DNA from: Deferribacterales bacterium
GTDB lineage: Bacteria > Chrysiogenota > Deferribacteres > Deferribacterales > Geovibrionaceae
Direction: 5' to 3'
Length of the DNA: 64,000 nt
Assembly (NCBI GenBank): GCA_050251945.1
Contig: JBFWLW010000004.1
Span: 32,001 to 96,000, forward strand
The notes under the pieces: model-generated
What the model was told of the DNA's origin: nothing
The model's input: only the letters and a program-made list of their open reading frames with translations
Database searches by the model: none
In this document: in pieces, positions 1 through 64,000 of the stretch
Layout: each line of letters starts with the position of its first letter
How positions within the stretch are numbered: position 1 is the stretch's first letter
Made by a program: the position numbers and the translations under genes

Positions 1-635
1 TCGTCGCTGCCCACGGGCATATCGAGCGACGTATCCTGCTTGATGGCATCGAATACTTTTTTCAGTGTGGAAAGGGGCATTTTGCAAGCGGTGGAGAGTT
101 CGTGGATGGTGGGTTCGCGTCCCATCTGCTGCTGCAGGTCGGTTTGCGCGCGCATAACCTTACTGATATTCTCTGACATATGCACGGGAATGCGCACCAT
201 CCGGCACTGGTTGATTATGGCGCGTTCAATCGCCTGACGTATCCACCATGTGGCATAGGTGCTGAACTTGAATCCCTTTGTGTAGTCGAATTTTTCCACA
301 GCTTTCAGCAGACCGATGTTTCCCTCTTCAACGAGGTCGACAAGGTTCATGCCGCGGTTGATGTACTTCTTCGCGATGGACACAACGAGACGCAGGTTGC
401 ATTTTATCATTGTTTCTTTGCTCTGGGGGCATCCTTTTTCGATCCCCTGAGACAGCTCCACCTCTTCCTCTCTTGTGAGGACGGGGTATTTGGAAATTTC
501 GTTGAGGTAGATTTTGAAGACTTCAAGATCGTCTGATGAATAATCAACTTTGACGTCTATTTCGACTTCAAACTCTTCAACTTTGCCGTCAAAATCTTCC
601 TCGATCTTGTCTTCGAGTATTTCGCCTTCGTTCAT
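1..635 (-). CDS. RNA polymerase sigma-70 family factor, RpoD/RpoS group (5' part; runs off the window start)
   Basis: Manual translation from ATG at 635 gives region 1.2 ([17 protein letters not shown]) and region 2 ([44 protein letters not shown]). The short N-terminus and position after pcm favour an RpoS-like factor. Confidence 0.9.
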
Positions 636-953
636 AACAGCTCCGAAAATAAAGGGGGTAAGTTGGTATTCGTGCAGGATGCACGACTATTTTGGATCTC
701 CGGACAACAAATGTCTGAAATATGAATTAAGAACAGTATGCACCCGCCATGTGTCAACCGAGCCGTTCTGTGGATAATGGTTTTGTGTTCCATACTCCCG
801 TCTCCTGCGGTGCAAACCGGGCAGTTTTCTGAAAACTGCACTTGATATATAAAGCACGCCTTGAAAGCATTGTAACGGAGTTATAAAAAAAAGGAAAGAA
901 CTAAATAATCAACGAAAAGGAAATTTTGCATTTTTCCTTGACTTTTGTCATTA

Positions 954-2497
<1,544 letters not shown>

Positions 2498-2507
2498 TCA
2501 ACAAATG

Positions 2508-3503
2508 TTATTCGGCGTAAACGCCTTCGTCATTCGCCCAGTTAACTGCTTTTTCTATCTCCTGCGAAAGGGAAAAAACAGCCATAGCGTAGTTTACCCG
2601 CGGGTTATAGCGCGAGATGGCGTAAAAGTTGTTGAAGAATATCCAGTATTCCTTTCCGTCCGTGCCGTCAAGTGTGTAAAGTGTGACCTTTGCGTCGGTC
2701 GGGAAATCTCCTCTGGGGGTTATGCCGCTGTCAGTCAGTTCCTGAAGAGTTTTTGACGGGCGCATTGAGCGGCTGTTGTACGTCTGCCATGTATCGCCGG
2801 AAACGTCCGCCTGAACAGCGACCGGATCTCCGAGTATGTATCTGTGACCTGACAGATATTTCGCAACGCTTCCGATAGCATCCGTCATGGAGTTCACAAG
2901 GTCTGTTTTACCGTCCCCGTCGAAGTCCACGCCGTAGCTGTCAAAATTGGAAGGCATGAACTGCGGATAACCGATGGCGCCCGCATATGAGCCTTTGTAT
3001 GTCAGCGGATCAACGTCTTCGCGGTCGGCTATAATGAACAGCCATTGCAGTTCTTTTGTGAAGAACGCGCTCCGGTTCGGCGAGTTGAATGCCAGCGTTG
3101 CCAGCATGTCCGCCGCGCGCAGTTTAAGCTGATATTTGCCGTAATTTGTTTCCACACCGAGGATGGCGGCTATGACGTATCTGCTCACCCCGAACTGGTG
3201 TTCCGCACGGATAAGGTCGCCTTCATTGGCAAGATAAAAATCCAGTCCGCCACGGATACGGTCGTCGGTGATAAACAGTTTTTTGTATTCTCCCCAAGGT
3301 TTTGCCTCAGTCGGTTTCGCAGTTCTGTTCAGAGCCAACTCCTTGATGTCAGTACCGTACAGCCACCATTCCACCTTATCGGCGGGAACCCCGTAACAGC
3401 TTTCCATATTGGCGGCGAATTCGTGGATATCCTTGTTGATCTCGAAAGCCTCCGAACGGGCGAAGAGCGTCATAGTTAAAAGAAATAGCAGGTATTTTTT
3501 CAT
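2508..3503 (-). CDS. mltB: Lytic murein transglycosylase B family
   Basis: Signal peptide; ILGVETNYG catalytic Glu; GSYAGAIGYPQFMPS; VDFDGDG. Confidence 0.9.
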   Translation of the reverse strand: MKKYLLFLLTMTLFARSEAFEINKDIHEFAANMESCYGVPADKVEWWLYGTDIKELALNRTAKPTEAKPWGEYKKLFITDDRIRGGLDFYLANEGDLIRAEHQFGVSRYVIAAILGVETNYGKYQLKLRAADMLATLAFNSPNRSAFFTKELQWLFIIADREDVDPLTYKGSYAGAIGYPQFMPSNFDSYGVDFDGDGKTDLVNSMTDAIGSVAKYLSGHRYILGDPVAVQADVSGDTWQTYNSRSMRPSKTLQELTDSGITPRGDFPTDAKVTLYTLDGTDGKEYWIFFNNFYAISRYNPRVNYAMAVFSLSQEIEKAVNWANDEGVYAE

Positions 3504-3610
3504 AAGAGTTTCTGGTCTTTTATTTATTTTAGTTTATAATCGGATAGACAGTATTAAAGCATGAATGTTTTAAAATAAATAGTTTTTTTGGGACAATGTG
3601 AGGTAAAGAC

Positions 3611-3684
3611 GGGATCGCCGCGTCGCTGCGCTCCTCGCGAAGACGGACTTCCGTCTCTGCGAGGGCTTCAGCCGAAGCAGTCTC
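3611..3684. repeat. REP-like intergenic doublet, family A copy 1
   Basis: GGGATCGCCGCG...CTCGCGAAGAC followed by inverted GTCTCTGCGAG...CGAAGCAGTCTC; related copies at 9829, 17301, 23731, 25755 and 36176. Confidence 0.8.
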
Positions 3685-3703
3685 AGATAACGGAGATAAA
3701 AAT

Positions 3704-4345
3704 ATGCTTGTAGCCCCTTCAATATTAAGTGCGGATTTTTCAAAACTCGGTGAGGAGATTGCCGCCATAGACAGTGCCGGAGCCGACTGGATACACCTTG
3801 ACGTTATGGACGGAATGTTTGTTCCGAACATAACGTTCGGCGCGCCTGTCATTAAGGCATTGAGGCAGACCACGCAGAAAGTATTCGACGCGCACCTTAT
3901 GATAGAAAAACCGGACAGATACCTTGAAGATTTCGCCGAAGCGGGCTGCGACTATATAACAGTGCATCAGGAAGCGTGCGTTCACCTGCACAGAACCATA
4001 CACCGCATAAAGGAACTGGGCAAAAAGGCGGGAGTGTCACTGAACCCTGCAACGAGCCTTGCGACCATTGAGGAGATACTGCCCGACGTGGACATGGTGC
4101 TTCTTATGAGCGTCAACCCCGGGTTCGGCGGACAAAAGTTCATAGAGAACACATACGGTAAGATAATGATGCTGCGTCAGATGAAAAAAGAGGGAAAACT
4201 TAATTTTATTATACAGGTTGACGGCGGCGTGAACGGACAAAACATTGAAAGACTTGCCAAAATGGGCTGTGAATGCGTCGTTGCCGGAAGCTATGTGTTT
4301 AACAGCGGAGATTATAAAACGGCGATAGACAGTTTGAAAATGTAA
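3704..4345 (+). CDS. rpe: Ribulose-phosphate 3-epimerase
   Basis: [39 protein letters not shown]. Confidence 0.97.
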
Positions 4346-4370
4346 AAAAAGATTTTACGTTTCAATCACA

Positions 4371-4398
4371 TTACAAACGCTCGTCCGTATGTTATAAT
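4371..4398 (+). promoter_or_regulatory. Putative sigma70 promoter (extended -10) upstream of the response regulator and glucan cluster
   Basis: TTACAA-16 bp-TATAAT with TGn extension. Confidence 0.4.
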
Positions 4399-4426
4399 TA
4401 TTCAACAAAAATTATAACGGAGGAAA

Positions 4427-4789
4427 ATGATGGGTGTGACGATACTTGTTGTTGACGACGAACCGGAAATCAGGCTCCTTTACCGTTCGGAACTGGAAGA
4501 CAGAGGCTTTAATATCATAGAGGCATCAGGCTCCGCCGAGTGTTACGATGCCCTTGCGAAAAACAGTGTTGATCTTGTGCTGCTTGACATAAAACTCAAA
4601 GGCGAAAGCGGCATCGATATACTGCAAAACCTTTCGTCGCGCGAAAACAAGGTAAAGGTGATACTTGCCACTGCTTACAGCGCATATCAGGACGATTTTT
4701 CCACATGGCTTGCCGACGGATATTGGGTCAAGTCCCTTGAGTTTGACAATCTGATCGAAGAAATTAATAAGGTACTGCATAAAAATTAG
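4427..4789 (+). CDS. Stand-alone response regulator (receiver domain)
   Basis: ILVVDDE, LVLLDIKL phospho-acceptor Asp, ATAYS, conserved Lys. Confidence 0.9.
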   Translation: MMGVTILVVDDEPEIRLLYRSELEDRGFNIIEASGSAECYDALAKNSVDLVLLDIKLKGESGIDILQNLSSRENKVKVILATAYSAYQDDFSTWLADGYWVKSLEFDNLIEEINKVLHKN

Positions 4790-4790
4790 G

Positions 4791-4833
4791 CGCACGGATG
4801 TGCGAAACTCAATAAATGACAGGATGTCATTTT
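4791..4833 (+). promoter_or_regulatory. Two GGA-loop hairpins in a leader (candidate CsrA/RsmA sites)
   Basis: CGCACGGATGTGCG and AAATGACAGGATGTCATTT hairpins with GGA in the loop, upstream of the RBS of 4871. Confidence 0.45.
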
Positions 4834-4870
4834 TTGTGAGATTAATTAATTAATTTTCGGAGTGATTCTT

Positions 4871-7369
4871 ATGAAAGCTGTTGTTATGGCGGGAGGATTC
4901 GGAACGAGAATCCAGCCGCTCACTTCAAGTATGCCCAAACCCATGATACCCGTTTTCAACAGACCCATGATGGAATACATCATCGGTTCGCTCAAAGCGG
5001 CCGGCATAGTGGACATAGTCATACTTCTCTATTTCAAACCTGATGTCATAAAAGGATATTTCGGCGACGGCTCCGACTTTGGCGTCAGGATAAACTATGT
5101 CCTTCCCGACGACGACTACGGCACTGCCGGAGCTGTTAAAAAAGCTCAGAAATACCTTGATGAAAGGTTCATAATCGTAAGCGGCGACCTTATCACCGAT
5201 TTCAAGATTCAGGAGATAATCGGTTTTCACGAGGTCAAAAACTCGCTTGCAACCATCACGCTTACATCCGTTCCCGACCCGCTGCAGTTCGGCGTTGTTA
5301 TAACTGACAAGGAGAGCAAGATTCTCCGTTTCCTCGAGAAACCGGGCTGGGGCGAGGTTTTCAGCGACACGATAAACACCGGTATCTACGTTTTCGAGCC
5401 GGAGATACTGCAATATATTCCAGAAGATTCAAACTTCGACTTTTCCAAAGACCTGTTCCCGAAACTGATGGCGAGCGGGATAGATATTTTCGGTTACAAC
5501 GCAAAAGGTTACTGGCGCGATGTTGGCAACCCCGATTCATACCGCGCGGCGCTTCTTGACATCATGGAAGGGCAGGTGACGCTTCCCTTCACAGGCACAC
5601 TGCGCGAGGAAAAATCCGCCCATATTTACATAGGAAACAACTGTGAAATTGACGAATCCGCCCGTTTCGAGGGGCTTGTGGTTATAGACGACGGCTGTGT
5701 CATCAAAAAAGATTCGGTGATAACAGATTCGGTGATCGGCAGGAACAGCGTTGTGGAGGAAAAGGTTAAGATCACTGACTCTATCCTCTGGAATGATTGT
5801 CTGGCGGGCAAAAGCAGCGTACTCAGGAACGCTGTGCTTTGCGACAGGGTAAAACTGGGTTCAAGCGTTAAGGCTGAACACGGTGTTATCATTGCAGAAG
5901 GCACGGAGGTCGGCAATCAGGTCATATTTGAAAAAGACGTGATGGTCTGGCCTGAAAAGCAGATAGAGGCAGGCTCAATCGTCAGCAGCAACCTAATCTG
6001 GGGCGATAAATGGAAGAAATCCATTTTTGAAGGCGGCAAGGTGTCCGCAAGAACAAACGTCGAGCTTTCACCAGATATGGCGGCGAAACTCGGTGCGGCG
6101 CTGGGAAGCCAGCTGCCTCAGGGATGCCGCGTGCTGATGTCCAGAGACTATGACAGAGCTTCGCGAATGTTGAAAAGATGTTTCCTCGGCGGTCTGCTCT
6201 CAACAGGTGTCAATGTTACCGAACTGCGCATGACTCCTCTGCCTATCATGAGGCACAAACTGTCCATGTTCGGCGAGGTGGCGGGTGTTTATTTCCGTCA
6301 GTGCCAGTCCGATCCGACGAATACCGAGATCCTTTTCTATGACGATTCCTCACTGCTCATCGACAGCAACACGGAGAAGAACGTCGAACGCATCTTCTTC
6401 CGGGAAAACTATCGCAGAGCAACGCAGGACGATATAGGCGAAATTTACGACCAGATGATGGTCAACGAATTTTATAAAGAGGGAGTGTTGAAAAATATCG
6501 ACATAACGCTCCTGAAAAGCCGCAGAAGCAAAATAGTGGCTGACCTTACAAACGGCACCACGGATATGATTTTCCCCGAACTTCTCAACAAGGCTGGGAT
6601 TGATGCCGTTGTTCTGAACGCATACCGCGACGAGAAGAAGCTTTCAAGAACCATGCACCAGAGCGAAATGAGCTTCAGAGAGGTATCTGACATCGTTAAG
6701 GTTACTGAATCCGAACTGGGAATTGTGGTTTATCCGCATGGCGAACGGTTGGGGATTATAACCGACAAAGGCGAGATGCTTTCCGAGGATAAGGCGCTGA
6801 TGTTCATGCTGAAACTCATCGACCTCACCGCGAAGAGCAAACTCAGGGTATATCTGCCTGCATACGCACCCACGGTGCTTGACGATTCGCTGATGAACGT
6901 TGAGATAACACGCGGCAAAGGGAGCGGCATTAAGGCGGAATTCCTGCGGAACTTCTATTTCACAGGCGACCTTAACCGGAATTTCATATTCATTAAGAAC
7001 GGAATACATGCCGACGCCATGTTCAGCTCGCTGAAAATGCTGGAGATGATGGCAAGGCACAACGTAAAAATAAGCGACGTGCTGAAAACAATACCCGACT
7101 ATTATTTCAGCCACACTGTCATCAACTGCCCGCTTGAGATGAAGGGCTATCTGATGCGTAAAATAAGCGAAGAGGCTATGGACAAAGAGGCTTCTTTCCT
7201 TGACGGCATCAAGATAATGTTCAAGGGAAAGGGCTGGGTGCATATGGTTCCGGATCAGTTCACGGCGAACGTCCACCTTTATGTGGAGGCGGTGAGCGAG
7301 AGGGAATACGGTCGTTTGCACGGTGAATTTAAAGAAAAGATAAACGGATGGCTTCAGGAGCAGGAGTAG
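4871..7369 (+). CDS. Sugar-1-phosphate nucleotidyltransferase (mannose-1-P guanylyltransferase-like) with hexapeptide repeats, fused to a phosphomannomutase-like domain
   Basis: MAGGFGTRIQPLT..PKP, FLEKP, YWRDVG, left-handed beta-helix repeats, C-terminal PGM/PMM-like region. Confidence 0.88.
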   Translation: MKAVVMAGGFGTRIQPLTSSMPKPMIPVFNRPMMEYIIGSLKAAGIVDIVILLYFKPDVIKGYFGDGSDFGVRINYVLPDDDYGTAGAVKKAQKYLDERFIIVSGDLITDFKIQEIIGFHEVKNSLATITLTSVPDPLQFGVVITDKESKILRFLEKPGWGEVFSDTINTGIYVFEPEILQYIPEDSNFDFSKDLFPKLMASGIDIFGYNAKGYWRDVGNPDSYRAALLDIMEGQVTLPFTGTLREEKSAHIYIGNNCEIDESARFEGLVVIDDGCVIKKDSVITDSVIGRNSVVEEKVKITDSILWNDCLAGKSSVLRNAVLCDRVKLGSSVKAEHGVIIAEGTEVGNQVIFEKDVMVWPEKQIEAGSIVSSNLIWGDKWKKSIFEGGKVSARTNVELSPDMAAKLGAALGSQLPQGCRVLMSRDYDRASRMLKRCFLGGLLSTGVNVTELRMTPLPIMRHKLSMFGEVAGVYFRQCQSDPTNTEILFYDDSSLLIDSNTEKNVERIFFRENYRRATQDDIGEIYDQMMVNEFYKEGVLKNIDITLLKSRRSKIVADLTNGTTDMIFPELLNKAGIDAVVLNAYRDEKKLSRTMHQSEMSFREVSDIVKVTESELGIVVYPHGERLGIITDKGEMLSEDKALMFMLKLIDLTAKSKLRVYLPAYAPTVLDDSLMNVEITRGKGSGIKAEFLRNFYFTGDLNRNFIFIKNGIHADAMFSSLKMLEMMARHNVKISDVLKTIPDYYFSHTVINCPLEMKGYLMRKISEEAMDKEASFLDGIKIMFKGKGWVHMVPDQFTANVHLYVEAVSEREYGRLHGEFKEKINGWLQEQE

Positions 7370-7370
7370 T

Positions 7371-9464
7371 ATGAAGAAACTCAGGCTGTGTTTCCTATGG
7401 CATATGCACCAGCCATATTATAAGGATGACCTTGACGGGCTGTATCATATGCCGTGGGTGTATCTGCATGCCCTGAAGGATTACTACGAACTTCCATATT
7501 ATCACAAGATATTTACAAAGATAAAGGGTACATATAATCTTGTACCCTCTCTCCTTGTCCAGCTCGCGGATTATACCTCTGCGGGCGTTTCGGACATATT
7601 CATAAAACTGATGCTGAAAGACGTTCGCGAGCTTACGCAGGATGAGAAAAATATTCTTATCCCTCAGCTTTTTATGGCGAACTACAAGAATCAGGTGAAA
7701 CCGCTGAAAAGATATCGCGAGCTTTATGACCGCAAGGGTGACACTCCTCTGTTTGAAACAGCGAAGCTGAACTATTCCGATCAGGATATTCTTGATCTTG
7801 AGGTGATGTACCTCATAAGCTGGTGCGGTGTGTTTACGCGCAAAGATGTCCCGTTTGCTCAGGAACTTATTAAGAAGGGCAGGGATTTTCTGCACAACGA
7901 TAAGCTGCACTTCATGGACAAACTGGCGGAGTTTGTCGCGTCGATAGTTCCGCTTTATAAAGATTTACAGAATAACGGAAATATCGAGGTTTCGGCAACT
8001 CCTTTCTATCACCCGATACTGCCGCTTCTGCTCGACCCGAAAAGTGCGAAAGAGGCGCTGCCCGACATCTCCATGCCCAGCATATCGGTGGATTTTTTAC
8101 CGCATGCGCGGGTTCATGTGCAGTCGGCTGTTGACTATTATCAGGAGATATTCGATTCCCCGCCCAAAGGCATGTGGCCTGCGGAGGGGAGTATTTCAAA
8201 TAAAGCTGCGGAGCTTTTCAAAAACTGCGGCATAGGCTGGATTGCCAGCGACGAGGACGTGCTTTCAGCTTCCATAGGGCGCGACCTGCGGGACAAACAG
8301 CAGAGACAGAGACTTTACAAACGCCATGGGTTCAGCACACCCGACGGCAGTATAAATATATTTTTCAGAGACAAGGAACTTTCAGACCTTGTGGGTTTCA
8401 CCTACAGTAGCTGGGAAGCGGAAAAAGCTGTTGATGATTTCATGACCAAACTGTCTGAAATCTATGATATGTGCGATTTTTCGCCCGTTGTTCCTGTTAT
8501 TCTGGATGGCGAGAATGCGTGGGAATATTACCCTGAAAACGCATCAAAATTCTTTGAACTGCTTTATACGAGGCTCTCTGCGTGCAACTGGATCGAGACG
8601 CTCACAATGAGCGAGGCGGCGGAGTGCGACACTCCCGAAGAGCCTCTGGACAGGATACGCGCCGGTTCATGGATATATGCGAACTTTACCACTTGGATGG
8701 GACATCCCGAAAAGAACGAGGCGTGGCGGATACTCTCCGACGCATACATCAGATATGCCGCGAAAGCGCATGCGGCTCAGGATATTTCGGCTGTTGAAAA
8801 GGAGCTTTATGCTGCGGAGGGTTCGGACTGGTTCTGGTGGTACGGCGACGATCATTTCAGCTTGCAGTCTGACGTTTTCGACAAGCTTTTCCGCAGACAC
8901 ATTGCCAACGTTTACACTCTGCTCGGTGAAAAAGTGCCGCCGGAAGTTCATCAGCCCATTAAGAAAAGTCATAAATCCGGACTGCTGAAAACACCTGCGG
9001 GCGAGATGACTCCAGTCATTGACGGCAAAGTGACGAGCTTTTTTGAATGGCTCGGCGGCGGACGGTTCGACCTGAAATTTGATGCAGGCGCAATGACGGC
9101 ATCGTCGAACGTTCTGCATATGCTCTGGTTCGGTTATGACCCGCAGAATTTTTATCTGCGGATAGACGGGACTTTCAGGGATATTCTGAATCTTGGATAT
9201 GAGCTTGAGGCGGAGATAACGGCGGGTGAGACGAAATCCGTTCTTTTTCCGCTTGTTTATGAATTCAGCGGAAACAGCGGGGAAACTTCCTGCTGTGAAT
9301 CGGTTTTTGAGGCATCCGTACCTCGCGTATACGCCAACGGCTCGGACAAGATATATTTGACATTCCGCCTGCGCCGCGACGGACGCATAATTGAAACGGC
9401 ACCAGTGTACAATACCGTCGAGATAGACCTGTCGCATGACGGCAGACAGGACTGGATAGCATAA
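7371..9464 (+). CDS. Glycoside hydrolase family 57 (amylopullulanase-like)
   Basis: WHMHQPYY, PFYHPILPLL, GMWPAEGS, ILDGENAWE, AEGSDWFWW. Confidence 0.92.
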   Translation: MKKLRLCFLWHMHQPYYKDDLDGLYHMPWVYLHALKDYYELPYYHKIFTKIKGTYNLVPSLLVQLADYTSAGVSDIFIKLMLKDVRELTQDEKNILIPQLFMANYKNQVKPLKRYRELYDRKGDTPLFETAKLNYSDQDILDLEVMYLISWCGVFTRKDVPFAQELIKKGRDFLHNDKLHFMDKLAEFVASIVPLYKDLQNNGNIEVSATPFYHPILPLLLDPKSAKEALPDISMPSISVDFLPHARVHVQSAVDYYQEIFDSPPKGMWPAEGSISNKAAELFKNCGIGWIASDEDVLSASIGRDLRDKQQRQRLYKRHGFSTPDGSINIFFRDKELSDLVGFTYSSWEAEKAVDDFMTKLSEIYDMCDFSPVVPVILDGENAWEYYPENASKFFELLYTRLSACNWIETLTMSEAAECDTPEEPLDRIRAGSWIYANFTTWMGHPEKNEAWRILSDAYIRYAAKAHAAQDISAVEKELYAAEGSDWFWWYGDDHFSLQSDVFDKLFRRHIANVYTLLGEKVPPEVHQPIKKSHKSGLLKTPAGEMTPVIDGKVTSFFEWLGGGRFDLKFDAGAMTASSNVLHMLWFGYDPQNFYLRIDGTFRDILNLGYELEAEITAGETKSVLFPLVYEFSGNSGETSCCESVFEASVPRVYANGSDKIYLTFRLRRDGRIIETAPVYNTVEIDLSHDGRQDWIA

Positions 9465-9815
9465 AACTTCAGGATGAAGTTCGTGGAGTGAGCGTGTCAG
9501 GCTTTGCCTGTTAAGCGAACGCAACGTGAGCGGAAAGAGGCTTAGCCGATTGGAGCGATATCATTATTTTCCCAAGGACGGGAAAATAATGCGAAACTAT
9601 AGACCTGTCGCATGACGGCAGACAGGACTGGATAGCATAAAACTTCAGGATGAAGTTCGTGGAGTGAGCGTGTCAGGCTTTGCCTGTTAAGCGAACGCAA
9701 CGTGAGCGGAAAGAGGCTTAGCCGATTGGAGCGATATCATTATTTTCCCAAGGACGGGAAAATAATGCGAAACTATAGACCTGTCGCATGACGGCAGACA
9801 GGACTGGATAGCATA
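9423..9815 (+). repeat. Tandem array with 176-bp period: three copies of the last 41 bp of the GH57 gene separated by two identical 135-bp structured elements
   Basis: ATAGACCTGTCGCATGACGGCAGACAGGACTGGATAGCATA at 9423, 9599 and 9775; identical inserts at 9464-9598 and 9640-9774. Confidence 0.95.
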
Positions 9816-9828
9816 GACCGGATAAGAG

Positions 9829-9898
9829 CAGATTACTTCGCTCCGCCCGCAAAGACGTTTTTTTGTCTCTGCGAGGAATGGAGTGACGAAGCAGTCTC
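9829..9898. repeat. REP-like doublet, family A copy 2
   Basis: CAGATTACTTCG...CGCAAAGAC / GTCTCTGCGAGG...CGAAGCAGTCTC. Confidence 0.75.
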
Positions 9899-9921
9899 AT
9901 TCACTTTTACGGAGAATATAA

Positions 9922-11979
9922 ATGAAACTTCCCTTACACCTTGGAATACATTGTCACCAGCCGGTGGAAAATTTTTATAACGTGGTGGATATCGCGGTTG
10001 AGAAGAGCTATCAGCCCTTTTTTGAACTGCTTCTGAAAAAAAACGGCATGAAGGTGAGCGTTCACTACAGCGGCTGGCTGTTTGAATACATAAAGAACCA
10101 CCACAAAAAACTTTTCGGCATGATGCAGGATGCAAACAGCGCCGGACAGGTGGAGTTCTTTTCAGGCGGGTTTTACGAGCCTGTGCTTGCCGCCATACCG
10201 TCCAGAGACCGCAAAGAGCAGATAAAAAAGCTGAACGGCTTCATCGAGAATAATTTTAAAGTGTCGCCGAAAGGGCTATGGCTCACGGAGAGGGTGTGGG
10301 ACAGCTCCATAATTCCTGACTGTGCCGACTGCGGCATTGAATACGTTATAGTGGACGATTACCACTTCATCGCCGCCGGATTCTATGAATCCATGCTCCA
10401 CGGTCATTTCAAAACGGAGCAGGACGGGCGTGAGATGCTGATATTCCCTATCAGCGAAAAACTGAGATACATGATACCCTTTAAGCCCGCGAAAGATGTT
10501 GTCGGGTATCTGGGCGAGATAGCGGAACAGGGCGGTAAATCGCTGACGATATTTGACGACGGCGAAAAGTTCGGTCTCTGGCCTGAAACTCACGAATGGG
10601 TTTATGAAAAGGGCTGGCTGAACGATTTTGCCGATGCAGTTAATGACAGCGGACACAGCGAATTTGCGCTGTTCAAAGATACTGTGGAAACGGTGCCTCC
10701 TTCGCAGATAGCCTATCTGCCCACCGTTTCATACTTTGAGATGGGAGAATGGTCGCTGTTTGCAGAGCGCACCAACAAAATGGCGGAGTTTTTGAAAGAG
10801 ACTGAAAAACTGCACAGGGACGATACCGCGAAGGTGTTTATTAAAGGCGGCATCTGGAAGAATTTTCTGGTTAAATATCCCGAATCCAACCGTATCCATA
10901 AGCGGACGCTGAAATTGTCGAAAGACGCTGACAGACTTAAAGATGAAAGACTTTACGAGGCATTGTATAAAGCGCAGTGCAACGACGTGCTGTGGCACGG
11001 GATATTCGGCGGACTTTACCTGCCTAATCTGCGGAACAACGCATACCGTTTTATCATAGAGGGTGAAAAACTGGTGGAAGAGCTGGACGGTACGGCTTAT
11101 CCGTCCATGGAGAAAGGGGATTTCGATTTCGACGGTTACGACGAGGCGTACGTCCGCACACCTGAGCTGAACTTTATGTTCGTATCTGTTGACGGCGGAC
11201 AGCTCGTTTCCGTTGAGGACAAGGCGAACTGTTATAATTTTCTGAACACGCTGGCGCGCCGCAAAGAGGCATACCATGAAAAAATGCTGAACTCTGCGGA
11301 ACCGGAAGATGCTGAAACGGCTGAAGAGGCTGATGAAGAAGGTATCAGTACAATACATAACGACAGCCGCGCCGACAGCGCCGCCTATAAAGAATATCTG
11401 GTTTACGACTGGCACAATAAAAACTGTTTCATTGACCATTTCGTGCATCGGTTCGATGCGGAGGAGTTCAGAAACGTCAGCTTCGGCGAGATGGGGGATT
11501 TTGCAAACCAGCCCGCCGTAATGATATCTTCGGAATCCGGTCTGACTTTCACCCGTGAAGGTGGACTTTATAAATACGGACAGAAACTGCCGTGCCGTGT
11601 GACAAAGGAATTCTCTTTCGATAAAAAAGGGTTGGAACTCAGGCTGAACATAGATTCGGAGCTTGATGAAGAGATAGATTATGTCATGGAGATGAACTTT
11701 CATTTCAATGACCTTGAAAATGTTTTGATAAACGGAAAAACGCCTGATGAGTCTGAAGGTGTTGATTGGACAAAAATAGAATTGGGAGAAAAGCATACGC
11801 CTTCAAAACTGTTGATAGAGATGAGCGGAGGTGCTAAACTGTACACATATCCAGTGCTGACGGTTTCCCAGTCCGAAAGCGGGGCGGATCTGACGCATCA
11901 GGGTATCTGTCTGCTTCTTCCGTTCAGGTTCAGAAAGCATCTTGAGCTTGAGTGCAGGCTCTCTCTGTCGGGGGAATGA
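9922..11979 (+). CDS. GH57 alpha-amylase / 4-alpha-glucanotransferase
   Basis: HCHQP, GGFYEPVL, GLWLTERVW, FDDGEKFG, AQCNDVLWHGIFGGLY, C-terminal beta domain. Confidence 0.92.
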   Translation: MKLPLHLGIHCHQPVENFYNVVDIAVEKSYQPFFELLLKKNGMKVSVHYSGWLFEYIKNHHKKLFGMMQDANSAGQVEFFSGGFYEPVLAAIPSRDRKEQIKKLNGFIENNFKVSPKGLWLTERVWDSSIIPDCADCGIEYVIVDDYHFIAAGFYESMLHGHFKTEQDGREMLIFPISEKLRYMIPFKPAKDVVGYLGEIAEQGGKSLTIFDDGEKFGLWPETHEWVYEKGWLNDFADAVNDSGHSEFALFKDTVETVPPSQIAYLPTVSYFEMGEWSLFAERTNKMAEFLKETEKLHRDDTAKVFIKGGIWKNFLVKYPESNRIHKRTLKLSKDADRLKDERLYEALYKAQCNDVLWHGIFGGLYLPNLRNNAYRFIIEGEKLVEELDGTAYPSMEKGDFDFDGYDEAYVRTPELNFMFVSVDGGQLVSVEDKANCYNFLNTLARRKEAYHEKMLNSAEPEDAETAEEADEEGISTIHNDSRADSAAYKEYLVYDWHNKNCFIDHFVHRFDAEEFRNVSFGEMGDFANQPAVMISSESGLTFTREGGLYKYGQKLPCRVTKEFSFDKKGLELRLNIDSELDEEIDYVMEMNFHFNDLENVLINGKTPDESEGVDWTKIELGEKHTPSKLLIEMSGGAKLYTYPVLTVSQSESGADLTHQGICLLLPFRFRKHLELECRLSLSGE

Positions 11980-11980
11980 C

Positions 11981-13000
11981 ATGTCGGAACTGAGATTTGA
12001 CCCTGTAAAAAAGATATGGTCTGTGATAGCCTCCGAGCGCAGCCGCAAACCGGAAGATTTTCTTGTTCGCAGGCTCACCACCCTTGAGAACCATGTGGAT
12101 TTCTGCCCGTTCTGCAAGGGAAACGAAGACAAGGCTGGAACAGAGATATTTTCACTGAGAGATGCGCATGGGCAATGGCTTACCCGCGTTGTGCCGAACA
12201 GATATCCGGCGTTCCGCATTGAAGGGGATCTGAAAAGGTTTGCCCACGGGATGTACGATTGCGTTTCGGGCATCGGCGCCCACGAGGTTGTCATAGAGAC
12301 ACCGAAACACCACATGAATATCGGCACCTATACAGATAAAGTGCTGACGAATGTGTTTTCAACTTTCAGAGAGCGCATCCTTGACCTCAAAAAGGATACA
12401 AGGTTCAGATATATAATGCCTTTTAAAAATTACGGAGTGCTTGCCGGCGGTAATATTGAGCATCCCCATTCCCAGATAATCGCACTTCCGGTTACGCCGG
12501 ACATAGTGAAAACAAAGCTTGCCTCCGCGCAGGAACATTACAGAAATAAAGAGCGCTGTATTTTTTGTGATATACTGAATCAGGAAAAGGACGAAGGAAC
12601 ACGCATCGTTTATGAAAATCAGGACTTTATCGCCTTTTGTCCGTTTGCTTCGTCTCTGCCTTTCGAGGTGTTGATATTCCCGAAACGGCATACGCATTGC
12701 TTTGAAAGAACTGACGATTCCGAAATGAGCGGGCTGGCGGATATAGTCCGCGAGGTTTTCGGCATGCTTTATAAATGTCTGGAGAATCCGCCGCTCAATA
12801 TGGTGGTGCATACTTCACCACCCGTGGTCAAAAGACCGTCACAGCCAAACTACTGGCAGAGCATTGAACAGGATTTCCACTGGCACATAGAGATAACGCC
12901 AAGACTTTCCGGAATCGCAGGGTTCGAGTCCGGAACAGGCTTCTACATCAATCCCGTGTCGCCCGAAAGCGCGGCGGGTTTTCTTAAAGGAGTGAACTGA
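11981..13000 (+). CDS. galT: GalT-family hexose-1-phosphate nucleotidyltransferase
   Basis: CPFC Zn motif, VPNRYP, HEVVIETP, catalytic HPHSQ. Confidence 0.88.
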   Translation: MSELRFDPVKKIWSVIASERSRKPEDFLVRRLTTLENHVDFCPFCKGNEDKAGTEIFSLRDAHGQWLTRVVPNRYPAFRIEGDLKRFAHGMYDCVSGIGAHEVVIETPKHHMNIGTYTDKVLTNVFSTFRERILDLKKDTRFRYIMPFKNYGVLAGGNIEHPHSQIIALPVTPDIVKTKLASAQEHYRNKERCIFCDILNQEKDEGTRIVYENQDFIAFCPFASSLPFEVLIFPKRHTHCFERTDDSEMSGLADIVREVFGMLYKCLENPPLNMVVHTSPPVVKRPSQPNYWQSIEQDFHWHIEITPRLSGIAGFESGTGFYINPVSPESAAGFLKGVN

Positions 13001-13004
13001 AAAT

Positions 13005-14432
13005 ATGATCGTTGCCCATATCACGAGTGAGGTTTATCCCTTTTCCAGAACAGGGATGCTTGGAGATTCCGTTTACGGGCTTGCCAAGTCGCAGGCTCAG
13101 CTTGGCGAGTGTATCCACGTCCTTTCGCCGATGTACACATCCGCAGGATGCTACGAACCTTACGAATGTCAGTTTGAGAGGTCTTTCAGCATTTTTTCAG
13201 CAGGAATGACCTACTCTTTCGACGTGTATACGGCGCAGGCAGACGGCGTTAAGTTTGTTTTTTTCCGCAACGATGATTTTTTCAACCGCAGATATATATA
13301 CGGCACGTCCAGCTATGACTATTCCGATAACGATATTCGTTTCGGCATGTTCTGTCTCGCGTGTTTGCAGTACCTCCGCGAAACAGCTCTCAATCCTGAT
13401 ATAATCCATTGCCACGAATGGCAGGCTGGGCTGGTTCCGGTGTATAAACACCTTTTCTATGAAGATATTAAAGCGAAAACCATCTTCACCATACACGACA
13501 TCACCTTTCAGGGGGTGTTCGGTAAGTTCTCAATACAGACCCTTGGTTTGCCGTGGGAGATGTATAATATTGAAGAACTTGAGTTTTACGAGAATATCAG
13601 CCTGCTTAAAGGCGGGGCGACACATTCGGATTTCATAACGCTTTTAAGCCCGACATATGCCAAAGAGGTGCAGACGGATGAGAATTCGTTTGGTCTCGGT
13701 TCGTTCATGGCTAAGTTTCAGGACAGGATAGAGGGTATTCTTGGCGGCGTGGACTACGAAAGATTTGACCCCGAAACTGATATCTTCATAAAAAAACGAT
13801 ACACTGCCGGAAGTGTTTCAGATAAACTTATTAATAAAGAGGATTTCCTCACGGAAACGGGGCTTTTGAATATAGAGAAACCTTTGTTTCTGGTGGAGAC
13901 GAAATTCACCGAACGGAAAGGTCTGGAGCTGATAGCCGACAGCGCGGACAAACTTGCTGAGATACAAGCGAATTTTGCTTTTCTCGGCTATGGTGAACCG
14001 AAATATTGTTCAAAATTTAAGGAAATAGCAAATAATTATGACAATATTTTCACATCCATCGGTATAAGTGAGGCTATGCTCCATAAAGCATACGCAGCGG
14101 CTGATTTTGTTTTGCGTCCGTCGCTTACGGAACCCTGCGGAAAAAGTCAGATCGTAGGGATGCGATACGGCGCACTGCCTGTTGTCAGACGTACCGGAGG
14201 GCTTATCGACACAGTTGTGGACATCAGCGAACCCGACGGTTACGGCTTTTTTATGGACGGATACAGTCGTCACGATTTGATAAAACAGATTAATAGAGCA
14301 GTGGATTTTTTCCAAAATAGAGATATATTGTATAAATATGCCGCCAAAGTTATGGGTTTTAATTTCTCATGGACAGAAACGGCGGAGAAATTTTTAGGGG
14401 TTTATCAGAGGATTCTTGGAGGCAACCGATGA
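13005..14432 (+). CDS. glgA: Glycogen/starch synthase (GT5), divergent
   Basis: SEVYPF, IIHCHEWQ, FTIHDITFQG, PSLTEPCG, VVRRTGGLIDTV; N-terminal KXGGL motif altered. Confidence 0.82.
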   Translation: MIVAHITSEVYPFSRTGMLGDSVYGLAKSQAQLGECIHVLSPMYTSAGCYEPYECQFERSFSIFSAGMTYSFDVYTAQADGVKFVFFRNDDFFNRRYIYGTSSYDYSDNDIRFGMFCLACLQYLRETALNPDIIHCHEWQAGLVPVYKHLFYEDIKAKTIFTIHDITFQGVFGKFSIQTLGLPWEMYNIEELEFYENISLLKGGATHSDFITLLSPTYAKEVQTDENSFGLGSFMAKFQDRIEGILGGVDYERFDPETDIFIKKRYTAGSVSDKLINKEDFLTETGLLNIEKPLFLVETKFTERKGLELIADSADKLAEIQANFAFLGYGEPKYCSKFKEIANNYDNIFTSIGISEAMLHKAYAAADFVLRPSLTEPCGKSQIVGMRYGALPVVRRTGGLIDTVVDISEPDGYGFFMDGYSRHDLIKQINRAVDFFQNRDILYKYAAKVMGFNFSWTETAEKFLGVYQRILGGNR

Positions 14433-15178
14433 AATTTAAAGAGATGAGCAAGGCGGAGCTATACGAAGTCGCCAAAAAATTCAATATCAGGAACAGAAGC
14501 GCGATGTCAAAGGATGAACTTGTCAAAGCCTTGTCCAAGTATGAGAAAACAGTGTCAAAAAGTGATGAACCCTCACGACAGACTGTTACCAGCCACATGC
14601 CGGAGCAGCCAAAACAGGAAGCTTATGTCCCGAAAAAGGAATATCCTGTTCCGGACAGATATAATATTGATACGATTGTTCTTCTTCCTGTAAACCCTAA
14701 AAAGGAATACGTCTACTGGGAAGTTTCCGACAAGACGGTTGACGGCTTTTGCTCCGAATACAATACGGTTGATCCGGTATTTATTCTGAAAGTTTATGCA
14801 GGGGAAGATGGTTCAGTTTCAGAACTTGCCAGTGTCCGCGTCGGTAAATACGGCAACTGGTATTTCGACCTCTACTGCCCCGGGCAAAGACTCTGGTCTG
14901 AAATAGGAATGCTTGACTCAACAGGCACTTACCATATGATCTCCGCTTCCAAGAAGATACTGATGCCCGCAGACAGAATAAGCGACCTCATCGACGAGGA
15001 AACGTGGATGACAGTCGGCGAGAACATTGAGAAGATATACACCCTTTCAGGCGTTACAGATATGCAGAAAGAAGAGCTTCTTTCAAGTGCGAGAATGCAC
15101 TCTGAGCTTTTCAAAAAATTACACAAAGCTGAGGGCGGAATGTCCTCTTCGACACTTGCACGCAAAGGCGGTGAATGA
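14429..15178 (+). CDS. DUF4912-like protein with Rho N-terminal-like helical domain
   Basis: KAELYEVAKKFNIRNRSAMSKDELV; IVLLPVNPKKEYVYWE; typical neighbour of GH57 branching enzymes. Confidence 0.75.
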   Translation: MKFKEMSKAELYEVAKKFNIRNRSAMSKDELVKALSKYEKTVSKSDEPSRQTVTSHMPEQPKQEAYVPKKEYPVPDRYNIDTIVLLPVNPKKEYVYWEVSDKTVDGFCSEYNTVDPVFILKVYAGEDGSVSELASVRVGKYGNWYFDLYCPGQRLWSEIGMLDSTGTYHMISASKKILMPADRISDLIDEETWMTVGENIEKIYTLSGVTDMQKEELLSSARMHSELFKKLHKAEGGMSSSTLARKGGE

Positions 15179-16755
15179 TGCCGAAAGGTTACTGGATGCT
15201 GGTGCTCCACTCGCACCTGCCATTCGTTAAGCATCCTGAATATGAATATTTCCTTGAAGAGCAATGGTTTTATGAGGCGATATCAGAAACGTATCTTCCA
15301 ATTTTGAAATATATGAAGCGGATGGAGGACGAGGGCGTCCACTTCCGTTTTGCTGTGTCCGTTACACCGCCGCTGGCGGAGATGATGTGCGATCCGCTCC
15401 TTATGGGCAGATACGAACAGCATCTGGACAAGCTTATAGAACTTTCGGAAAAAGAGATAATCCGCACGAAAGGCACCTGTTTCGAGCATCTTGCGCTTAT
15501 GTACAGGGACCGCTTCAAAGACCTTCGTGATTTTTATTACGGGTGGCTGGGCAGAAGCCTTATCAACGGATATAAGCACTTTCTTGAAAAGGGATATATC
15601 GACGTTATTACTTGCGGATTCACACACGGGTTCCTCCCGCTTCTGAATAACACCACTAACGCCGTGCGCGCACAGGTTGAGCTTGCGGTGCGCAGCCATA
15701 CGGAAAAGTTCGGACAGCCCCCCAAAGGGATATGGCTGCCGGAATGTGCATATTTTGACGGACTTGACGCAGTGCTTGCTGAATACGGGATACGGTATTT
15801 CTTCGTTGACACTCACGGTGTTCTCTATGCGAAGCCGAGACCCAGATTCGGCGTTTACGCACCCGTCTACACCGAGAGCGGTGTTGCCGCTTTCGGACGT
15901 GACTACTATTCCTCTAAACAGGTATGGAGTTCAAAAGAAGGCTACCCCGGCGACGAGTATTACAGAGATTTCTACCGTGACATTGGTTACGACCTTGATC
16001 ACGAATATATAAAACCATATATCAGCCCCGACGGTGAACGTGTGTTTACAGGGCTGAAATACCACAGGATAACCGGCGATTCGGACTATAAAGAGTTCTA
16101 TCAGCCGGAGATCGCCTCCCAAAAGACCGTTGAACATGCGAAACACTTCGTTCGCGGAAGAGAAAAGCAGGTTGAGGAGATAGCGGAGCTTATCGACCGC
16201 AAACCGATGGTGGTTTCTCCTTACGATGCGGAGCTTTTCGGTCACTGGTGGTTCGAGGGTCCCGAATTTTTGTATAATGTATTCAAAGAGATGGATAAAT
16301 CGGATGTTGTGAAGGCTTTTACGCCGCTTGAATATCTGAACGAATACCCGACGAATCAGGTTGTTAAGGTGAACCCGTCGTCATGGGGTGATAAAGGCTA
16401 TTACGACGTGTGGCTGAATCAGGGCAACGACTGGATATACAAACACCTGCATTTTATGTCCGACAGCATGGTGAATCTGGCGAAATATCACCATAATACG
16501 GACGACGATGCAGTCCGCAGATGCCTGAACCAGATGTCGCGGGAGCTTTTCCTTGCACAGTCAAGCGACTGGGCATTCCTGATAACCACGGGTACTGCCA
16601 TTGAATACGCAGTTCAGCGCACGAAGGAACACATCTATAATTTCCTGCGGCTGAAAGAGATGGTTGAAAACAGAGATTTCGATTTCGCCTTTTTGGGGGC
16701 GGTGGAAAATAAAAACAGCATATTCCAGTCGATGGATTTCAGAATTTACTGCTAG
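15175..16755 (+). CDS. GH57 1,4-alpha-glucan branching enzyme
   Basis: LHSHLPFV, GIWLPECAY, PYDAELFGHWWFEG, LAQSSDWAF. Confidence 0.92.
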   Translation: MMPKGYWMLVLHSHLPFVKHPEYEYFLEEQWFYEAISETYLPILKYMKRMEDEGVHFRFAVSVTPPLAEMMCDPLLMGRYEQHLDKLIELSEKEIIRTKGTCFEHLALMYRDRFKDLRDFYYGWLGRSLINGYKHFLEKGYIDVITCGFTHGFLPLLNNTTNAVRAQVELAVRSHTEKFGQPPKGIWLPECAYFDGLDAVLAEYGIRYFFVDTHGVLYAKPRPRFGVYAPVYTESGVAAFGRDYYSSKQVWSSKEGYPGDEYYRDFYRDIGYDLDHEYIKPYISPDGERVFTGLKYHRITGDSDYKEFYQPEIASQKTVEHAKHFVRGREKQVEEIAELIDRKPMVVSPYDAELFGHWWFEGPEFLYNVFKEMDKSDVVKAFTPLEYLNEYPTNQVVKVNPSSWGDKGYYDVWLNQGNDWIYKHLHFMSDSMVNLAKYHHNTDDDAVRRCLNQMSRELFLAQSSDWAFLITTGTAIEYAVQRTKEHIYNFLRLKEMVENRDFDFAFLGAVENKNSIFQSMDFRIYC

Positions 16756-16766
16756 GAGGAGACGGT

Positions 16767-17288
16767 ATGATTAGTAAAAAAATGACTAAGGCGCTCAACA
16801 AACAGCTCAATTTTGAGCTTTATTCCGCATATGTGTATCTTGCCATGGCGGCGAATTCCAACACTATGGGACTTAAGGGATTTTCCAACTGGTTCCACGT
16901 TCAGTTTCAGGAAGAGCTGTTCCACGCGGACAGATTTTACAACTACATTCTGGATCAGGACGGCGAAGTTGAGCTTGAGCAGATAGAAAAACCGAAGAAA
17001 GAATATAAAGATGCATACGAGCTTTTCGATGAGACGCTCACGCACGAAAGAGAAGTCACAAAAAGAATTTACGAGCTTGCTTCACTTGCGCTGGACGAAA
17101 AGGATCACGGAACTCACAGCTGGCTTCAGTGGTTCATCACGGAACAGCAGGAGGAAGAGGCGAACGTCAAGGATATTAAGGACAAGCTGAAACTGGCGGG
17201 AAGCACCGGACAGGGGCTTTTCATGATAAACGCCGAACTTGCAACAAGGGTCTACGTTCAGCCCACGGTTCCCGGCTCACAGGCGTAA
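16767..17288 (+). CDS. ftnA: Non-heme ferritin
   Basis: LNKQLNFELYSAYVY, QEELFHA, LQWFITEQQEEE ferroxidase residues. Confidence 0.92.
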   Translation: MISKKMTKALNKQLNFELYSAYVYLAMAANSNTMGLKGFSNWFHVQFQEELFHADRFYNYILDQDGEVELEQIEKPKKEYKDAYELFDETLTHEREVTKRIYELASLALDEKDHGTHSWLQWFITEQQEEEANVKDIKDKLKLAGSTGQGLFMINAELATRVYVQPTVPGSQA

Positions 17289-17300
17289 TAAAAAATTAAT

Positions 17301-17358
17301 GAGATCGCCGCGTCGCTGACGCTCCTCGCGAAGACGGTCAGACTGACGCGGAGGTCTC
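17301..17358. repeat. REP-like element, family A copy 3 (second half degenerate), between convergent genes
   Basis: GAGATCGCCGCGTCGCTGACGCTCCTCGCGAAGAC. Confidence 0.75.
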
Positions 17359-17365
17359 GTATTTA

Positions 17366-18310
17366 TTAATTGAACAGTCCTGAACTCAGGTATCTTTCGC
17401 CTGAGTCGGGCAGTATCACGACAATGTTTTTTCCTTCAAGCCCCATCTCGTCCGCGGCATTAATTGCGGCGGCGACAGCGGCGCCTGATGAAATTCCGCA
17501 GATTATCCTTTCGTCCTTTGCCATCATTCTGGAATAGTCCAGTGCGACGGAATCTTCCACTGTTTCCATGCGGTCGAGTATTTTAAGGTCGAGCGTTTCG
17601 GGTATGAACCCTGCACCGATGCCCTGTATCCCGTGGGGACCGGGTTTCAGCTTTTCACCTTTAAGCTTCTGGCTGATAACGGGGCTTTTGGACGGTTCAA
17701 CGCCGACAATGATAACGTTCTTGCCCGCGCGCTCCTTCAGAAATCTTCCGATCCCAGTTATGGTACCGCCTGTACCGATGGATGAAACCACTACGTCAAC
17801 GCATCCGTCAGTGTCTCTGAGTATTTCGGGACCGGTTGTCCTTTCATGAACCAGAGGGTTGTACGGGTTGCGGAACTGATTGGCAAGATAGTATTTTTCA
17901 GGGTTTTCCGCGAGCATCCTGTCTGCTTCGGCAACGGCTCCTGCCATGCCTTTTGCACCGTCTGTAAGGATGAGCTTAGCGCCGAATGCCTTCATCATCA
18001 TTCGCCTTTCAAGGCTCATGTTGTCAGGCATCACAATGACGACCTCATAACCCAGCGCCGCGCCGGCGAACGCAAGACCTATGCCTGTGTTGCCGCTGGT
18101 CGCTTCCAGAACGGACATGCCGGACTTAATCTCTCCGTTTTTTATTGCTTCGTTAAAGATGAATGCACCTACTCTGCATTTAACAGAATATGCGGGGTTG
18201 CGCCCTTCAACTTTGACAAGGATATTATTTTTTTCGGAACCCTTTATCTTGTTCAGTTTTATCAGCGGGGTTTCGCCTATGGCAAGGGTGTTGTTGTCAA
18301 AGACCCTCAT
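17366..18310 (-). CDS. cysK: Cysteine synthase
   Basis: NPAYSVKCR PLP lysine, ATSGNTGIG, GTGGT, HGIQGIGAGF, PDSGERYLS. Confidence 0.95.
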   Translation of the reverse strand: MRVFDNNTLAIGETPLIKLNKIKGSEKNNILVKVEGRNPAYSVKCRVGAFIFNEAIKNGEIKSGMSVLEATSGNTGIGLAFAGAALGYEVVIVMPDNMSLERRMMMKAFGAKLILTDGAKGMAGAVAEADRMLAENPEKYYLANQFRNPYNPLVHERTTGPEILRDTDGCVDVVVSSIGTGGTITGIGRFLKERAGKNVIIVGVEPSKSPVISQKLKGEKLKPGPHGIQGIGAGFIPETLDLKILDRMETVEDSVALDYSRMMAKDERIICGISSGAAVAAAINAADEMGLEGKNIVVILPDSGERYLSSGLFN

Positions 18311-18510
18311 GCCACTCCGAATCCTTCTTCTTTAATAGCTGATGTAATTGAAGATTCGTCAATTGAATCCTCAAATTTAACTGTTGCTGTACCTTTTTCG
18401 AGATTTACGTCACAAGACTGAACGCCGTCAAGCTCTGAAACAGCCTCTGTAACTGTCATAACGCAATGTTTGCACTTCATTCCTGATACGTTGAAAACTT
18501 TTTCTTTCAT
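18307..18510 (-). CDS. copZ: Heavy-metal-associated (CopZ-like) chaperone
   Basis: GMKCKHC metal-binding motif, 67 aa. Confidence 0.85.
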   Translation of the reverse strand: MKEKVFNVSGMKCKHCVMTVTEAVSELDGVQSCDVNLEKGTATVKFEDSIDESSITSAIKEEGFGVA

Positions 18511-18635
18511 TGAAAACCTCCGTATGACCGGGCGTTATTGTCCGCCTTAGTTGACAATTTCCTCCATTTCTTATATTTTTGCAATACAAAACAAAATAAG
18601 AGATATATTATTTTGCCTATATAAGGGGGTTTATC

Positions 18636-19562
18636 ATGGCAAAAGTTCAGAGCCTGAACATAAGCAGGGAAAAGGGCGTTAAGAAAACGCCGGTGGACAG
18701 TGTTGAACTTATTACCGATTTCGGTATTAAGGATGACGCGCACGCGGGAAAGTGGCACAGACAGGTGAGCCTGCTTGCCACGGAAAGCATACAGAAGATG
18801 AAAGACAAAGGGCTTAACGTTGACAGCGGCGACTTTGCAGAGAACATCACAACCGAAGGCGTGGATCTTCTGAGCCTTGCCGTCGGTGACACATGTATGC
18901 TCGGCGGTGTTGAGCTTACCATCAGTCAGCTCGGAAAGCTCTGTCACCACAGATGCGCTGTGTATTACGCCGCAGGCGACTGCGTTATGCCGCGCGAAGG
19001 TATCTTCGGTGTCGTACGCAATGACGGAAAAGTTAAAGTGGGCGACGAAGTCACCGTTTCCCGCAAAAAAGGACTCTCCGTATGCGTAATAACACTCAGC
19101 GACAAGGGAAGCAAAGGCGAGCGTGTTGACGAGACAGGACCCGCTGTTGTTGAGATGCTCAATGACAGACTGGACGTTTGCTTCACCAGAACGGAAGTTA
19201 TGGCGGACGAGCAGAAAGGGCTTGAAGAAGCTCTTAAGTATATGTGCGATCTCCAGAAGTTCGACCTTGTGGTCACAAACGGCTCAACGGGCGTTTCGCC
19301 CCGCGACATAGCTCCCGACGCAACGCTGAACGTTATTGAAAGACGTTTGCCGGGGTTTGAAGAGGCTATGCGCATGAAGAGCTTTGAAAAAACCAATCGC
19401 GCACTTATCAGCCGCGCCGTCGCGGGCGTACGCGGAAACACGCTTATAATAAACGTACCCGGCAGCCCCAAAGGCGCTGTGGAGAATCTTGACGTCGTCC
19501 TCGACGCTGTTCCCCACTGCATCGAAAAACTGCAAGGGTCACAGGCGGACTGCGCCCAGTGA
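18636..19562 (+). CDS. MOSC domain fused to MogA/MoaB molybdopterin adenylyltransferase domain
   Basis: DAHAGKWHRQVSLL, FAENITTEG, CVMPREG; C-terminal GSTGVSPRDIAP, NVPGSPKG. Confidence 0.9.
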   Translation: MAKVQSLNISREKGVKKTPVDSVELITDFGIKDDAHAGKWHRQVSLLATESIQKMKDKGLNVDSGDFAENITTEGVDLLSLAVGDTCMLGGVELTISQLGKLCHHRCAVYYAAGDCVMPREGIFGVVRNDGKVKVGDEVTVSRKKGLSVCVITLSDKGSKGERVDETGPAVVEMLNDRLDVCFTRTEVMADEQKGLEEALKYMCDLQKFDLVVTNGSTGVSPRDIAPDATLNVIERRLPGFEEAMRMKSFEKTNRALISRAVAGVRGNTLIINVPGSPKGAVENLDVVLDAVPHCIEKLQGSQADCAQ

Positions 19563-20194
19563 AGGACTACCCGCTCTACATAGCCCTCGACGGAATTGAC
19601 GGCTGCGGCAAGACAACTCTGTCACAGGGAATTTACAAAGAATTTATGAAGCTCGGCAGGCGGGTGAAACTCACCCGCGAGCCGGGCGGTACCGAGGTGG
19701 GAATACTGCTGCGCCAGCTGCTGGTGAACCAGAAGTTCTCACTTGAACCGGAGACGGAGCTTATGCTCTATTGTGCGGACAGGCTTGAACACCAGACAAA
19801 GCTTGTTCTGCCGAACCTTGAGGCGGGCAGGGACGTCATAAGCGACAGATTTCTGTCTTCGACCTATGCATATCAGATATTCGGACGGGGGCTGGATAAG
19901 CCGTTTCTGGATTTTCTGAGCGGGCACAGCGTAAAGAGAATGCCTGACATCACTTTTATAATCGACATAGACCCGAAGACCGCTCTCGACAGGGCAGTTG
20001 CAAGGCTTAAACGGGAAGGCATGATGCAGGACGAGGGCAAGTTCGAGTCGCTGGGGACGGAGTTTTACGAAAAAGTACACGAGGGATTTGTCTGGTATGC
20101 GGACACCCACGAGAACGTCTGGACGATAAACGGAATGCAGGCTCCCGAAGCCGTGCTTTCCGATGTTATTGCTATATTGGATAATTTTATATGA
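19559..20194 (+). CDS. tmk: Thymidylate kinase
   Basis: DGIDGCGKTT P-loop, TREPGG, ISDRF. Confidence 0.95.
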   Translation: MKDYPLYIALDGIDGCGKTTLSQGIYKEFMKLGRRVKLTREPGGTEVGILLRQLLVNQKFSLEPETELMLYCADRLEHQTKLVLPNLEAGRDVISDRFLSSTYAYQIFGRGLDKPFLDFLSGHSVKRMPDITFIIDIDPKTALDRAVARLKREGMMQDEGKFESLGTEFYEKVHEGFVWYADTHENVWTINGMQAPEAVLSDVIAILDNFI

Positions 20195-21069
20195 ACATAA
20201 CGGGGCATGAAAGAGAGAAGGAGATATTCGGACGGGTTTTAAAAGAGAACAGGCTCCATCATGCCTATATTCTGAGCGGGCGGGACGGTATCGGCAAAAA
20301 GCTTTTCGCAAAGGAACTTGCGAAGGCTCTGCTGTGCGAGAACGGTTCGTTCATGGAAAACTGTAAATGCCGCCACTGCTCTCTTGCAGACGCCGGTTCA
20401 CATCCTGACATACACATCATAGAGGAAACGCCGCTGAAGATTGACAAAGCGCGCGAGATATCCTCTAATGCCTTTATGACGCCCCTTTCGGCATCGAGAA
20501 AGGTTTATATAATCGACAGTGCGGACACTTTCGGTCTGGAGGCGGCGAACGCCCTGCTCAAGACCCTTGAGGAACCGCCGGAAGATACGCATTTTTTCCT
20601 TATTACATCGAGATATTCGCAGGTTCTGCATACCATCAGGTCTAGATGTATAAACATCGGCTTCGGTGTGCTTACAGATGTTGAGATGACAAACGTCGTC
20701 CGCCAACACTCTCAGAAAACCGACGAAGAGATAGATAAAGCTGTTTCCATAAGCTCCGGTTCTGCCGGATACGCTCTCTACCTGCTGGAAAGCATGGAAA
20801 AACAGCCGGAATTCAATAGCAGGCTGAACCCTGTGGAACTGTTTTATGAGATAGAATCGCTGGACGACAAGGACAAGATTCGTGCATACTGTGCATCGCT
20901 GTACGGATATCTTCTTGAAAGGTATAAGAAAACCGGTAGCGAAACTATGCTCGCATTTTCTAACTATTTGCTGGATATTTTGAAAAGGCTTGAGTATAAT
21001 GTCAGTTTAGACATATTCAGGTTTGACCTGTACATAAAAACTGTTGAGGTACTTAGTGAAAAAAGTTAA
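20191..21069 (+). CDS. holB: DNA polymerase III delta' subunit
   Basis: HAYILSGRDGIGK, Zn cluster, AANALLKTLEEPP, TIRSRC; follows tmk. Confidence 0.92.
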   Translation: MNITGHEREKEIFGRVLKENRLHHAYILSGRDGIGKKLFAKELAKALLCENGSFMENCKCRHCSLADAGSHPDIHIIEETPLKIDKAREISSNAFMTPLSASRKVYIIDSADTFGLEAANALLKTLEEPPEDTHFFLITSRYSQVLHTIRSRCINIGFGVLTDVEMTNVVRQHSQKTDEEIDKAVSISSGSAGYALYLLESMEKQPEFNSRLNPVELFYEIESLDDKDKIRAYCASLYGYLLERYKKTGSETMLAFSNYLLDILKRLEYNVSLDIFRFDLYIKTVEVLSEKS

Positions 21070-21805
21070 TGCCATTGGCGTGGCGTTCAAGCCCGCGGGC
21101 AAGATATATGATTTCCTCTCCTGTGGGGTAGAGGCGCGATTTGGAGAAAAAGTTATAGTTGAAACTGAAAAGGGCGAGGATATGGCAAACGTCATTCATT
21201 CCGCCCGTGACATAGAAGTTGACGACAAAGCTGAAATGAAAAACGTTATCCGCAAGGCTACCATGGCGGATTTTGAACAGAAAAAACTGAACACGGCGGA
21301 TGAGCCTGCGGCTTTTAAAGCCTGTAAGGAATTCGTGGTTCAGCATAATCTGGATATGAAGCTTCTTAAGGCGGAATATACTCTGGACAGAAGCAAGCTG
21401 ACATTCTTCTTCACTGCCGACGGCAGGATAGATTTCCGCCAGCTTGTCCGTGACCTTGCGCGGGTGTTTCGCACCCGCATCGAAATGCGTCAGGTCGGCG
21501 TTCGCGATGCCACCAAAATGATAGGCGGATTCGGACTTTGCGGAAAAGAATTCTGCTGTTCAACGTTCCTCAGAAAATTTGATAATATTTCAATAAAAAT
21601 GGCGAAAGACCAGAACCTTATCCTTAACCCCACGAAGATATCAGGGGTTTGCGGAAGGCTCATGTGCTGTCTGATGTATGAGAAGGACGCATATGACGGC
21701 GACATCGTTTCCTGTGCGGGATGCCGCAAAGAGGAGATGATGGACGGCGACGACATGGTACGCCTTAAAGACCTGCTTGACGATCATTCCGGAGGAGACA
21801 TATGA
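21056..21805 (+). CDS. yaaT: PSP1-domain YaaT/RicT family protein
   Basis: FTADGRIDFRQLV, RIEMRQVGVRD, CGKEFCC, SGVCGRLMCC. Confidence 0.9.
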   Translation: MKKVNAIGVAFKPAGKIYDFLSCGVEARFGEKVIVETEKGEDMANVIHSARDIEVDDKAEMKNVIRKATMADFEQKKLNTADEPAAFKACKEFVVQHNLDMKLLKAEYTLDRSKLTFFFTADGRIDFRQLVRDLARVFRTRIEMRQVGVRDATKMIGGFGLCGKEFCCSTFLRKFDNISIKMAKDQNLILNPTKISGVCGRLMCCLMYEKDAYDGDIVSCAGCRKEEMMDGDDMVRLKDLLDDHSGGDI

Positions 21806-23730
21806 GCGGCAGAACATTTTATATCACCACGCCCATCTATTATGTAAACGACGTTCCACACATAGGTCACGCATACACGACAGTTGCGTGTGACACCGTG
21901 AGCAGATATAAAAGACTGTGCGGATACGATGTTTTCTTCCTTACAGGAACCGACGAACACGGTCAGAAGATTGAGCAGGCGGCGCTGAAAAGAGGCATCA
22001 CGCCAAAAGCGCTGGCAGATGAGGTTGTTCAGAGGTATCAGAGCCTCTGGAAAGTTCTTAATATCTCGAATACCGATTTCATCCGTACAACTGACGAAAA
22101 ACATAAGGCGGCCGTGCGCAAGATTTTCCGCACAATGCGCGACAAAGGCGACATATATATCGACCATTACGAGGGCTGGTACTGCACACCGTGCGAAACG
22201 TACCTCACGGAAACACAGCTTCTGGACGGCAATTGCTGCCCCTCATGCGGACGCGAAACAAGCAAACTGAAAGAACCCAGCTATTTCTTCAAGATGAGCA
22301 AATACAGCGATCAGCTTCTTAAGCATATTGAAGAACATAAAGATTTCATCCGTCCCGAATCAAGGCGCAATGAGATAATCTCATTCATAAAAGAGGGTCT
22401 GCGCGACCTTTCGGTTTCGCGCGTCTCCTTTAAATGGGGAATACCCGTGCCGGAAGACGAAGAACACGTTATCTATGTGTGGCTGGATGCGCTGACAAAC
22501 TATATCGCCGCTCTGGGCTATGGCGTAGACGACGACAGCGATTTCAAAAAATACTGGCCTGCCGATTTTCATGTGGTGGGTAAAGATATTCTCCGTTTCC
22601 ACACTGTCTATTGGCCCACAATGCTTTTAAGCGCGGGAGTGGAACTTCCCAAAAGCGTATTCGCACACGGCTGGTGGACTGTGGAAGGACAGAAAATGTC
22701 CAAATCCATGGGCAACGCAATCGACCCCAACTGGCTGGTTGAAAAATTCGGCGTGGATGCCATCCGCTATTTCCTTTTGCGCGAGGTTCCGTTCGGACTG
22801 GACGGCGACTTCTCGTTCAAAGGGCTTATCCACCGCATAAACGGCGACCTTGCAAACGACCTCGGCAACCTGCTGAACCGTACTATGGGTATGGTGAACC
22901 GTTATTTCGACGGCATCGTTCCCGCATACAGCGTGAAGGGAGATTATGACGAGGCTCTGGAAGCGCTTGTGAGCAGAGTCTTTGACGAAGTTGACGGACA
23001 CCTGAACAACCTTGCGTTTAACAAGGCGCTCGCTTCTCTTTGGGAACTGGTGAGCGGACTTAATAAATATATCGACGACAACGCTCCGTGGGCGCTTGCC
23101 AAGGATGAAGCGAAAAAAGATGTACTCGGTTCAGTGCTTTACACTGTGCTTGACGGTATCCGTCTGGTATCGCTCCTTCTGTATCCTTTCATCCCCGATA
23201 CAGCGGCAAAGATACGCAAACAGCTCAATACGTCACTCGATATAGAAAAAGCCGACGAAAAATCGCTGAAAGCTGTCAGAAAGCTTGAAAGCGGACAGAA
23301 ACTCGGCGAAGCCGAACAGCTTTTCCCCAGAATCGACGAAAAAGAGATGCTGGAATCGCTGAAACCGGTTGAAAAACCCGCAGATAAGAAAGATGAAGTT
23401 GTTGAAGCGATAGATTTTGTATATTTTTCCAAAATGGTGCTGAAAGCGGCGAAGGTTGTTGAGGCGGAGAAAGTGGATAAATCCGATAAACTTCTTAAAC
23501 TCAAAATAGACCTTGGCAGCGGAGACATCCGTCAGGTTGTTTCCGGCATCGCGAAAAGTTACAGCGCAGACGATATGAAGGGCAAAACCGTTGCGGTCGT
23601 CGCCAACCTGAAACCTGCGAAACTTATGGGTATCGTTTCCGAAGCGATGATTCTTGCCGCCACAGTGGGTGACAAACACGTCGTGATGGAACTTCCCGAC
23701 AGCATCGAAGCGGGAACAGTTATAAAGTAA
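21802..23730 (+). CDS. metG: Methionine--tRNA ligase
   Basis: PHIGHAY, KMSKS, C-terminal tRNA-binding OB domain. Confidence 0.97.
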   Translation: MSGRTFYITTPIYYVNDVPHIGHAYTTVACDTVSRYKRLCGYDVFFLTGTDEHGQKIEQAALKRGITPKALADEVVQRYQSLWKVLNISNTDFIRTTDEKHKAAVRKIFRTMRDKGDIYIDHYEGWYCTPCETYLTETQLLDGNCCPSCGRETSKLKEPSYFFKMSKYSDQLLKHIEEHKDFIRPESRRNEIISFIKEGLRDLSVSRVSFKWGIPVPEDEEHVIYVWLDALTNYIAALGYGVDDDSDFKKYWPADFHVVGKDILRFHTVYWPTMLLSAGVELPKSVFAHGWWTVEGQKMSKSMGNAIDPNWLVEKFGVDAIRYFLLREVPFGLDGDFSFKGLIHRINGDLANDLGNLLNRTMGMVNRYFDGIVPAYSVKGDYDEALEALVSRVFDEVDGHLNNLAFNKALASLWELVSGLNKYIDDNAPWALAKDEAKKDVLGSVLYTVLDGIRLVSLLLYPFIPDTAAKIRKQLNTSLDIEKADEKSLKAVRKLESGQKLGEAEQLFPRIDEKEMLESLKPVEKPADKKDEVVEAIDFVYFSKMVLKAAKVVEAEKVDKSDKLLKLKIDLGSGDIRQVVSGIAKSYSADDMKGKTVAVVANLKPAKLMGIVSEAMILAATVGDKHVVMELPDSIEAGTVIK

Positions 23731-23797
23731 GAGATTAATTCGTCGTAAACTCCCCGCAATGACGTCTCTGCGAGGAATGAAGTGACGAGGCAGTCTG
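23731..23797. repeat. REP-like doublet, family A copy 4
   Basis: GAGATTAATTCG...CGCAATGAC GTCTCTGCGAGG...CGAGGCAGTCTG directly after the metG stop. Confidence 0.75.
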
Positions 23798-23812
23798 TAT
23801 TTTGGAATTAAA

Positions 23813-24676
23813 ATGATCACAAAAAAAGGCAGTCCGCTGCACCATCAGTTCCTTATGGAGCTGAAAGCTGCGGGCGAAGCGGGGGCGTTTTTTACGGACT
23901 CCCACGCACATATACACATGGAACCCCTTGCAGAGGATATGGAAGGGGTTATCAGCCGTGCCGAGGAAAACTACGTCCGCCGCATCGTAACCATCGGCTG
24001 CGGGCTTGAGGACAGTCTCCTCGCGCAAAAAGCCGCCGCATCGCACGAACGCGTCTTCTTTGCCGCAGGCATCCACCCCCACGATTCTCAGGCTTGCGAT
24101 TTTTCTGAGGCTTACGATGACTCTGATGTAACCAAAGGTTTTCATAAACTGTTTACGCATCCGAAATGTATAGCCATCGGCGAGATAGGGCTGGATTATT
24201 TCTATGACCTATCCCCGCGTGACGTTCAGCAGAAAGTTTTCCGTCATTTCCTTCAGCTTGCAAAAGAATATAAAAAACCTGTAGTCATACACAACCGCGA
24301 TTCAGCGGAGGACTGCGTGCGTATCCTTGACGAAGAGGTGCGCGGACGGGACAGAAACGGAATAATCCATTGTTTCAGCGGCGACATCCCGCTTTTGCGG
24401 TGGGCGCTTGATAACGGTTTTTATATATCATATGCCGGACCTGTCACCTATTCAAAATCAGACGACCTGCGGGCGACGCTTCAATATGTTCCTGTTGACC
24501 GTCTGCTCGCGGAAACAGACTCCCCGTACCTCTCCCCAATGCCGTTTCGCGGCAAAACAAACGAGCCTGCAAACACCGTTTACAATGCATATGAAATTTC
24601 CATAATAAAAAGCATGAATTTATATGAATTTGCGGTACAATTGGAAAAGAACTATAATACTCTTTTTCAGGCTTGA
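23813..24676 (+). CDS. tatD: TatD family hydrolase
   Basis: DSHAH, GIHPH, IGEIGLDY, HNR, IIHCFSG, ETDSPYL. Confidence 0.93.
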   Translation: MITKKGSPLHHQFLMELKAAGEAGAFFTDSHAHIHMEPLAEDMEGVISRAEENYVRRIVTIGCGLEDSLLAQKAAASHERVFFAAGIHPHDSQACDFSEAYDDSDVTKGFHKLFTHPKCIAIGEIGLDYFYDLSPRDVQQKVFRHFLQLAKEYKKPVVIHNRDSAEDCVRILDEEVRGRDRNGIIHCFSGDIPLLRWALDNGFYISYAGPVTYSKSDDLRATLQYVPVDRLLAETDSPYLSPMPFRGKTNEPANTVYNAYEISIIKSMNLYEFAVQLEKNYNTLFQA

Positions 24677-24678
24677 TT

Positions 24679-25050
24679 ATGAAACACAATGTTTTGCTGG
24701 TAGATGACAATGAATTGGAGCTGTTTGCTCTAAGAGAACTTTTCGAGGCAGAGGGCTACGAAGTTGATACTGCGGAGAACGGACTTTTTGCCCGGGATAT
24801 GGTGAAAGAGAAGGAATACGACATCATCATTACTGATCTTGTAATGCCGGTGTCCGACGGAATACAGTTTCTGTATTCACTCGGCTCCACGGGCAGAGAG
24901 ATCCCCGTCATCGTTCTCACAGGTTTCAACCGTATAGACAACATGCTGAATGCGTTCCAGATGGGCGCTGTGGATGTGCTTTATAAACCTTATGACGTGT
25001 CCCAGCTTCTTGAGCTTTGCGCCAAGGTTTTGAAGAAAAATCAATCTTAA
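24679..25050 (+). CDS. Stand-alone response regulator
   Basis: VLLVDDN, ITDLVMP, VLTG, YKP. Confidence 0.9.
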   Translation: MKHNVLLVDDNELELFALRELFEAEGYEVDTAENGLFARDMVKEKEYDIIITDLVMPVSDGIQFLYSLGSTGREIPVIVLTGFNRIDNMLNAFQMGAVDVLYKPYDVSQLLELCAKVLKKNQS

Positions 25051-25061
25051 CGGAGGTCTAT

Positions 25062-25517
25062 ATGACAATAAATGTTAACAAGATCCTGTATCCCACGGAT
25101 TTCTCCGATCCGTCAGCATATGCGCTGAACTACGCTGCGGAGATGGCGAAGCTGTTTGATGCCGAGCTTGAGCTTCTGCACGTTATGCTGGACGAAAGCC
25201 AGCTTGTGTCTTTTTACCTGCCGCAGATAACAGTGCAGAACCTCGCGAAGGATATGGAGGATGGAGCTACGGCGAAACTTCAGGAGTTTATCGCAAATGC
25301 GAAAATTCTTGAAGGTGTCAAATATAAATACACTATGGCGAAAGGCATTGCCGATGAAGAGATAGTGCGCGTTGCGCAGGAATCAGGCACGGATCTTATC
25401 GTTATAGGCACCCACGGACGCACAGGCTTTGAGCACGTTCTTTTCGGTTCAACAGCGGAAAAAGTTGTCCGCAAGGCACCCTGTCCCGTTCTTTCAGTAC
25501 GGAAAAAAGAAGAATAG
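25062..25517 (+). CDS. Universal stress protein
   Basis: ILYPTDFS, IVIGTHGRTG..LFGSTAEKVVRKAPCPVL. Confidence 0.93.
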   Translation: MTINVNKILYPTDFSDPSAYALNYAAEMAKLFDAELELLHVMLDESQLVSFYLPQITVQNLAKDMEDGATAKLQEFIANAKILEGVKYKYTMAKGIADEEIVRVAQESGTDLIVIGTHGRTGFEHVLFGSTAEKVVRKAPCPVLSVRKKEE

Positions 25518-25542
25518 TATATGGGGCGGTTTATCCGTCCCT

Positions 25543-25697
25543 CAGACTGGTGACAAACTGGATTTTACGTTCCTATCTCCCCCTTTAGAAAAGGGGGAAT
25601 AAGGGGGATTTTGATTAAACATCAATCAAATCCACCCCAACCCTCCTTTTGCTAAAGGAGGGAGAAATATGGAAATTATGACTTTGTCAACAACCTG
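25543..25697. mobile_element. 155-bp MITE-like element with IS1182-like ends, inserted at a terminator
   Basis: Terminal IRs CAGACTGGTGACAAA / TTTGTCAACAACCTG (12/15 match); flanked by 21-bp direct repeats TGGGGCGGTTTATCCG(T/C)CCCT at 25522 and 25698; no ORF. Confidence 0.7.
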
Positions 25698-25722
25698 TGG
25701 GGCGGTTTATCCGCCCCTTTTT
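25698..25722 (+). terminator. Intrinsic terminator (intact copy of the duplicated target)
   Basis: GGGGCGG-TTTAT-CCGCCCC followed by a T run. Confidence 0.75.
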
Positions 25723-25754
25723 AATTGGCGCTTAAATGCATAATCAAATCAAAT

Positions 25755-25835
25755 GAGATCGCTTCGTAGCCCGCTCCTCGCGAAGACGTTTATTTTTACA
25801 TGTCTCTGCGAACCCTGCAGGGGTGAAGCAGTCTC
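25755..25835. repeat. REP-like doublet, family A copy 5
   Basis: GAGATCGCTTCG...CTCGCGAAGAC / GTCTCTGCGAA...GAAGCAGTCTC. Confidence 0.8.
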
Positions 25836-25899
25836 GTCTTTCAATATGCGACATAAATTTCATGAAATATTCTAAAAAGAAATAGGGGATTAATTTTAC

Positions 25900-27618
25900 T
25901 TAGCTTCTCAGATAATCTTCCAGCCCAGAAAACCTTTCCGTCTGTCTGTTCAGATAGCTTCTGATTGCCGTTTCGGTTGAAATGACCGTCAGTTTCTCTT
26001 TTGCGCGTGTCACGGCGGTGTAAAAAAGTTCCCTCGTGGCTATGGGTGACTCCGATTCCGGCAGAACCAGTATCACATGGTCAAATTCCGAACCCTGACT
26101 TTTATGCACGGTCATGGCATACACGTTTACCCATGAGGGCATACGCATCACGCCGGCGGGTCTTTCCCTGCCTGCGAAATATGCTTTCATTCCGTCCTGC
26201 TTAACTATAAGTCCCGTCTCGCCGTTGAAAAGATTCATGGAATAGTCGTTCTCGGTTATCATAACAGGTTGTCCGTGGAAGTATTTTTCCGTACTGCTTC
26301 TGAGTCCTTCACGAGAGAGCGCTGACAGTGCAAAGCCGTTTATCGCCTGTGTACCGAATCTTCCGGTTACTGTAGGGCAGAGAATTATTGACCTTGCCGC
26401 CATTTCAAGCATTTTTTGAGGATCGCTTTCAGACACTGTTTTTCTGTACAGATCAATTATGTATTTTCTGAAAAAGCCCATTATGTCGGTGTCAGACGGG
26501 ATGAAATCAATCTTTCCGGTAGTATCGCTGCGGATAACTTCTATGGCGGTTTCGCTGTCACCCACACGGCACGCCTTTGCCAGTTTGCCGATACCCAGCG
26601 TATCGTCAAACCTGTGGCTCTCCGTGAGCGCGACAGTGATGTCCGATATGCTTTGTCCTTGCGGCGAAACTTTGGTATCGGCGTATTCTTCTATTATTAA
26701 TGCTCTTTCCTGTGAAAAAACGTCTGTTTCGGATGCGGTGCAGATGTCGCCCAGAACTGAGCCGGGCATAACGGACGAGAGCTGGTCTTTGTCGCCCAGA
26801 AGAATCAGGCGGGCGGCAGGTTTCAGCGAATTTACAAGTTCGCTCATCATTTTCAGGTCGACCATGGATGCCTCGTCGACTATCACCACGTCGTACGCCA
26901 TAGGATATTCGGGGCTGAAACGGCTTCTGTCGCGGCTTCCCGTAGTTCCTAAAAGCCTGTGGAGCGTGACAGCCTTCAATCCGTCCGTTTCTGTCAGAGT
27001 TTCGTTCAGTCTGTTTGCCGCTTTGCCTGTGGGTGCCGTGAGCGCTATGTTCAGCGGGCTGTCCGAAAGGGCGTTGAGGATATTCAGCACTTTGCGGACT
27101 GTTGTCGTCTTGCCTGTGCCGGGTCCTCCGGTTATGACACAGAAACCCGACAGACACGCGCAGAGCGCCGCCGCTTTCTGCATGTTTGCCCCTTCGCCGA
27201 ATTCTTTTATGAGCAGATCTTTCAGTTTTTTGCCGTCTGCTATAGGGATGTCAGGGCTTTGGCGTATGAAATCGCCCACCAGTTTTTCACTGCGGTAAAA
27301 CGCCGCCAGATAAAGCCTGCCGCCCGTAAATATCACAGGCGCGCTTTCATCTTTTGCGACAGCGCCGCTCGCGGCTATTTTTTGTATGTTCCCGTCAGAG
27401 AAAGTATTATCAAGTTCTTCTTTAAAGTCTTTATAAAACGGCAGAATATCTATTCTATCGGTTTTAAGGCATGTGTGTTCGGTTGAAACGGCATAGAACA
27501 GCACAGCGAAGAACAGGTATGCGTCCGGACAGCCGAAAACAGCACACATCTGCTTTGCAAACTGCACGTCTATGTCTCGCAGTTGTCCGTTTTCGTATAA
27601 AACATCAGCCGTATTCAT
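25900..27618 (-). CDS. recD: Exodeoxyribonuclease V alpha subunit
   Basis: GGPGTGKTT, APTGKAA, VDEASM, GDKDQL, MTVHKSQGSE, YTAVTRAK. Confidence 0.95.
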   Translation of the reverse strand: MNTADVLYENGQLRDIDVQFAKQMCAVFGCPDAYLFFAVLFYAVSTEHTCLKTDRIDILPFYKDFKEELDNTFSDGNIQKIAASGAVAKDESAPVIFTGGRLYLAAFYRSEKLVGDFIRQSPDIPIADGKKLKDLLIKEFGEGANMQKAAALCACLSGFCVITGGPGTGKTTTVRKVLNILNALSDSPLNIALTAPTGKAANRLNETLTETDGLKAVTLHRLLGTTGSRDRSRFSPEYPMAYDVVIVDEASMVDLKMMSELVNSLKPAARLILLGDKDQLSSVMPGSVLGDICTASETDVFSQERALIIEEYADTKVSPQGQSISDITVALTESHRFDDTLGIGKLAKACRVGDSETAIEVIRSDTTGKIDFIPSDTDIMGFFRKYIIDLYRKTVSESDPQKMLEMAARSIILCPTVTGRFGTQAINGFALSALSREGLRSSTEKYFHGQPVMITENDYSMNLFNGETGLIVKQDGMKAYFAGRERPAGVMRMPSWVNVYAMTVHKSQGSEFDHVILVLPESESPIATRELFYTAVTRAKEKLTVISTETAIRSYLNRQTERFSGLEDYLRS

Positions 27619-30600
27619 AACTCAACCGCCGTTTTTGCCATTTTTTCTATTATTTCCCTTTTTGGCTTGTGCAAAAAGATGCCGTTATCGCCGGATTGCT
27701 CCACACCGCGCATGAAAACGTATATTCCGCCGCCGATATGCCTGTCAAAGTCATAATCGGGGAGGTATCTTGTCAGATGGACGTGAAGTGCCAGCGTATA
27801 TATATAAAGCTGTAAGTAATAGTGACTGTTAAGCATTTCGTCGAACATACGGCTTCTGGAATAATCCTCCGCGCGACTGCCCAGATAATTTGATTTCCAG
27901 TCCAGAATATAAAATCTGCCGTCAGTTTTGAATATCAGGTCGGCAAAGCCCGTCAGAAAGCCCCTGACTGCGGTGAAATCCAGTGTGGATGCCGCTTTTG
28001 CGAATTCGTTCTCGCCTGCTTCAAGGAAGATATCCGCTATCTGCTTTGCGTCGAAACGACAGGTGGAGAGATTGAACTCCATCTCGTGTACGAAATCGTC
28101 GCGGTCTATGCCCGCAAGGGTTATACCGTCCGTAAGCTCTTTTGTAAGAAGGGTATGTATGTTATCCGTCACTGCCGGAATGAATTTTTCGTCAAAAAAG
28201 TATTTTTTAAGCCTGTCCTTCACAACGGCTTCGATGTTTTTTCTGTCTACGCTTTCAAGGGAGATGTCCTCCATAATTTCGTGTAGGCAGTTGCCCGCCT
28301 TCGCCCCTCTTGGAAAGGTGAAGATATTGTAACCGAAGCTTTTTTCAGCGGTCTGGGGAGCGAACTGATCTGTGTCGCGGTCGGACGATGCCTTATGAAC
28401 CAGTCTGGAAAAGCTGTTCATCTGCCAGCTTTCGGGTATTTGTCCGCTGAAAACACGGTTTTGCGTCTCCGGAGCAGGGCGTTCCGGTTTGTATATCTGC
28501 AAAACAGCTTCCGGAAATGGTTTCAGGTCGATATGTTCGCAGTCTTCCGCAAACTTTCTTACTGTTGCCGCATCGTATTGTATATCTTTTCCCACAGCGC
28601 CGTTTATCATGTAGCCCATTGACGAAACATAGTGCAGGTCAACGGGAGAAAACGCCGTATAGCAGACGGCTTTTGCCCTTGTCAGGGCGACGTATGCCAG
28701 ACGCAGTGATTCCGAAAGAGCCTCGGTGCCTGCCGTTTTTTCGGCATTATCATCCGCTGCCATGTCCATCACCAGTTCGCTCTCTTCGTTGTGATATTTA
28801 GGAAACGATCTGCCGTCCTTCTTTTTGCCGTACATAAGGAACGGGGTGAAAACGATGTTGTATTCAAGCCCCTTGCTTTTGTGAACGGTGGTAATGTTGA
28901 CTGCGTTATCGTCGCTGTCCATCTTTTGCAGATATTCTTCCTCACGTTCCGCCGCTCTTCCTGTTTTTTCCGTGAGCCAGAGAAGGAGCTGGGCGGGTGA
29001 TGCTCTGTGTTCCGCCTCATATTGCTGTGCAAGCTCGGTGAGATGAACGAAATTCGTAATTATACGTTCGCCTCCGCGCCTTATTGCCAGCCGGGTGAAC
29101 ATTGAATATTTTTCCGCCGCCCTGAAAAACACAGGTGCGATGCCTTTTGAACGCATGATGTCCGAAAACTCGGCAAAATCCTCAAAAATACCGTCCATCC
29201 TGTCGGAAAGGGTGAACAGCTCTTCCGCGCTGAATCCGAAAATTTCGGACGCAAGAGCTGTACGCACAGCTTTTTCGGAATATGGGTACACCAGCGCAGT
29301 CACAAAGTGCATCATCTGCTTTGCCTGCGCGGTGTAGAACACGTTTTCGCCGCCCGTGACAACGCACGGGATCCGGAATCTTATGAGAGCGTTGCGCACC
29401 ATAAGCGCCTGCGGGTTGGTGAGGGTCAGAACTGCGAAATCGGAAGGCTGCACAGGGCGCGAACCGTTTTCGTCTTCAAGCTGTGCTTTTGTGTTCAGAA
29501 GCCGCGCTATTTCATATGCGCATTTTTCCGCAGTTGCCGCCGGACTTGGTTTTTCATCGCTGACGTCGTACCAGAAGGTAAGAGGTTTTTGTCTCTCTCT
29601 GTTCTCAATGAGCGACAGCGTGTGTTTCCCCGCCGACGGGTTGTATCCTATCCTGTCGATGCAGAAAGGGTTAGGTTTGATGAAAAAACGGTTCACCGCC
29701 TCCACCAGACCTTTGTCGGAGCGGTGGTTCGTGGTGAGGGTGTATTGTTCCTCCCTGTCCTGCGCGGCTTTCAGGTAAGTGAAAACGTCTGCTCCGCGGA
29801 AGGCGTAAATAGCCTGTTTCGGGTCGCCTATCATAAAGAGAGGACGCTTCGCGGGTGCGAACGTTTCATGGAAGATATCATACTGGAGCGGGTCGGTATC
29901 CTGAAATTCGTCTATCATGGCGGCGCGGTATTTTTTCCGCAGGGTCTCTTTCATGGACATCCCGCCCATGACGGCATCGCGCATCCTGACTATCAGGTCG
30001 GTGTAAGACTGGCTGTCCGCCTGCTGGTTATAATCCTCCAGCGTCTCCACACAGTGATCGTAGAATTCGCATTTTATCATGTCCCTGTAATCGGACAGCA
30101 TGGACTTGAGTGCCGCGCAGAGATCCAGCCAGATTTCTATATCATCATAAAGCGCATGTTTCGGGGCTGTTTTTCCTTTGTTCGGGCAGCTTTCAAGTTT
30201 CCGTGTTGTCAGCAGATGAAATTTAAAGTCGGCGGGCGGGTCGGTTGCTTTTGCCGGGTCAAGATTGGCTAATCCTTCAAAAGTTTTTTCCGCTGAACCT
30301 TTGGCATATGTTCTGCCGTTCAGGTTTGAGTAAATTTCCTGAATCATCTTGGGAACATCGCAATCGCCAAGTGTGTTTTTAACCTGAGCAAAAGCGGCTG
30401 ATATTTTCACCTGAGCAGACTGTATTTCCTCTTCCGTGACGGACGGGCGGTTGATGATGCGCATTGATGGATTTTCCATCATGTTTTTTACGAATTTAAC
30501 CATATCGTCAGGTGTTTCGCCCATCATAAGCTCTGCGAATTCGGGTCTTATGCCGTACATCCGTTTGCGCCAGTAGTCCTGAACCGGACGTTTGAGAAGT

Positions 30601-31040
30601 GAGGACGCATCTCCCGCCAGTTTCGTTCCGAAGGCGATGTTGCCGCCGAATGAGTTTTCCGTCAGCATCTTCTGGCAGAATCCGTGGATTGTGCTTATGC
30701 CGTTCATGTCGAAATCGCGTATTGCCGCGTCAATCTTCTGTTTTGCGTTGTCCGGCAGTCCTTTTGCCAGATAGTTCCTGACGAAGTCGGTTTTTGATTC
30801 CTCTCCGTCCAGAGCCGCACGCATCTCTATGAGCCGTTCGTATATTTTTGTCTTAAGGTCTGTCACTGCCGCCTTTGTGAAGGTGACAACGAGTATCTGC
30901 TCAATGGTTGCGTCAGTTTCCGTCAGCAGACGCACGGTGAGTGCGGTTATGGTATAGGTTTTTCCTGTACCCGCGTTCGCCTCTATGAGGTGGGTGCCGC
31001 CAAGCTGACAGTTAAGAATATCTATATTATTGATCTGCAT
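27615..31040 (-). CDS. recB: Exodeoxyribonuclease V beta subunit (likely start 31040)
   Basis: EANAGTGKT, IDEFQDT, GDPKQAIY, TVHKSKGLE, C-terminal nuclease GFADL...LDWKS, YYLQ. Confidence 0.95.
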   Translation of the reverse strand: MQINNIDILNCQLGGTHLIEANAGTGKTYTITALTVRLLTETDATIEQILVVTFTKAAVTDLKTKIYERLIEMRAALDGEESKTDFVRNYLAKGLPDNAKQKIDAAIRDFDMNGISTIHGFCQKMLTENSFGGNIAFGTKLAGDASSLLKRPVQDYWRKRMYGIRPEFAELMMGETPDDMVKFVKNMMENPSMRIINRPSVTEEEIQSAQVKISAAFAQVKNTLGDCDVPKMIQEIYSNLNGRTYAKGSAEKTFEGLANLDPAKATDPPADFKFHLLTTRKLESCPNKGKTAPKHALYDDIEIWLDLCAALKSMLSDYRDMIKCEFYDHCVETLEDYNQQADSQSYTDLIVRMRDAVMGGMSMKETLRKKYRAAMIDEFQDTDPLQYDIFHETFAPAKRPLFMIGDPKQAIYAFRGADVFTYLKAAQDREEQYTLTTNHRSDKGLVEAVNRFFIKPNPFCIDRIGYNPSAGKHTLSLIENRERQKPLTFWYDVSDEKPSPAATAEKCAYEIARLLNTKAQLEDENGSRPVQPSDFAVLTLTNPQALMVRNALIRFRIPCVVTGGENVFYTAQAKQMMHFVTALVYPYSEKAVRTALASEIFGFSAEELFTLSDRMDGIFEDFAEFSDIMRSKGIAPVFFRAAEKYSMFTRLAIRRGGERIITNFVHLTELAQQYEAEHRASPAQLLLWLTEKTGRAAEREEEYLQKMDSDDNAVNITTVHKSKGLEYNIVFTPFLMYGKKKDGRSFPKYHNEESELVMDMAADDNAEKTAGTEALSESLRLAYVALTRAKAVCYTAFSPVDLHYVSSMGYMINGAVGKDIQYDAATVRKFAEDCEHIDLKPFPEAVLQIYKPERPAPETQNRVFSGQIPESWQMNSFSRLVHKASSDRDTDQFAPQTAEKSFGYNIFTFPRGAKAGNCLHEIMEDISLESVDRKNIEAVVKDRLKKYFFDEKFIPAVTDNIHTLLTKELTDGITLAGIDRDDFVHEMEFNLSTCRFDAKQIADIFLEAGENEFAKAASTLDFTAVRGFLTGFADLIFKTDGRFYILDWKSNYLGSRAEDYSRSRMFDEMLNSHYYLQLYIYTLALHVHLTRYLPDYDFDRHIGGGIYVFMRGVEQSGDNGIFLHKPKREIIEKMAKTAVEL

Positions 31041-34000
31041 TGTCTTTTTCCGGTGCGCTAAATACGAGTATGCCGTTCTGCGCCAGTTTATCCGCGTATC
31101 CGTCCCGTCCGAAGCAAAGGGCAAATTCCTGTAATACGCCTGCGGTGTCATCCTCTTTAACATCAGGGTAAAGCTTTTTATAAACTTTCCTAAACGCTTT
31201 GAAGCCGTCGTCGGGGGTGAAGCAGAACGGACTTTTAAGACCGTTCAGGAAAATTTCCGCATAGGTCTGCAATGCTTCTTTGCGGCAGTCGGCGGAAAGA
31301 AAAGTCCTTTCTCCCTCTATGTTTATGAGAATGGCGTTTATATCGTACCCTTTGTTCAGGAGGATAAGATGGCGTATCCGCGCCTTTAGCAGGTCTTTCG
31401 GTTTCAGCTTTCCGTTTTTTGTGTATATAAGCCCGTCTTCGGTTATATTGTCTATTCTGAAATTTATCCTCAGATTGCCTACGGTTATGCTGTCGGTGAT
31501 ACTGAACGGCGTTCCGTGCGCCGTAACAGCTTCGCAGACCTGTCCGGATTCTCTGGTTATCTTTTGTTTGTATCCCTCTCCAAGTCCTCCGGCAGGTATT
31601 TGTGCCGTCGCCTGTGCGTATGCCAGCAGGTCGCCCGCATTTTCAGAGTTCAGCATCCTGCGGGTGGTCTCCGCGCGCAGATTGTACTGCTGTAAGGCGT
31701 CCAGCACCAGCCGTTCGGTGTCCGGCAGTGCCTCGAATTTTTCTGAAAGCTCAATGCCAAGTGTGGAGTTCAGAAAATAGCCTGGCGGATTCATGAAGAA
31801 CCGCTCAAAAGCCTCAAGCGAGACCTCCAAAGGCATTTCAGCAGGGAGTTCGCCTGTGCAGAAATTCCTTTCTTCGTATTGGGTTCCGAATACCGATGCA
31901 GCTGCATATCTTTCGGGGCTGTATGTAAAAAGTTTTCCGTCGCCTTTGAAATACTTCCTGCTGAAGCTGTGCAGCGGATGTTCTGTTGCGGTGTTTTCCA
32001 TGCCGAACCGCTCTTTCAGATGGCGCAGAAGTTCCGTCACCGCTATTGACGGCACCAGAAGTCTGTTGTCGGTCTCGCTTCTGCCCGTATAGCTCAGATA
32101 AAGCCTGTCTTTCGCACTGATGAGAGTTTCAAGGAAAAGATATTTATCGCTCTCCCGCTGGGTTCTGTCGCCTTTGTCCGGTTTTGCGGAGATAAGATCG
32201 AATTCAGGCTCGGTCTTGAGTCTGGGGAAAGCGCCGTCGTCCATGCCCAGAACACAGATAACCCTGAAAGGGATGCTCCGCATCGGCAGCATGGCACAGA
32301 AGGTGGTTTTTCCCGTGATGAACCCTTTGGAGGTTTTAACTTCATCAAGTTTGCCGGAGATTGTTTCGTAAATCGGTCTGAACGGCATATTTATGCGGCA
32401 GTCTTCAGTTTCCGTGCGCACGTCGGCTATCATCTTTGCAATGTTAACGTTTTCGTCAGCGTATTCCGGCTCGGTGCTTAAAAAGCTGTCCGCCATTTCT
32501 GAAAGGATTGAACACCATTCGTCGGCTCTGCGTTCGCCATTCAGCATTTTGGAAAAATTTGTGCAGAGTTCCACAAAGCGCATCAAACCGCCAAGCTGTT
32601 TCGCCATTGAGAAGGGAACGTCGTTCCCTGCGGCTTCCGTATAAATTGCGCGTCTGCCGCCCTCCGCAAGCCCCAGCGCAAGTCTGCGCATGGCTCTGTC
32701 CCATGTGAAAGGGATGTCGGCGGTTATTCCGTCGGCGCGCATTGCCTCCGCGTCGATGCCCCAATAGGCTCCGTTGCGTTCCAGAACCTCCGCCATGTCG
32801 CTGACACGGGAGATTGCGAACCTGCCGGATATGACCGGACTTTCAATAAGTTTTATGACCGCTGAAAGGCTGAATTCACCCGTTACGGCTGAAACCAGTT
32901 CCGAAAAAACGTTTGCGGTGCGGCTCTCTGCCTTTGCGGGGATGTCCGCTATGGTGTACGGGATGGTCTCCTTTTCTCCGTACGGGTTGTCGAACACCGC
33001 ACGGATGTAAGGTGCATAACGCTGGATGTCCGGTGTCATAACCAGTATATCGGCGGGTGTGATGGTATCGTCGTCAGCCAATGTATCCAGCATGAAATCG
33101 TATAAAACCTGAACCTCGCGCAGGGGATTGTGACATGAATTTATGACGATGGAGCCGTCGGGTGTTATACCGTCCCTTTTGGCAAAGTCGTATATCTCCG
33201 CCTGTATTTCGCCCAGAAGGGTGTTTGCAGGTGGTTCGTCAAAGTATTCGTATCTTATGTTCGCATTGTCGTTGGCTGTGAGGAACTCGAAAAAGTCCCT
33301 GCCCATGGTGCCGAGGTTGTCCAGAAGCGGATGGTTGCGGAACATCATAAGCTCTTCGCGTGTTTTGCCCGTGCGTTTCTCCGCATAGCTTATCTCTCTG
33401 TCAGACATTGAGTCGCCGAAATATTCCGCCGACGGACAGAGCAGGTACAGGTTCACGTCCGTGCCGCCGCTGACAGCAAAAAGAACTTCCATGAAAAATC
33501 GCGGTATCACGCTTATTCCGAATAGATGCACCGTGTCAATATTTGCAAGGTCAACCCTGCCTGCGGAGCAGTCTTTCATAAAATTTCGAAGCACAAATGT
33601 CTTACATCGGTTTTTGTCGGGGAACGCCTCGCTGAAAAGCCACGGCTGCCAGCTTTCGATATTTTTGGTGCGTTCGTGCGCGCCCTGTGTCAGCCAGTCC
33701 TTTACCATTGCGGGTCTGTATATCTGGTACTGGTCAAAGATATCCGCTATCTTCTGCGCCAGTCTGAAGGTTTTTATCTTTCGGGGGTCTTTGCTGATGT
33801 AGTTTATTATTTCGGTGTTTACGCCGTTGTCTTTCGCTTCTGTCAAAATCCTGTATATGCGCCATGTGAGCTGCTGCCTGTCCACCCAGAGGTTTTCCGG
33901 ACCGAAGTGTCTTTCGGCAACTCTCCTTATAAGAGCGGCAGGGAAAAGATAGTCCAGATTTGCGCTGATGCCCGTCTGTTCTGCAAGTTTCAGACCTATC

Positions 34001-34128
34001 CAGCGCTGCATACCAGAGGTCTGCACGCAGACGACGGGTTTTCTGAGCGGATGCGCAGGGTCATAGAGCTTTTCGCTCATAATATTTATCAGATTTTTAA
34101 GATTGTTGCCTATATATATGTTGAGCAT
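31027..34128 (-). CDS. recC: Exodeoxyribonuclease V gamma subunit
   Basis: ADIFDQYQIYRP, CHNPLREVQVL, DILVMTPDI, PMRSIPFRVICVLGM; operon with recB and recD. Confidence 0.93.
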   Translation of the reverse strand: MLNIYIGNNLKNLINIMSEKLYDPAHPLRKPVVCVQTSGMQRWIGLKLAEQTGISANLDYLFPAALIRRVAERHFGPENLWVDRQQLTWRIYRILTEAKDNGVNTEIINYISKDPRKIKTFRLAQKIADIFDQYQIYRPAMVKDWLTQGAHERTKNIESWQPWLFSEAFPDKNRCKTFVLRNFMKDCSAGRVDLANIDTVHLFGISVIPRFFMEVLFAVSGGTDVNLYLLCPSAEYFGDSMSDREISYAEKRTGKTREELMMFRNHPLLDNLGTMGRDFFEFLTANDNANIRYEYFDEPPANTLLGEIQAEIYDFAKRDGITPDGSIVINSCHNPLREVQVLYDFMLDTLADDDTITPADILVMTPDIQRYAPYIRAVFDNPYGEKETIPYTIADIPAKAESRTANVFSELVSAVTGEFSLSAVIKLIESPVISGRFAISRVSDMAEVLERNGAYWGIDAEAMRADGITADIPFTWDRAMRRLALGLAEGGRRAIYTEAAGNDVPFSMAKQLGGLMRFVELCTNFSKMLNGERRADEWCSILSEMADSFLSTEPEYADENVNIAKMIADVRTETEDCRINMPFRPIYETISGKLDEVKTSKGFITGKTTFCAMLPMRSIPFRVICVLGMDDGAFPRLKTEPEFDLISAKPDKGDRTQRESDKYLFLETLISAKDRLYLSYTGRSETDNRLLVPSIAVTELLRHLKERFGMENTATEHPLHSFSRKYFKGDGKLFTYSPERYAAASVFGTQYEERNFCTGELPAEMPLEVSLEAFERFFMNPPGYFLNSTLGIELSEKFEALPDTERLVLDALQQYNLRAETTRRMLNSENAGDLLAYAQATAQIPAGGLGEGYKQKITRESGQVCEAVTAHGTPFSITDSITVGNLRINFRIDNITEDGLIYTKNGKLKPKDLLKARIRHLILLNKGYDINAILINIEGERTFLSADCRKEALQTYAEIFLNGLKSPFCFTPDDGFKAFRKVYKKLYPDVKEDDTAGVLQEFALCFGRDGYADKLAQNGILVFSAPEKDNADQ

Positions 34129-34214
34129 TGACCGATTATATCTATATAATCCGCCAAATGAAAGCCCCTGTTGCTTTCGTTTTATGATTTTATTTACTGT
34201 TTGAGGTTGGTGGC

Positions 34215-35531
34215 ATGACTATTTTGAAACCTGATAAAAACCTGAAACCCGTCATGAAACACAGGCTCATTGGTTCCGGGGAGAACCCGGAGTTTCTGTG
34301 CGCCGTTCTGCACGGTATACAGGATGCCGTTCTTCTGCACGACACCAAAGGGAACGTTCTGAGCTATAACGCCAGACTGCTTTCGCTCCTTGGCATCGGA
34401 GATGAACAGATGGCTGAGATGGGAAGTTTTTTTGACTTTTCCGCAGACGACATAAACTTTCAGGCAGGTATGAATTTTTTTGCGGACGCGGTTGAGGGGC
34501 GCGATCAGGTCTTCACATGGCAGATAAAAAAACCTTCGGACAATTATATTCTTGATGCAGAGGTGTTTCTTACCCGTATCAAGTACGGCAGGAAATGGAC
34601 TGTTCTTGCCACAATTAAAGATATTACCGATAAAAAACGCATCGAACAGGAGCTTATCAACTCCGAAAAGAGATACAGACAGCTTGTGGAATATTCCCCC
34701 GACGGCATCGTTATCCACAGGGACGGAGTTATAAAATATATCAACCCCGCAGGAGCCAGAATATTCGGCGGCGCGGCGGAGGATATTCTCGGCTGTGAAG
34801 TTCTGGATTTCTTTCCCGAAGAGAACAGGCAGTCCATAAGCGACAGACTGAAAAAGCTTTATCAGGAAGAGGCTTCCATGCCGATTGCCGAGGCGAAGAT
34901 GCTTCGCAGGGACGGGCGCATTGCCCATGTGGAGTTTGCCGCCATTCCTTTCAGCATGGACGGGCGCTCAGCTGTTCAGGTTGTGATACGCGACATCACA
35001 CAGAAGAAGATTCAGGAAGAATATATCAGATATCTTGCACTGCACGACACGCTGACGGGGCTGCCGAACCGCGACCTTCTCACCGACAGGATATGCCTTG
35101 CCGTTGAACGAAGAAAACGTGACAGGAAAAAGCTGGCTGTTATATACATCGACCTCGACGGATTCAAACCCGTTAACGACACGCTGGGGCATGCTGCGGG
35201 CGATATAGCGCTTAAAATGATAGCCGGAAGGCTGAACGAGGCGATACGCAAATCAGACACCGCGGCACGCATAGGCGGGGACGAGTTTGTCGTTCTTTTG
35301 GAGGCTGTAAGCGAGCGGGAAGAGATTGAGATCATTGCAAAAAGAGTTCTGGACGCCATAAACGAAGAACTTGTCATTGACAGAACTGTCTTTCATATAG
35401 GCGCAAGCATGGGGATAAGTATTTATCCCGATAACAGCAAAGACCATGTTAAACTTATGGCAATGGCAGATAGGGCAATGTATACTGCCAAGAACAGCGG
35501 AAAGAACAGGTTCATATTCAGCGGCGGGTGA
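34215..35531 (+). CDS. PAS-PAS-GGDEF diguanylate cyclase
   Basis: Two PAS/PAC regions; HDTLTGLPNR, DLDGFKPVND, intact GGDEF with RKSD I-site. Confidence 0.93.
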   Translation: MTILKPDKNLKPVMKHRLIGSGENPEFLCAVLHGIQDAVLLHDTKGNVLSYNARLLSLLGIGDEQMAEMGSFFDFSADDINFQAGMNFFADAVEGRDQVFTWQIKKPSDNYILDAEVFLTRIKYGRKWTVLATIKDITDKKRIEQELINSEKRYRQLVEYSPDGIVIHRDGVIKYINPAGARIFGGAAEDILGCEVLDFFPEENRQSISDRLKKLYQEEASMPIAEAKMLRRDGRIAHVEFAAIPFSMDGRSAVQVVIRDITQKKIQEEYIRYLALHDTLTGLPNRDLLTDRICLAVERRKRDRKKLAVIYIDLDGFKPVNDTLGHAAGDIALKMIAGRLNEAIRKSDTAARIGGDEFVVLLEAVSEREEIEIIAKRVLDAINEELVIDRTVFHIGASMGISIYPDNSKDHVKLMAMADRAMYTAKNSGKNRFIFSGG

Positions 35532-35532
35532 A

Positions 35533-35985
35533 ATGGGAAGAACATACGACATAGCCGATAATCTGGTGAAAATGGCGGAAAGACTGAAATACGGCGACCA
35601 CAGCGCAAAAGATAAAGTGCTGGAATATGCCGGAAAACTCATAAGTGAGGAATTCGGTTCCACCAGCATCTATATGCAGAAACTCGGCATGATCGTTTTC
35701 AGCGCCAGAGACATGAGCGGACTGTCATTTGAAGATGCCAAAGAGGTATCCAAAGATAAATATGTTTTTCAGGAAGGGGTAAAGCGGCTGATTGTGCTTC
35801 TTGAACAGGTGCGCGGATCCATCGGCGAACCTGCAAAGCTTGAAGGCGATTTTATCGTTGTTCAGGCGCGCGACAAAAACAGCCTTGCCCGAATCACATC
35901 GTACATCAAAGCCAAAGGCTATAACACCGTTGTCATCACGGACACGGACGACTGGAAGGAGAAGCTTGACGAGCTTCTGCCGTGA
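35533..35985 (+). CDS. Hypothetical protein
   Basis: 150-aa ORF starting immediately after the cyclase stop. Confidence 0.75.
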   Translation: MGRTYDIADNLVKMAERLKYGDHSAKDKVLEYAGKLISEEFGSTSIYMQKLGMIVFSARDMSGLSFEDAKEVSKDKYVFQEGVKRLIVLLEQVRGSIGEPAKLEGDFIVVQARDKNSLARITSYIKAKGYNTVVITDTDDWKEKLDELLP

Positions 35986-36166
35986 AAGGCACATGGATGT
36001 GCCTCTCGGAGACTGATTTATAGGATTTATTCCTTAAATCAGGCGAAGAGTGAGCGCCGCACAGGTTTTACCTGTGCAGAGCGTTAGTATAAAACAATAG
36101 GACGTTGTTTTATACCAAATTGATTGACACGGACGACTGGAAGGAGAAGCTTGACGAGCTTCTGCC
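35941..36166 (+). repeat. 41-bp duplication of a gene 3' end flanking a 144-bp structured element
   Basis: GACACGGACGACTGGAAGGAGAAGCTTGACGAGCTTCTGCC at 35941 and 36126; insert 35982-36125 with four hairpins. Confidence 0.93.
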
Positions 36167-36175
36167 TTAGTATTT

Positions 36176-36250
36176 CAGATCGCTTCGGGCTAAACCCTCG
36201 CGAAGACAAGAAGCTGTCTCTGCGAGCCGATGTAATCGGCGCGGCAGTCT
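36176..36250. repeat. REP-like doublet, family A copy 6
   Basis: CAGATCGCTTCG...CTCGCGAAGAC / GTCTCTGCGAG...GCGGCAGTCTG. Confidence 0.8.
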
Positions 36251-36271
36251 GAAATAATATATTTTTTTGCC

Positions 36272-37138
36272 TTAAATCTGTCTTACCATCCGCATGTTTG
36301 GAATGATTATCCCCGCCATAAGCAGTATCACACCGAATATCTGAAATGCCGCAATCTCCTCTCCGAGAAAGATACCCGCCAGAAGAAGCGTTATCACAGG
36401 CTCAACCGAACTGAATATTGATGTGTAGGCAGCTCCTATCATCTTTAATGCGGCATAAAGAAAGCCCATTGCCATTGCCGAAGGGATAAGCCCCAGCGAT
36501 ACCACGAGTGCAAGCTGCTTCCCTGTTAAACTGTTAAAATCGGCTCCACCGTTTAGAACGGTGTATCCAATCGCAGTGAAGAGCATCACGTAGAATGTTG
36601 CAGCCGTTGAATTCTCAGTTTTGAGAATGTGCTGTGTCACAACCAGATAACTGGAGAAAAGTACCATTGAAAGCAGTGCGTACATTATTCCGGTCATGCT
36701 GAAACTGCGAAGGAAAGCGTCGTAAAACACAAGACAGCAGCCGCCCAATATCAGAAGAACAGATACAAATGAGGACGAGCGGAATTTTTCACGCAGAAAA
36801 ACCAGCGATAAAATAAGAACTGCAAGCGGGTATAGATAAAGTATCAAAGATGCCGTGGATGCAGGGATGTACTCTATCGCTTTAAAAAAAGTGAGGCTTT
36901 GCCCCAGATAAAAGAACAACCCGATAAATGCCGATTTTAATACCAGCGATTTTTTAGGACGCAAAACTTCTCTGTCAAAAACAGCCAGAAATATAAATAA
37001 GATAAGTGTTCCGAAAATGAAGCGCAGCGTCAGCATAGGCACGGACTTAAGCCCCATTTCCATACCCAATTTGCCAAAAATAACCAGCGTTGCATAACAT
37101 GTTGCGGATAATACCGCGACGGCTATTCCTTTGAACAT
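36272..37138 (-). CDS. DMT/EamA family transporter
   Basis: About 10 hydrophobic segments in two repeats; SVEPV...FLGE motif. Confidence 0.88.
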   Translation of the reverse strand: MFKGIAVAVLSATCYATLVIFGKLGMEMGLKSVPMLTLRFIFGTLILFIFLAVFDREVLRPKKSLVLKSAFIGLFFYLGQSLTFFKAIEYIPASTASLILYLYPLAVLILSLVFLREKFRSSSFVSVLLILGGCCLVFYDAFLRSFSMTGIMYALLSMVLFSSYLVVTQHILKTENSTAATFYVMLFTAIGYTVLNGGADFNSLTGKQLALVVSLGLIPSAMAMGFLYAALKMIGAAYTSIFSSVEPVITLLLAGIFLGEEIAAFQIFGVILLMAGIIIPNMRMVRQI

Positions 37139-37403
37139 AAATCATCCCCGTAAGTGAAAAATTATGGATATTCTTATCCCGTTAAAAAGTCAATATAATA
37201 GAATGTTTTGGTCGAGGTTGTTTATAAACATTTGTTCGTAAAGGAGTTTTTAATATAATCCTGCTTAAAAATAAAACTTGATTCGTTTTTTTGTATTATG
37301 TATATTGCATCTCAGAGACATATTCATAACAAGTTAATTACTTTTAATATTGGATTAACAGTCCCCGCAAAAAAATCAAAATAACGTTTTCAATGGAGTT
37401 GAC

Positions 37404-39140
37404 ATGTTAGCTGCACTTTGGTCGCGTATGTGGGATATGCACCACGAGACGAAAGCACTCGTGTTCTTCAGTCCCAAGGCAATGATTATGAAGATGAAAC
37501 AGGCTTCAGTCCATTCACATTCCAATGAAGAGGATGTTGATATTGCTGACGAGATGTCGGCGTCTCCTGCCGAGACTTCGGGAAGGGTACACCCCACGCC
37601 GGGCGGTATGAAAAAGCATGAATCCGGCGGATATACACGCAGACAAATGATGGGACTTTTTCTCGGACCCGTACTGTTTATTCTTGTGCTTGTCCTTCCG
37701 GCTCCCGCAGGAATGAGTGCAGCGGCTCAGAAAATGGCCGCAATCACATTTCTTATGGCGACATGGTGGATGTGCGAGTCACTGCCTATTCCGGCAACCA
37801 GCCTTCTTCCCATTCCGCTGTTTCCGGCGCTCGGACTTCTGTCCACGGCAAAATCGACAACGCCCTATGCAAACCACCTGATATTCCTTTTCATGGGCGG
37901 TTTCATCATAGCCCTGTCCATGCAGAAATGGAACCTGCACAGACGTATAGCCATGAATATCGTTAAGGTCATCGGCTTTTCACCCAGCAGGATAATCCTT
38001 GGTTTCATGGTGGCTACTGCGGCGCTTTCCGCTTTTGTTTCCAACACTGCAACAACAGTTATGATGATGCCCATCGGGCTTGCCATTATCGCACACGTTG
38101 CGGAAGAGGGCAGAAAAGAGGGACTCGACAAGGAAATAGATTTCTCTCCTGAAAAATTTGCATTCGGTCTTAACCTTATGCTTGGTATAGCGTATGCCGC
38201 TTCCATCGGCGGAATCGCAACGCTCATCGGTACGCCACCCAACACTGTTCTTGCAGGTTATCTCAATAAAACATACGGATATGAGATAACGTTTGCAAGC
38301 TGGCTTGTTGTGGGTGTTCCGCTTGTTGTGATCTTTCTGCCGCTCTGCTGGCTGTGGCTTACAAAAATTGCAAACCCCATGAAGCTGAAAAAGGTTCCCG
38401 GCGGACGCGAACTTATTGACGCAGAGCTTAAACAAATGGGTTCGATGAACAAAGGCGAGAGGTATACAGCCATTGTTTTCGGACTGACAGCACTTTGCTG
38501 GATATTTATTAAGCCTGTAGCGTCCCTTTTCCCTGACCCCTCGATGATCACCGATTCCGCTGTTGCAATGATGGGCGCTCTGGTGCTTTTCCTCATTCCC
38601 ATCGACCTGAAAAAGAACAGCTTTGTGATGGACTGGCACTGGGCATCAAAAATGCCGTGGGGTGTTCTTATCCTTTTCGGCGGCGGTCTTGCCATGGCAG
38701 ACGGATTTCAGGCCACAGGGCTTGCTGAGTGGATCGGCGGCCGGGTCAGCCTGATGCAGAACGCGCCTATATTTGTTCTGATCATCGCTGTTACAACGCT
38801 GATAATCTTCCTTACGGAACTTACGTCCAACACAGCCACAGCGGCAATGGTTATGCCGATTCTGTCTGCTGTTGCGATAGGTCTGGGGCAGGATCCGCTT
38901 CTTCTCACCATTCCCGCAGCGATAGCCGCATCATGCGCTTTCATGCTGCCAGTGGCAACACCGCCCAACGCGATAGTGTTTGGTTCCGGTTATGTCACAA
39001 TCCCGCAGATGGTTAGAAGTGGTATTGGTCTGAACATACTTGGTATAGTAATCACTGTGCTTATAGTGTACCTGATAGCGGTTCCAATGTTCGGCATACA
39101 GTTCGGTGTTGTTCCCGACTGGGCGCATATTGTGAAATAA
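37404..39140 (+). CDS. DASS/SLC13 sodium-coupled dicarboxylate/anion symporter
   Basis: SNTATT, GTPPN, TELTSNTAT, FMLPVATPPNA motifs. Confidence 0.93.
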   Translation: MLAALWSRMWDMHHETKALVFFSPKAMIMKMKQASVHSHSNEEDVDIADEMSASPAETSGRVHPTPGGMKKHESGGYTRRQMMGLFLGPVLFILVLVLPAPAGMSAAAQKMAAITFLMATWWMCESLPIPATSLLPIPLFPALGLLSTAKSTTPYANHLIFLFMGGFIIALSMQKWNLHRRIAMNIVKVIGFSPSRIILGFMVATAALSAFVSNTATTVMMMPIGLAIIAHVAEEGRKEGLDKEIDFSPEKFAFGLNLMLGIAYAASIGGIATLIGTPPNTVLAGYLNKTYGYEITFASWLVVGVPLVVIFLPLCWLWLTKIANPMKLKKVPGGRELIDAELKQMGSMNKGERYTAIVFGLTALCWIFIKPVASLFPDPSMITDSAVAMMGALVLFLIPIDLKKNSFVMDWHWASKMPWGVLILFGGGLAMADGFQATGLAEWIGGRVSLMQNAPIFVLIIAVTTLIIFLTELTSNTATAAMVMPILSAVAIGLGQDPLLLTIPAAIAASCAFMLPVATPPNAIVFGSGYVTIPQMVRSGIGLNILGIVITVLIVYLIAVPMFGIQFGVVPDWAHIVK

Positions 39141-39146
39141 CTTTTA

Positions 39147-39176
39147 ACGGGGGAGTTTCGGCTCCCCTGTTTTTTT
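39147..39176 (+). terminator. Intrinsic terminator
   Basis: ACGGGGGAGT-TTCG-GCTCCCCTGT plus T run after the SLC13 stop. Confidence 0.85.
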
Positions 39177-39239
39177 GTTTGTCATAGCTTGACATTTATG
39201 TTTCAGTCTACTATACATATATCTCTTTGAAAAAGAGTT

Positions 39240-39367
39240 CGGGATGTAGCGCACTTGGTAGGTTACTCTGTCTTGGGAACAGGTGGTCGCAGGTTCCGCC
39301 GCAGGCTGGCAAACTTGTTTTGCCATCTTTCGTAGAATGGCAAACTTGCTTTGCCACCATCCTGTCA
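39240..39367 (+). pseudogene. Degenerate copy of tRNA-Pro(TGG) interrupted in the T-loop
   Basis: 39240-39296 aligns to the intact tRNA with several changes; about 62 bp of other sequence follows, then ATCCTGTCA; no 3' acceptor strand. Confidence 0.75.
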
Positions 39368-39397
39368 ACAGGATTTGTTTTTATAAATAGTAGAGTT

Positions 39398-39471
39398 CGG
39401 GATGTAGCGCAGCTTGGTAGCGTACCTGTCTTGGGAACAGGTGGTCGCAGGTTCAAATCCTGTCATCCCGA
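39398..39471 (+). tRNA. tRNA-Pro(TGG); probable prophage integration site
   Basis: Full cloverleaf CGGGATG/CATCCCG-A, anticodon loop CTTGGGA, TTCAAAT T-loop; integrase stop 26 bp downstream. Confidence 0.96.
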
Positions 39472-39497
39472 TTTATATTTCCTTTAAAGCCAATGGT

Positions 39498-40682
39498 TTA
39501 GCCGTTGGCTTTTTCATTTGGCACGTTTTTGGCACTTTTAGAAGTTGAATTGAGTATGCTTACACGTTCGGCACTGTCCTTGTTTATCCGGTTGCCGTAG
39601 GTTTTTAGAAGCATCTGAAGTGTGCTGTGTCCGAGCATATTTTTTATCCAGTTGAGTTGTGCGCCGGCTTCTATGAAAAGGCAGGCGAAAGTATGGCGGG
39701 TTTGATAGATGTTGCGGTATTTGATACCCAGAGCTTTTAGACATGGTTCGTAATAAGTTTTTGATACGTTCTGAATCTGGTGGAAAGGCTCACCAAGGTA
39801 TGACGTAAACATCCAGTCAGATTTCATGAATGAATACTGCTTATGTCTTGACAAATACGGATCAAGGCTCGTTTCTATATCTATTGTGCGGCTTTCTTTC
39901 GTCTTAGTGGATTCTTTTATCTGCCCTTTCGTCATTGTCCTGCGGACATGGATTTTGTTTCTTCTAAAATCAATATCGTTCCATTTCATAGCCATTATTT
40001 CCCCGGTGCGCATTCCTGAAAAAAATGCTACAGCAAAGAAAGCGGTCATGTGAGGATGGTGTTTGTCCATCCAGTCAAGGATCAGCTCTATTTCGTCTTG
40101 CTCAAAAGGGTCTATCTCTGCGGACTGCACACGGGGCTTACTCACATAGCCGCATGGGTTCTTATCGAGAATATCATCAGCAACAGCGGTTTTGAATATG
40201 CTTGAGAGCATACCTATCATATTACTCATGGTCTTAGGGGCAATGTCGTATTCACGAATGAACCCTTGAACTGTGGATGCTTTTATATCTGAAATAGGAA
40301 TGTTTTTAAAGTAGTCGCAGAAGATGTTAATGAATCCGGTGTATGTTCGGAGCGTCGAATATGCCAGAGACTTTTCTTTCAATCGTAACCATTGTTGGGC
40401 GTATACTGAAAAGCCGACAGTTTTAGAAGTGTCTGACAAGCTGAACTTTTTCAGGTTTTTAGATTTCGGGAAATAGTCGCCGTATCGAAAAATACCTTCT
40501 TTGATTTTGCGGTCAATTTCGGCAACATAAGCGGATGCAAGGCGACATTGTTGGCAATTACAACCTGTGTTGCCAGTTTCGCACATGTATTTTGTCGGCT
40601 CGAAACAGCGGATGCCCCGATAGACAAAGAATACCCGTATCTGATTTTTCTTTCCTCTGACTTGTGTTCCGCCCATGCCCAT
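39498..40682 (-). CDS. int: Tyrosine recombinase (phage integrase) with N-terminal arm-binding domain
   Basis: SGMRTGE, YQTRHT, LGH, catalytic Tyr; N-terminal FRYGDYFPKS. Confidence 0.95.
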   Translation of the reverse strand: MGMGGTQVRGKKNQIRVFFVYRGIRCFEPTKYMCETGNTGCNCQQCRLASAYVAEIDRKIKEGIFRYGDYFPKSKNLKKFSLSDTSKTVGFSVYAQQWLRLKEKSLAYSTLRTYTGFINIFCDYFKNIPISDIKASTVQGFIREYDIAPKTMSNMIGMLSSIFKTAVADDILDKNPCGYVSKPRVQSAEIDPFEQDEIELILDWMDKHHPHMTAFFAVAFFSGMRTGEIMAMKWNDIDFRRNKIHVRRTMTKGQIKESTKTKESRTIDIETSLDPYLSRHKQYSFMKSDWMFTSYLGEPFHQIQNVSKTYYEPCLKALGIKYRNIYQTRHTFACLFIEAGAQLNWIKNMLGHSTLQMLLKTYGNRINKDSAERVSILNSTSKSAKNVPNEKANG

Positions 40683-40685
40683 AGA

Positions 40686-40919
40686 TTAAACTGCCTCAGC
40701 ATTCGGCACAAGTAAAAGTTTGATTGCCGGGTAATAGAAGCGAAGCACTTTCTTTTCCATGAAAAAATGCCTGTCCTGCTTTAGCTTGCCATCACGAATC
40801 CACTTTTCTATAGTGTCTTCGCTGATATCAAGCTCTGCCGCGAGCCGTGATTTACTCATAAAGTCCTTTTTGTCGGGCATGATGATTTTGTTAATGACTA
40901 CTGTATCTGTCTGGCTCAT
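40686..40919 (-). CDS. Excisionase-like HTH protein
   Basis: LAAELDISEDTIEKWIRDG; directly upstream of int. Confidence 0.75.
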   Translation of the reverse strand: MSQTDTVVINKIIMPDKKDFMSKSRLAAELDISEDTIEKWIRDGKLKQDRHFFMEKKVLRFYYPAIKLLLVPNAEAV

Positions 40920-41323
40920 TCATTCACCTTTAAAGATGGTTTGGGCGCACGCATCCATGCTATGACCTCGTATTTATCGCCAACATTAAATGTAGCTCTA
41001 TGGGTAGAATATTTTGCAAGCACCACGCCTCCGCATAAAGGCTTTCTTCCTGTTGAAGTACGAATGTAGCTGACAATATATTGGTCGTCGCCGCATGGCT
41101 CTTCATCACCAATATATGATGAAGACCACCCTTTTGAATTATCAAGAAAGTGTTCGGGATAATCCGCTTGTGCGATTATGCGGGTTCTATAGAATTCAAG
41201 CATGGTGCGGGGGTTTGCGTGGTCGATGCTCTTTGTTTTACCATCGCCATGCAGAACAGTGATGAGACAGTTTTTATTTCCCGTATCCGTTCCTGTTGGT
41301 TTGCGCCATATTATACCCATCAC
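40916..41323 (-). CDS. Hypothetical phage protein
   Basis: Overlapping start/stop with both neighbours; ends VIAWMRAPKP, a common phage motif. Confidence 0.7.
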   Translation of the reverse strand: MMGIIWRKPTGTDTGNKNCLITVLHGDGKTKSIDHANPRTMLEFYRTRIIAQADYPEHFLDNSKGWSSSYIGDEEPCGDDQYIVSYIRTSTGRKPLCGGVVLAKYSTHRATFNVGDKYEVIAWMRAPKPSLKVNE

Positions 41324-41859
41324 TCACCGCCTTGTTTTCTTCTTAGTGCGCTGAAAAGAAGACTTCTTTCAGCTCTCAGGTTCGCTTTGAAACGATTCAT
41401 AGGACTATCAACCCCATCAAGATAATTCTGTTTCGGGAAAATCACTCTTTCTATTTTTCTTTTTTGGTTAACATACAGTAAGCCCCACCCGTCCAAGATA
41501 TCTGTCAAATCTTCTTGTTTGATAATATCTTCTGGGCATAAAAAAGCTCTATATTGCCCCATCCCTTGTTCGGGATAGGCTCTGAATGTTTTCCTTTTAT
41601 CTGCAAGAAAGTCCGCTCTGCTTGTCTTGCATTCGATAAGAATGGAATAACCGAACTTTATCCCATAAATATCAGGTATCTCTCCAGTTTCGTTAAGGCA
41701 CACAAGCTCTTTTAAAACTATGCCACACCCGAATCCTTTTAGAAACTTTGCTCCAATATCTACAAGCATCTTGTGAGAAAATTCGAGCTTGCCCGATGTA
41801 GGGCATATATCCCTATACCCTAACAATGCTTCTGCTTGGTCGCATAACTGACACATCAC
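41320..41859 (-). CDS. Putative PD-(D/E)XK nuclease-fold protein (MmcB-like)
   Basis: GEIPD...LIECKTSRADFLAD, GWGLL. Confidence 0.6.
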   Translation of the reverse strand: MMCQLCDQAEALLGYRDICPTSGKLEFSHKMLVDIGAKFLKGFGCGIVLKELVCLNETGEIPDIYGIKFGYSILIECKTSRADFLADKRKTFRAYPEQGMGQYRAFLCPEDIIKQEDLTDILDGWGLLYVNQKRKIERVIFPKQNYLDGVDSPMNRFKANLRAERSLLFSALRRKQGGE

Positions 41860-42281
41860 TCACCGCCTTTGAGGGCTTTATCAATAGCTTTATGCGATTC
41901 ACTATCAAGGTCGTGCCCCTCAAAATCCCTCACGAACTCCAATGCCTCCCGCATCCGTGCGTTGTCAGCTCCGAGCTTGATTTTCTCTTCCTGTAAAGTA
42001 ATGTTATAATCAACAAACTCGCCTAACTCAGAATGTTCTATAATGTCGTTCAACTGAACCTTTTCCTCTTCCAGTTCCGCCAGCCGTGCTTTAAGCGCGG
42101 CGTTCTCGGTGGCGAGTGCGTCCTCGACGGGGCGATTATTGACAAGTTCTAAGGCTTGTTCCTCGGTATGAATATAATCACTGATGTAACTGCATTTAAA
42201 GCAATTAACCCACCAGTAATTGTTGTTTCGCTCAATTTTTAATTTACCCCCGCAAAATGGGCATGGTTTAAGCTCGCTCAT
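41856..42281 (-). CDS. Lar-family (restriction alleviation-like) Zn-finger protein with coiled coil
   Basis: MSELKPCPFCGG...CFKC. Confidence 0.7.
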   Translation of the reverse strand: MSELKPCPFCGGKLKIERNNNYWWVNCFKCSYISDYIHTEEQALELVNNRPVEDALATENAALKARLAELEEEKVQLNDIIEHSELGEFVDYNITLQEEKIKLGADNARMREALEFVRDFEGHDLDSESHKAIDKALKGGE

Positions 42282-42466
42282 TTCGCACCTCCTGAGATTA
42301 TAAAACCCATGCTTAATATGCCTCCAAGAAAAGCTATAAATCCTATAATAAAAGAAATCCTCTTATGCCTGTAGTCGAACGGAGGATTATGAGGATCGAT
42401 AAAACGCCCATTATAATATATACGGGGTGTCGGTGGTGTTGGGTGCTGTTCTGTGTTTTTGCTCAT
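42278..42466 (-). CDS. Small membrane protein
   Basis: C-terminal hydrophobic helix; coupled to neighbours. Confidence 0.6.
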   Translation of the reverse strand: MSKNTEQHPTPPTPRIYYNGRFIDPHNPPFDYRHKRISFIIGFIAFLGGILSMGFIISGGAK

Positions 42467-42618
42467 TTCGCACCGTCCATGATTCCGAATTTTTCTTTCA
42501 GGAATTTAGTTACCGATTCAAATGTGTTAAATACTGAACCCTGAAGACCATAGCTGACGACAAAGCAATTAGACGCAGGAAAGTACCTGACTGTTATTTC
42601 AATATCCTCTCTACTCAT
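42463..42618 (-). CDS. 51-aa hypothetical protein (absent from the ORF track)
   Basis: Manual translation MSREDIEITV...MDGAK; fills the gap with ATGA overlap and upstream GGAGG. Confidence 0.6.
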   Translation of the reverse strand: MSREDIEITVRYFPASNCFVVSYGLQGSVFNTFESVTKFLKEKFGIMDGAK

Positions 42619-43144
42619 CCCCGTCCTCCGTGGTATGCGCTCTTTTCACACGTTCTATCGCCGCAATGGCGAGAGCGGCAATCTGTGTCATACGGCGGCA
42701 ATATTCGTCATGGTCCATGCTTTCTACACCGACTAAATTGTATGCTTTTTTATTGTAAAGATTTATGATTTCGCAAAAATCATCACAAGAGTGTTCATCG
42801 TCGTGGCTGTCTCCCCATTTTTCCCGCTGATGCTCACGTTCTTGTAATATTGCAGTAACGATTTCTTCATTTTCGATAAACGCTTTGATGTTTGGTTTAA
42901 ACTCAAGACATTTTTCGTTAAGGTCGAAAGCGTTTCTGAACATCGTTTCGTAGCCAAGAATGATTCCGTGAAATATCCCATCAACTATCCTGTTGTTCTT
43001 GTGCATAAAGTTTATAAAGTCATCAGCAACCAGCTTTCTATCGTCTGCTGACGCACGCTTAAACCTCATTGCGTGATTATTCAACGAGTGAATAACGTTT
43101 GATGCTTTAATCAAATCTTTTTCTTTAATTGCTACAATCTTCAT
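42611..43144 (-). CDS. Phage protein with a possible MazG-like (all-alpha NTP-PPase) C-terminal domain
   Basis: ILQEREHQREKWG...QIAALAIAAIE pattern. Confidence 0.5.
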   Translation of the reverse strand: MKIVAIKEKDLIKASNVIHSLNNHAMRFKRASADDRKLVADDFINFMHKNNRIVDGIFHGIILGYETMFRNAFDLNEKCLEFKPNIKAFIENEEIVTAILQEREHQREKWGDSHDDEHSCDDFCEIINLYNKKAYNLVGVESMDHDEYCRRMTQIAALAIAAIERVKRAHTTEDGDE

Positions 43145-44018
43145 CGTCTATGCCCTCTTTTTCATTCGCCGCCTCGATGTCGTCAAGATGCAATTGGTAT
43201 GCTTCGTAAAGCGTTGCCTTCGCCTCGTCCGGTGCAATATGGGTTCCCGCTATGACTATCTCTGCCTTATGGCGCACCCTTGCGGCTATCAGGTCGATTT
43301 CTTCGGTTGCCTGCTCTTCAAAGCTCTTGCCAGATACTTTGAGTTTGCCTGCGAAGTTTTCCTCAAGCACAGCCTTTAAAAAGTCCCTCACTGCGTCTTT
43401 GTGCAGACTGCCTTTGCCGTGTCCCATAGAAACGGATATATCAATTTTCAGCCCCGAAAGAGTTTCCAGCATCTTGAAGTTTTCGCCGATCTCGCTGTTG
43501 AGAATGTTACCGACAAAATCAGCCGCCGGTGCTTCGATAGAGAGGTTGACCTTGCGGAATATCTCCCAATTCAAGACCTGCGTGTATGCGTCATAGCGAT
43601 AAAGCGGGTGTGTGCCTGCCGATGCGTCCCCGGAAAGCCAGCGCACAAAGTCCGAAAAGTTCGACGCTCTGCCGCCGAGCGTCAGGATGCACCCGTTTTC
43701 TGTGTCGATAAGCCCATAGCTGACATCACCGAGGGAATCGGGCGATTCGACAGCCTCTTGAATTTCGCCTTCTCGGTTGAAGCGGACGGGAAGAAATATC
43801 TTTTCCTTAACGATGCCTACAAGATGGAGCGTTCTGTCTGAAAGTTTGATAGGTTCGTAAACTTTAAACATGAGTTCACAGCCTTTTCCATCAAAAAAGC
43901 CATAGTCCATGCCGCCTGACGACAGCATTTCCAGTTTGAAATCCATATCCTGATAAAAGGTGTCCACTGCGGATTCCAGTTTGTAAAAGTTGATTGTTAC
44001 GTTTTTGCGTTCTGCCAT
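43125..44018 (-). CDS. Hypothetical protein (297 aa)
   Basis: Long acidic ORF with RBS, coupled to neighbours; family not firmly recognised. Confidence 0.75.
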   Translation of the reverse strand: MAERKNVTINFYKLESAVDTFYQDMDFKLEMLSSGGMDYGFFDGKGCELMFKVYEPIKLSDRTLHLVGIVKEKIFLPVRFNREGEIQEAVESPDSLGDVSYGLIDTENGCILTLGGRASNFSDFVRWLSGDASAGTHPLYRYDAYTQVLNWEIFRKVNLSIEAPAADFVGNILNSEIGENFKMLETLSGLKIDISVSMGHGKGSLHKDAVRDFLKAVLEENFAGKLKVSGKSFEEQATEEIDLIAARVRHKAEIVIAGTHIAPDEAKATLYEAYQLHLDDIEAANEKEGIDDEDCSN

Positions 44019-44400
44019 TTAAGCACCTTTCTTTGTTTTTTTATTTCCGAGGTCGTCCTCAACAGGCGGCGTCCATGTATTTTGAAAATACACACGAACT
44101 TGTTCTATCTTGTCGTTTGATACCCCCCCCCTGCTGGAGATGTTCAAAGTTTTTCCAGTATTTTTCAGGGAGCGGTTCACAGTAACCTGAACAGCTTCCC
44201 CATCCTCGAATAAGTCCTGCCCTTGTAAAAGAGGGCATTCTTTGAAAGATGGCAAGCCCCTCATATCCGGCTCTTTTTGTCCATGCCACATAAGCCAAAT
44301 GCCCCTGTTCAGGCTTAGGTCTGCCGAGCTTCATGTCAACGTAGCCATAGGGCTGATTCGGGATCGTTATCTGTTTAAGTTCTTCTGCTACTTCTGCCAT
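44019..44400 (-). pseudogene. Hypothetical gene apparently frameshifted at a G9 tract
   Basis: AGGAG-ATG at 44400; the stop abutting the next ATG (44019) is in the +1 frame; C9 run at 44123-44131. Confidence 0.5.
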
Positions 44401-44404
44401 GTCG

Positions 44405-44938
44405 TTACTCCTGTATGATGTAATATCGTGTGTTTCTTGTTTGGATGATTGAATCTTTAATGCTAATGACAATGCTTGTGCGCGCATATGCTCCATCTTC
44501 AGCTCTTCTTTTCCTGTCGGAATATATACGCCCTTCGGCTTTTTGTCCTACCGTTGGGAAGTCTGAAACAACGAGTATTGCGTCATAATGTGCGTCTTTA
44601 AGACAATCAATATTGCTCTTTTCCGAATCGTTATGGGAAGCATTAAGAGCCTTTTTAAGTTCCACTATTTCTTGCTCAAGCTCGGCATAAAGCGGTCTCC
44701 TTACTTTGCCGGAGCGGTAAAACCGCGGTGATTTCTTTTCTGGGACAGGCTTTATGTATTCAAAAAGGTTTCCATTGCGTATCATAGCCGCTATCACCGT
44801 CCCCTGCATGTTGAGAACTACGGCAGCAGGCTTGATTATCCCATTGTTAAAAACTACCGCTCTTTTCTGTTCAGCAAGTTCCGCAAGTCTCTCAAGAGAG
44901 GTTACTTTTGGTTTTTCGTGTTTCATTATGTTTGTCAT
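44405..44938 (-). CDS. Hypothetical phage protein
   Basis: ORF in the early-left operon; start uncertain. Confidence 0.65.
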   Translation of the reverse strand: MTNIMKHEKPKVTSLERLAELAEQKRAVVFNNGIIKPAAVVLNMQGTVIAAMIRNGNLFEYIKPVPEKKSPRFYRSGKVRRPLYAELEQEIVELKKALNASHNDSEKSNIDCLKDAHYDAILVVSDFPTVGQKAEGRIYSDRKRRAEDGAYARTSIVISIKDSIIQTRNTRYYIIQE

Positions 44939-44990
44939 AGAACCCTCGTATTTTCCTGCGTCTTCCCCCGCCCCAGAACGAGGCGGGAGG

Positions 44991-45284
44991 CTATTCAAAC
45001 GAAACTAAAAGATCAGTCAGTGCGTTATTCATTGACTTGATGCGTGAAAAATATGCGTCATATTGAGCAAGTTTGCGGCGAACCTTACCTTCATTCTCTT
45101 CAGCTTCTGCTCTCATCCTGCGGGCATATGCGAGATCAGATTCAAGAGCGGAACAATAATCACACTTTTCATGCTCAGTTTTTTCACTTTTTTCCTGTAA
45201 ATACTGCAAAACGATTTCATCGATTTGTTCCTTGATGTAATTTGCAACATTTTCATCTGGGACCACTATATTAATAGTAACCAT
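44991..45284 (-). CDS. Hypothetical phage protein (coiled coil)
   Basis: GGAGG RBS, 97 aa. Confidence 0.7.
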   Translation of the reverse strand: MVTINIVVPDENVANYIKEQIDEIVLQYLQEKSEKTEHEKCDYCSALESDLAYARRMRAEAEENEGKVRRKLAQYDAYFSRIKSMNNALTDLLVSFE

Positions 45285-45292
45285 AAATCCTC

Positions 45293-45970
45293 CTATAATA
45301 TGTAAACGGGTATTCCGGTTTCGTCCTCTACAGTCCGCTGAAACAGCGGAGCATCGGAATTGCCAGCCGAGAGATGCAGTAGATGTATTTCTTTCACTCT
45401 CGACATGTCGTTTGCCTTGAGCAATTCAAGGCATGTTTCAAGGCTCATGTGTGTTTCCATCAGCCTTTTCCTGCGTGCCGGCTCAAGCTCGGTTATAAGT
45501 TCAAGGCTGTGGTTACACTCAACAGCAACCATTGTCAGACCTTTGAATCGATATTTGATGTAGTGCGTATCTGTTGCAAACATCAGTTTATCTATTCCGT
45601 CTGTTATAAGGAATCCGAGCGGTTCTTTGCAGTCATGCTCCACCGCAAAAGGCAATACAGTGAAGCATCCGACACGAAACTGATTTCCGGCTGTGACTAT
45701 ATTAAGTCTATGTCCAGAAAGTCCGAGCGCAGCCGCCGTTCCAGCAGAAGTATAAAGCTCTACGCCAGCCTTCATGATTTCTTTACACGCTTTCGCATGG
45801 TCTTGGTGTTCGTGGGTAACGAGACAGCCCGAGATTCCCGACAAGCTGAAATCAAGATGCTTCTTGATGCTCGCTATGGATAATCCCGCTTCAATCATGA
45901 TTTTTGTTGTTTGGCTCTGTACGGTGTAAAGATTACCCGCAGAAGAGCTGGCGTATTGCTTAAATGTCAT
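45293..45970 (-). CDS. MBL-fold metallo-hydrolase (phage recombination module)
   Basis: SSSAGN, THEHQDH, EHD, ATDT, LLHLS. Confidence 0.88.
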   Translation of the reverse strand: MTFKQYASSSAGNLYTVQSQTTKIMIEAGLSIASIKKHLDFSLSGISGCLVTHEHQDHAKACKEIMKAGVELYTSAGTAAALGLSGHRLNIVTAGNQFRVGCFTVLPFAVEHDCKEPLGFLITDGIDKLMFATDTHYIKYRFKGLTMVAVECNHSLELITELEPARRKRLMETHMSLETCLELLKANDMSRVKEIHLLHLSAGNSDAPLFQRTVEDETGIPVYIL

Positions 45971-46809
45971 CAGTAGGGGTCTTCCTCTGTGTTGTTTTCA
46001 GGAATAACTGTTCCGTCGATTACTGTTTGTACATCGTCTGAACCGTGTTTGATGGGGGAGGTTTCCTGAATATCGATAACGTCAGACTTATTGGCTTTTT
46101 GCCGAGACTCAGCGTAAGGATCATTCACATAGTCGCTGTCACCTGCGAAGGCATTAGCCATCTCAATGCTCATTGGTGCATATTTTGAGAACAAAGCCCT
46201 GATGGGCGTTTTCAGAGCCATACTGTCGAAGTCGGTTTTCCATGCCGAACTTGCAAATTTATAGCTGGGAGAGTATTTTTCTGCATGAGCAATTACGTCT
46301 TCTCTTGTCATGTAAAGGCATTTTTCAAATCCATTCAGGAGTTGAAAATATGCGAAATATCCAGCGATATTGTCACTCTTTTTCTGTCCCGAAAGGTCAA
46401 CCTCCCCCGTCAGTTTGAATGTTCTCGAAAGCTCGCCTTCGTAAACGACATCGGCATTTATAAAGCGGTAAAGACCTGTCCTTTGGGCAAGTTGAATATA
46501 TCCTCTGTAGCCCATGATAAATGTGGGAACCTTTTTATACGCAACGACATAAGCGAATCCGAGCGATTTTTCTATCGGGAGACCAAGCACCGCGGCTTTC
46601 ATACCCTCTTTGATAACATCTCCAGGCTCACACTCCTGAAGGTATTTGTCGTTAGAAAACAGATTCAGAAGAGATGTAGCGAACAGGGCGGATTTTTCGC
46701 CAAGTGCTTTTCTGAACTCGTCCTTTACAGAATCGGCATCGAGAATCATCTTGAATTTTTTGGTTATCGCGTTTGCAGTCGGTGTTTCTGCTATTACTGT
46801 TCCTGCCAT
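45970..46809 (-). CDS. recT: RecT-family single-strand annealing protein
   Basis: LGFAYVVAY, MGYRGYIQLAQRTG, WKTDFDSMALKT. Confidence 0.9.
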   Translation of the reverse strand: MAGTVIAETPTANAITKKFKMILDADSVKDEFRKALGEKSALFATSLLNLFSNDKYLQECEPGDVIKEGMKAAVLGLPIEKSLGFAYVVAYKKVPTFIMGYRGYIQLAQRTGLYRFINADVVYEGELSRTFKLTGEVDLSGQKKSDNIAGYFAYFQLLNGFEKCLYMTREDVIAHAEKYSPSYKFASSAWKTDFDSMALKTPIRALFSKYAPMSIEMANAFAGDSDYVNDPYAESRQKANKSDVIDIQETSPIKHGSDDVQTVIDGTVIPENNTEEDPY

Positions 46810-48665
46810 TATGCCACCTCCAGTGTTTTTGCGTTTGCGTCAACAATCAGCTTTACGAGCTGGGTGTCTATTTCGATGAATCTTGTCACGGCTTCGGAGT
46901 TATCAATAAACACCGGAGCTTGCATTTTGTAGTGTTTTGAAAGTGTGTCTACGATATCCAGCCCGACGTTAATTTCTGCGCCACGGTTAAGCCCGTAACC
47001 GTAAGGAACGCCGTCAAACAGGGTGACGCAGACCTCATTGATACCGCCGTTGACCTGTTGCTCAAAAAGTTTGAAACGTGCGTATTTGAATTTCTCGTTG
47101 ATGCGTTTTTCCAGCATGGAGACTTTTGTTACAACGAACCTGTCTATAAGGAAGAGCGTTTTATCAGTCTTTTCGAGCATAGCCGCGAGTTCCCTTTCTC
47201 TGCTGCGGAGATCGTCAATTTGCACAAGAACCTTGTCTCTGTGCTTTGCGTTCGCGATTTTCTCGTTGACTGCTTTAATCTCTCTTTCCATTTCGGAGGT
47301 ATCAGCGGGTTTGTTTGCCGCAATTTCTGCGTCAAGTTCGGCAAGTCCCGCTTTGATGGCTTCAAGACGTGCGGGCTTGGCAGGAAGCGTAACATTCTCC
47401 AGCGCCGCCTTGGCTTCGTCGGCACTCTTAGTCAGTCTTTCGATTTCTGCGTCAAGTTCGGCAAGTTCCGCTTTGATGGCTTCGCTCTCAGTGATTAATA
47501 GGTCTAGCTCCGCTTTAACAGCTTTCCCGTTTTCAGCATTTGCCTCAAGACCTGCGTTCATTTTGCGCAGGACTTCGGCTTTTGTGGCATTGATTTTATC
47601 TTCTGGTAGAACCTGCCCGCAAGTCGGGCAATCCGTGTCAACAGTGACAGGCTCTTTCAGTTTTTGACGCTCCGCGCGGAGATTTTCGAGTTTTGCCTGT
47701 TTTTCAGAAACCCTTTGCTCGGCAGTCGCAAGTTTTCTTGAAATATCGCTTCTTTTTGATGTGGCGGCATTAACGAGGTTGCGGGCGTTGCCGACAGCCG
47801 TCTGCGCGGCATCTTTTGTCTTTGTGCAGTTGCGTTCATGCTCATACATGAGTTTATCGATTTCGTGCGAAAGTTCTGTTTTTTGGGCGACAAGCTCCGA
47901 AATTCCGCCTGTTGCTTTTGCTGCCTCGATGCGGTTTTCAAGGTTTTCTGCCTCTTTTTTCAGATTAGGAATAGAGTAGTCGCGGTATTCAACAATAGAC
48001 GCTGAAAGTGAATCTATGCGCGCTGGTATTTGCTCTATTTCGTCGTTTGCTTTTTTTCTGTCTGCAAGAAGGACTTTCTTTTCATCATCAAGTTTGCGCT
48101 CAACCCCAGCAAGAGTTGCAAGTTCGGGATTAGAAGCTATTACCTCCGCGTCCGAAAGGTCGCCGACAACTTCCATAAGAATGTCGCGACGCGCGGTCCA
48201 GTGCAGAGCATTGAACGCGGTAACGGATGTGATAAGCCCAAATTTCTTCGTGTCTATGCGCTCGTCCAGCCATTTCTGAAACTCAGTCTGGTTGTGCGGT
48301 ACGCCGTCGATAGTATAGTTAGTTTCATGTCCTTTCATCTCTGACACGCTTGAACCGCGTTGCTTGACCCATTTCTCGATCATGGTGCGGGTAAGCGTGA
48401 CGGGTGAACCGTCAATGTCCAGAACAGCTTCAATAGAGTGTTCGAGACCGTGGACTATTTTTCCGTCTTCCAGCCTTTTTATCTGGAAATCAGCTTTGCC
48501 GTTACTATCCTTCCCAAACAGGAGCCATGAAAAAGCATCCACTATGGTTGTTTTTCCAGTTGCGTTGTCTCCGTGTATCTCGGTGACATTGTCATTGAAC
48601 GTCAGTGAAAGACTGCGGATGCCTTTAAAGTTCCGCATTGAAAGAGACTTGAGAATTATTCTCAT
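46809..48665 (-). CDS. SMC/Rad50-like coiled-coil ATPase
   Basis: NFKGI, GDNATGKTT Walker A, CPTC hook, PVFIDNSE Walker B. Confidence 0.88.
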   Translation of the reverse strand: MRIILKSLSMRNFKGIRSLSLTFNDNVTEIHGDNATGKTTIVDAFSWLLFGKDSNGKADFQIKRLEDGKIVHGLEHSIEAVLDIDGSPVTLTRTMIEKWVKQRGSSVSEMKGHETNYTIDGVPHNQTEFQKWLDERIDTKKFGLITSVTAFNALHWTARRDILMEVVGDLSDAEVIASNPELATLAGVERKLDDEKKVLLADRKKANDEIEQIPARIDSLSASIVEYRDYSIPNLKKEAENLENRIEAAKATGGISELVAQKTELSHEIDKLMYEHERNCTKTKDAAQTAVGNARNLVNAATSKRSDISRKLATAEQRVSEKQAKLENLRAERQKLKEPVTVDTDCPTCGQVLPEDKINATKAEVLRKMNAGLEANAENGKAVKAELDLLITESEAIKAELAELDAEIERLTKSADEAKAALENVTLPAKPARLEAIKAGLAELDAEIAANKPADTSEMEREIKAVNEKIANAKHRDKVLVQIDDLRSRERELAAMLEKTDKTLFLIDRFVVTKVSMLEKRINEKFKYARFKLFEQQVNGGINEVCVTLFDGVPYGYGLNRGAEINVGLDIVDTLSKHYKMQAPVFIDNSEAVTRFIEIDTQLVKLIVDANAKTLEVA

Positions 48666-48694
48666 ATATAATTTACCTCCTTAATATAAACATA

Positions 48695-48767
48695 TGCGGG
48701 TAGGGGGATTTGAACCCGCGACCTCCTGTTCCCAAAACAGGCGCGCTACCAACTGCGCTATACCCAC
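48695..48767 (-). tRNA. Phage-encoded tRNA-Pro(TGG)
   Basis: GTGGGTA/TACCCGC-A acceptor, GCGC D-stem, loop TTTGGGA, TTCAAAT; one C-C mismatch in the T-stem. Confidence 0.85.
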
Positions 48768-48770
48768 TTT

Positions 48771-48897
48771 CTACAGAGAGCCGACCAAAGGAATCGAACC
48801 TTGAAAGAACCTAGTAGCTGGCTCGCATGCGGTTATTCCGTACCAGCGTGTTCTTTTTCCACTCGCCATTACGTTGATGGCTTTCGGCTCTCTATAG
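48771..48897 (-). ncRNA. Putative tRNA-like structured RNA
   Basis: 14-bp closing stem, GCCAT/ATGGC hairpin, long nested central arm, T-arm AAGG-TTCGATT-CCTT. Confidence 0.55.
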
Positions 48898-49058
48898 AGG
48901 GGCGGTTCAGGTTTCCGCCCCAAAACTTCTTAAAAACAAGTGGCTTTATCTTACTTTTCTGATTAATTTTATTACTACCCGTCGCCGGGGCATGGTCGGG
49001 TGATGAAGCCGCCATAGTTGCCGTGGTCTGCTAAACCGTTAAGCCGTCACCTCCTGCT

Positions 49059-49244
49059 TTATATGAACTCTACGTCGCCGTATGTTTTCTTTGCCCATGT
49101 CTGAAAGTCTTCCGTAACTTCACCCTTCGCCTTCAGCGTCGCATGATGGAGTAGGTTCGGCAGAAGCATCACGCAACGACCGTCAGCCGTGTTTGTCAAC
49201 GGTTTCTGCTTTTTTCGGAGAAACCGTATTATCTGTTTCAGCAT
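49059..49244 (-). CDS. Hypothetical phage protein
   Basis: GGAGG RBS before ATG at 49244. Confidence 0.6.
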   Translation of the reverse strand: MLKQIIRFLRKKQKPLTNTADGRCVMLLPNLLHHATLKAKGEVTEDFQTWAKKTYGDVEFI

Positions 49245-49531
49245 TTTTAGCCTCCAACTTTGAAAGTCCTCTATCGGATACGAGATGTGATTCGTTCGCA
49301 AAATCAATCAGTTCCGCGTATCGCACCTTGTCTGTAGCTATCGAAATTAAGTGGTAAAGCACCTGCTTTTCGATTCTTTCATCTATACGCATCTTGAGGC
49401 TGCCGCACCAAAGAGGTATTGAAGCGAAATCAAGGTCTGCGCCGCTCAGGTCTGCGCCGCTCGCCGTCATCTTCATCTTCAAGCCACTTTTCGTGGTCGT
49501 CCAAAATCTTTCTTATTTCTTCAGGTGTCAT
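49183..49531 (-). pseudogene. Pentapeptide-repeat protein, frameshifted
   Basis: N-terminus MTPEEIRKILDDHEKWLEDEDDGER is out of frame with SGADLSGADLDFASIPLWCGS. Confidence 0.7.
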
Positions 49532-49644
49532 ACCGCCTCCTCATATTCTCTGAACTGGCTTCCGTGCGTACATCGTCCGCAAGCGCCGTTGTTGCACTGT
49601 TCGCAGTGCTGACACTGCTGTTTGATTGGTGTGTGGAGTTTCAT
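49528..49644 (-). CDS. 38-aa Cys-rich protein (absent from the ORF track)
   Basis: MKLHTPIKQQCQHCEQCNNGACGRCTHGSQFREYEEAV; ATGA overlaps on both sides, GGAGG RBS. Confidence 0.6.
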   Translation of the reverse strand: MKLHTPIKQQCQHCEQCNNGACGRCTHGSQFREYEEAV

Positions 49645-49838
49645 GCGCCTACCTCCTCTTTCGGCTGAATCTTGTGTCCTATGGAAACGCAAACCCAACA
49701 CCTTGAGGTATGTGGGAGGCTTTTCTGAAACTCAGCAGACTCGACAGCTTTTGCCTGAGTGAACATTTTTTCTTGTTTCAAATGCTCTACTTCTTTCTTA
49801 GTCAGGTCTTTTGCCCATGTCGGGAGTTTTGCTCTCAT
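49641..49838 (-). CDS. Hypothetical protein, first gene after the leftward promoter
   Basis: GGAGGA RBS, ATG at 49838. Confidence 0.7.
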   Translation of the reverse strand: MRAKLPTWAKDLTKKEVEHLKQEKMFTQAKAVESAEFQKSLPHTSRCWVCVSIGHKIQPKEEVGA

Positions 49839-49856
49839 ATCGTCCTCCATGATGGG

Positions 49857-49908
49857 ATGATATAACATTACTGTTAGTCTGTCAACAGTAAATCTAACAG
49901 AAATGTTA
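49857..49908 (-). promoter_or_regulatory. Leftward early promoter (PL-like) with two operators
   Basis: TTGACA-17 bp-TATCAT; TAACA-N4-TGTTA palindromes at 49863 and 49895. Confidence 0.85.
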
Positions 49909-49975
49909 TTTATTTTTGCATTATTGTGGTTTGATTGTTTTAGTTATTGATATAGAAAGGAATTAAGATTGAAAA

Positions 49976-50419
49976 TTATTGAGATAAAAAGCGTAAAAGT
50001 TTGTTGATCTCTTTTTCTTTCATGTTTTCATAATTTACGGTGCCGTTGAACCCTTGTGATATGAGAATCTTTTTGCATATTTCTATTTTCTGATTTCTTG
50101 TGGGAATAATAATACTGAGAACAAAAACACTAAGATCATACAACTCGAGTGTTTTCTCGGGCTGCATAAAATCATTAAGTTCATTAAAAGAGATATTTAA
50201 ATGTGTCCGAGTAAATCTTTTAAGCCAGTTTTCAGATTTTCCAATACTTTTAAGTTGATTACGGATGCTTTGAATAGTGTCTTCTCTCCATAATCGTTCC
50301 AAAACAGATTGTGGAAGAAATTTACAGGTTTTACATTGAAATATATTTAGATTACCGCTATTTATACCAATCTGAATAGATTCGTTTCCTGAATTATCCT
50401 GATTTATAATCATCAACAC
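49976..50419 (-). CDS. Repressor-linked hypothetical protein with N-terminal RHIM-like motif and CxxC
   Basis: AT-rich ORF 6 bp downstream of the repressor; NQDNSGNESIQIGINSGNLN. Confidence 0.75.
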   Translation of the reverse strand: MLMIINQDNSGNESIQIGINSGNLNIFQCKTCKFLPQSVLERLWREDTIQSIRNQLKSIGKSENWLKRFTRTHLNISFNELNDFMQPEKTLELYDLSVFVLSIIIPTRNQKIEICKKILISQGFNGTVNYENMKEKEINKLLRFLSQ

Positions 50420-50425
50420 CAGTCA

Positions 50426-50860
50426 TTAAAAAGTTGATAATCTTTTGAACTCATTAAGCCTTTCAAGCAATTTTTCTTTAAATTCATTCGGGGCGTACAC
50501 CAGCATTTCTATAATTTGTGATTCAATATTATCTTTATTAAATGCTTGGCTGTTGTTAAACGTTCCGGAATTTGTTCCAAACTGAATATTGTTATTACCA
50601 GAATTGTTTTGGTTTACCGAGTAGTCCTCAATTTGGATATCTCCAAAAAAATATGATATTGGCAATTCAAGTATGTTTGCTATTTCTACAAGCCTTGGCG
50701 TTGCAATTCCATTCCCTTGCTTAAGACTTCTGTAAAGAGATGCTGGATCAATATTTAATTGATCAGCAAGTTCAGCAATATTCATATCTCTAAGCTTTGC
50801 GCCAGCCCTTATTCTATCACTAATAACATCAAAAATTTCATGCGGTGCATATTTTTTCAT
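50426..50860 (-). CDS. XRE/CI-like HTH repressor without an S24 peptidase domain
   Basis: MNIAELADQLNIDPASLYR HTH; divergent from the cro-like gene across operators. Confidence 0.85.
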   Translation of the reverse strand: MKKYAPHEIFDVISDRIRAGAKLRDMNIAELADQLNIDPASLYRSLKQGNGIATPRLVEIANILELPISYFFGDIQIEDYSVNQNNSGNNNIQFGTNSGTFNNSQAFNKDNIESQIIEMLVYAPNEFKEKLLERLNEFKRLSTF

Positions 50861-50878
50861 AATCAATAATACTCCATA

Positions 50879-50947
50879 TAACATAACTGTTAAATAGCAA
50901 GGATGTTATATTTATATCTTGACAAACTAACACATATGTTATATCTC
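50879..50947 (+). promoter_or_regulatory. Rightward early promoter (PR-like) with three operators
   Basis: TTGACA at 50919; TAACA-N4-TGTTA at 50879 and 50928, one-mismatch copy at 50895. Confidence 0.85.
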
Positions 50948-50963
50948 TAATACAGGAGGACAC

Positions 50964-51164
50964 ATGCAGTTAAAAGAATACATCAAGCAATTTCACGACG
51001 GCAATCTGACAGATTTTAGCAGAGCATCCGGAGTACCACTGATGAATCTATCAAGGTATACAAGGGGCGGAACACCTAGCCCTGAATATATCAAAAAAAT
51101 AGAATCAGTTACGAATGGCAAGGTTTCTCTTGATGATTTCGTCAATAAAAATAAATCCGCTTAG
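50964..51164 (+). CDS. Cro-like HTH protein
   Basis: 66 aa; FSRASGVPLMNLSRY...PS...IESVTNGKVS. Confidence 0.85.
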   Translation: MQLKEYIKQFHDGNLTDFSRASGVPLMNLSRYTRGGTPSPEYIKKIESVTNGKVSLDDFVNKNKSA

Positions 51165-51214
51165 TTAATCGGCAATGTTTACGGATAGTTTAGCGTGAAA
51201 TTGAGAGGACAGTT

Positions 51215-51991
51215 ATGAGCAATATCAAACTCTTTGAACATGAGAGGTTCGGGCAGGTGCGGACACTGACCGATGCAAACGGCGAGCCGTGGTTTCTTGC
51301 ACAGGAAATCACAAGAGTTCTTGGATATCTGAATAATGCAGAGGCAATAAGAACAAACGTTGACGAGGATTGTTTCAGGCAAATCTATATCCCAGAATTA
51401 TCAAACAATTACACTCTTATTAATGAAAGCGGACTTTATTCTTTAATAATGAGGTCTCAAAAAGAAGAGGCAAAAGTCTTCCGCAAATGGGTGACATCCG
51501 AAGTCCTTCCCAGCATCCGCAAGCACGGCGCGTACATGACACCGGATGTTATCGAAAAAACGCTTCTTAATCCAGACTACCTCATTCAGCTTGCAACAAC
51601 ATTGAAAGAATCGCAGGAACAGAACCGGAAACTGAACGAGAAGATTGCCGCCGATGCCGACAAAGTGGCTTTTGCTGAATCGGTGAATAAGACGGTGGAC
51701 AATTTAACCGTCAGAGACTACGCAAAAGTTCTTTATAACGAAAACATCAAGCTCGGTCAGAACAGACTTTTCCACCTGCTCCGCATGAAAGGAATTTTGG
51801 ACAGAGACAATAAGCCATATCAAAAATACATAGATAATGGCTGGTTCGTTCTGAAGCTCTCGACATATCGCAATTCATCCACAGACAACATCATCGAATA
51901 CACTCAACCACGTATCACAGGCAAAGGGCAAATTGCGCTCAGAACCCGCATACTCGCGTGGATATCAGGCGACGAGGCGGTGGGAGAATGA
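51215..51991 (+). CDS. Phage antirepressor (BRO-N + KilA-C/ANT)
   Basis: INESGLYSLI, FRKWVTSEVLPSIRKHGAY, GQNRLF, ITGKGQ. Confidence 0.93.
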   Translation: MSNIKLFEHERFGQVRTLTDANGEPWFLAQEITRVLGYLNNAEAIRTNVDEDCFRQIYIPELSNNYTLINESGLYSLIMRSQKEEAKVFRKWVTSEVLPSIRKHGAYMTPDVIEKTLLNPDYLIQLATTLKESQEQNRKLNEKIAADADKVAFAESVNKTVDNLTVRDYAKVLYNENIKLGQNRLFHLLRMKGILDRDNKPYQKYIDNGWFVLKLSTYRNSSTDNIIEYTQPRITGKGQIALRTRILAWISGDEAVGE

Positions 51992-52088
51992 AAAAGATAG
52001 TTTATCAGTGCCAGAAATGCCATTCGACATTGACCGTTTTGAAGACAGTAAAAATCTGGCTATGCGCAATACGTAAGGAGGATGTGGC

Positions 52089-52382
52089 GTGAAGAAAAAA
52101 GAACTGCTTGCAACAGCAATCATAACAAACGGACAGAAACAAGACGAAATCTGCATTGAAGAGTGTGCAGAGCTTATTCAGGCATTTCAGAAAATTAAGC
52201 GTGTTGATGAATATTCAGCTATGGCTTGCGTTGAACATCTTATTGAAGAGCTTGTGGACGTTGAGATCATGATTGAGCAAATGAAATTGAGGTATCCGTT
52301 TCAGGGTCTCAGGGAGCGGATTGAAACGATGAAATTGAATAGGTTGGCAAGTTCTTTGGGGGTTACTTATGATAATGCATAA
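52089..52382 (+). CDS. MazG-like nucleotide pyrophosphohydrolase fold protein
   Basis: IEECAELIQA...IEELVDV acidic motif. Confidence 0.7.
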   Translation: MKKKELLATAIITNGQKQDEICIEECAELIQAFQKIKRVDEYSAMACVEHLIEELVDVEIMIEQMKLRYPFQGLRERIETMKLNRLASSLGVTYDNA

Positions 52383-52677
52383 CCCACTCAGACGCAAACA
52401 GAAGCCCACAGAACAGCAAGAAGAGACAACCGCCGAGCTTTCCTCGACAGTTGACAACACCGTGCGCTACGCCCGTTTATTCTGGTCTGCGATGCTGTTT
52501 TTCGCCGTGGTATTTGGGATTATCTACGCCGACAGATATGTCAGCGCATATGAGACCGACCTTGTTAAGCGCAGGGATATCAGCATTCAGATGATTGAGG
52601 CTATTGAGAGCAAGAACATCGTTTATGTGCCGGTGCCGGAAAGCGTGTACCTAAAGATTACCGAGGCGGGCAAATGA
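52369..52677 (+). CDS. Hypothetical membrane protein
   Basis: Single hydrophobic helix. Confidence 0.6.
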   Translation: MIMHNPLRRKQKPTEQQEETTAELSSTVDNTVRYARLFWSAMLFFAVVFGIIYADRYVSAYETDLVKRRDISIQMIEAIESKNIVYVPVPESVYLKITEAGK

Positions 52678-52777
52678 AAAAATGGTGGCGCGACATTAAT
52701 TACGGTCTCATCGGTGCGTTGGCTTTTGTTGCATATTTCTGGGCGGCAGTAGCAATTCTGATAGTGAGGTGGTCCTG

Positions 52778-53203
52778 ATGGCATTACTTGAAATCAACGG
52801 CGTTTGCCGACTGGCACGCAATCCTGAAATACGCTTTCTCCCAGGTTCTGAAATAGCTATCGCTCAATTTGCAGTAGCATGTTCCGAGAAGTACAAAGAT
52901 AAGGAAAAGACGGCTTACTATGACTGTAAAGCGTGGGGAAAGCTGGCTGAAATCTGCGGTGAATATCTGACAAAAGGGTCAAAAGTGTTTATCCGTGGGA
53001 AACTGGAACAGGAGACATGGGAAGACAAAGACAGCGGCAAGATGCGTTCTAAACACGTTATCCGCATAGACAAACTTGAGTTTTGCGAGAGTAAGAAGGA
53101 CGGCGGAAACCAGAACGCTTTTGACGAACCCGTCAGCGGCGGCGGAATGTCTGAAGACGATATTCCATTCGAATCATATATGAATGGGTTGGTCGCCCCT
53201 TAA
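52778..53203 (+). CDS. ssb: Single-stranded DNA-binding protein
   Basis: AWGKLAEICGEYLTKGSKVFIRGKL; DDIPF near the end. Confidence 0.93.
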   Translation: MALLEINGVCRLARNPEIRFLPGSEIAIAQFAVACSEKYKDKEKTAYYDCKAWGKLAEICGEYLTKGSKVFIRGKLEQETWEDKDSGKMRSKHVIRIDKLEFCESKKDGGNQNAFDEPVSGGGMSEDDIPFESYMNGLVAP

Positions 53204-53403
53204 ATACAAAACAGTAGAGGCATAGCCCTTTCTGTCCCGCTCGAAATACCACGGAGCATCGGCAAAGCGGGGGCTTGCGGATGTTTCCGTCGGGGCGGCA
53301 TAGATGGGGTTACATAGCGGTTACATGAAAAAATTAATAAATATAAACATTTTGCGTCGCTTATTAAAAATTGAATACAAATGCAGTTACATGAGGTAAG
53401 GCG

Positions 53404-54006
53404 ATGAGAATTTTAAATCTTTTTTCTGGGATAGGCGGCAATAGGGAATTATGGACTAGCAATATAACTGCTGTTGAGGTTGATCCACTAATTGCGGCAG
53501 TATATAGCAATCGCTTTAGTTCTGATACTGTCGTCATTGGAGATGCCTTATCGTTTGTTGAGTTTAACTATAATGATTTTGATTTCATATGGGCAAGCCC
53601 ACCATGCCCATCACACGGACAATATAGGCACAATGTAGGAGTGCTTGGAAAGGGATTCTCTCCAATAATACCCGACATGACATCACTGTATGGATTGATT
53701 ACGTTTTTAAAAACTTACTATAAAGGTTTATGGGCAGTTGAAAATACTATGCCTTATTATGATTTCCTCATAAAACCCACTGTTTTTTTACAGAGACACC
53801 CGATTTGGAGTAATTTTCCTATTCCCCCAAAAAACTTCATGGCTGAAGGAATCAGAGATAAAAATAAAATATCTGATTTCGATGGTTTTGAAATAATTTC
53901 AAAAAGCAAGATTAAGAATAAAAGGCAGGTTATGCGCAATTGTGTAAATCCAGAAATCGGGAAATATGTCTTGGATTGTGCAGTTAGTTATAGAGTTGCG
54001 ATATGA
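53404..54006 (+). CDS. Short C5 cytosine DNA methyltransferase
   Basis: LNLFSGIGG motif I, WASPPC motif IV, VENT motif VI. Confidence 0.8.
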   Translation: MRILNLFSGIGGNRELWTSNITAVEVDPLIAAVYSNRFSSDTVVIGDALSFVEFNYNDFDFIWASPPCPSHGQYRHNVGVLGKGFSPIIPDMTSLYGLITFLKTYYKGLWAVENTMPYYDFLIKPTVFLQRHPIWSNFPIPPKNFMAEGIRDKNKISDFDGFEIISKSKIKNKRQVMRNCVNPEIGKYVLDCAVSYRVAI

Positions 54007-54803
54007 TCCCATATTTCAGCAATGACCACGGACAGCTTTTTTGCGGCGACTGCTTAGATATCATGTCAAAAATAGATATTTCTTTTGATGCAGTAATCGC
54101 CGATCAGCCGTATGGAGCGACCGCTTGTAAGTGGGATTCTATTATTCCATTTGTGCCGATGTGGGAAAATATAAATCGTTGCGCTAAAGTTAACGCTGCG
54201 ATAGTTCTTTTTGGTGCAGAACCGTTCAGTTCTGCCTTACGATTGAGTAATTTACGGAATTATAAGTATGATATAATCTGGGACAAAATAAAAGGTACTG
54301 GCTTTTTAAATGCCCGCAGACAGCCGATGCGTAATCATGAATTAATTTCGATATTTTATCGAAAGCAATGTGTTTATAATCCGCAAAAGACAACAGGGCA
54401 TCAGCTTAAAACCTCAAGAAAGAAAGCTTTTTCACAGACCGATGTTTATGGTTTTATGAAAAATGATTGTGAATACAAAAGTGCGGAAAGATATCCCCGC
54501 AGTATCGTTGAGTTTTCGACAGACACTCAGAAAAGTTCGTTACATCCCACGCAAAAACCAATAGCCCTTTATGAGTATTTAATTAAAACGTACACAAATA
54601 AGGGGGATATTGTTCTGGATTTTTGCGCAGGTAGCGGGACTTTGGCTGTGGCGGCTGAAAAATGTGGACGGAAATGGGTCTGTATAGAAAAAGAAGAAAA
54701 ATACTGCGATATCGCTATAAAACGGATTCAGGGAGTGGCTATTGAAGAACCTGCGGATAAACCAGAACTTACAATCGAGGATTTTATCGAGGTGCAGGGA
54801 TGA
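54003..54803 (+). CDS. N6A/N4C DNA methyltransferase (beta class)
   Basis: DQPY catalytic motif variant, HPTQKP, VLDFCAGSGT. Confidence 0.88.
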   Translation: MIPYFSNDHGQLFCGDCLDIMSKIDISFDAVIADQPYGATACKWDSIIPFVPMWENINRCAKVNAAIVLFGAEPFSSALRLSNLRNYKYDIIWDKIKGTGFLNARRQPMRNHELISIFYRKQCVYNPQKTTGHQLKTSRKKAFSQTDVYGFMKNDCEYKSAERYPRSIVEFSTDTQKSSLHPTQKPIALYEYLIKTYTNKGDIVLDFCAGSGTLAVAAEKCGRKWVCIEKEEKYCDIAIKRIQGVAIEEPADKPELTIEDFIEVQG

Positions 54804-55003
54804 GGCTTGACCAATTAACCCCCTGTGACCGCTTTATTTTGCGCCTGTACAACGGATATGAGGACGAACCTGTGGAAACACGCACGGGCGTATTTAAATG
54901 CGTCTACAGCAGCAATCCTGACTTCTGTGTCGTTGTTTTTGATGGCATTGAGGGCGAACAGTACGAACACTCTCATTATGATGTCGAGAAGATAGAGGGG
55001 TAA
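54800..55003 (+). CDS. Hypothetical phage protein
   Basis: ATGA coupling with the methylase gene. Confidence 0.6.
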   Translation: MRLDQLTPCDRFILRLYNGYEDEPVETRTGVFKCVYSSNPDFCVVVFDGIEGEQYEHSHYDVEKIEG

Positions 55004-55008
55004 AGAAG

Positions 55009-55740
55009 ATGCGATGGTTAAAGCATATGACCTGTGCGAACAGGGATGAAAAAATGATGCGCATTATGGACGAATTCGGCGTCGCCGGATACGGGATGTA
55101 TTGGCTTATACTTGAAACTATCGCTGAAAAACTTGATGAAAGTAACGACACTTTTATAGAAATGTCGGTACAAAGCTGGAGAAAACTTACAGGAATTCCA
55201 CCAAAAACTTTGGAAAAATTTCTAAGTTTTTGTCAAGTTTTAGGGTTGTTTGTGGTGAAAAATTCTGAGAATTTAATCAGTGTGGATTGCCCTAACTTAT
55301 TGAAGTATAGGGATGAATACCAAAGGAAACAATCTAAAAAGTCCGGACAAGCACCCGACAAACTCCAACCCAAGAATACAGATACAGATACAGATACAGA
55401 TACAGAAGAAAAAAAGAAACCCCCTATATCCCCCTTTGATGTTTCCTCAATGCCGCTGCCGGAAAAAATTGATCGCGGTGACTGGACAAAGTGGCTTTCA
55501 CACTTCCGAGAATCAACTGGTCGGTATCCATCCGAAGAACAGGCTAATCAGCAAATACGTGATATTTTATATTTTGCCCGCGATGGAACGACCACGGCAG
55601 ATGTGATCTGTTACAACATAGGCGGAGGCTACAAGCGGATTTATAACCCTGCAAAACAGGAATCAGGACAAAAGAGCGCATCAAAAAAAGGCGATATCTC
55701 AGAAGGTGCAAGGAGCTTTTTAAATGCAAAAACAGCTTGA
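55009..55740 (+). CDS. Putative replication initiator (Lin1244/DUF4373-like N-terminus)
   Basis: GVAGYGMYWLILE; DTDTDTDTE linker typical of phage initiators. Confidence 0.75.
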   Translation: MRWLKHMTCANRDEKMMRIMDEFGVAGYGMYWLILETIAEKLDESNDTFIEMSVQSWRKLTGIPPKTLEKFLSFCQVLGLFVVKNSENLISVDCPNLLKYRDEYQRKQSKKSGQAPDKLQPKNTDTDTDTDTEEKKKPPISPFDVSSMPLPEKIDRGDWTKWLSHFRESTGRYPSEEQANQQIRDILYFARDGTTTADVICYNIGGGYKRIYNPAKQESGQKSASKKGDISEGARSFLNAKTA

Positions 55741-56296
55741 TAGGCAAATATTCTTTAAAGGTTTACAGGTTTTATCAGTGCTTCCACAAGGAAAAAATCC
55801 TGTTGATCTCACGGATGAATTCACACTTACAGTTTGGTACGAAGCTCTAGGCGATATTGATAACGATAGCTTCCAGAAAGCGGTGATACTACTGCTCCGC
55901 TCCTCAAAATGGCACCCGGCACCTGTTGATATTCGCAGAGCTGCTGGCTTTATCGAAACCACGGAAAGCGGAAAATCGGATGAAACGGCTATTACTCAGT
56001 GGGAGGAGTTCAGTCGTAAAATCCAGAGTGTTGGGCATCAACGGATGGAACGAATCTGGTACGAAGATAAAAAAGCAGTTTTTGACGATCCAGTAACTGA
56101 TGCTATTGCAAGAACTTTTGCAAAAGAATACGCAATGTCGAACGTCACAGAAGCCGGGAATTGGAGAGCGCGCTTTATCGCAGCATATAACAATTCAAAA
56201 GAACACGGTATTAAAACCGCCGAGGTTCAGAAGATTGGAAATATACTAAGTGGCATGATAGGTCAAAGTGGCAATCTAAAGCTGGTGAAGCCGTGA
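55724..56296 (+). CDS. Hypothetical protein, possible helicase loader/partner
   Basis: Follows the initiator; WYEALGD...WHPAPVDIR; FIAAY. Confidence 0.55.
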   Translation: MQKQLDRQIFFKGLQVLSVLPQGKNPVDLTDEFTLTVWYEALGDIDNDSFQKAVILLLRSSKWHPAPVDIRRAAGFIETTESGKSDETAITQWEEFSRKIQSVGHQRMERIWYEDKKAVFDDPVTDAIARTFAKEYAMSNVTEAGNWRARFIAAYNNSKEHGIKTAEVQKIGNILSGMIGQSGNLKLVKP

Positions 56297-56691
56297 AAAT
56301 TATAGCATCAGAGCATAATGAACAAGTGTCGCTTTTTCAATGGGCGGCTATGCAGACGGCGAGATACCCGGAACTAGCGCTGATGTTTGCAGTTCCTAAC
56401 GGCGGACTGAGAAACGCCACGGTAGCGGCGAAACTGAAAGCGGAGGGGGTTAAGCCCGGTGTACCTGATATTTTCCTTCCTGTGGTTCGTGGCGGCTATC
56501 ATGGATTGTTCATTGAGATGAAGCGCACCAAAGGCGGCAAGCTGAGTGCGGAACAGGCAAACTGGATAGCCAAGCTTTTAGAGCAGAGATACGCGGTTTA
56601 CAAATGCGAAGGATGGGCAAAAGCGAAAGAGTGTATCGAACAGTACTTAAAACTTGCCCCTGAAAGTGGCAGAAAGGCGGTTTTCCCGTGA
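56293..56691 (+). CDS. VRR-NUC domain nuclease
   Basis: FAVPNGG, GVKPGVPD, LFIEMK, SAEQ..W. Confidence 0.9.
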   Translation: MKIIASEHNEQVSLFQWAAMQTARYPELALMFAVPNGGLRNATVAAKLKAEGVKPGVPDIFLPVVRGGYHGLFIEMKRTKGGKLSAEQANWIAKLLEQRYAVYKCEGWAKAKECIEQYLKLAPESGRKAVFP

Positions 56692-56796
56692 GATATATGC
56701 AAAACAATACCAACGTAGCCCAAGGGGTGCAAAATGCGGCAAAAGGGAAATAAGGGCGAAAGTTTGAAGGGCATGAAAACAAGGGAGGTGTTTTAG

Positions 56797-57039
56797 ATGG
56801 AAACTTCTGAAATTCAATCATTGAAAAACAACGATTTAGCACATTTTATGCCATTAAAGAAAAACTTTACCGTAGAAGAGGTTTCAGTTTATTTTTCATG
56901 TTCCGCTGCAACTATAAAACGAAGGTGCCGTAACGGACAGATTGAAGCTATTAAAATTGGGAAGATATGGAGAATTTCCAGAACAGCTTTATCCGAGTTT
57001 ATCAGATTAAACACGGATAGGGGTCAGCTATCAGATTAA
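56797..57039 (+). CDS. Excisionase-type HTH DNA-binding protein
   Basis: FTVEEVSVYF...TIKR...IEAIKIGKIWRI. Confidence 0.8.
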   Translation: METSEIQSLKNNDLAHFMPLKKNFTVEEVSVYFSCSAATIKRRCRNGQIEAIKIGKIWRISRTALSEFIRLNTDRGQLSD

Positions 57040-57056
57040 ACACGGATAGGGGTCAG
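57000..57056 (+). repeat. 28-bp tandem direct repeat
   Basis: TATCAGATTAAACACGGATAGGGGTCAG at 57000 and 57029. Confidence 0.95.
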
Positions 57057-57354
57057 AGCAATTGGAAAGAGACATGGATTTACTGGAAGAAATCAGACAA
57101 CTGTCCGATGCAATTGATTTTATGCTCAAACATATTGAGTATCAAACAAAAAAGTTTATCAGTAACATACATCATTCCTAACAGATTACACATAAAAAGC
57201 TCGTAACATGCTAATATATAAAACTATTTAGTATTATGTGTAGCTAATACATAGCCTAAAATATGAGAATGCAGACCATAGTAACATATCCGGCACTCAA
57301 ATCAATGTATTTTTAGCCCCAAAATATTTTCTGCAACTTTTTTAATTTTCCCCC

Positions 57355-57383
57355 TTGACAACCCGTGCATTGTACGGTATATT
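57355..57383 (+). promoter_or_regulatory. Sigma70 promoter of a moron-like cassette with a palindrome in the spacer
   Basis: TTGACA-17 bp-TATATT; spacer contains CCGTGCA-T-TGTACGG. Confidence 0.75.
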
Positions 57384-57426
57384 TACTTTATCAAGAGCGG
57401 AACAGACCGCAAAAAGGAGCAAGAAA

Positions 57427-57690
57427 ATGAGAAAATTTGAAATAATAAAGACAGAAACAGTAGCCGAAGAAAAAACAACATGGGCACTCGATTGTTTCAA
57501 TGAAGCTCAACCTAGCAAAGATTATGATGCAAGGATTACAAAAAGTTACGTGAGAGCAGAAAGCTTAACAGCTCTTATGGCTGAACTTGAAAAAAACATT
57601 TCTCCTATAGAGAAAGCATTTTCTAAAGTAAAAAGAACCGAAAATACTATTTTTGCAATGTTCACACAAATAACAGCAACTGAAATATAA
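57427..57690 (+). CDS. Hypothetical protein (cassette gene 1)
   Basis: AAGGAG RBS, 87 aa. Confidence 0.7.
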   Translation: MRKFEIIKTETVAEEKTTWALDCFNEAQPSKDYDARITKSYVRAESLTALMAELEKNISPIEKAFSKVKRTENTIFAMFTQITATEI

Positions 57691-57777
57691 TCGGAAAAAG
57701 GGCAAATCAACGAAATTGATGATGATGAATTTGAAGATTGAATCACAACGGGATGAACCTCAAAAAAGGAGATAACA

Positions 57778-58050
57778 ATGGCAACTTACAGAGAATACGC
57801 AAAAGAAAACGGACACACAGATGCAGAGATTGAAGAAATGGTAGAAGGTCTTTTCGGCGCAGATGCAGAAATGGTTCTCGCAAGAACCGAAGACGGGAAG
57901 GGTGTTTACAGCGAAGATGAAGGATATCAGAGAACCGAAGATGGAGCGCAAGTTTACAATATGGGCAACGGCTATACTCTATATGTATCAGGAAGCTCTT
58001 ATGACATCGTGGGGCATGATAACGGTGAAACATGGGAACTTGAATACTAA
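57778..58050 (+). CDS. Small acidic hypothetical protein (cassette gene 2)
   Basis: AAGGAG RBS; 90 aa, rich in Glu/Asp/Tyr/Gly. Confidence 0.75.
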   Translation: MATYREYAKENGHTDAEIEEMVEGLFGADAEMVLARTEDGKGVYSEDEGYQRTEDGAQVYNMGNGYTLYVSGSSYDIVGHDNGETWELEY

Positions 58051-58080
58051 AAAAGGCGGCTGTTTAAGCCACCTTTTTTT
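58049..58080 (+). terminator. Intrinsic terminator
   Basis: AAAAAGGCGGCT...AGCCACCTTTTTTT. Confidence 0.65.
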
Positions 58081-58163
58081 GAACTAAGTTCATTTCGTTT
58101 CAACTCACAGGGGCGACCGCAATCGCCCCTGACTTTCACAAAGGATAGCACACGGAAAATAAA

Positions 58164-58421
58164 ATGCAAATAAAACTATCAGCGCCAGAACTCAGAAAAA
58201 TTTTTGGACTTACTAACAGGGAGATTTCCGCGGCACTTGGCAAGCCTTTGAGTACCATTGAGCAGCACATGGCGGCGCGGGAATCAGCACGCCACCGGAA
58301 TATGCCTGATTCAGATAAGATGCTGCTCATTTTACGCTACAAAATTATAGAGATGGGATATAATCCCGATAAACTGATAGATGATTTTTTAAGTGAACAC
58401 AATAAAAGCGACGGGGCATAA
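58164..58421 (+). CDS. Small HTH protein (cassette gene 3)
   Basis: LRKIFGLTNREISAALGKPLSTIEQ. Confidence 0.7.
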   Translation: MQIKLSAPELRKIFGLTNREISAALGKPLSTIEQHMAARESARHRNMPDSDKMLLILRYKIIEMGYNPDKLIDDFLSEHNKSDGA

Positions 58422-58530
58422 CCCCGCTTTTTTTGTGCCAGAATCTCTATTATTTTAATAAACTCTCGTTTTATCGCTCACATCGTTCTCACCGTCCACA
58501 GAAATTTTTAAGATATGCAATATTAAGGGC

Positions 58531-59019
58531 ATGAATAAAAAGCCTGCTCCTGCGCAAAAAGAGAAAAAAAAGGTCGGAAAGCCCACAAAAATAGGCAATC
58601 TCTTCCTGCCTGCTCTGAAAATGATGTGGAAAAAAGGCTTCACCGATGTTGAGATAGCGCAGGCTTTTGATATAACCGAGCAAACACTCTATAACTATAA
58701 AAAACAATACCCTGAAATTTTTGAGAAAGAAAAAGACTGGAAAGCGGAAGCGGACGCAGCTGTCGAACGCTCTCTTTTTGAGCGCGCCAAAGGTTTTTCG
58801 GCGAAAGAAACAAAAGTCTTTGTTTATAAAGGCGATATAATAACAGAGGATGTTACAACGAACTACCCGCCAGACACGACGGCTTGTATCTTCTGGCTGA
58901 AAAACCGGAAAAAGGATGAATGGCGAGACAGGGCGGAACTTGATCATGGAAGCTCTGATGGCAGTATGACCCCGCAAATCAGCTTCTATTTGCCGGACAA
59001 CGGGAGAGGTGGCGAATGA
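58531..59019 (+). CDS. terS: Terminase small subunit
   Basis: GFTDVEIAQAFDITEQTLYNYKK, PPDTTACIFWLKNR; overlaps terL. Confidence 0.85.
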   Translation: MNKKPAPAQKEKKKVGKPTKIGNLFLPALKMMWKKGFTDVEIAQAFDITEQTLYNYKKQYPEIFEKEKDWKAEADAAVERSLFERAKGFSAKETKVFVYKGDIITEDVTTNYPPDTTACIFWLKNRKKDEWRDRAELDHGSSDGSMTPQISFYLPDNGRGGE

Positions 59020-60407
59020 AAAACGCCGCCGTTCTTGACGAAAGAGAAATTATAAATATCAGCCCGCAACCGGGACCACAGGAAATGTTTCTGTCGTCTC
59101 CTGCGGACATAGTGATTTATGGCGGGGCAGCTGGGGGAGGCAAAACCTTCGGGCTTTTGTTAGAGCCGCTCCGCCATATCAATAATCCTAAATTCAGCGC
59201 GGTTATATTCCGCCGTACATCAAACCAAATTGATACGGCAGGCGGTTTGCTTGATGAATCAAAAAATCTGTATGCATCTGCTAATGCAACGTTAAAAGTA
59301 GCACCAAACTATCAGTGGCGTTTCCCGAGCGGAGCGAAAGTACAGTTCCGCCACCTGCAATACGAAAACGATTTAATGAGTTGGCAGGGTTCGCAGATTC
59401 CGCTTATTTGCTTCGATGAAGTTACGCATTTCACAAAAAAACAGTTTATTTATATGCTTTCCCGTAACCGCTCAACATGCGGAGTTAATCCGTATATCCG
59501 CTGCACATGCAACCCTGACCCTGACAGTTTTGTTGCGGAAATGATTGAGTGGTGGATAGATCAGGAAACAGGCTTTGCGATCCCCGAGCGTTCCGGAGTT
59601 ATCCGGTATTTTATCGTTATTGATGATGCTTTCGTATGGGCAAGCACGCGTGAAGAACTGACAGAACTTTATCCTTCAAATCAACCTATTTCTTTTACAT
59701 TCATAGCATCAAGTATTTACGATAATAAAATATTGCTCGAGAAAGACCCGAAATATATAGCAAACCTTGATGCTCTTGGCAGAGTTGACAGAGAGAGGCT
59801 TAAGTTTGGCAACTGGAAAATACGTCCGCAATCTGGGCTTATCTTTAAAAGAGAATGGTTTAAGGTTATCGACGCTTCGGAGCTTCCGCCCCTTTCTCTC
59901 CGCAGAACTGCGAGAGCGTGGGATCTGGCGGCAACCGAGAAGACGGAAAACAATGACCCCGATGCAACAGCATCTGTGAAAATGTCGGAATTTGATGGCA
60001 TGTATTACATTGAGCATGTTTCTCATGATTGCATGTCTCCGGCGAAAGTCCGTGATTCAATCAAGAATCTGGCAGGGCTTGACGGCTTCAAATGCACAAT
60101 AAGATTGCCGCAAGACCCCGGACAAGCGGGCAAAGCGCAGGCGGATGATTTTTGTAAACTTCTGACCGGATTTACATTCAGCATAAAGCCCGTTTCTGGT
60201 GATAAAATCACCCGTGCAGCGGGCATATCGGCTCAGGTTGAGCATGGTAAAGTATGTTTAGTTCGTGCGCCATGGAATGAAAAATTCCTGTCAGAGTTGG
60301 AAAATTTCCCGGATGGTGCGCACGATGACATGGTTGATGCGCTTTCCGATGCGTTTGACGAGCTGGCAAGAGATGGCGTTTTCATGGATTACGGAGCGTT
60401 GTTATGA
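59016..60407 (+). CDS. terL: Terminase large subunit
   Basis: YGGAAGGGKT, CFDEVTHF, TCNP, AWDLAAT, HDDMVDA. Confidence 0.95.
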   Translation: MKNAAVLDEREIINISPQPGPQEMFLSSPADIVIYGGAAGGGKTFGLLLEPLRHINNPKFSAVIFRRTSNQIDTAGGLLDESKNLYASANATLKVAPNYQWRFPSGAKVQFRHLQYENDLMSWQGSQIPLICFDEVTHFTKKQFIYMLSRNRSTCGVNPYIRCTCNPDPDSFVAEMIEWWIDQETGFAIPERSGVIRYFIVIDDAFVWASTREELTELYPSNQPISFTFIASSIYDNKILLEKDPKYIANLDALGRVDRERLKFGNWKIRPQSGLIFKREWFKVIDASELPPLSLRRTARAWDLAATEKTENNDPDATASVKMSEFDGMYYIEHVSHDCMSPAKVRDSIKNLAGLDGFKCTIRLPQDPGQAGKAQADDFCKLLTGFTFSIKPVSGDKITRAAGISAQVEHGKVCLVRAPWNEKFLSELENFPDGAHDDMVDALSDAFDELARDGVFMDYGALL

Positions 60408-61678
60408 AACTGACGGATATGAAAATAATTGACAGCATCCAAAGCATGTTTAACTCTCTGCTTAATCGCCGTAATCCTCTGCTCACAAATAGACCGAAAC
60501 ATATTAAACTTGACGATACGGTCTTAAACTCTTTATATCTTTCAGGACTTGGTCAAGCAATACTTGATCATAAAGTAGGTGGCGCACTTAAAAACACTCT
60601 GAACTTTGCAGAAAAATCAGATGAAATCATATACGATAAGAAGCTTAAAGAAGCTGTAAAAGAGGCTTGCAGATATCAGATTGCTTTCGGTCGTGGCGTG
60701 ATTTGCATAGTAGAGCATGATAAATCTATATCATCGCCTATCAGCGGCAAAATCGATCTGAAAAGAACCTCATTCAGAGTATTCAGCGGGCAGGACGTAT
60801 CTGTATCAAGTTACGGCATGGATATCACCGATGAACGCTTTTATAAGCCGAAAATGTACATGGTTTACGGCAATCAGTTTCACCATTCAAGAGTGATTGA
60901 TTTCGCTTATAAAAAACCCGTATTTCAAGATCTGCCGCAGTATAACTTCGGTGGGGTTTCAGAATTTGAAATCATATACGAACAGCTTATTAATGACGGC
61001 ATAGTTCAGCGTTCCAGTGCGACTATGGTTGAGAAGGGCGCACGGACTTATTACAAAGTAAAGGGCTTTAAATCTCTTCTGGCGTCAAAACAGGATGCCG
61101 CTCTTTTGCAATATTTCTCCGCAGTGGAGGATTATGCCAGTGTATCGACAGCAACTATCATAGATGCGGAAGACGAAATTACCCCTATATCTCTTAAATT
61201 ACAACATCTTAAGGAGATTGCAGAAGATTCACTCCGCAGAGTAGCGGCGGTAACTCGCATCCCGGTTTCAAGACTTGTTGGTGAAAATGTAAAAGGACTG
61301 AATAGCACCGGCGACAATGAAGACAAGATGTTCTGGGAAGGAATAGCGGACTATCAGGAAAGCTATATATATTGCCCGCTCAATGAGCTTTTCAGCAAGT
61401 GCGGACTTGGCGAAGTTTGGTTTAAAGAGGCTCTGGGTGTCACTGCAACACAGCAGATGGACTATGACGGCAAAGCTCTTGATAATGCCGCTAAAATGAC
61501 AGAGCAAGGCTATACGAAAGAGGCAAAAGAGTATCTGGAAGATAAAGGTGTAATAAAGATAGATACATATAAAAAATTACTTAATCAGCAAAAATCAGAA
61601 AAAGAAATGAATATGCCTGAAACGCCTGAAATTGCTGCAAATCACAATAATCTGGGAAATACGCAGGGGGTAGAATAA
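60404..61678 (+). CDS. Portal protein (DUF1073-like)
   Basis: Position after terL; FHHSRVI, IPVSRLVG...GLNSTGD. Confidence 0.85.
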   Translation: MKLTDMKIIDSIQSMFNSLLNRRNPLLTNRPKHIKLDDTVLNSLYLSGLGQAILDHKVGGALKNTLNFAEKSDEIIYDKKLKEAVKEACRYQIAFGRGVICIVEHDKSISSPISGKIDLKRTSFRVFSGQDVSVSSYGMDITDERFYKPKMYMVYGNQFHHSRVIDFAYKKPVFQDLPQYNFGGVSEFEIIYEQLINDGIVQRSSATMVEKGARTYYKVKGFKSLLASKQDAALLQYFSAVEDYASVSTATIIDAEDEITPISLKLQHLKEIAEDSLRRVAAVTRIPVSRLVGENVKGLNSTGDNEDKMFWEGIADYQESYIYCPLNELFSKCGLGEVWFKEALGVTATQQMDYDGKALDNAAKMTEQGYTKEAKEYLEDKGVIKIDTYKKLLNQQKSEKEMNMPETPEIAANHNNLGNTQGVE

Positions 61679-62883
61679 TGCCCGATAAAGTACATAGATG
61701 CGTTGAGAAACTTAAAAAGAAAGGCATTCCTGAAGCTAAGGCATGGGCTATCTGCAATGCATCAATCAAAGACAGTACTGAGCATCAGTTTGATATAAAA
61801 TTCACTGATGCTGTGAAGTATAACGCCGAAGAACACAGTCTTGTATCTGTAAGAGATGGAAAACAGATGTACCACAGCTCGGAACTCGGCATAGCTGACA
61901 ACCGCATGATGTCTATTTATCGCTCACCGTACGAAATTGCCTGTCTTTACGATATGCTGGACGGATTGCCGATAACAAATAATCACATTGAAATCGATGG
62001 TGAAGTCCCCGAAGAACTTAAGGCTGGGAAAATTAATACAACAGAGCTGATTGATATTGATGACAAAGCCAACGATGCCACAATAGCTTTGCAACACTCA
62101 GTAATTATCGACAATGCCGATCTGATGCAAGCTATCAAAGACGGCAAAAAAGAATTGTCACTTGGATATACCGCGAAGGTGATCAAAGGACATGATGCAT
62201 ATGACTTTGAGTATGTAAATATAATTCCTCATCACCTCGCCGTAGTTGATGCAGGACGTTGTGGGGCTGTTTGTAGCTTCCTCGACAATAAAACAGATAT
62301 GGAGAGTGCGAATATGGCAGGCGATAAAGAAACTGTCACAGATCAGTTCAAGGCACTTATAAAGGACGCTCAGGGGAAATATAACATGCGTGCCATCATA
62401 GAAATGGTTAACATGTTGCCCGAAATCATCGGAGATATGCCCCTCGACGAACTTAACAAGATTGCGCCTACGTTGGAGAAAATTCTCCAGATGGCACGAC
62501 CAGATAAGGAGGGTCAGAATATGATTGATGCGAAAATTACTGATTCTGACGAGTTTAAACAAGCGGTAAAGGATGCCGCTGACAAACTTGTCAAGGATGC
62601 CGTTATGGAGAAAATGAAAGAACTCCCTAGCGTCATGGCAAAAGCGGGCAAAGTGCTTGATGTTTCATATGATTACGCAGGGAAAACACCTTGCGAAATT
62701 ATGAAGGATTCTGTTGTTGCTCATTACGGCAAAGAACACGGATTCAGGGACGAAGAAATTGGCGTTGCTTTTAAGGCAATCCAAACTAAGCCTGATCACG
62801 GCAAGTTTGTTGACGTAGAGGCGGTCCATACCGACAGAAAACCTTTCGATATCGCTACGATTGGCGATAAGGAGTGGAAATAA
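61678..62883 (+). CDS. DUF2213-like prohead protease/scaffold protein
   Basis: LPITNNH, KKELSLGY, HHLAVVDAGRCG. Confidence 0.82.
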   Translation: MPDKVHRCVEKLKKKGIPEAKAWAICNASIKDSTEHQFDIKFTDAVKYNAEEHSLVSVRDGKQMYHSSELGIADNRMMSIYRSPYEIACLYDMLDGLPITNNHIEIDGEVPEELKAGKINTTELIDIDDKANDATIALQHSVIIDNADLMQAIKDGKKELSLGYTAKVIKGHDAYDFEYVNIIPHHLAVVDAGRCGAVCSFLDNKTDMESANMAGDKETVTDQFKALIKDAQGKYNMRAIIEMVNMLPEIIGDMPLDELNKIAPTLEKILQMARPDKEGQNMIDAKITDSDEFKQAVKDAADKLVKDAVMEKMKELPSVMAKAGKVLDVSYDYAGKTPCEIMKDSVVAHYGKEHGFRDEEIGVAFKAIQTKPDHGKFVDVEAVHTDRKPFDIATIGDKEWK

Positions 62884-63344
62884 TGGCTTTCCCAACTATA
62901 GGCAAAGTAGACATTGAAAAAATGGATGCTGGCGAATACATCGGTAACGCTTATGAAATCGATTCGACAGCGACATTTGAAGACGGTTTGAAATTCGGAC
63001 GTGTGGCAAAACTCGATTCCGGCAGTCTTGATAACCTTGATGGTTCATCAACTCCTGTGATTGCCGGTATTGTACTTAGGACAGCATCAAATCCCATAGA
63101 GGATGGATATACCTACACCACTGAAAATACCGTACAAGTTGATTATCTCACAAAAGGACGAGCAACTGTTGAGGTGCTTTCGGGCGAAACCCCGGCGTTT
63201 GGTGATGCCGTTCGTGTTGTGAACGCAGGCGGCGCAACAGACGGTCAGGTCGCAGTAACATCCGCAGCGGGTACAATCTCAATTACTGGATGGCGGTTTA
63301 TCAAATCCGTTAAAACGGGCGTTGCCATTGTGGAGGTGAAATAA
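62883..63344 (+). CDS. Head decoration/cement protein
   Basis: Small beta-rich protein between the scaffold and capsid genes. Confidence 0.65.
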   Translation: MAFPTIGKVDIEKMDAGEYIGNAYEIDSTATFEDGLKFGRVAKLDSGSLDNLDGSSTPVIAGIVLRTASNPIEDGYTYTTENTVQVDYLTKGRATVEVLSGETPAFGDAVRVVNAGGATDGQVAVTSAAGTISITGWRFIKSVKTGVAIVEVK

Positions 63345-64000
63345 TGATTCAGGTCAAAAACCTTTATGATATGAAGTCCTTTGGGGCTTTCATTCAGTCA
63401 ATTCAAGATAAGTCGTTTATTCATCCTCTTGCTGAGAAGTTTACAGATGCTGGGTTTAACGGTGTGACGCTGGCGAGAAACCTCACTCACGTGAGTGCTG
63501 AGACGTTTATGGCTCAATACCCTGACAACGTGTTCTTGAACAATCTGGGTATCACTATCAACAACGAAGGCGGCTACGCAAGAACTATTCAATCACTCCG
63601 CATGAAACCGACAGGCTCATATGAGCTTTCAACCAATGGCGATACTGGAAAAAATATCATTGGCATATCCGGAGATGATTCAGATATCAAAGTTTATAGC
63701 CATGATGCAAAGAGTCGCTGGAATGAAAGAGAGCTGCAAGAAGCTGCTCTGAGCGGTAAAAACCTTGTTCAGCTCTATCTTGAGGCGCATAACGAGGCAT
63801 ATCAGAAGAAACTGGATTACATCGGCTTCATGGGTGCGAAAGGTTCAACCGGACTGCTGAACTATTCCGGTTATACGACTACGGCAGCTGGTAAACTTGC
63901 ATCCGCTATGACGGCGGCTGAGATGTATACGGCTATTTCTGGGCTTATTAACGCTCAATGGGCGGGATGTAAAAACATTATGGCATACAAGGCAAATGTT
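63344..64000 (+). CDS. Major capsid protein (DUF2184-like), 5' part
   Basis: Manual translation MIQVKNLYDM...TLARNLTHVS...GLLNYSG, open to the window end; position in the head module. Confidence 0.8.
   Translation, partial: MIQVKNLYDMKSFGAFIQSIQDKSFIHPLAEKFTDAGFNGVTLARNLTHVSAETFMAQYPDNVFLNNLGITINNEGGYARTIQSLRMKPTGSYELSTNGDTGKNIIGISGDDSDIKVYSHDAKSRWNERELQEAALSGKNLVQLYLEAHNEAYQKKLDYIGFMGAKGSTGLLNYSGYTTTAAGKLASAMTAAEMYTAISGLINAQWAGCKNIMAYKANV

Follow-up and report, generated by a model that had tools for sequence, protein, structure and literature searches.

In the immunity region of a lambdoid prophage, an XRE-type repressor and the product of the following gene carry the same segment of about 20 residues. 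In related mobile elements this segment changes in the two proteins together, which suggests, from sequence comparison, that they recognise each other to control the dormancy switch. The DNA analysed, hereafter the window, is a stretch of 64,000 nucleotides of a Deferribacterales bacterium (GTDB lineage Bacteria; Chrysiogenota; Deferribacteres; Deferribacterales; Geovibrionaceae), taken from assembly GCA_050251945.1, contig JBFWLW010000004.1, positions 32,001 to 96,000 of the forward strand. A first-pass annotation had noticed the common motif and interpreted it as a RHIM-like, amyloid-type prophage switch. The observation is confirmed here; the interpretation as a whole is partly supported.

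Organisation of the immunity region

The repressor gene (50426..50860, minus strand) encodes 144 residues arranged as an XRE/Cro-C1-type HTH domain, a linker that holds the motif and two C-terminal helices. Ten nucleotides past its stop codon, on the same strand, begins the ORF of the partner (49976..50413; 145 residues from the ATG at 50413, with a GTG at 50419 as alternative start), which consists of the N-terminal motif and a helical domain. Both ORFs and both motif copies lie where they had first been annotated. This repressor-partner cassette sits between two operator clusters of the prophage. The right cluster (50879..50941) contains three TAACA-N4-TGTTA palindromes, at 50879-50892, 50895-50908 (one mismatch) and 50928-50941, and the left cluster (49863..49908) contains two perfect ones, at 49863-49876 and 49895-49908. 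The window holds six matches to the palindrome against 1.77 expected, and at least six were reached in none of 100 shuffles. Five sites fall in the two clusters, and two of these are located within the spacers of divergent TTGACA promoters. By their placement, the sites are candidate cognate operators of the repressor, at promoters predicted to be under its control.

The rightward lytic promoter-like site (50919..50947, plus strand; TTGACA-17-TATCTC), with operator 50928-50941 within its spacer, was read from the sequence; it is absent from the promoter-scan list because the final base of its -10 element is a C. Inspection of the sequence downstream of it showed AGGAGG, then the ATG of a divergent Cro-like HTH gene (50964..51164, plus strand; 66 residues; Pfam HTH_3, E 4.2e-5, 23.9 bits for a cut-off of 23; phrog_35, E 1.3e-6). 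The second gene of this rightward operon encodes an anti-repressor Ant with Bro-N and KilAC domains (51215..51991, plus strand; Pfam Bro-N, E 4.4e-24, and ANT, E 1.2e-22; phrog_130, E 1.7e-75). The leftward lytic promoter-like site (49857..49885, minus strand; TTGACA-17-TATCAT, 11 of 12 consensus positions) has the identical design, with operator 49863-49876 in its spacer. A promoter-like site for the repressor-partner transcript was given by the promoter scan at 50866..50893 (minus strand; TTAACA-16-TATTAT). It ends 5 nt upstream of the repressor ATG and overlaps operator 50879-50892; a near-leaderless transcript starting at 50860 is predicted.

The repressor and the partner proteins

The repressor belongs to the XRE/Cro-C1 HTH repressors. 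Its HTH domain covers approximately residues 6-71, with Pfam matches to HTH_26 (E 7.3e-4) and HTH_3 (E 0.01), both under the curated cut-offs, and PHROG matches to phrog_8 (E 7.2e-9) and phrog_4, 'transcriptional repressor' (E 7.1e-6). In the AF2 model (mean pLDDT 61.5), the helices of residues 6-71 have pLDDT values of 68-87 and residues 78-113 lie below 50; two C-terminal helices follow at 109-120 and 125-142. The repressor copy of the motif, NQNNSGNNNIQFGTNSGTFN (50555..50614, minus strand; residues 83-102), is internal. It belongs to a linker of pLDDT around 30, predicted to be disordered, with the HTH domain before it and the two helices after it. With Pfam, no Peptidase_S24 match was obtained up to an E value of 0.1, and the protein continues for only about 70 residues after the HTH domain. 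The earlier statement that the repressor has no S24 self-cleavage domain is thus upheld, and a LexA/CI-type self-cleaving repressor was rejected on the same ground.

The partner copy, NQDNSGNESIQIGINSGNLN (50345..50404, minus strand), occupies residues 4-23, numbered from the ATG at 50413. The partner model has a mean pLDDT of 80, with helices over residues 35-144 mostly at 82-94, and strands 12-18 and 21-27 forming a low-confidence hairpin (pLDDT around 50). Neither AF2 model therefore places the motif in a folded domain: the repressor copy is disordered, and the partner copy falls in a low-confidence hairpin. The partner matched no Pfam family above the curated cut-off and no PHROG family; its sequence contains no HExxH, and neither collection gave a protease family. 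No match was found with Foldseek among PDB structures at E up to 0.001, in the ESM Atlas, in PDB sequences using profile A3, or in 50,697 phage records (tblastn, E up to 1). Residues 35-104 were compared by VIA-align with a five-helix fold like that of POU-specific, XRE and CI N-terminal domains, and all the Z scores obtained stay below the tool's caution line (9rl4_V, Z 7.8, rmsd 2.1 over 67 residues; 1pou, Z 7.0; 2o38_B, an XRE protein, Z 6.1; 1rio_A, the CI N-terminal domain, Z 4.5).

The partner has no transmembrane segment, its highest Kyte-Doolittle mean over 19 residues being 1.22. A membrane protein was rejected, the best 19-residue hydropathy being at most 1.23 in eight family members; pI values across the family range from 5.0 to 9.05. 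The CxxC reported after the partner motif is indeed present (C27 and C30), but it is not conserved: it occurs only in the window partner and in its 87%-identical variant, and is absent from the six other family members and from the G007 partner. A conserved CxxC or zinc site was rejected for this reason.

A segment maintained at the protein level

The two motif copies are identical at 13 of 20 residues and at 38 of 60 nucleotides. Four of the 13 identical residues use the same codon and nine use different codons, showing that the protein sequence was held while the DNA drifted; the first-pass annotation had likewise taken the match to be preserved in protein and not to stem from a recent duplication of DNA. 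BLASTP of the repressor against the partner aligned the motif region only (16/39 identical, E 2e-6 as a single comparison). Shuffled partner N-termini gave Smith-Waterman scores averaging 25.4 (sd 4.9), and none of 5000 shuffles attained the observed score of 74. Three specific regular expressions for the motif, run against the 3.07 Mb genome (3,074,336 bases) translated in all six frames, matched at these two places only; a fourth, looser pattern matched two additional, unrelated places. When the family profiles of the two proteins were compared with hhalign, only 15-16 motif columns aligned. This bears out the earlier remark that the rest of the two proteins is unrelated, and wider homology between the C-terminal helices of the repressor and the partner was rejected accordingly.

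The motif is rich in asparagine (8 of the 20 residues of the repressor copy and 6 of the 20 of the partner copy) and pseudo-palindromic, with a central phi-Q-phi-G and flanking N-S-G. In the 87%-identical variant pair, the partner shows 19 changes over 145 residues, one within the first 26 as compared to 18 in the other 119, and the repressor shows three changes, none of them in the motif. Across five aligned repressor relatives, the G-N-N-N-I of the repressor motif is invariant. A freshwater metagenome contig that spans 49827-50829 has 76 differences and seems to represent this variant pair. Among the sequencing runs that hold the region, none was listed as RNA; those labelled 'RNA?' are probably DNA, and their coverage comprises flanking stretches only.

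Co-occurrence and co-variation of the two families

Both families are very rare. For the partner, a search of 1.84 billion representatives retrieved two proteins at E up to 0.001, and a 7-row profile retrieved eight. In a sample of 68 genomes from the phylum, the partner family (alignment A3) and the family defined by the repressor motif plus C-terminus (A5) each occur in four, and the four are identical (G000, with two copies of each family, G005, G013 and G007). Co-variation of the motif was evaluated with a 6x6 matrix of motif scores over six elements (the window, L027, G013, G007, G005 and C12). Of all 720 pairings, only the cognate one reaches the highest sum, 260, for elements that stem from one bacterial family and one viral contig and include three related islands, so that they are not independent. 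Without the window pair, the cognate sum of 186 is again the maximum of 120. The check proposed with the first-pass annotation, namely that the motif co-occurs and co-varies in homologous pairs, thus gave a positive outcome.

Five of the six partners score best with their own repressor, the exception being C12, a pair from the same genome as the window that shows no motif similarity. Among 5000 shuffles per pair, the observed score was reached 0 times for the window, once for L027, 3 times for G013, 168 and 327 times for G007 and G005 (both marginal) and 4177 times for C12. The motif genes are adjacent in the window and in G013 only. In the four other elements they are separated, by 0.9 to 1.6 kb in G005, C12 and L027 and by 33 kb in G007; island-type elements show an overlap of the partner gene with a gene for a lipoprotein, and the repressor is not part of the same transcript there. 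The related phage of G013 carries the same cassette between two clusters of another palindrome, AACCT-N4-AGGTT, together with a different shared motif. Therefore, the motif changes along with the immunity type. It differs between related phages, and also between the window and C12, which reside in one genome.

Further searches returned little. The repressor had no match among phage records and, as a query in viral contigs, gave no distinct related locus; the partner gave two related stretches and no distinct locus there. No related locus was found with alignment A1 in metagenome contigs, nor with P0004, a 34%-identical relative, in genome, viral and metagenome contigs. A back-translated motif pattern hit two irrelevant loci in viral contigs (a repeat protein and a GC-rich chance match), and a stricter one had no hit in genome contigs.

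A model for partner-dependent modulation of the repressor

We read the locus as an immunity cassette of a lambdoid prophage in which the partner docks on its own repressor via the matching segments and modulates it, a reading that we hold to be about evenly poised between right and wrong. The XRE-type repressor would bind the TAACA-N4-TGTTA operators that lie within the spacers of both divergent lytic promoters, and the same leftward transcript would yield both the repressor and a soluble, mostly helical partner. The N-terminal partner segment of about 20 residues may pair with the matching segment of the flexible repressor linker in a like-with-like beta-strand contact. Such strand pairing would let the partner pick its own repressor over those of co-resident elements. 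By analogy with SinI and SinR or with RexA and CI, the bound partner could alter the oligomeric state or the activity of the repressor. We infer physical binding, with an effect that may be inhibiting or stabilising; because the two proteins are expressed together, the partner cannot inhibit constitutively, and the model requires a trigger. The partner would most likely act as a conditional anti-repressor or a switch-biasing factor, replacing RecA-driven self-cleavage.

The SinR/SinI system of Bacillus subtilis, with SlrR/SlrA, likewise associates an XRE-type HTH repressor having a C-terminal region with a small protein from an adjacent gene. According to the portion of the SinR/SinI account available (PMC3917956), SinI is encoded beside SinR, binds it 1:1 and blocks its tetramer; the C-terminal region of SinR serves oligomerisation, and the resemblance of SinI to SinR is confined to a short segment used for 1:1 binding. 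The shared element described there is a pair of alpha-helices (the 'helical hook'), whereas here it is Asn/Gly-rich, predicted as beta-hairpin or disordered, and not helical in the AF2 models of either protein. As far as the same portion goes, SinI lies upstream with its own regulated promoter, in contrast to the partner, which lies downstream in the repressor operon. No sequence relationship to SinR/SinI was found.

With respect to lambda cI-rexA-rexB, the partner gene takes the position of rexAB, downstream of the repressor and between the left and right operators. In lambda, the rexAB genes are made in the lysogen; RexA and CI are both expressed from P_RM, and RexA binds to CI and promotes lytic growth, as stated in the part of the preprint available (bioRxiv 10.1101/2021.04.19.439022). 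Unlike the present pair, CI and RexA have no shared motif described in that part. Moreover, Pfam and PHROG would be expected to reveal a relative of Rex, and neither gave a family match for the partner; the repressor, for its part, has no S24 domain.

Relation to RHIM and to amyloid signalling motifs

The proposed assignment of the motif to RHIM is not supported by the sequence data. G-phi-Q-phi-G is the central signature of RHIM, PP and BASS3 motifs in the available portion of the 2020 preprint on BASS motifs (bioRxiv 10.1101/2020.01.06.895854), and the cores of the window, N-I-Q-F-G and S-I-Q-I-G, have no leading G. The phi-Q-phi-G core of the window repressor is found in none of the five other repressor relatives compared. 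It is present in five of nine distinct partners (the window, P0002, P0004, G005 and, as QIE, P0008), and the Q-x-G core is absent from the partners of C12, G013, G007 and L027. Pfam gave no family for the 35-37-residue motif segments at E up to 10, in a comparison whose sensitivity is limited by the shortness of the segments and by the HMMER filters.

The pair nevertheless shares features with amyloid signalling pairs. In BASS1-10 Bell/NLR, BASS11 Bab/Agp, HET-S/NWD2, PP and RHIM systems, as the available parts of the sources present them, a short motif is common to the products of adjacent genes; such motifs are N/G/Q-rich with hydrophobic positions, lie outside folded domains and are more alike within a pair. 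Here, the motif is carried by adjacent-gene products in the window and in G013, and the copies are more alike within than between pairs, C12 excepted. The partner copy is N-terminal, as expected of a terminal motif, whereas the repressor copy is internal. A sensor ATPase of the NLR type and a membrane-targeting, cell-death effector stand on the other side of this comparison, where we find an HTH repressor and a small helical protein of no Pfam or PHROG family. Bab/Agp, in the available part of a preprint, is an adjacent-gene amyloid pair that works in E. coli and belongs to a prophage defence island. In the 2020 BASS preprint the terms HTH, helix-turn-helix, repressor and phage have no occurrence, and the same is true of HTH, helix-turn-helix, repressor, phage and transcription in a 2025 paper on amyloid detection. 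Our literature searches found no published account of a repressor/amyloid-motif pairing, in line with the initial comment that no description of one in a phage immunity region was known.

Alternative explanations

The segment may be a true amyloid motif, by which a triggered partner templates the repressor linker into a cross-beta aggregate, off the DNA, or into a stabilising heritable co-aggregate. The formal signature is there, with an N/G/Q-rich, pair-specific motif in adjacent-gene products and its pseudo-palindromic phi-Q-phi-G centre, and Bab/Agp provides a precedent. We nevertheless regard this as unlikely: G-phi-Q-phi-G is incomplete, Q-x-G is not conserved in relatives, two helices follow the internal repressor copy, the pair includes no NLR-like sensor and no death effector, and the segments match no Pfam model at E up to 10. 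In addition, a repressor needs reversibility at low copy number, which a stoichiometric contact fits better than a polymer. It is less probable again that both motifs are recognised by one third party, a protease, chaperone or adaptor of the host or the element, with the partner as decoy or co-substrate. Short disordered segments are typical recognition tags, and repressors without S24 are often inactivated by a separate protease encoded alongside. This is the case for ImmR, an XRE-type repressor without S24 whose inactivating gene is next in the same operon and encodes the zinc metalloprotease ImmA (HExxH). The window has the same succession of an S24-less XRE-type repressor and a second gene in one operon; however, unlike ImmA, the partner has neither HExxH nor a protease family match, and the divergence of the motif between the window and C12 in one genome, and between related phages, argues against a single host factor.

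That the two proteins use the segment independently is a view to which we give little credence. The partner would then be an unrelated lysogen gene, for example of Rex-like exclusion or defence, its N-rich strand serving its own oligomerisation and that of the repressor likewise, and the likeness of the motifs would reflect common descent of a handy oligomerisation peptide. The rexAB-like position of the partner gene and its separate transcription in island-type elements are consistent with this, but it leaves unexplained why the motif tracks the cognate repressor across elements and why two rare families occur only together. Very improbable, finally, is a functionless relic, left by an old partial duplication of the repressor linker at the start of the next gene and kept by weak constraint or compositional bias. 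Against the low complexity of the asparagine-rich motif, which would suit such an origin, stand the different codons of most identical residues, the near absence of changes at the motif end of the close variant partner and the composition-keeping shuffles, which never reach the observed score.

Possible coupling by a short peptide in other mobile elements

Release of most textbook prophage switches proceeds via RecA-driven self-cleavage or via an anti-repressor acting on the DNA-binding domain. Coupling of a repressor to a co-encoded protein through a short co-evolving peptide would follow another principle. It would account for how repressors without S24 could be inactivated in poorly studied bacteria and, because the motif changes with the operator type, would show how co-resident elements might avoid cross-talk. 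Protein engineering would also gain a set of orthogonal peptide pairs of natural origin, about 20 residues long, and, if the contact were amyloid-like, amyloid signalling would reach beyond the control of cell death into gene regulation. More generally, we could imagine that in integrative islands, as in temperate phages, a short and fast-evolving peptide able to form beta strands is an address label tying each repressor to its own sensor. On a signal, the label of the sensor would template that of the repressor into a cross-beta assembly and so turn the element on; we find this generalisation unlikely. If true, the address label would apply the logic of amyloid signalling to transcription control instead of cell death, would be a second immunity determinant beside operator specificity, and would define a broad class including the RVAGRDY-type pairs described below.

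In RVAGRDY-type pairs, as in the window, a prophage XRE-type repressor and the product of the next gene carry a common short motif. In the four examples inspected, the motif forms the extreme C-terminus of the repressor, as opposed to its internal position in the window repressor, and the N-terminus of the next protein. The partners of these four examples end in a hydrophobic tail, and CxxC pairs are found in other partner starts, whereas the window partner is soluble. Profile comparisons (hhalign) gave no demonstrable kinship, with E 0.16 for an RVAGRDY-family partner against A6 and, for a repressor of that family against A4, an alignment of the HTH only at 8% probability. By analogy, the presence of such pairs in dozens of viral contigs suggests that the coupling principle may be widespread. 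The back-translated pattern NNR[IV]AGRD[YF] retrieved 76 loci from IMG/VR. The motif is carried by two ORFs on one strand in 40 of them, by one ORF in 34 and by none in 2, and two copies 86-87 nt apart were seen in 41. Among 27 distinct one-ORF cases, the neighbour has a near-identical variant of the motif in 21.

The repressor and partner genes are part of a lambdoid immunity region

At the left end of the prophage, a tRNA-Pro(UGG) gene (39397-39472, plus strand) is adjoined by a tyrosine integrase gene (39498-40682; phrog_1, E 2.8e-62), and the prophage extends beyond the window end. Pfam and PHROG annotation assigned a RecT-like protein, an SbcC-like ATPase and a metal-dependent hydrolase to the leftward early operon. 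The rightward operon encodes a Cro-like HTH protein, Ant, SSB, DNA methyltransferases, an O-like replication protein, a resolvase-like protein, the two terminase subunits, portal and head protease. Two minus-strand genes lie between these operons and are part of the immunity region of this lambdoid prophage. The repressor gene (50426-50860) codes for a 144-residue XRE-type HTH protein. Its matches to Pfam HTH_26 and HTH_3 were weak, under the curated cut-offs, and its PHROG matches were regulator and repressor families (best E 7.2e-9). A Pfam search confirmed that it has no S24 domain, as the first-pass annotation had stated. The partner gene (49976-50413) starts 10 nt past the repressor stop codon. 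Its 145-residue product matched no Pfam family above the curated cut-off and no PHROG family.

The cassette is flanked by five TAACA-N4-TGTTA palindromes, two at 49863-49908 and three at 50879-50941. Six matches to this pattern occur in the window against 1.77 expected, and at least six were reached in 0 of 100 shuffles. One palindrome sits squarely inside the 17-nt spacer of a leftward TTGACA...TATCAT promoter-like site; a rightward TTGACA...TATCTC site, located before the Cro-like gene, has another in its spacer. Therefore, the cassette takes the place held in lambda by cI-rexA-rexB, between O_L and O_R. A further promoter-like site, TTAACA-16-TATTAT (50893-50866), ends 5 nt short of the repressor ATG, so that the repressor mRNA may be nearly leaderless, as is the lambda P_RM transcript.

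Some other features of the region can be mentioned. Both predicted lytic promoters (within 49857-49908 and 50866-50947) have a common layout of TTGACA, 3 nt, TAACA-N4-TGTTA and TATC. A second tRNA-Pro(UGG) gene is found inside the leftward early operon (48695-48767, minus strand). An alignment of the two tRNA-Pro genes shows identity in 57 of 76 columns, with most of the differences in the acceptor stem, and the phage therefore appears to carry its own tRNA-Pro gene. The same operon contains a 99-residue ORF (49183-49482, minus strand) with a short stretch that looks like pentapeptide repeats (GADLSGADLDFA); no PHROG family matched this ORF at E up to 1e-5.

A short motif is shared by two otherwise unrelated proteins

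Residues 83-102 of the repressor and 4-23 of the partner form a common Asn/Gly-rich motif. As first noted on the sequence, 13 of its 20 residues are identical and only 4 of these 13 use the same codon; nucleotide identity is 38/60. In a BLASTP comparison of the two proteins, the motif stretch alone aligned (16/39 identical, E 2e-6), and none of 5000 composition-preserving shuffles reached the motif score of the pair. Profile-profile comparison of the two families aligned 15-16 motif columns only, which bears out the view that the proteins are otherwise unrelated. Three specific motif patterns, run against all six reading frames of the 3.07 Mb genome, were confined to these two places, and a fourth, looser one was found in two further, unrelated places as well. 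In a close variant of the pair, 19 of the 145 partner residues are changed, only one of them within the first 26, and the repressor has three changes, which leave the motif untouched. The CxxC that the first-pass annotation placed after the partner motif is indeed present in these two partners. It is confined to them, and is thus not a conserved feature.

An AF2 model of the repressor (5-row alignment, mean pLDDT 61.5) consists of an HTH domain, a linker and two C-terminal helices, with the motif in the linker (residues 78-113, pLDDT around 30). In the partner model (6 rows, mean pLDDT 80), the N-terminus forms a hairpin of low confidence (strands 12-18 and 21-27, pLDDT around 50). The rest is a helical domain predicted with confidence (residues 35-144, pLDDT mostly 82-94), for which Foldseek found no match at E up to 0.001. 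With VIA-align, the best matches of partner residues 35-104 were lambda-repressor-like DNA-binding domains (Z of 7.8 and 7.0 for POU-specific domains, 6.1 for an XRE protein, 4.9 for HipB and 4.5 for the CI N-terminal domain). Because all fall under the caution line of the tool, this predicted likeness is a lead only. Partner family members have a pI of 5.0-9.05, and neither membrane segments nor conserved cysteines were found in the family.

An IMG/VR contig of 464,605 bases encodes a 407-residue protein (L025, 2427-3650) in which a unit of about 15 residues, G-x-N-S/V-V-Q-I/L-G-x-x-A-G-x-x-N-T-G, recurs many times in tandem. The window motif has a close counterpart in one of these units and looks like a single rung of this kind, a shape needing stacking partners to fold.

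The pair is rare and its motifs co-vary

Both proteins are very rare. When 1.84 billion representative proteins were searched in full with HMMER, the partner query retrieved itself and a single relative, P0004, at 34% identity. A word-indexed search gave one variant each of the partner (87%) and the repressor (98%), and a 7-row profile search gave eight proteins. In whole-genome searches of 68 genomes of the phylum, the partner family was found in four and the repressor family, defined by motif plus C-terminus, in the same four: the window genome, with two copies of each, G005, G013 and G007. One relative's protein is labelled by its public source as from a Denitrovibrio sp. MAG. An additional pair was obtained from an IMG/VR contig (L027).

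In the window and in G013, the repressor and partner genes are neighbours with the same orientation. The G013 cassette lies between two clusters of another palindrome, AACCT-N4-AGGTT, 1.33 kb apart (L018 9459-9516 and 10791-10846; ATAACCTT..AAGGTTAT). With both operator type and shared motif changed, this prophage looks, from its sequence, like a heteroimmune relative. It has an extra 126-residue plus-strand ORF adjoining the cassette (L018 9538-9918), hydrophobic by eye. In G005, L027 and contig C12 of the window genome, the genes form part of the lysogeny module in an island that carries an integrase gene, in the order integrase, partner, overlapping lipoprotein gene, one or two more genes and an oppositely facing repressor. 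The repressor-partner spacing is 0.9-1.6 kb in these three islands and 33 kb in G007. The C12 island, a second mobile element of the window genome (L019 3079-8219), has its partner-family gene at 5484-5822, overlapping the lipoprotein gene at 5786-6172. Its repressor gene (6841-7236), of the same subfamily as that of the window, faces early genes. The element also encodes a 201-residue protein with two N-terminal CxxC pairs followed by a hydrophobic stretch.

For the six elements, every repressor linker segment was scored with the N-terminal 40 residues of every partner. Cognate scores were 74 for the window (reached by 0/5000 shuffles), 48 for G013 (3/5000), 46 for L027 (1/5000), 38 for G007 (168/5000), 37 for G005 (327/5000) and 17 for C12 (4177/5000). 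The total of the cognate assignment was the maximum of the 720 possible pairings and, when the window pair was left out, of 120, figures that overstate independence since the six elements are kin. The own repressor was the best scorer for five of the six partners. The shared sequence itself varies by element: NSGN..IQ.G.NSG in the window, GNNN.I...IN(N)STI in G013 and G.HNI..RD in L027. Among the kin L027, G005 and C12, the motifs are seen to change in step. Within C12, the repressor motif clearly has no match in the partner. This repressor belongs to the G005 type and the partner is similar to the L027 type, suggesting a module exchange; a recombinant would fit.

Possible role of the motif

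Because two rare families travel together and their short unstructured segments track each other, the simplest reading is that the motif segments would contact each other directly, like with like. Such contact would give the partner specificity for its own repressor. Recognition of both motifs by a shared host factor is unlikely, since two elements of the one genome bear different motifs. The first-pass annotation had instead proposed a RHIM-like, amyloid-type switch. Adjacent genes, a short N/G/Q-rich motif outside the folded domains and similarity within the pair do correspond to the signature of amyloid signalling pairs. However, the motif lacks the G-phi-Q-phi-G signature of RHIM/PP/BASS3, its Q-x-G core is not kept in relatives, one of the two copies is internal, the motif is not joined to a sensor and an effector domain, and no Pfam model matched either motif segment at E up to 10. 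We therefore do not class the motif as RHIM or BASS, and consider amyloid templating improbable.

For binding through the motif that modulates the repressor, we see the chances as evenly balanced. From the gene position and the absence of S24 from the repressor, we favour for the partner a role as conditional anti-repressor or switch-biasing factor; which way it would act on the repressor, and on what trigger, is inferred. Neighbours that bind a repressor have published precedents. Lambda RexA, co-produced with CI from P_RM, is a CI-binding protein that favours the lytic state (bioRxiv 10.1101/2021.04.19.439022). SinI and the XRE-type repressor SinR are encoded by neighbouring genes and share a segment, through which SinI binds SinR 1:1 and blocks its tetramer (PMC3917956).

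Motif-matched pairs in viral contigs

Full-text literature searches for the combination found no description of such a repressor-partner motif pair, and by term look-up it is absent from two papers on amyloid signalling motifs. Scanning IMG/VR with the back-translated pattern NNR[IV]AGRD[YF] gave 76 loci (L028-L103). The pattern occurred in two ORFs on one strand in 40 of the 76, in one ORF in 34 and in none in 2, and its copies were 86-87 nt apart in 41 loci. In 21 of the 27 distinct one-ORF cases, a near-identical variant was present in the tail or start of the neighbour. In this large family of prophage pairs, the repressor ends with ...G-x-R-[IV]-A-G-R-D-[YF]... and the next protein starts with ...NNR[IV]AGRD[YF]...; in four examples, the motif ends a 134-residue HTH repressor and begins a 216-residue protein with a hydrophobic tail. 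The window pair differs from them in its host lineage, its internal motif and its soluble partner, and hhalign detected no kinship between the two kinds of partner. The motif-matched repressor-partner principle recurs, undescribed as far as the literature searches reach. The IMG/VR partners are 117 to 216 residues long, and some have CxxC...CxxC directly after the motif.
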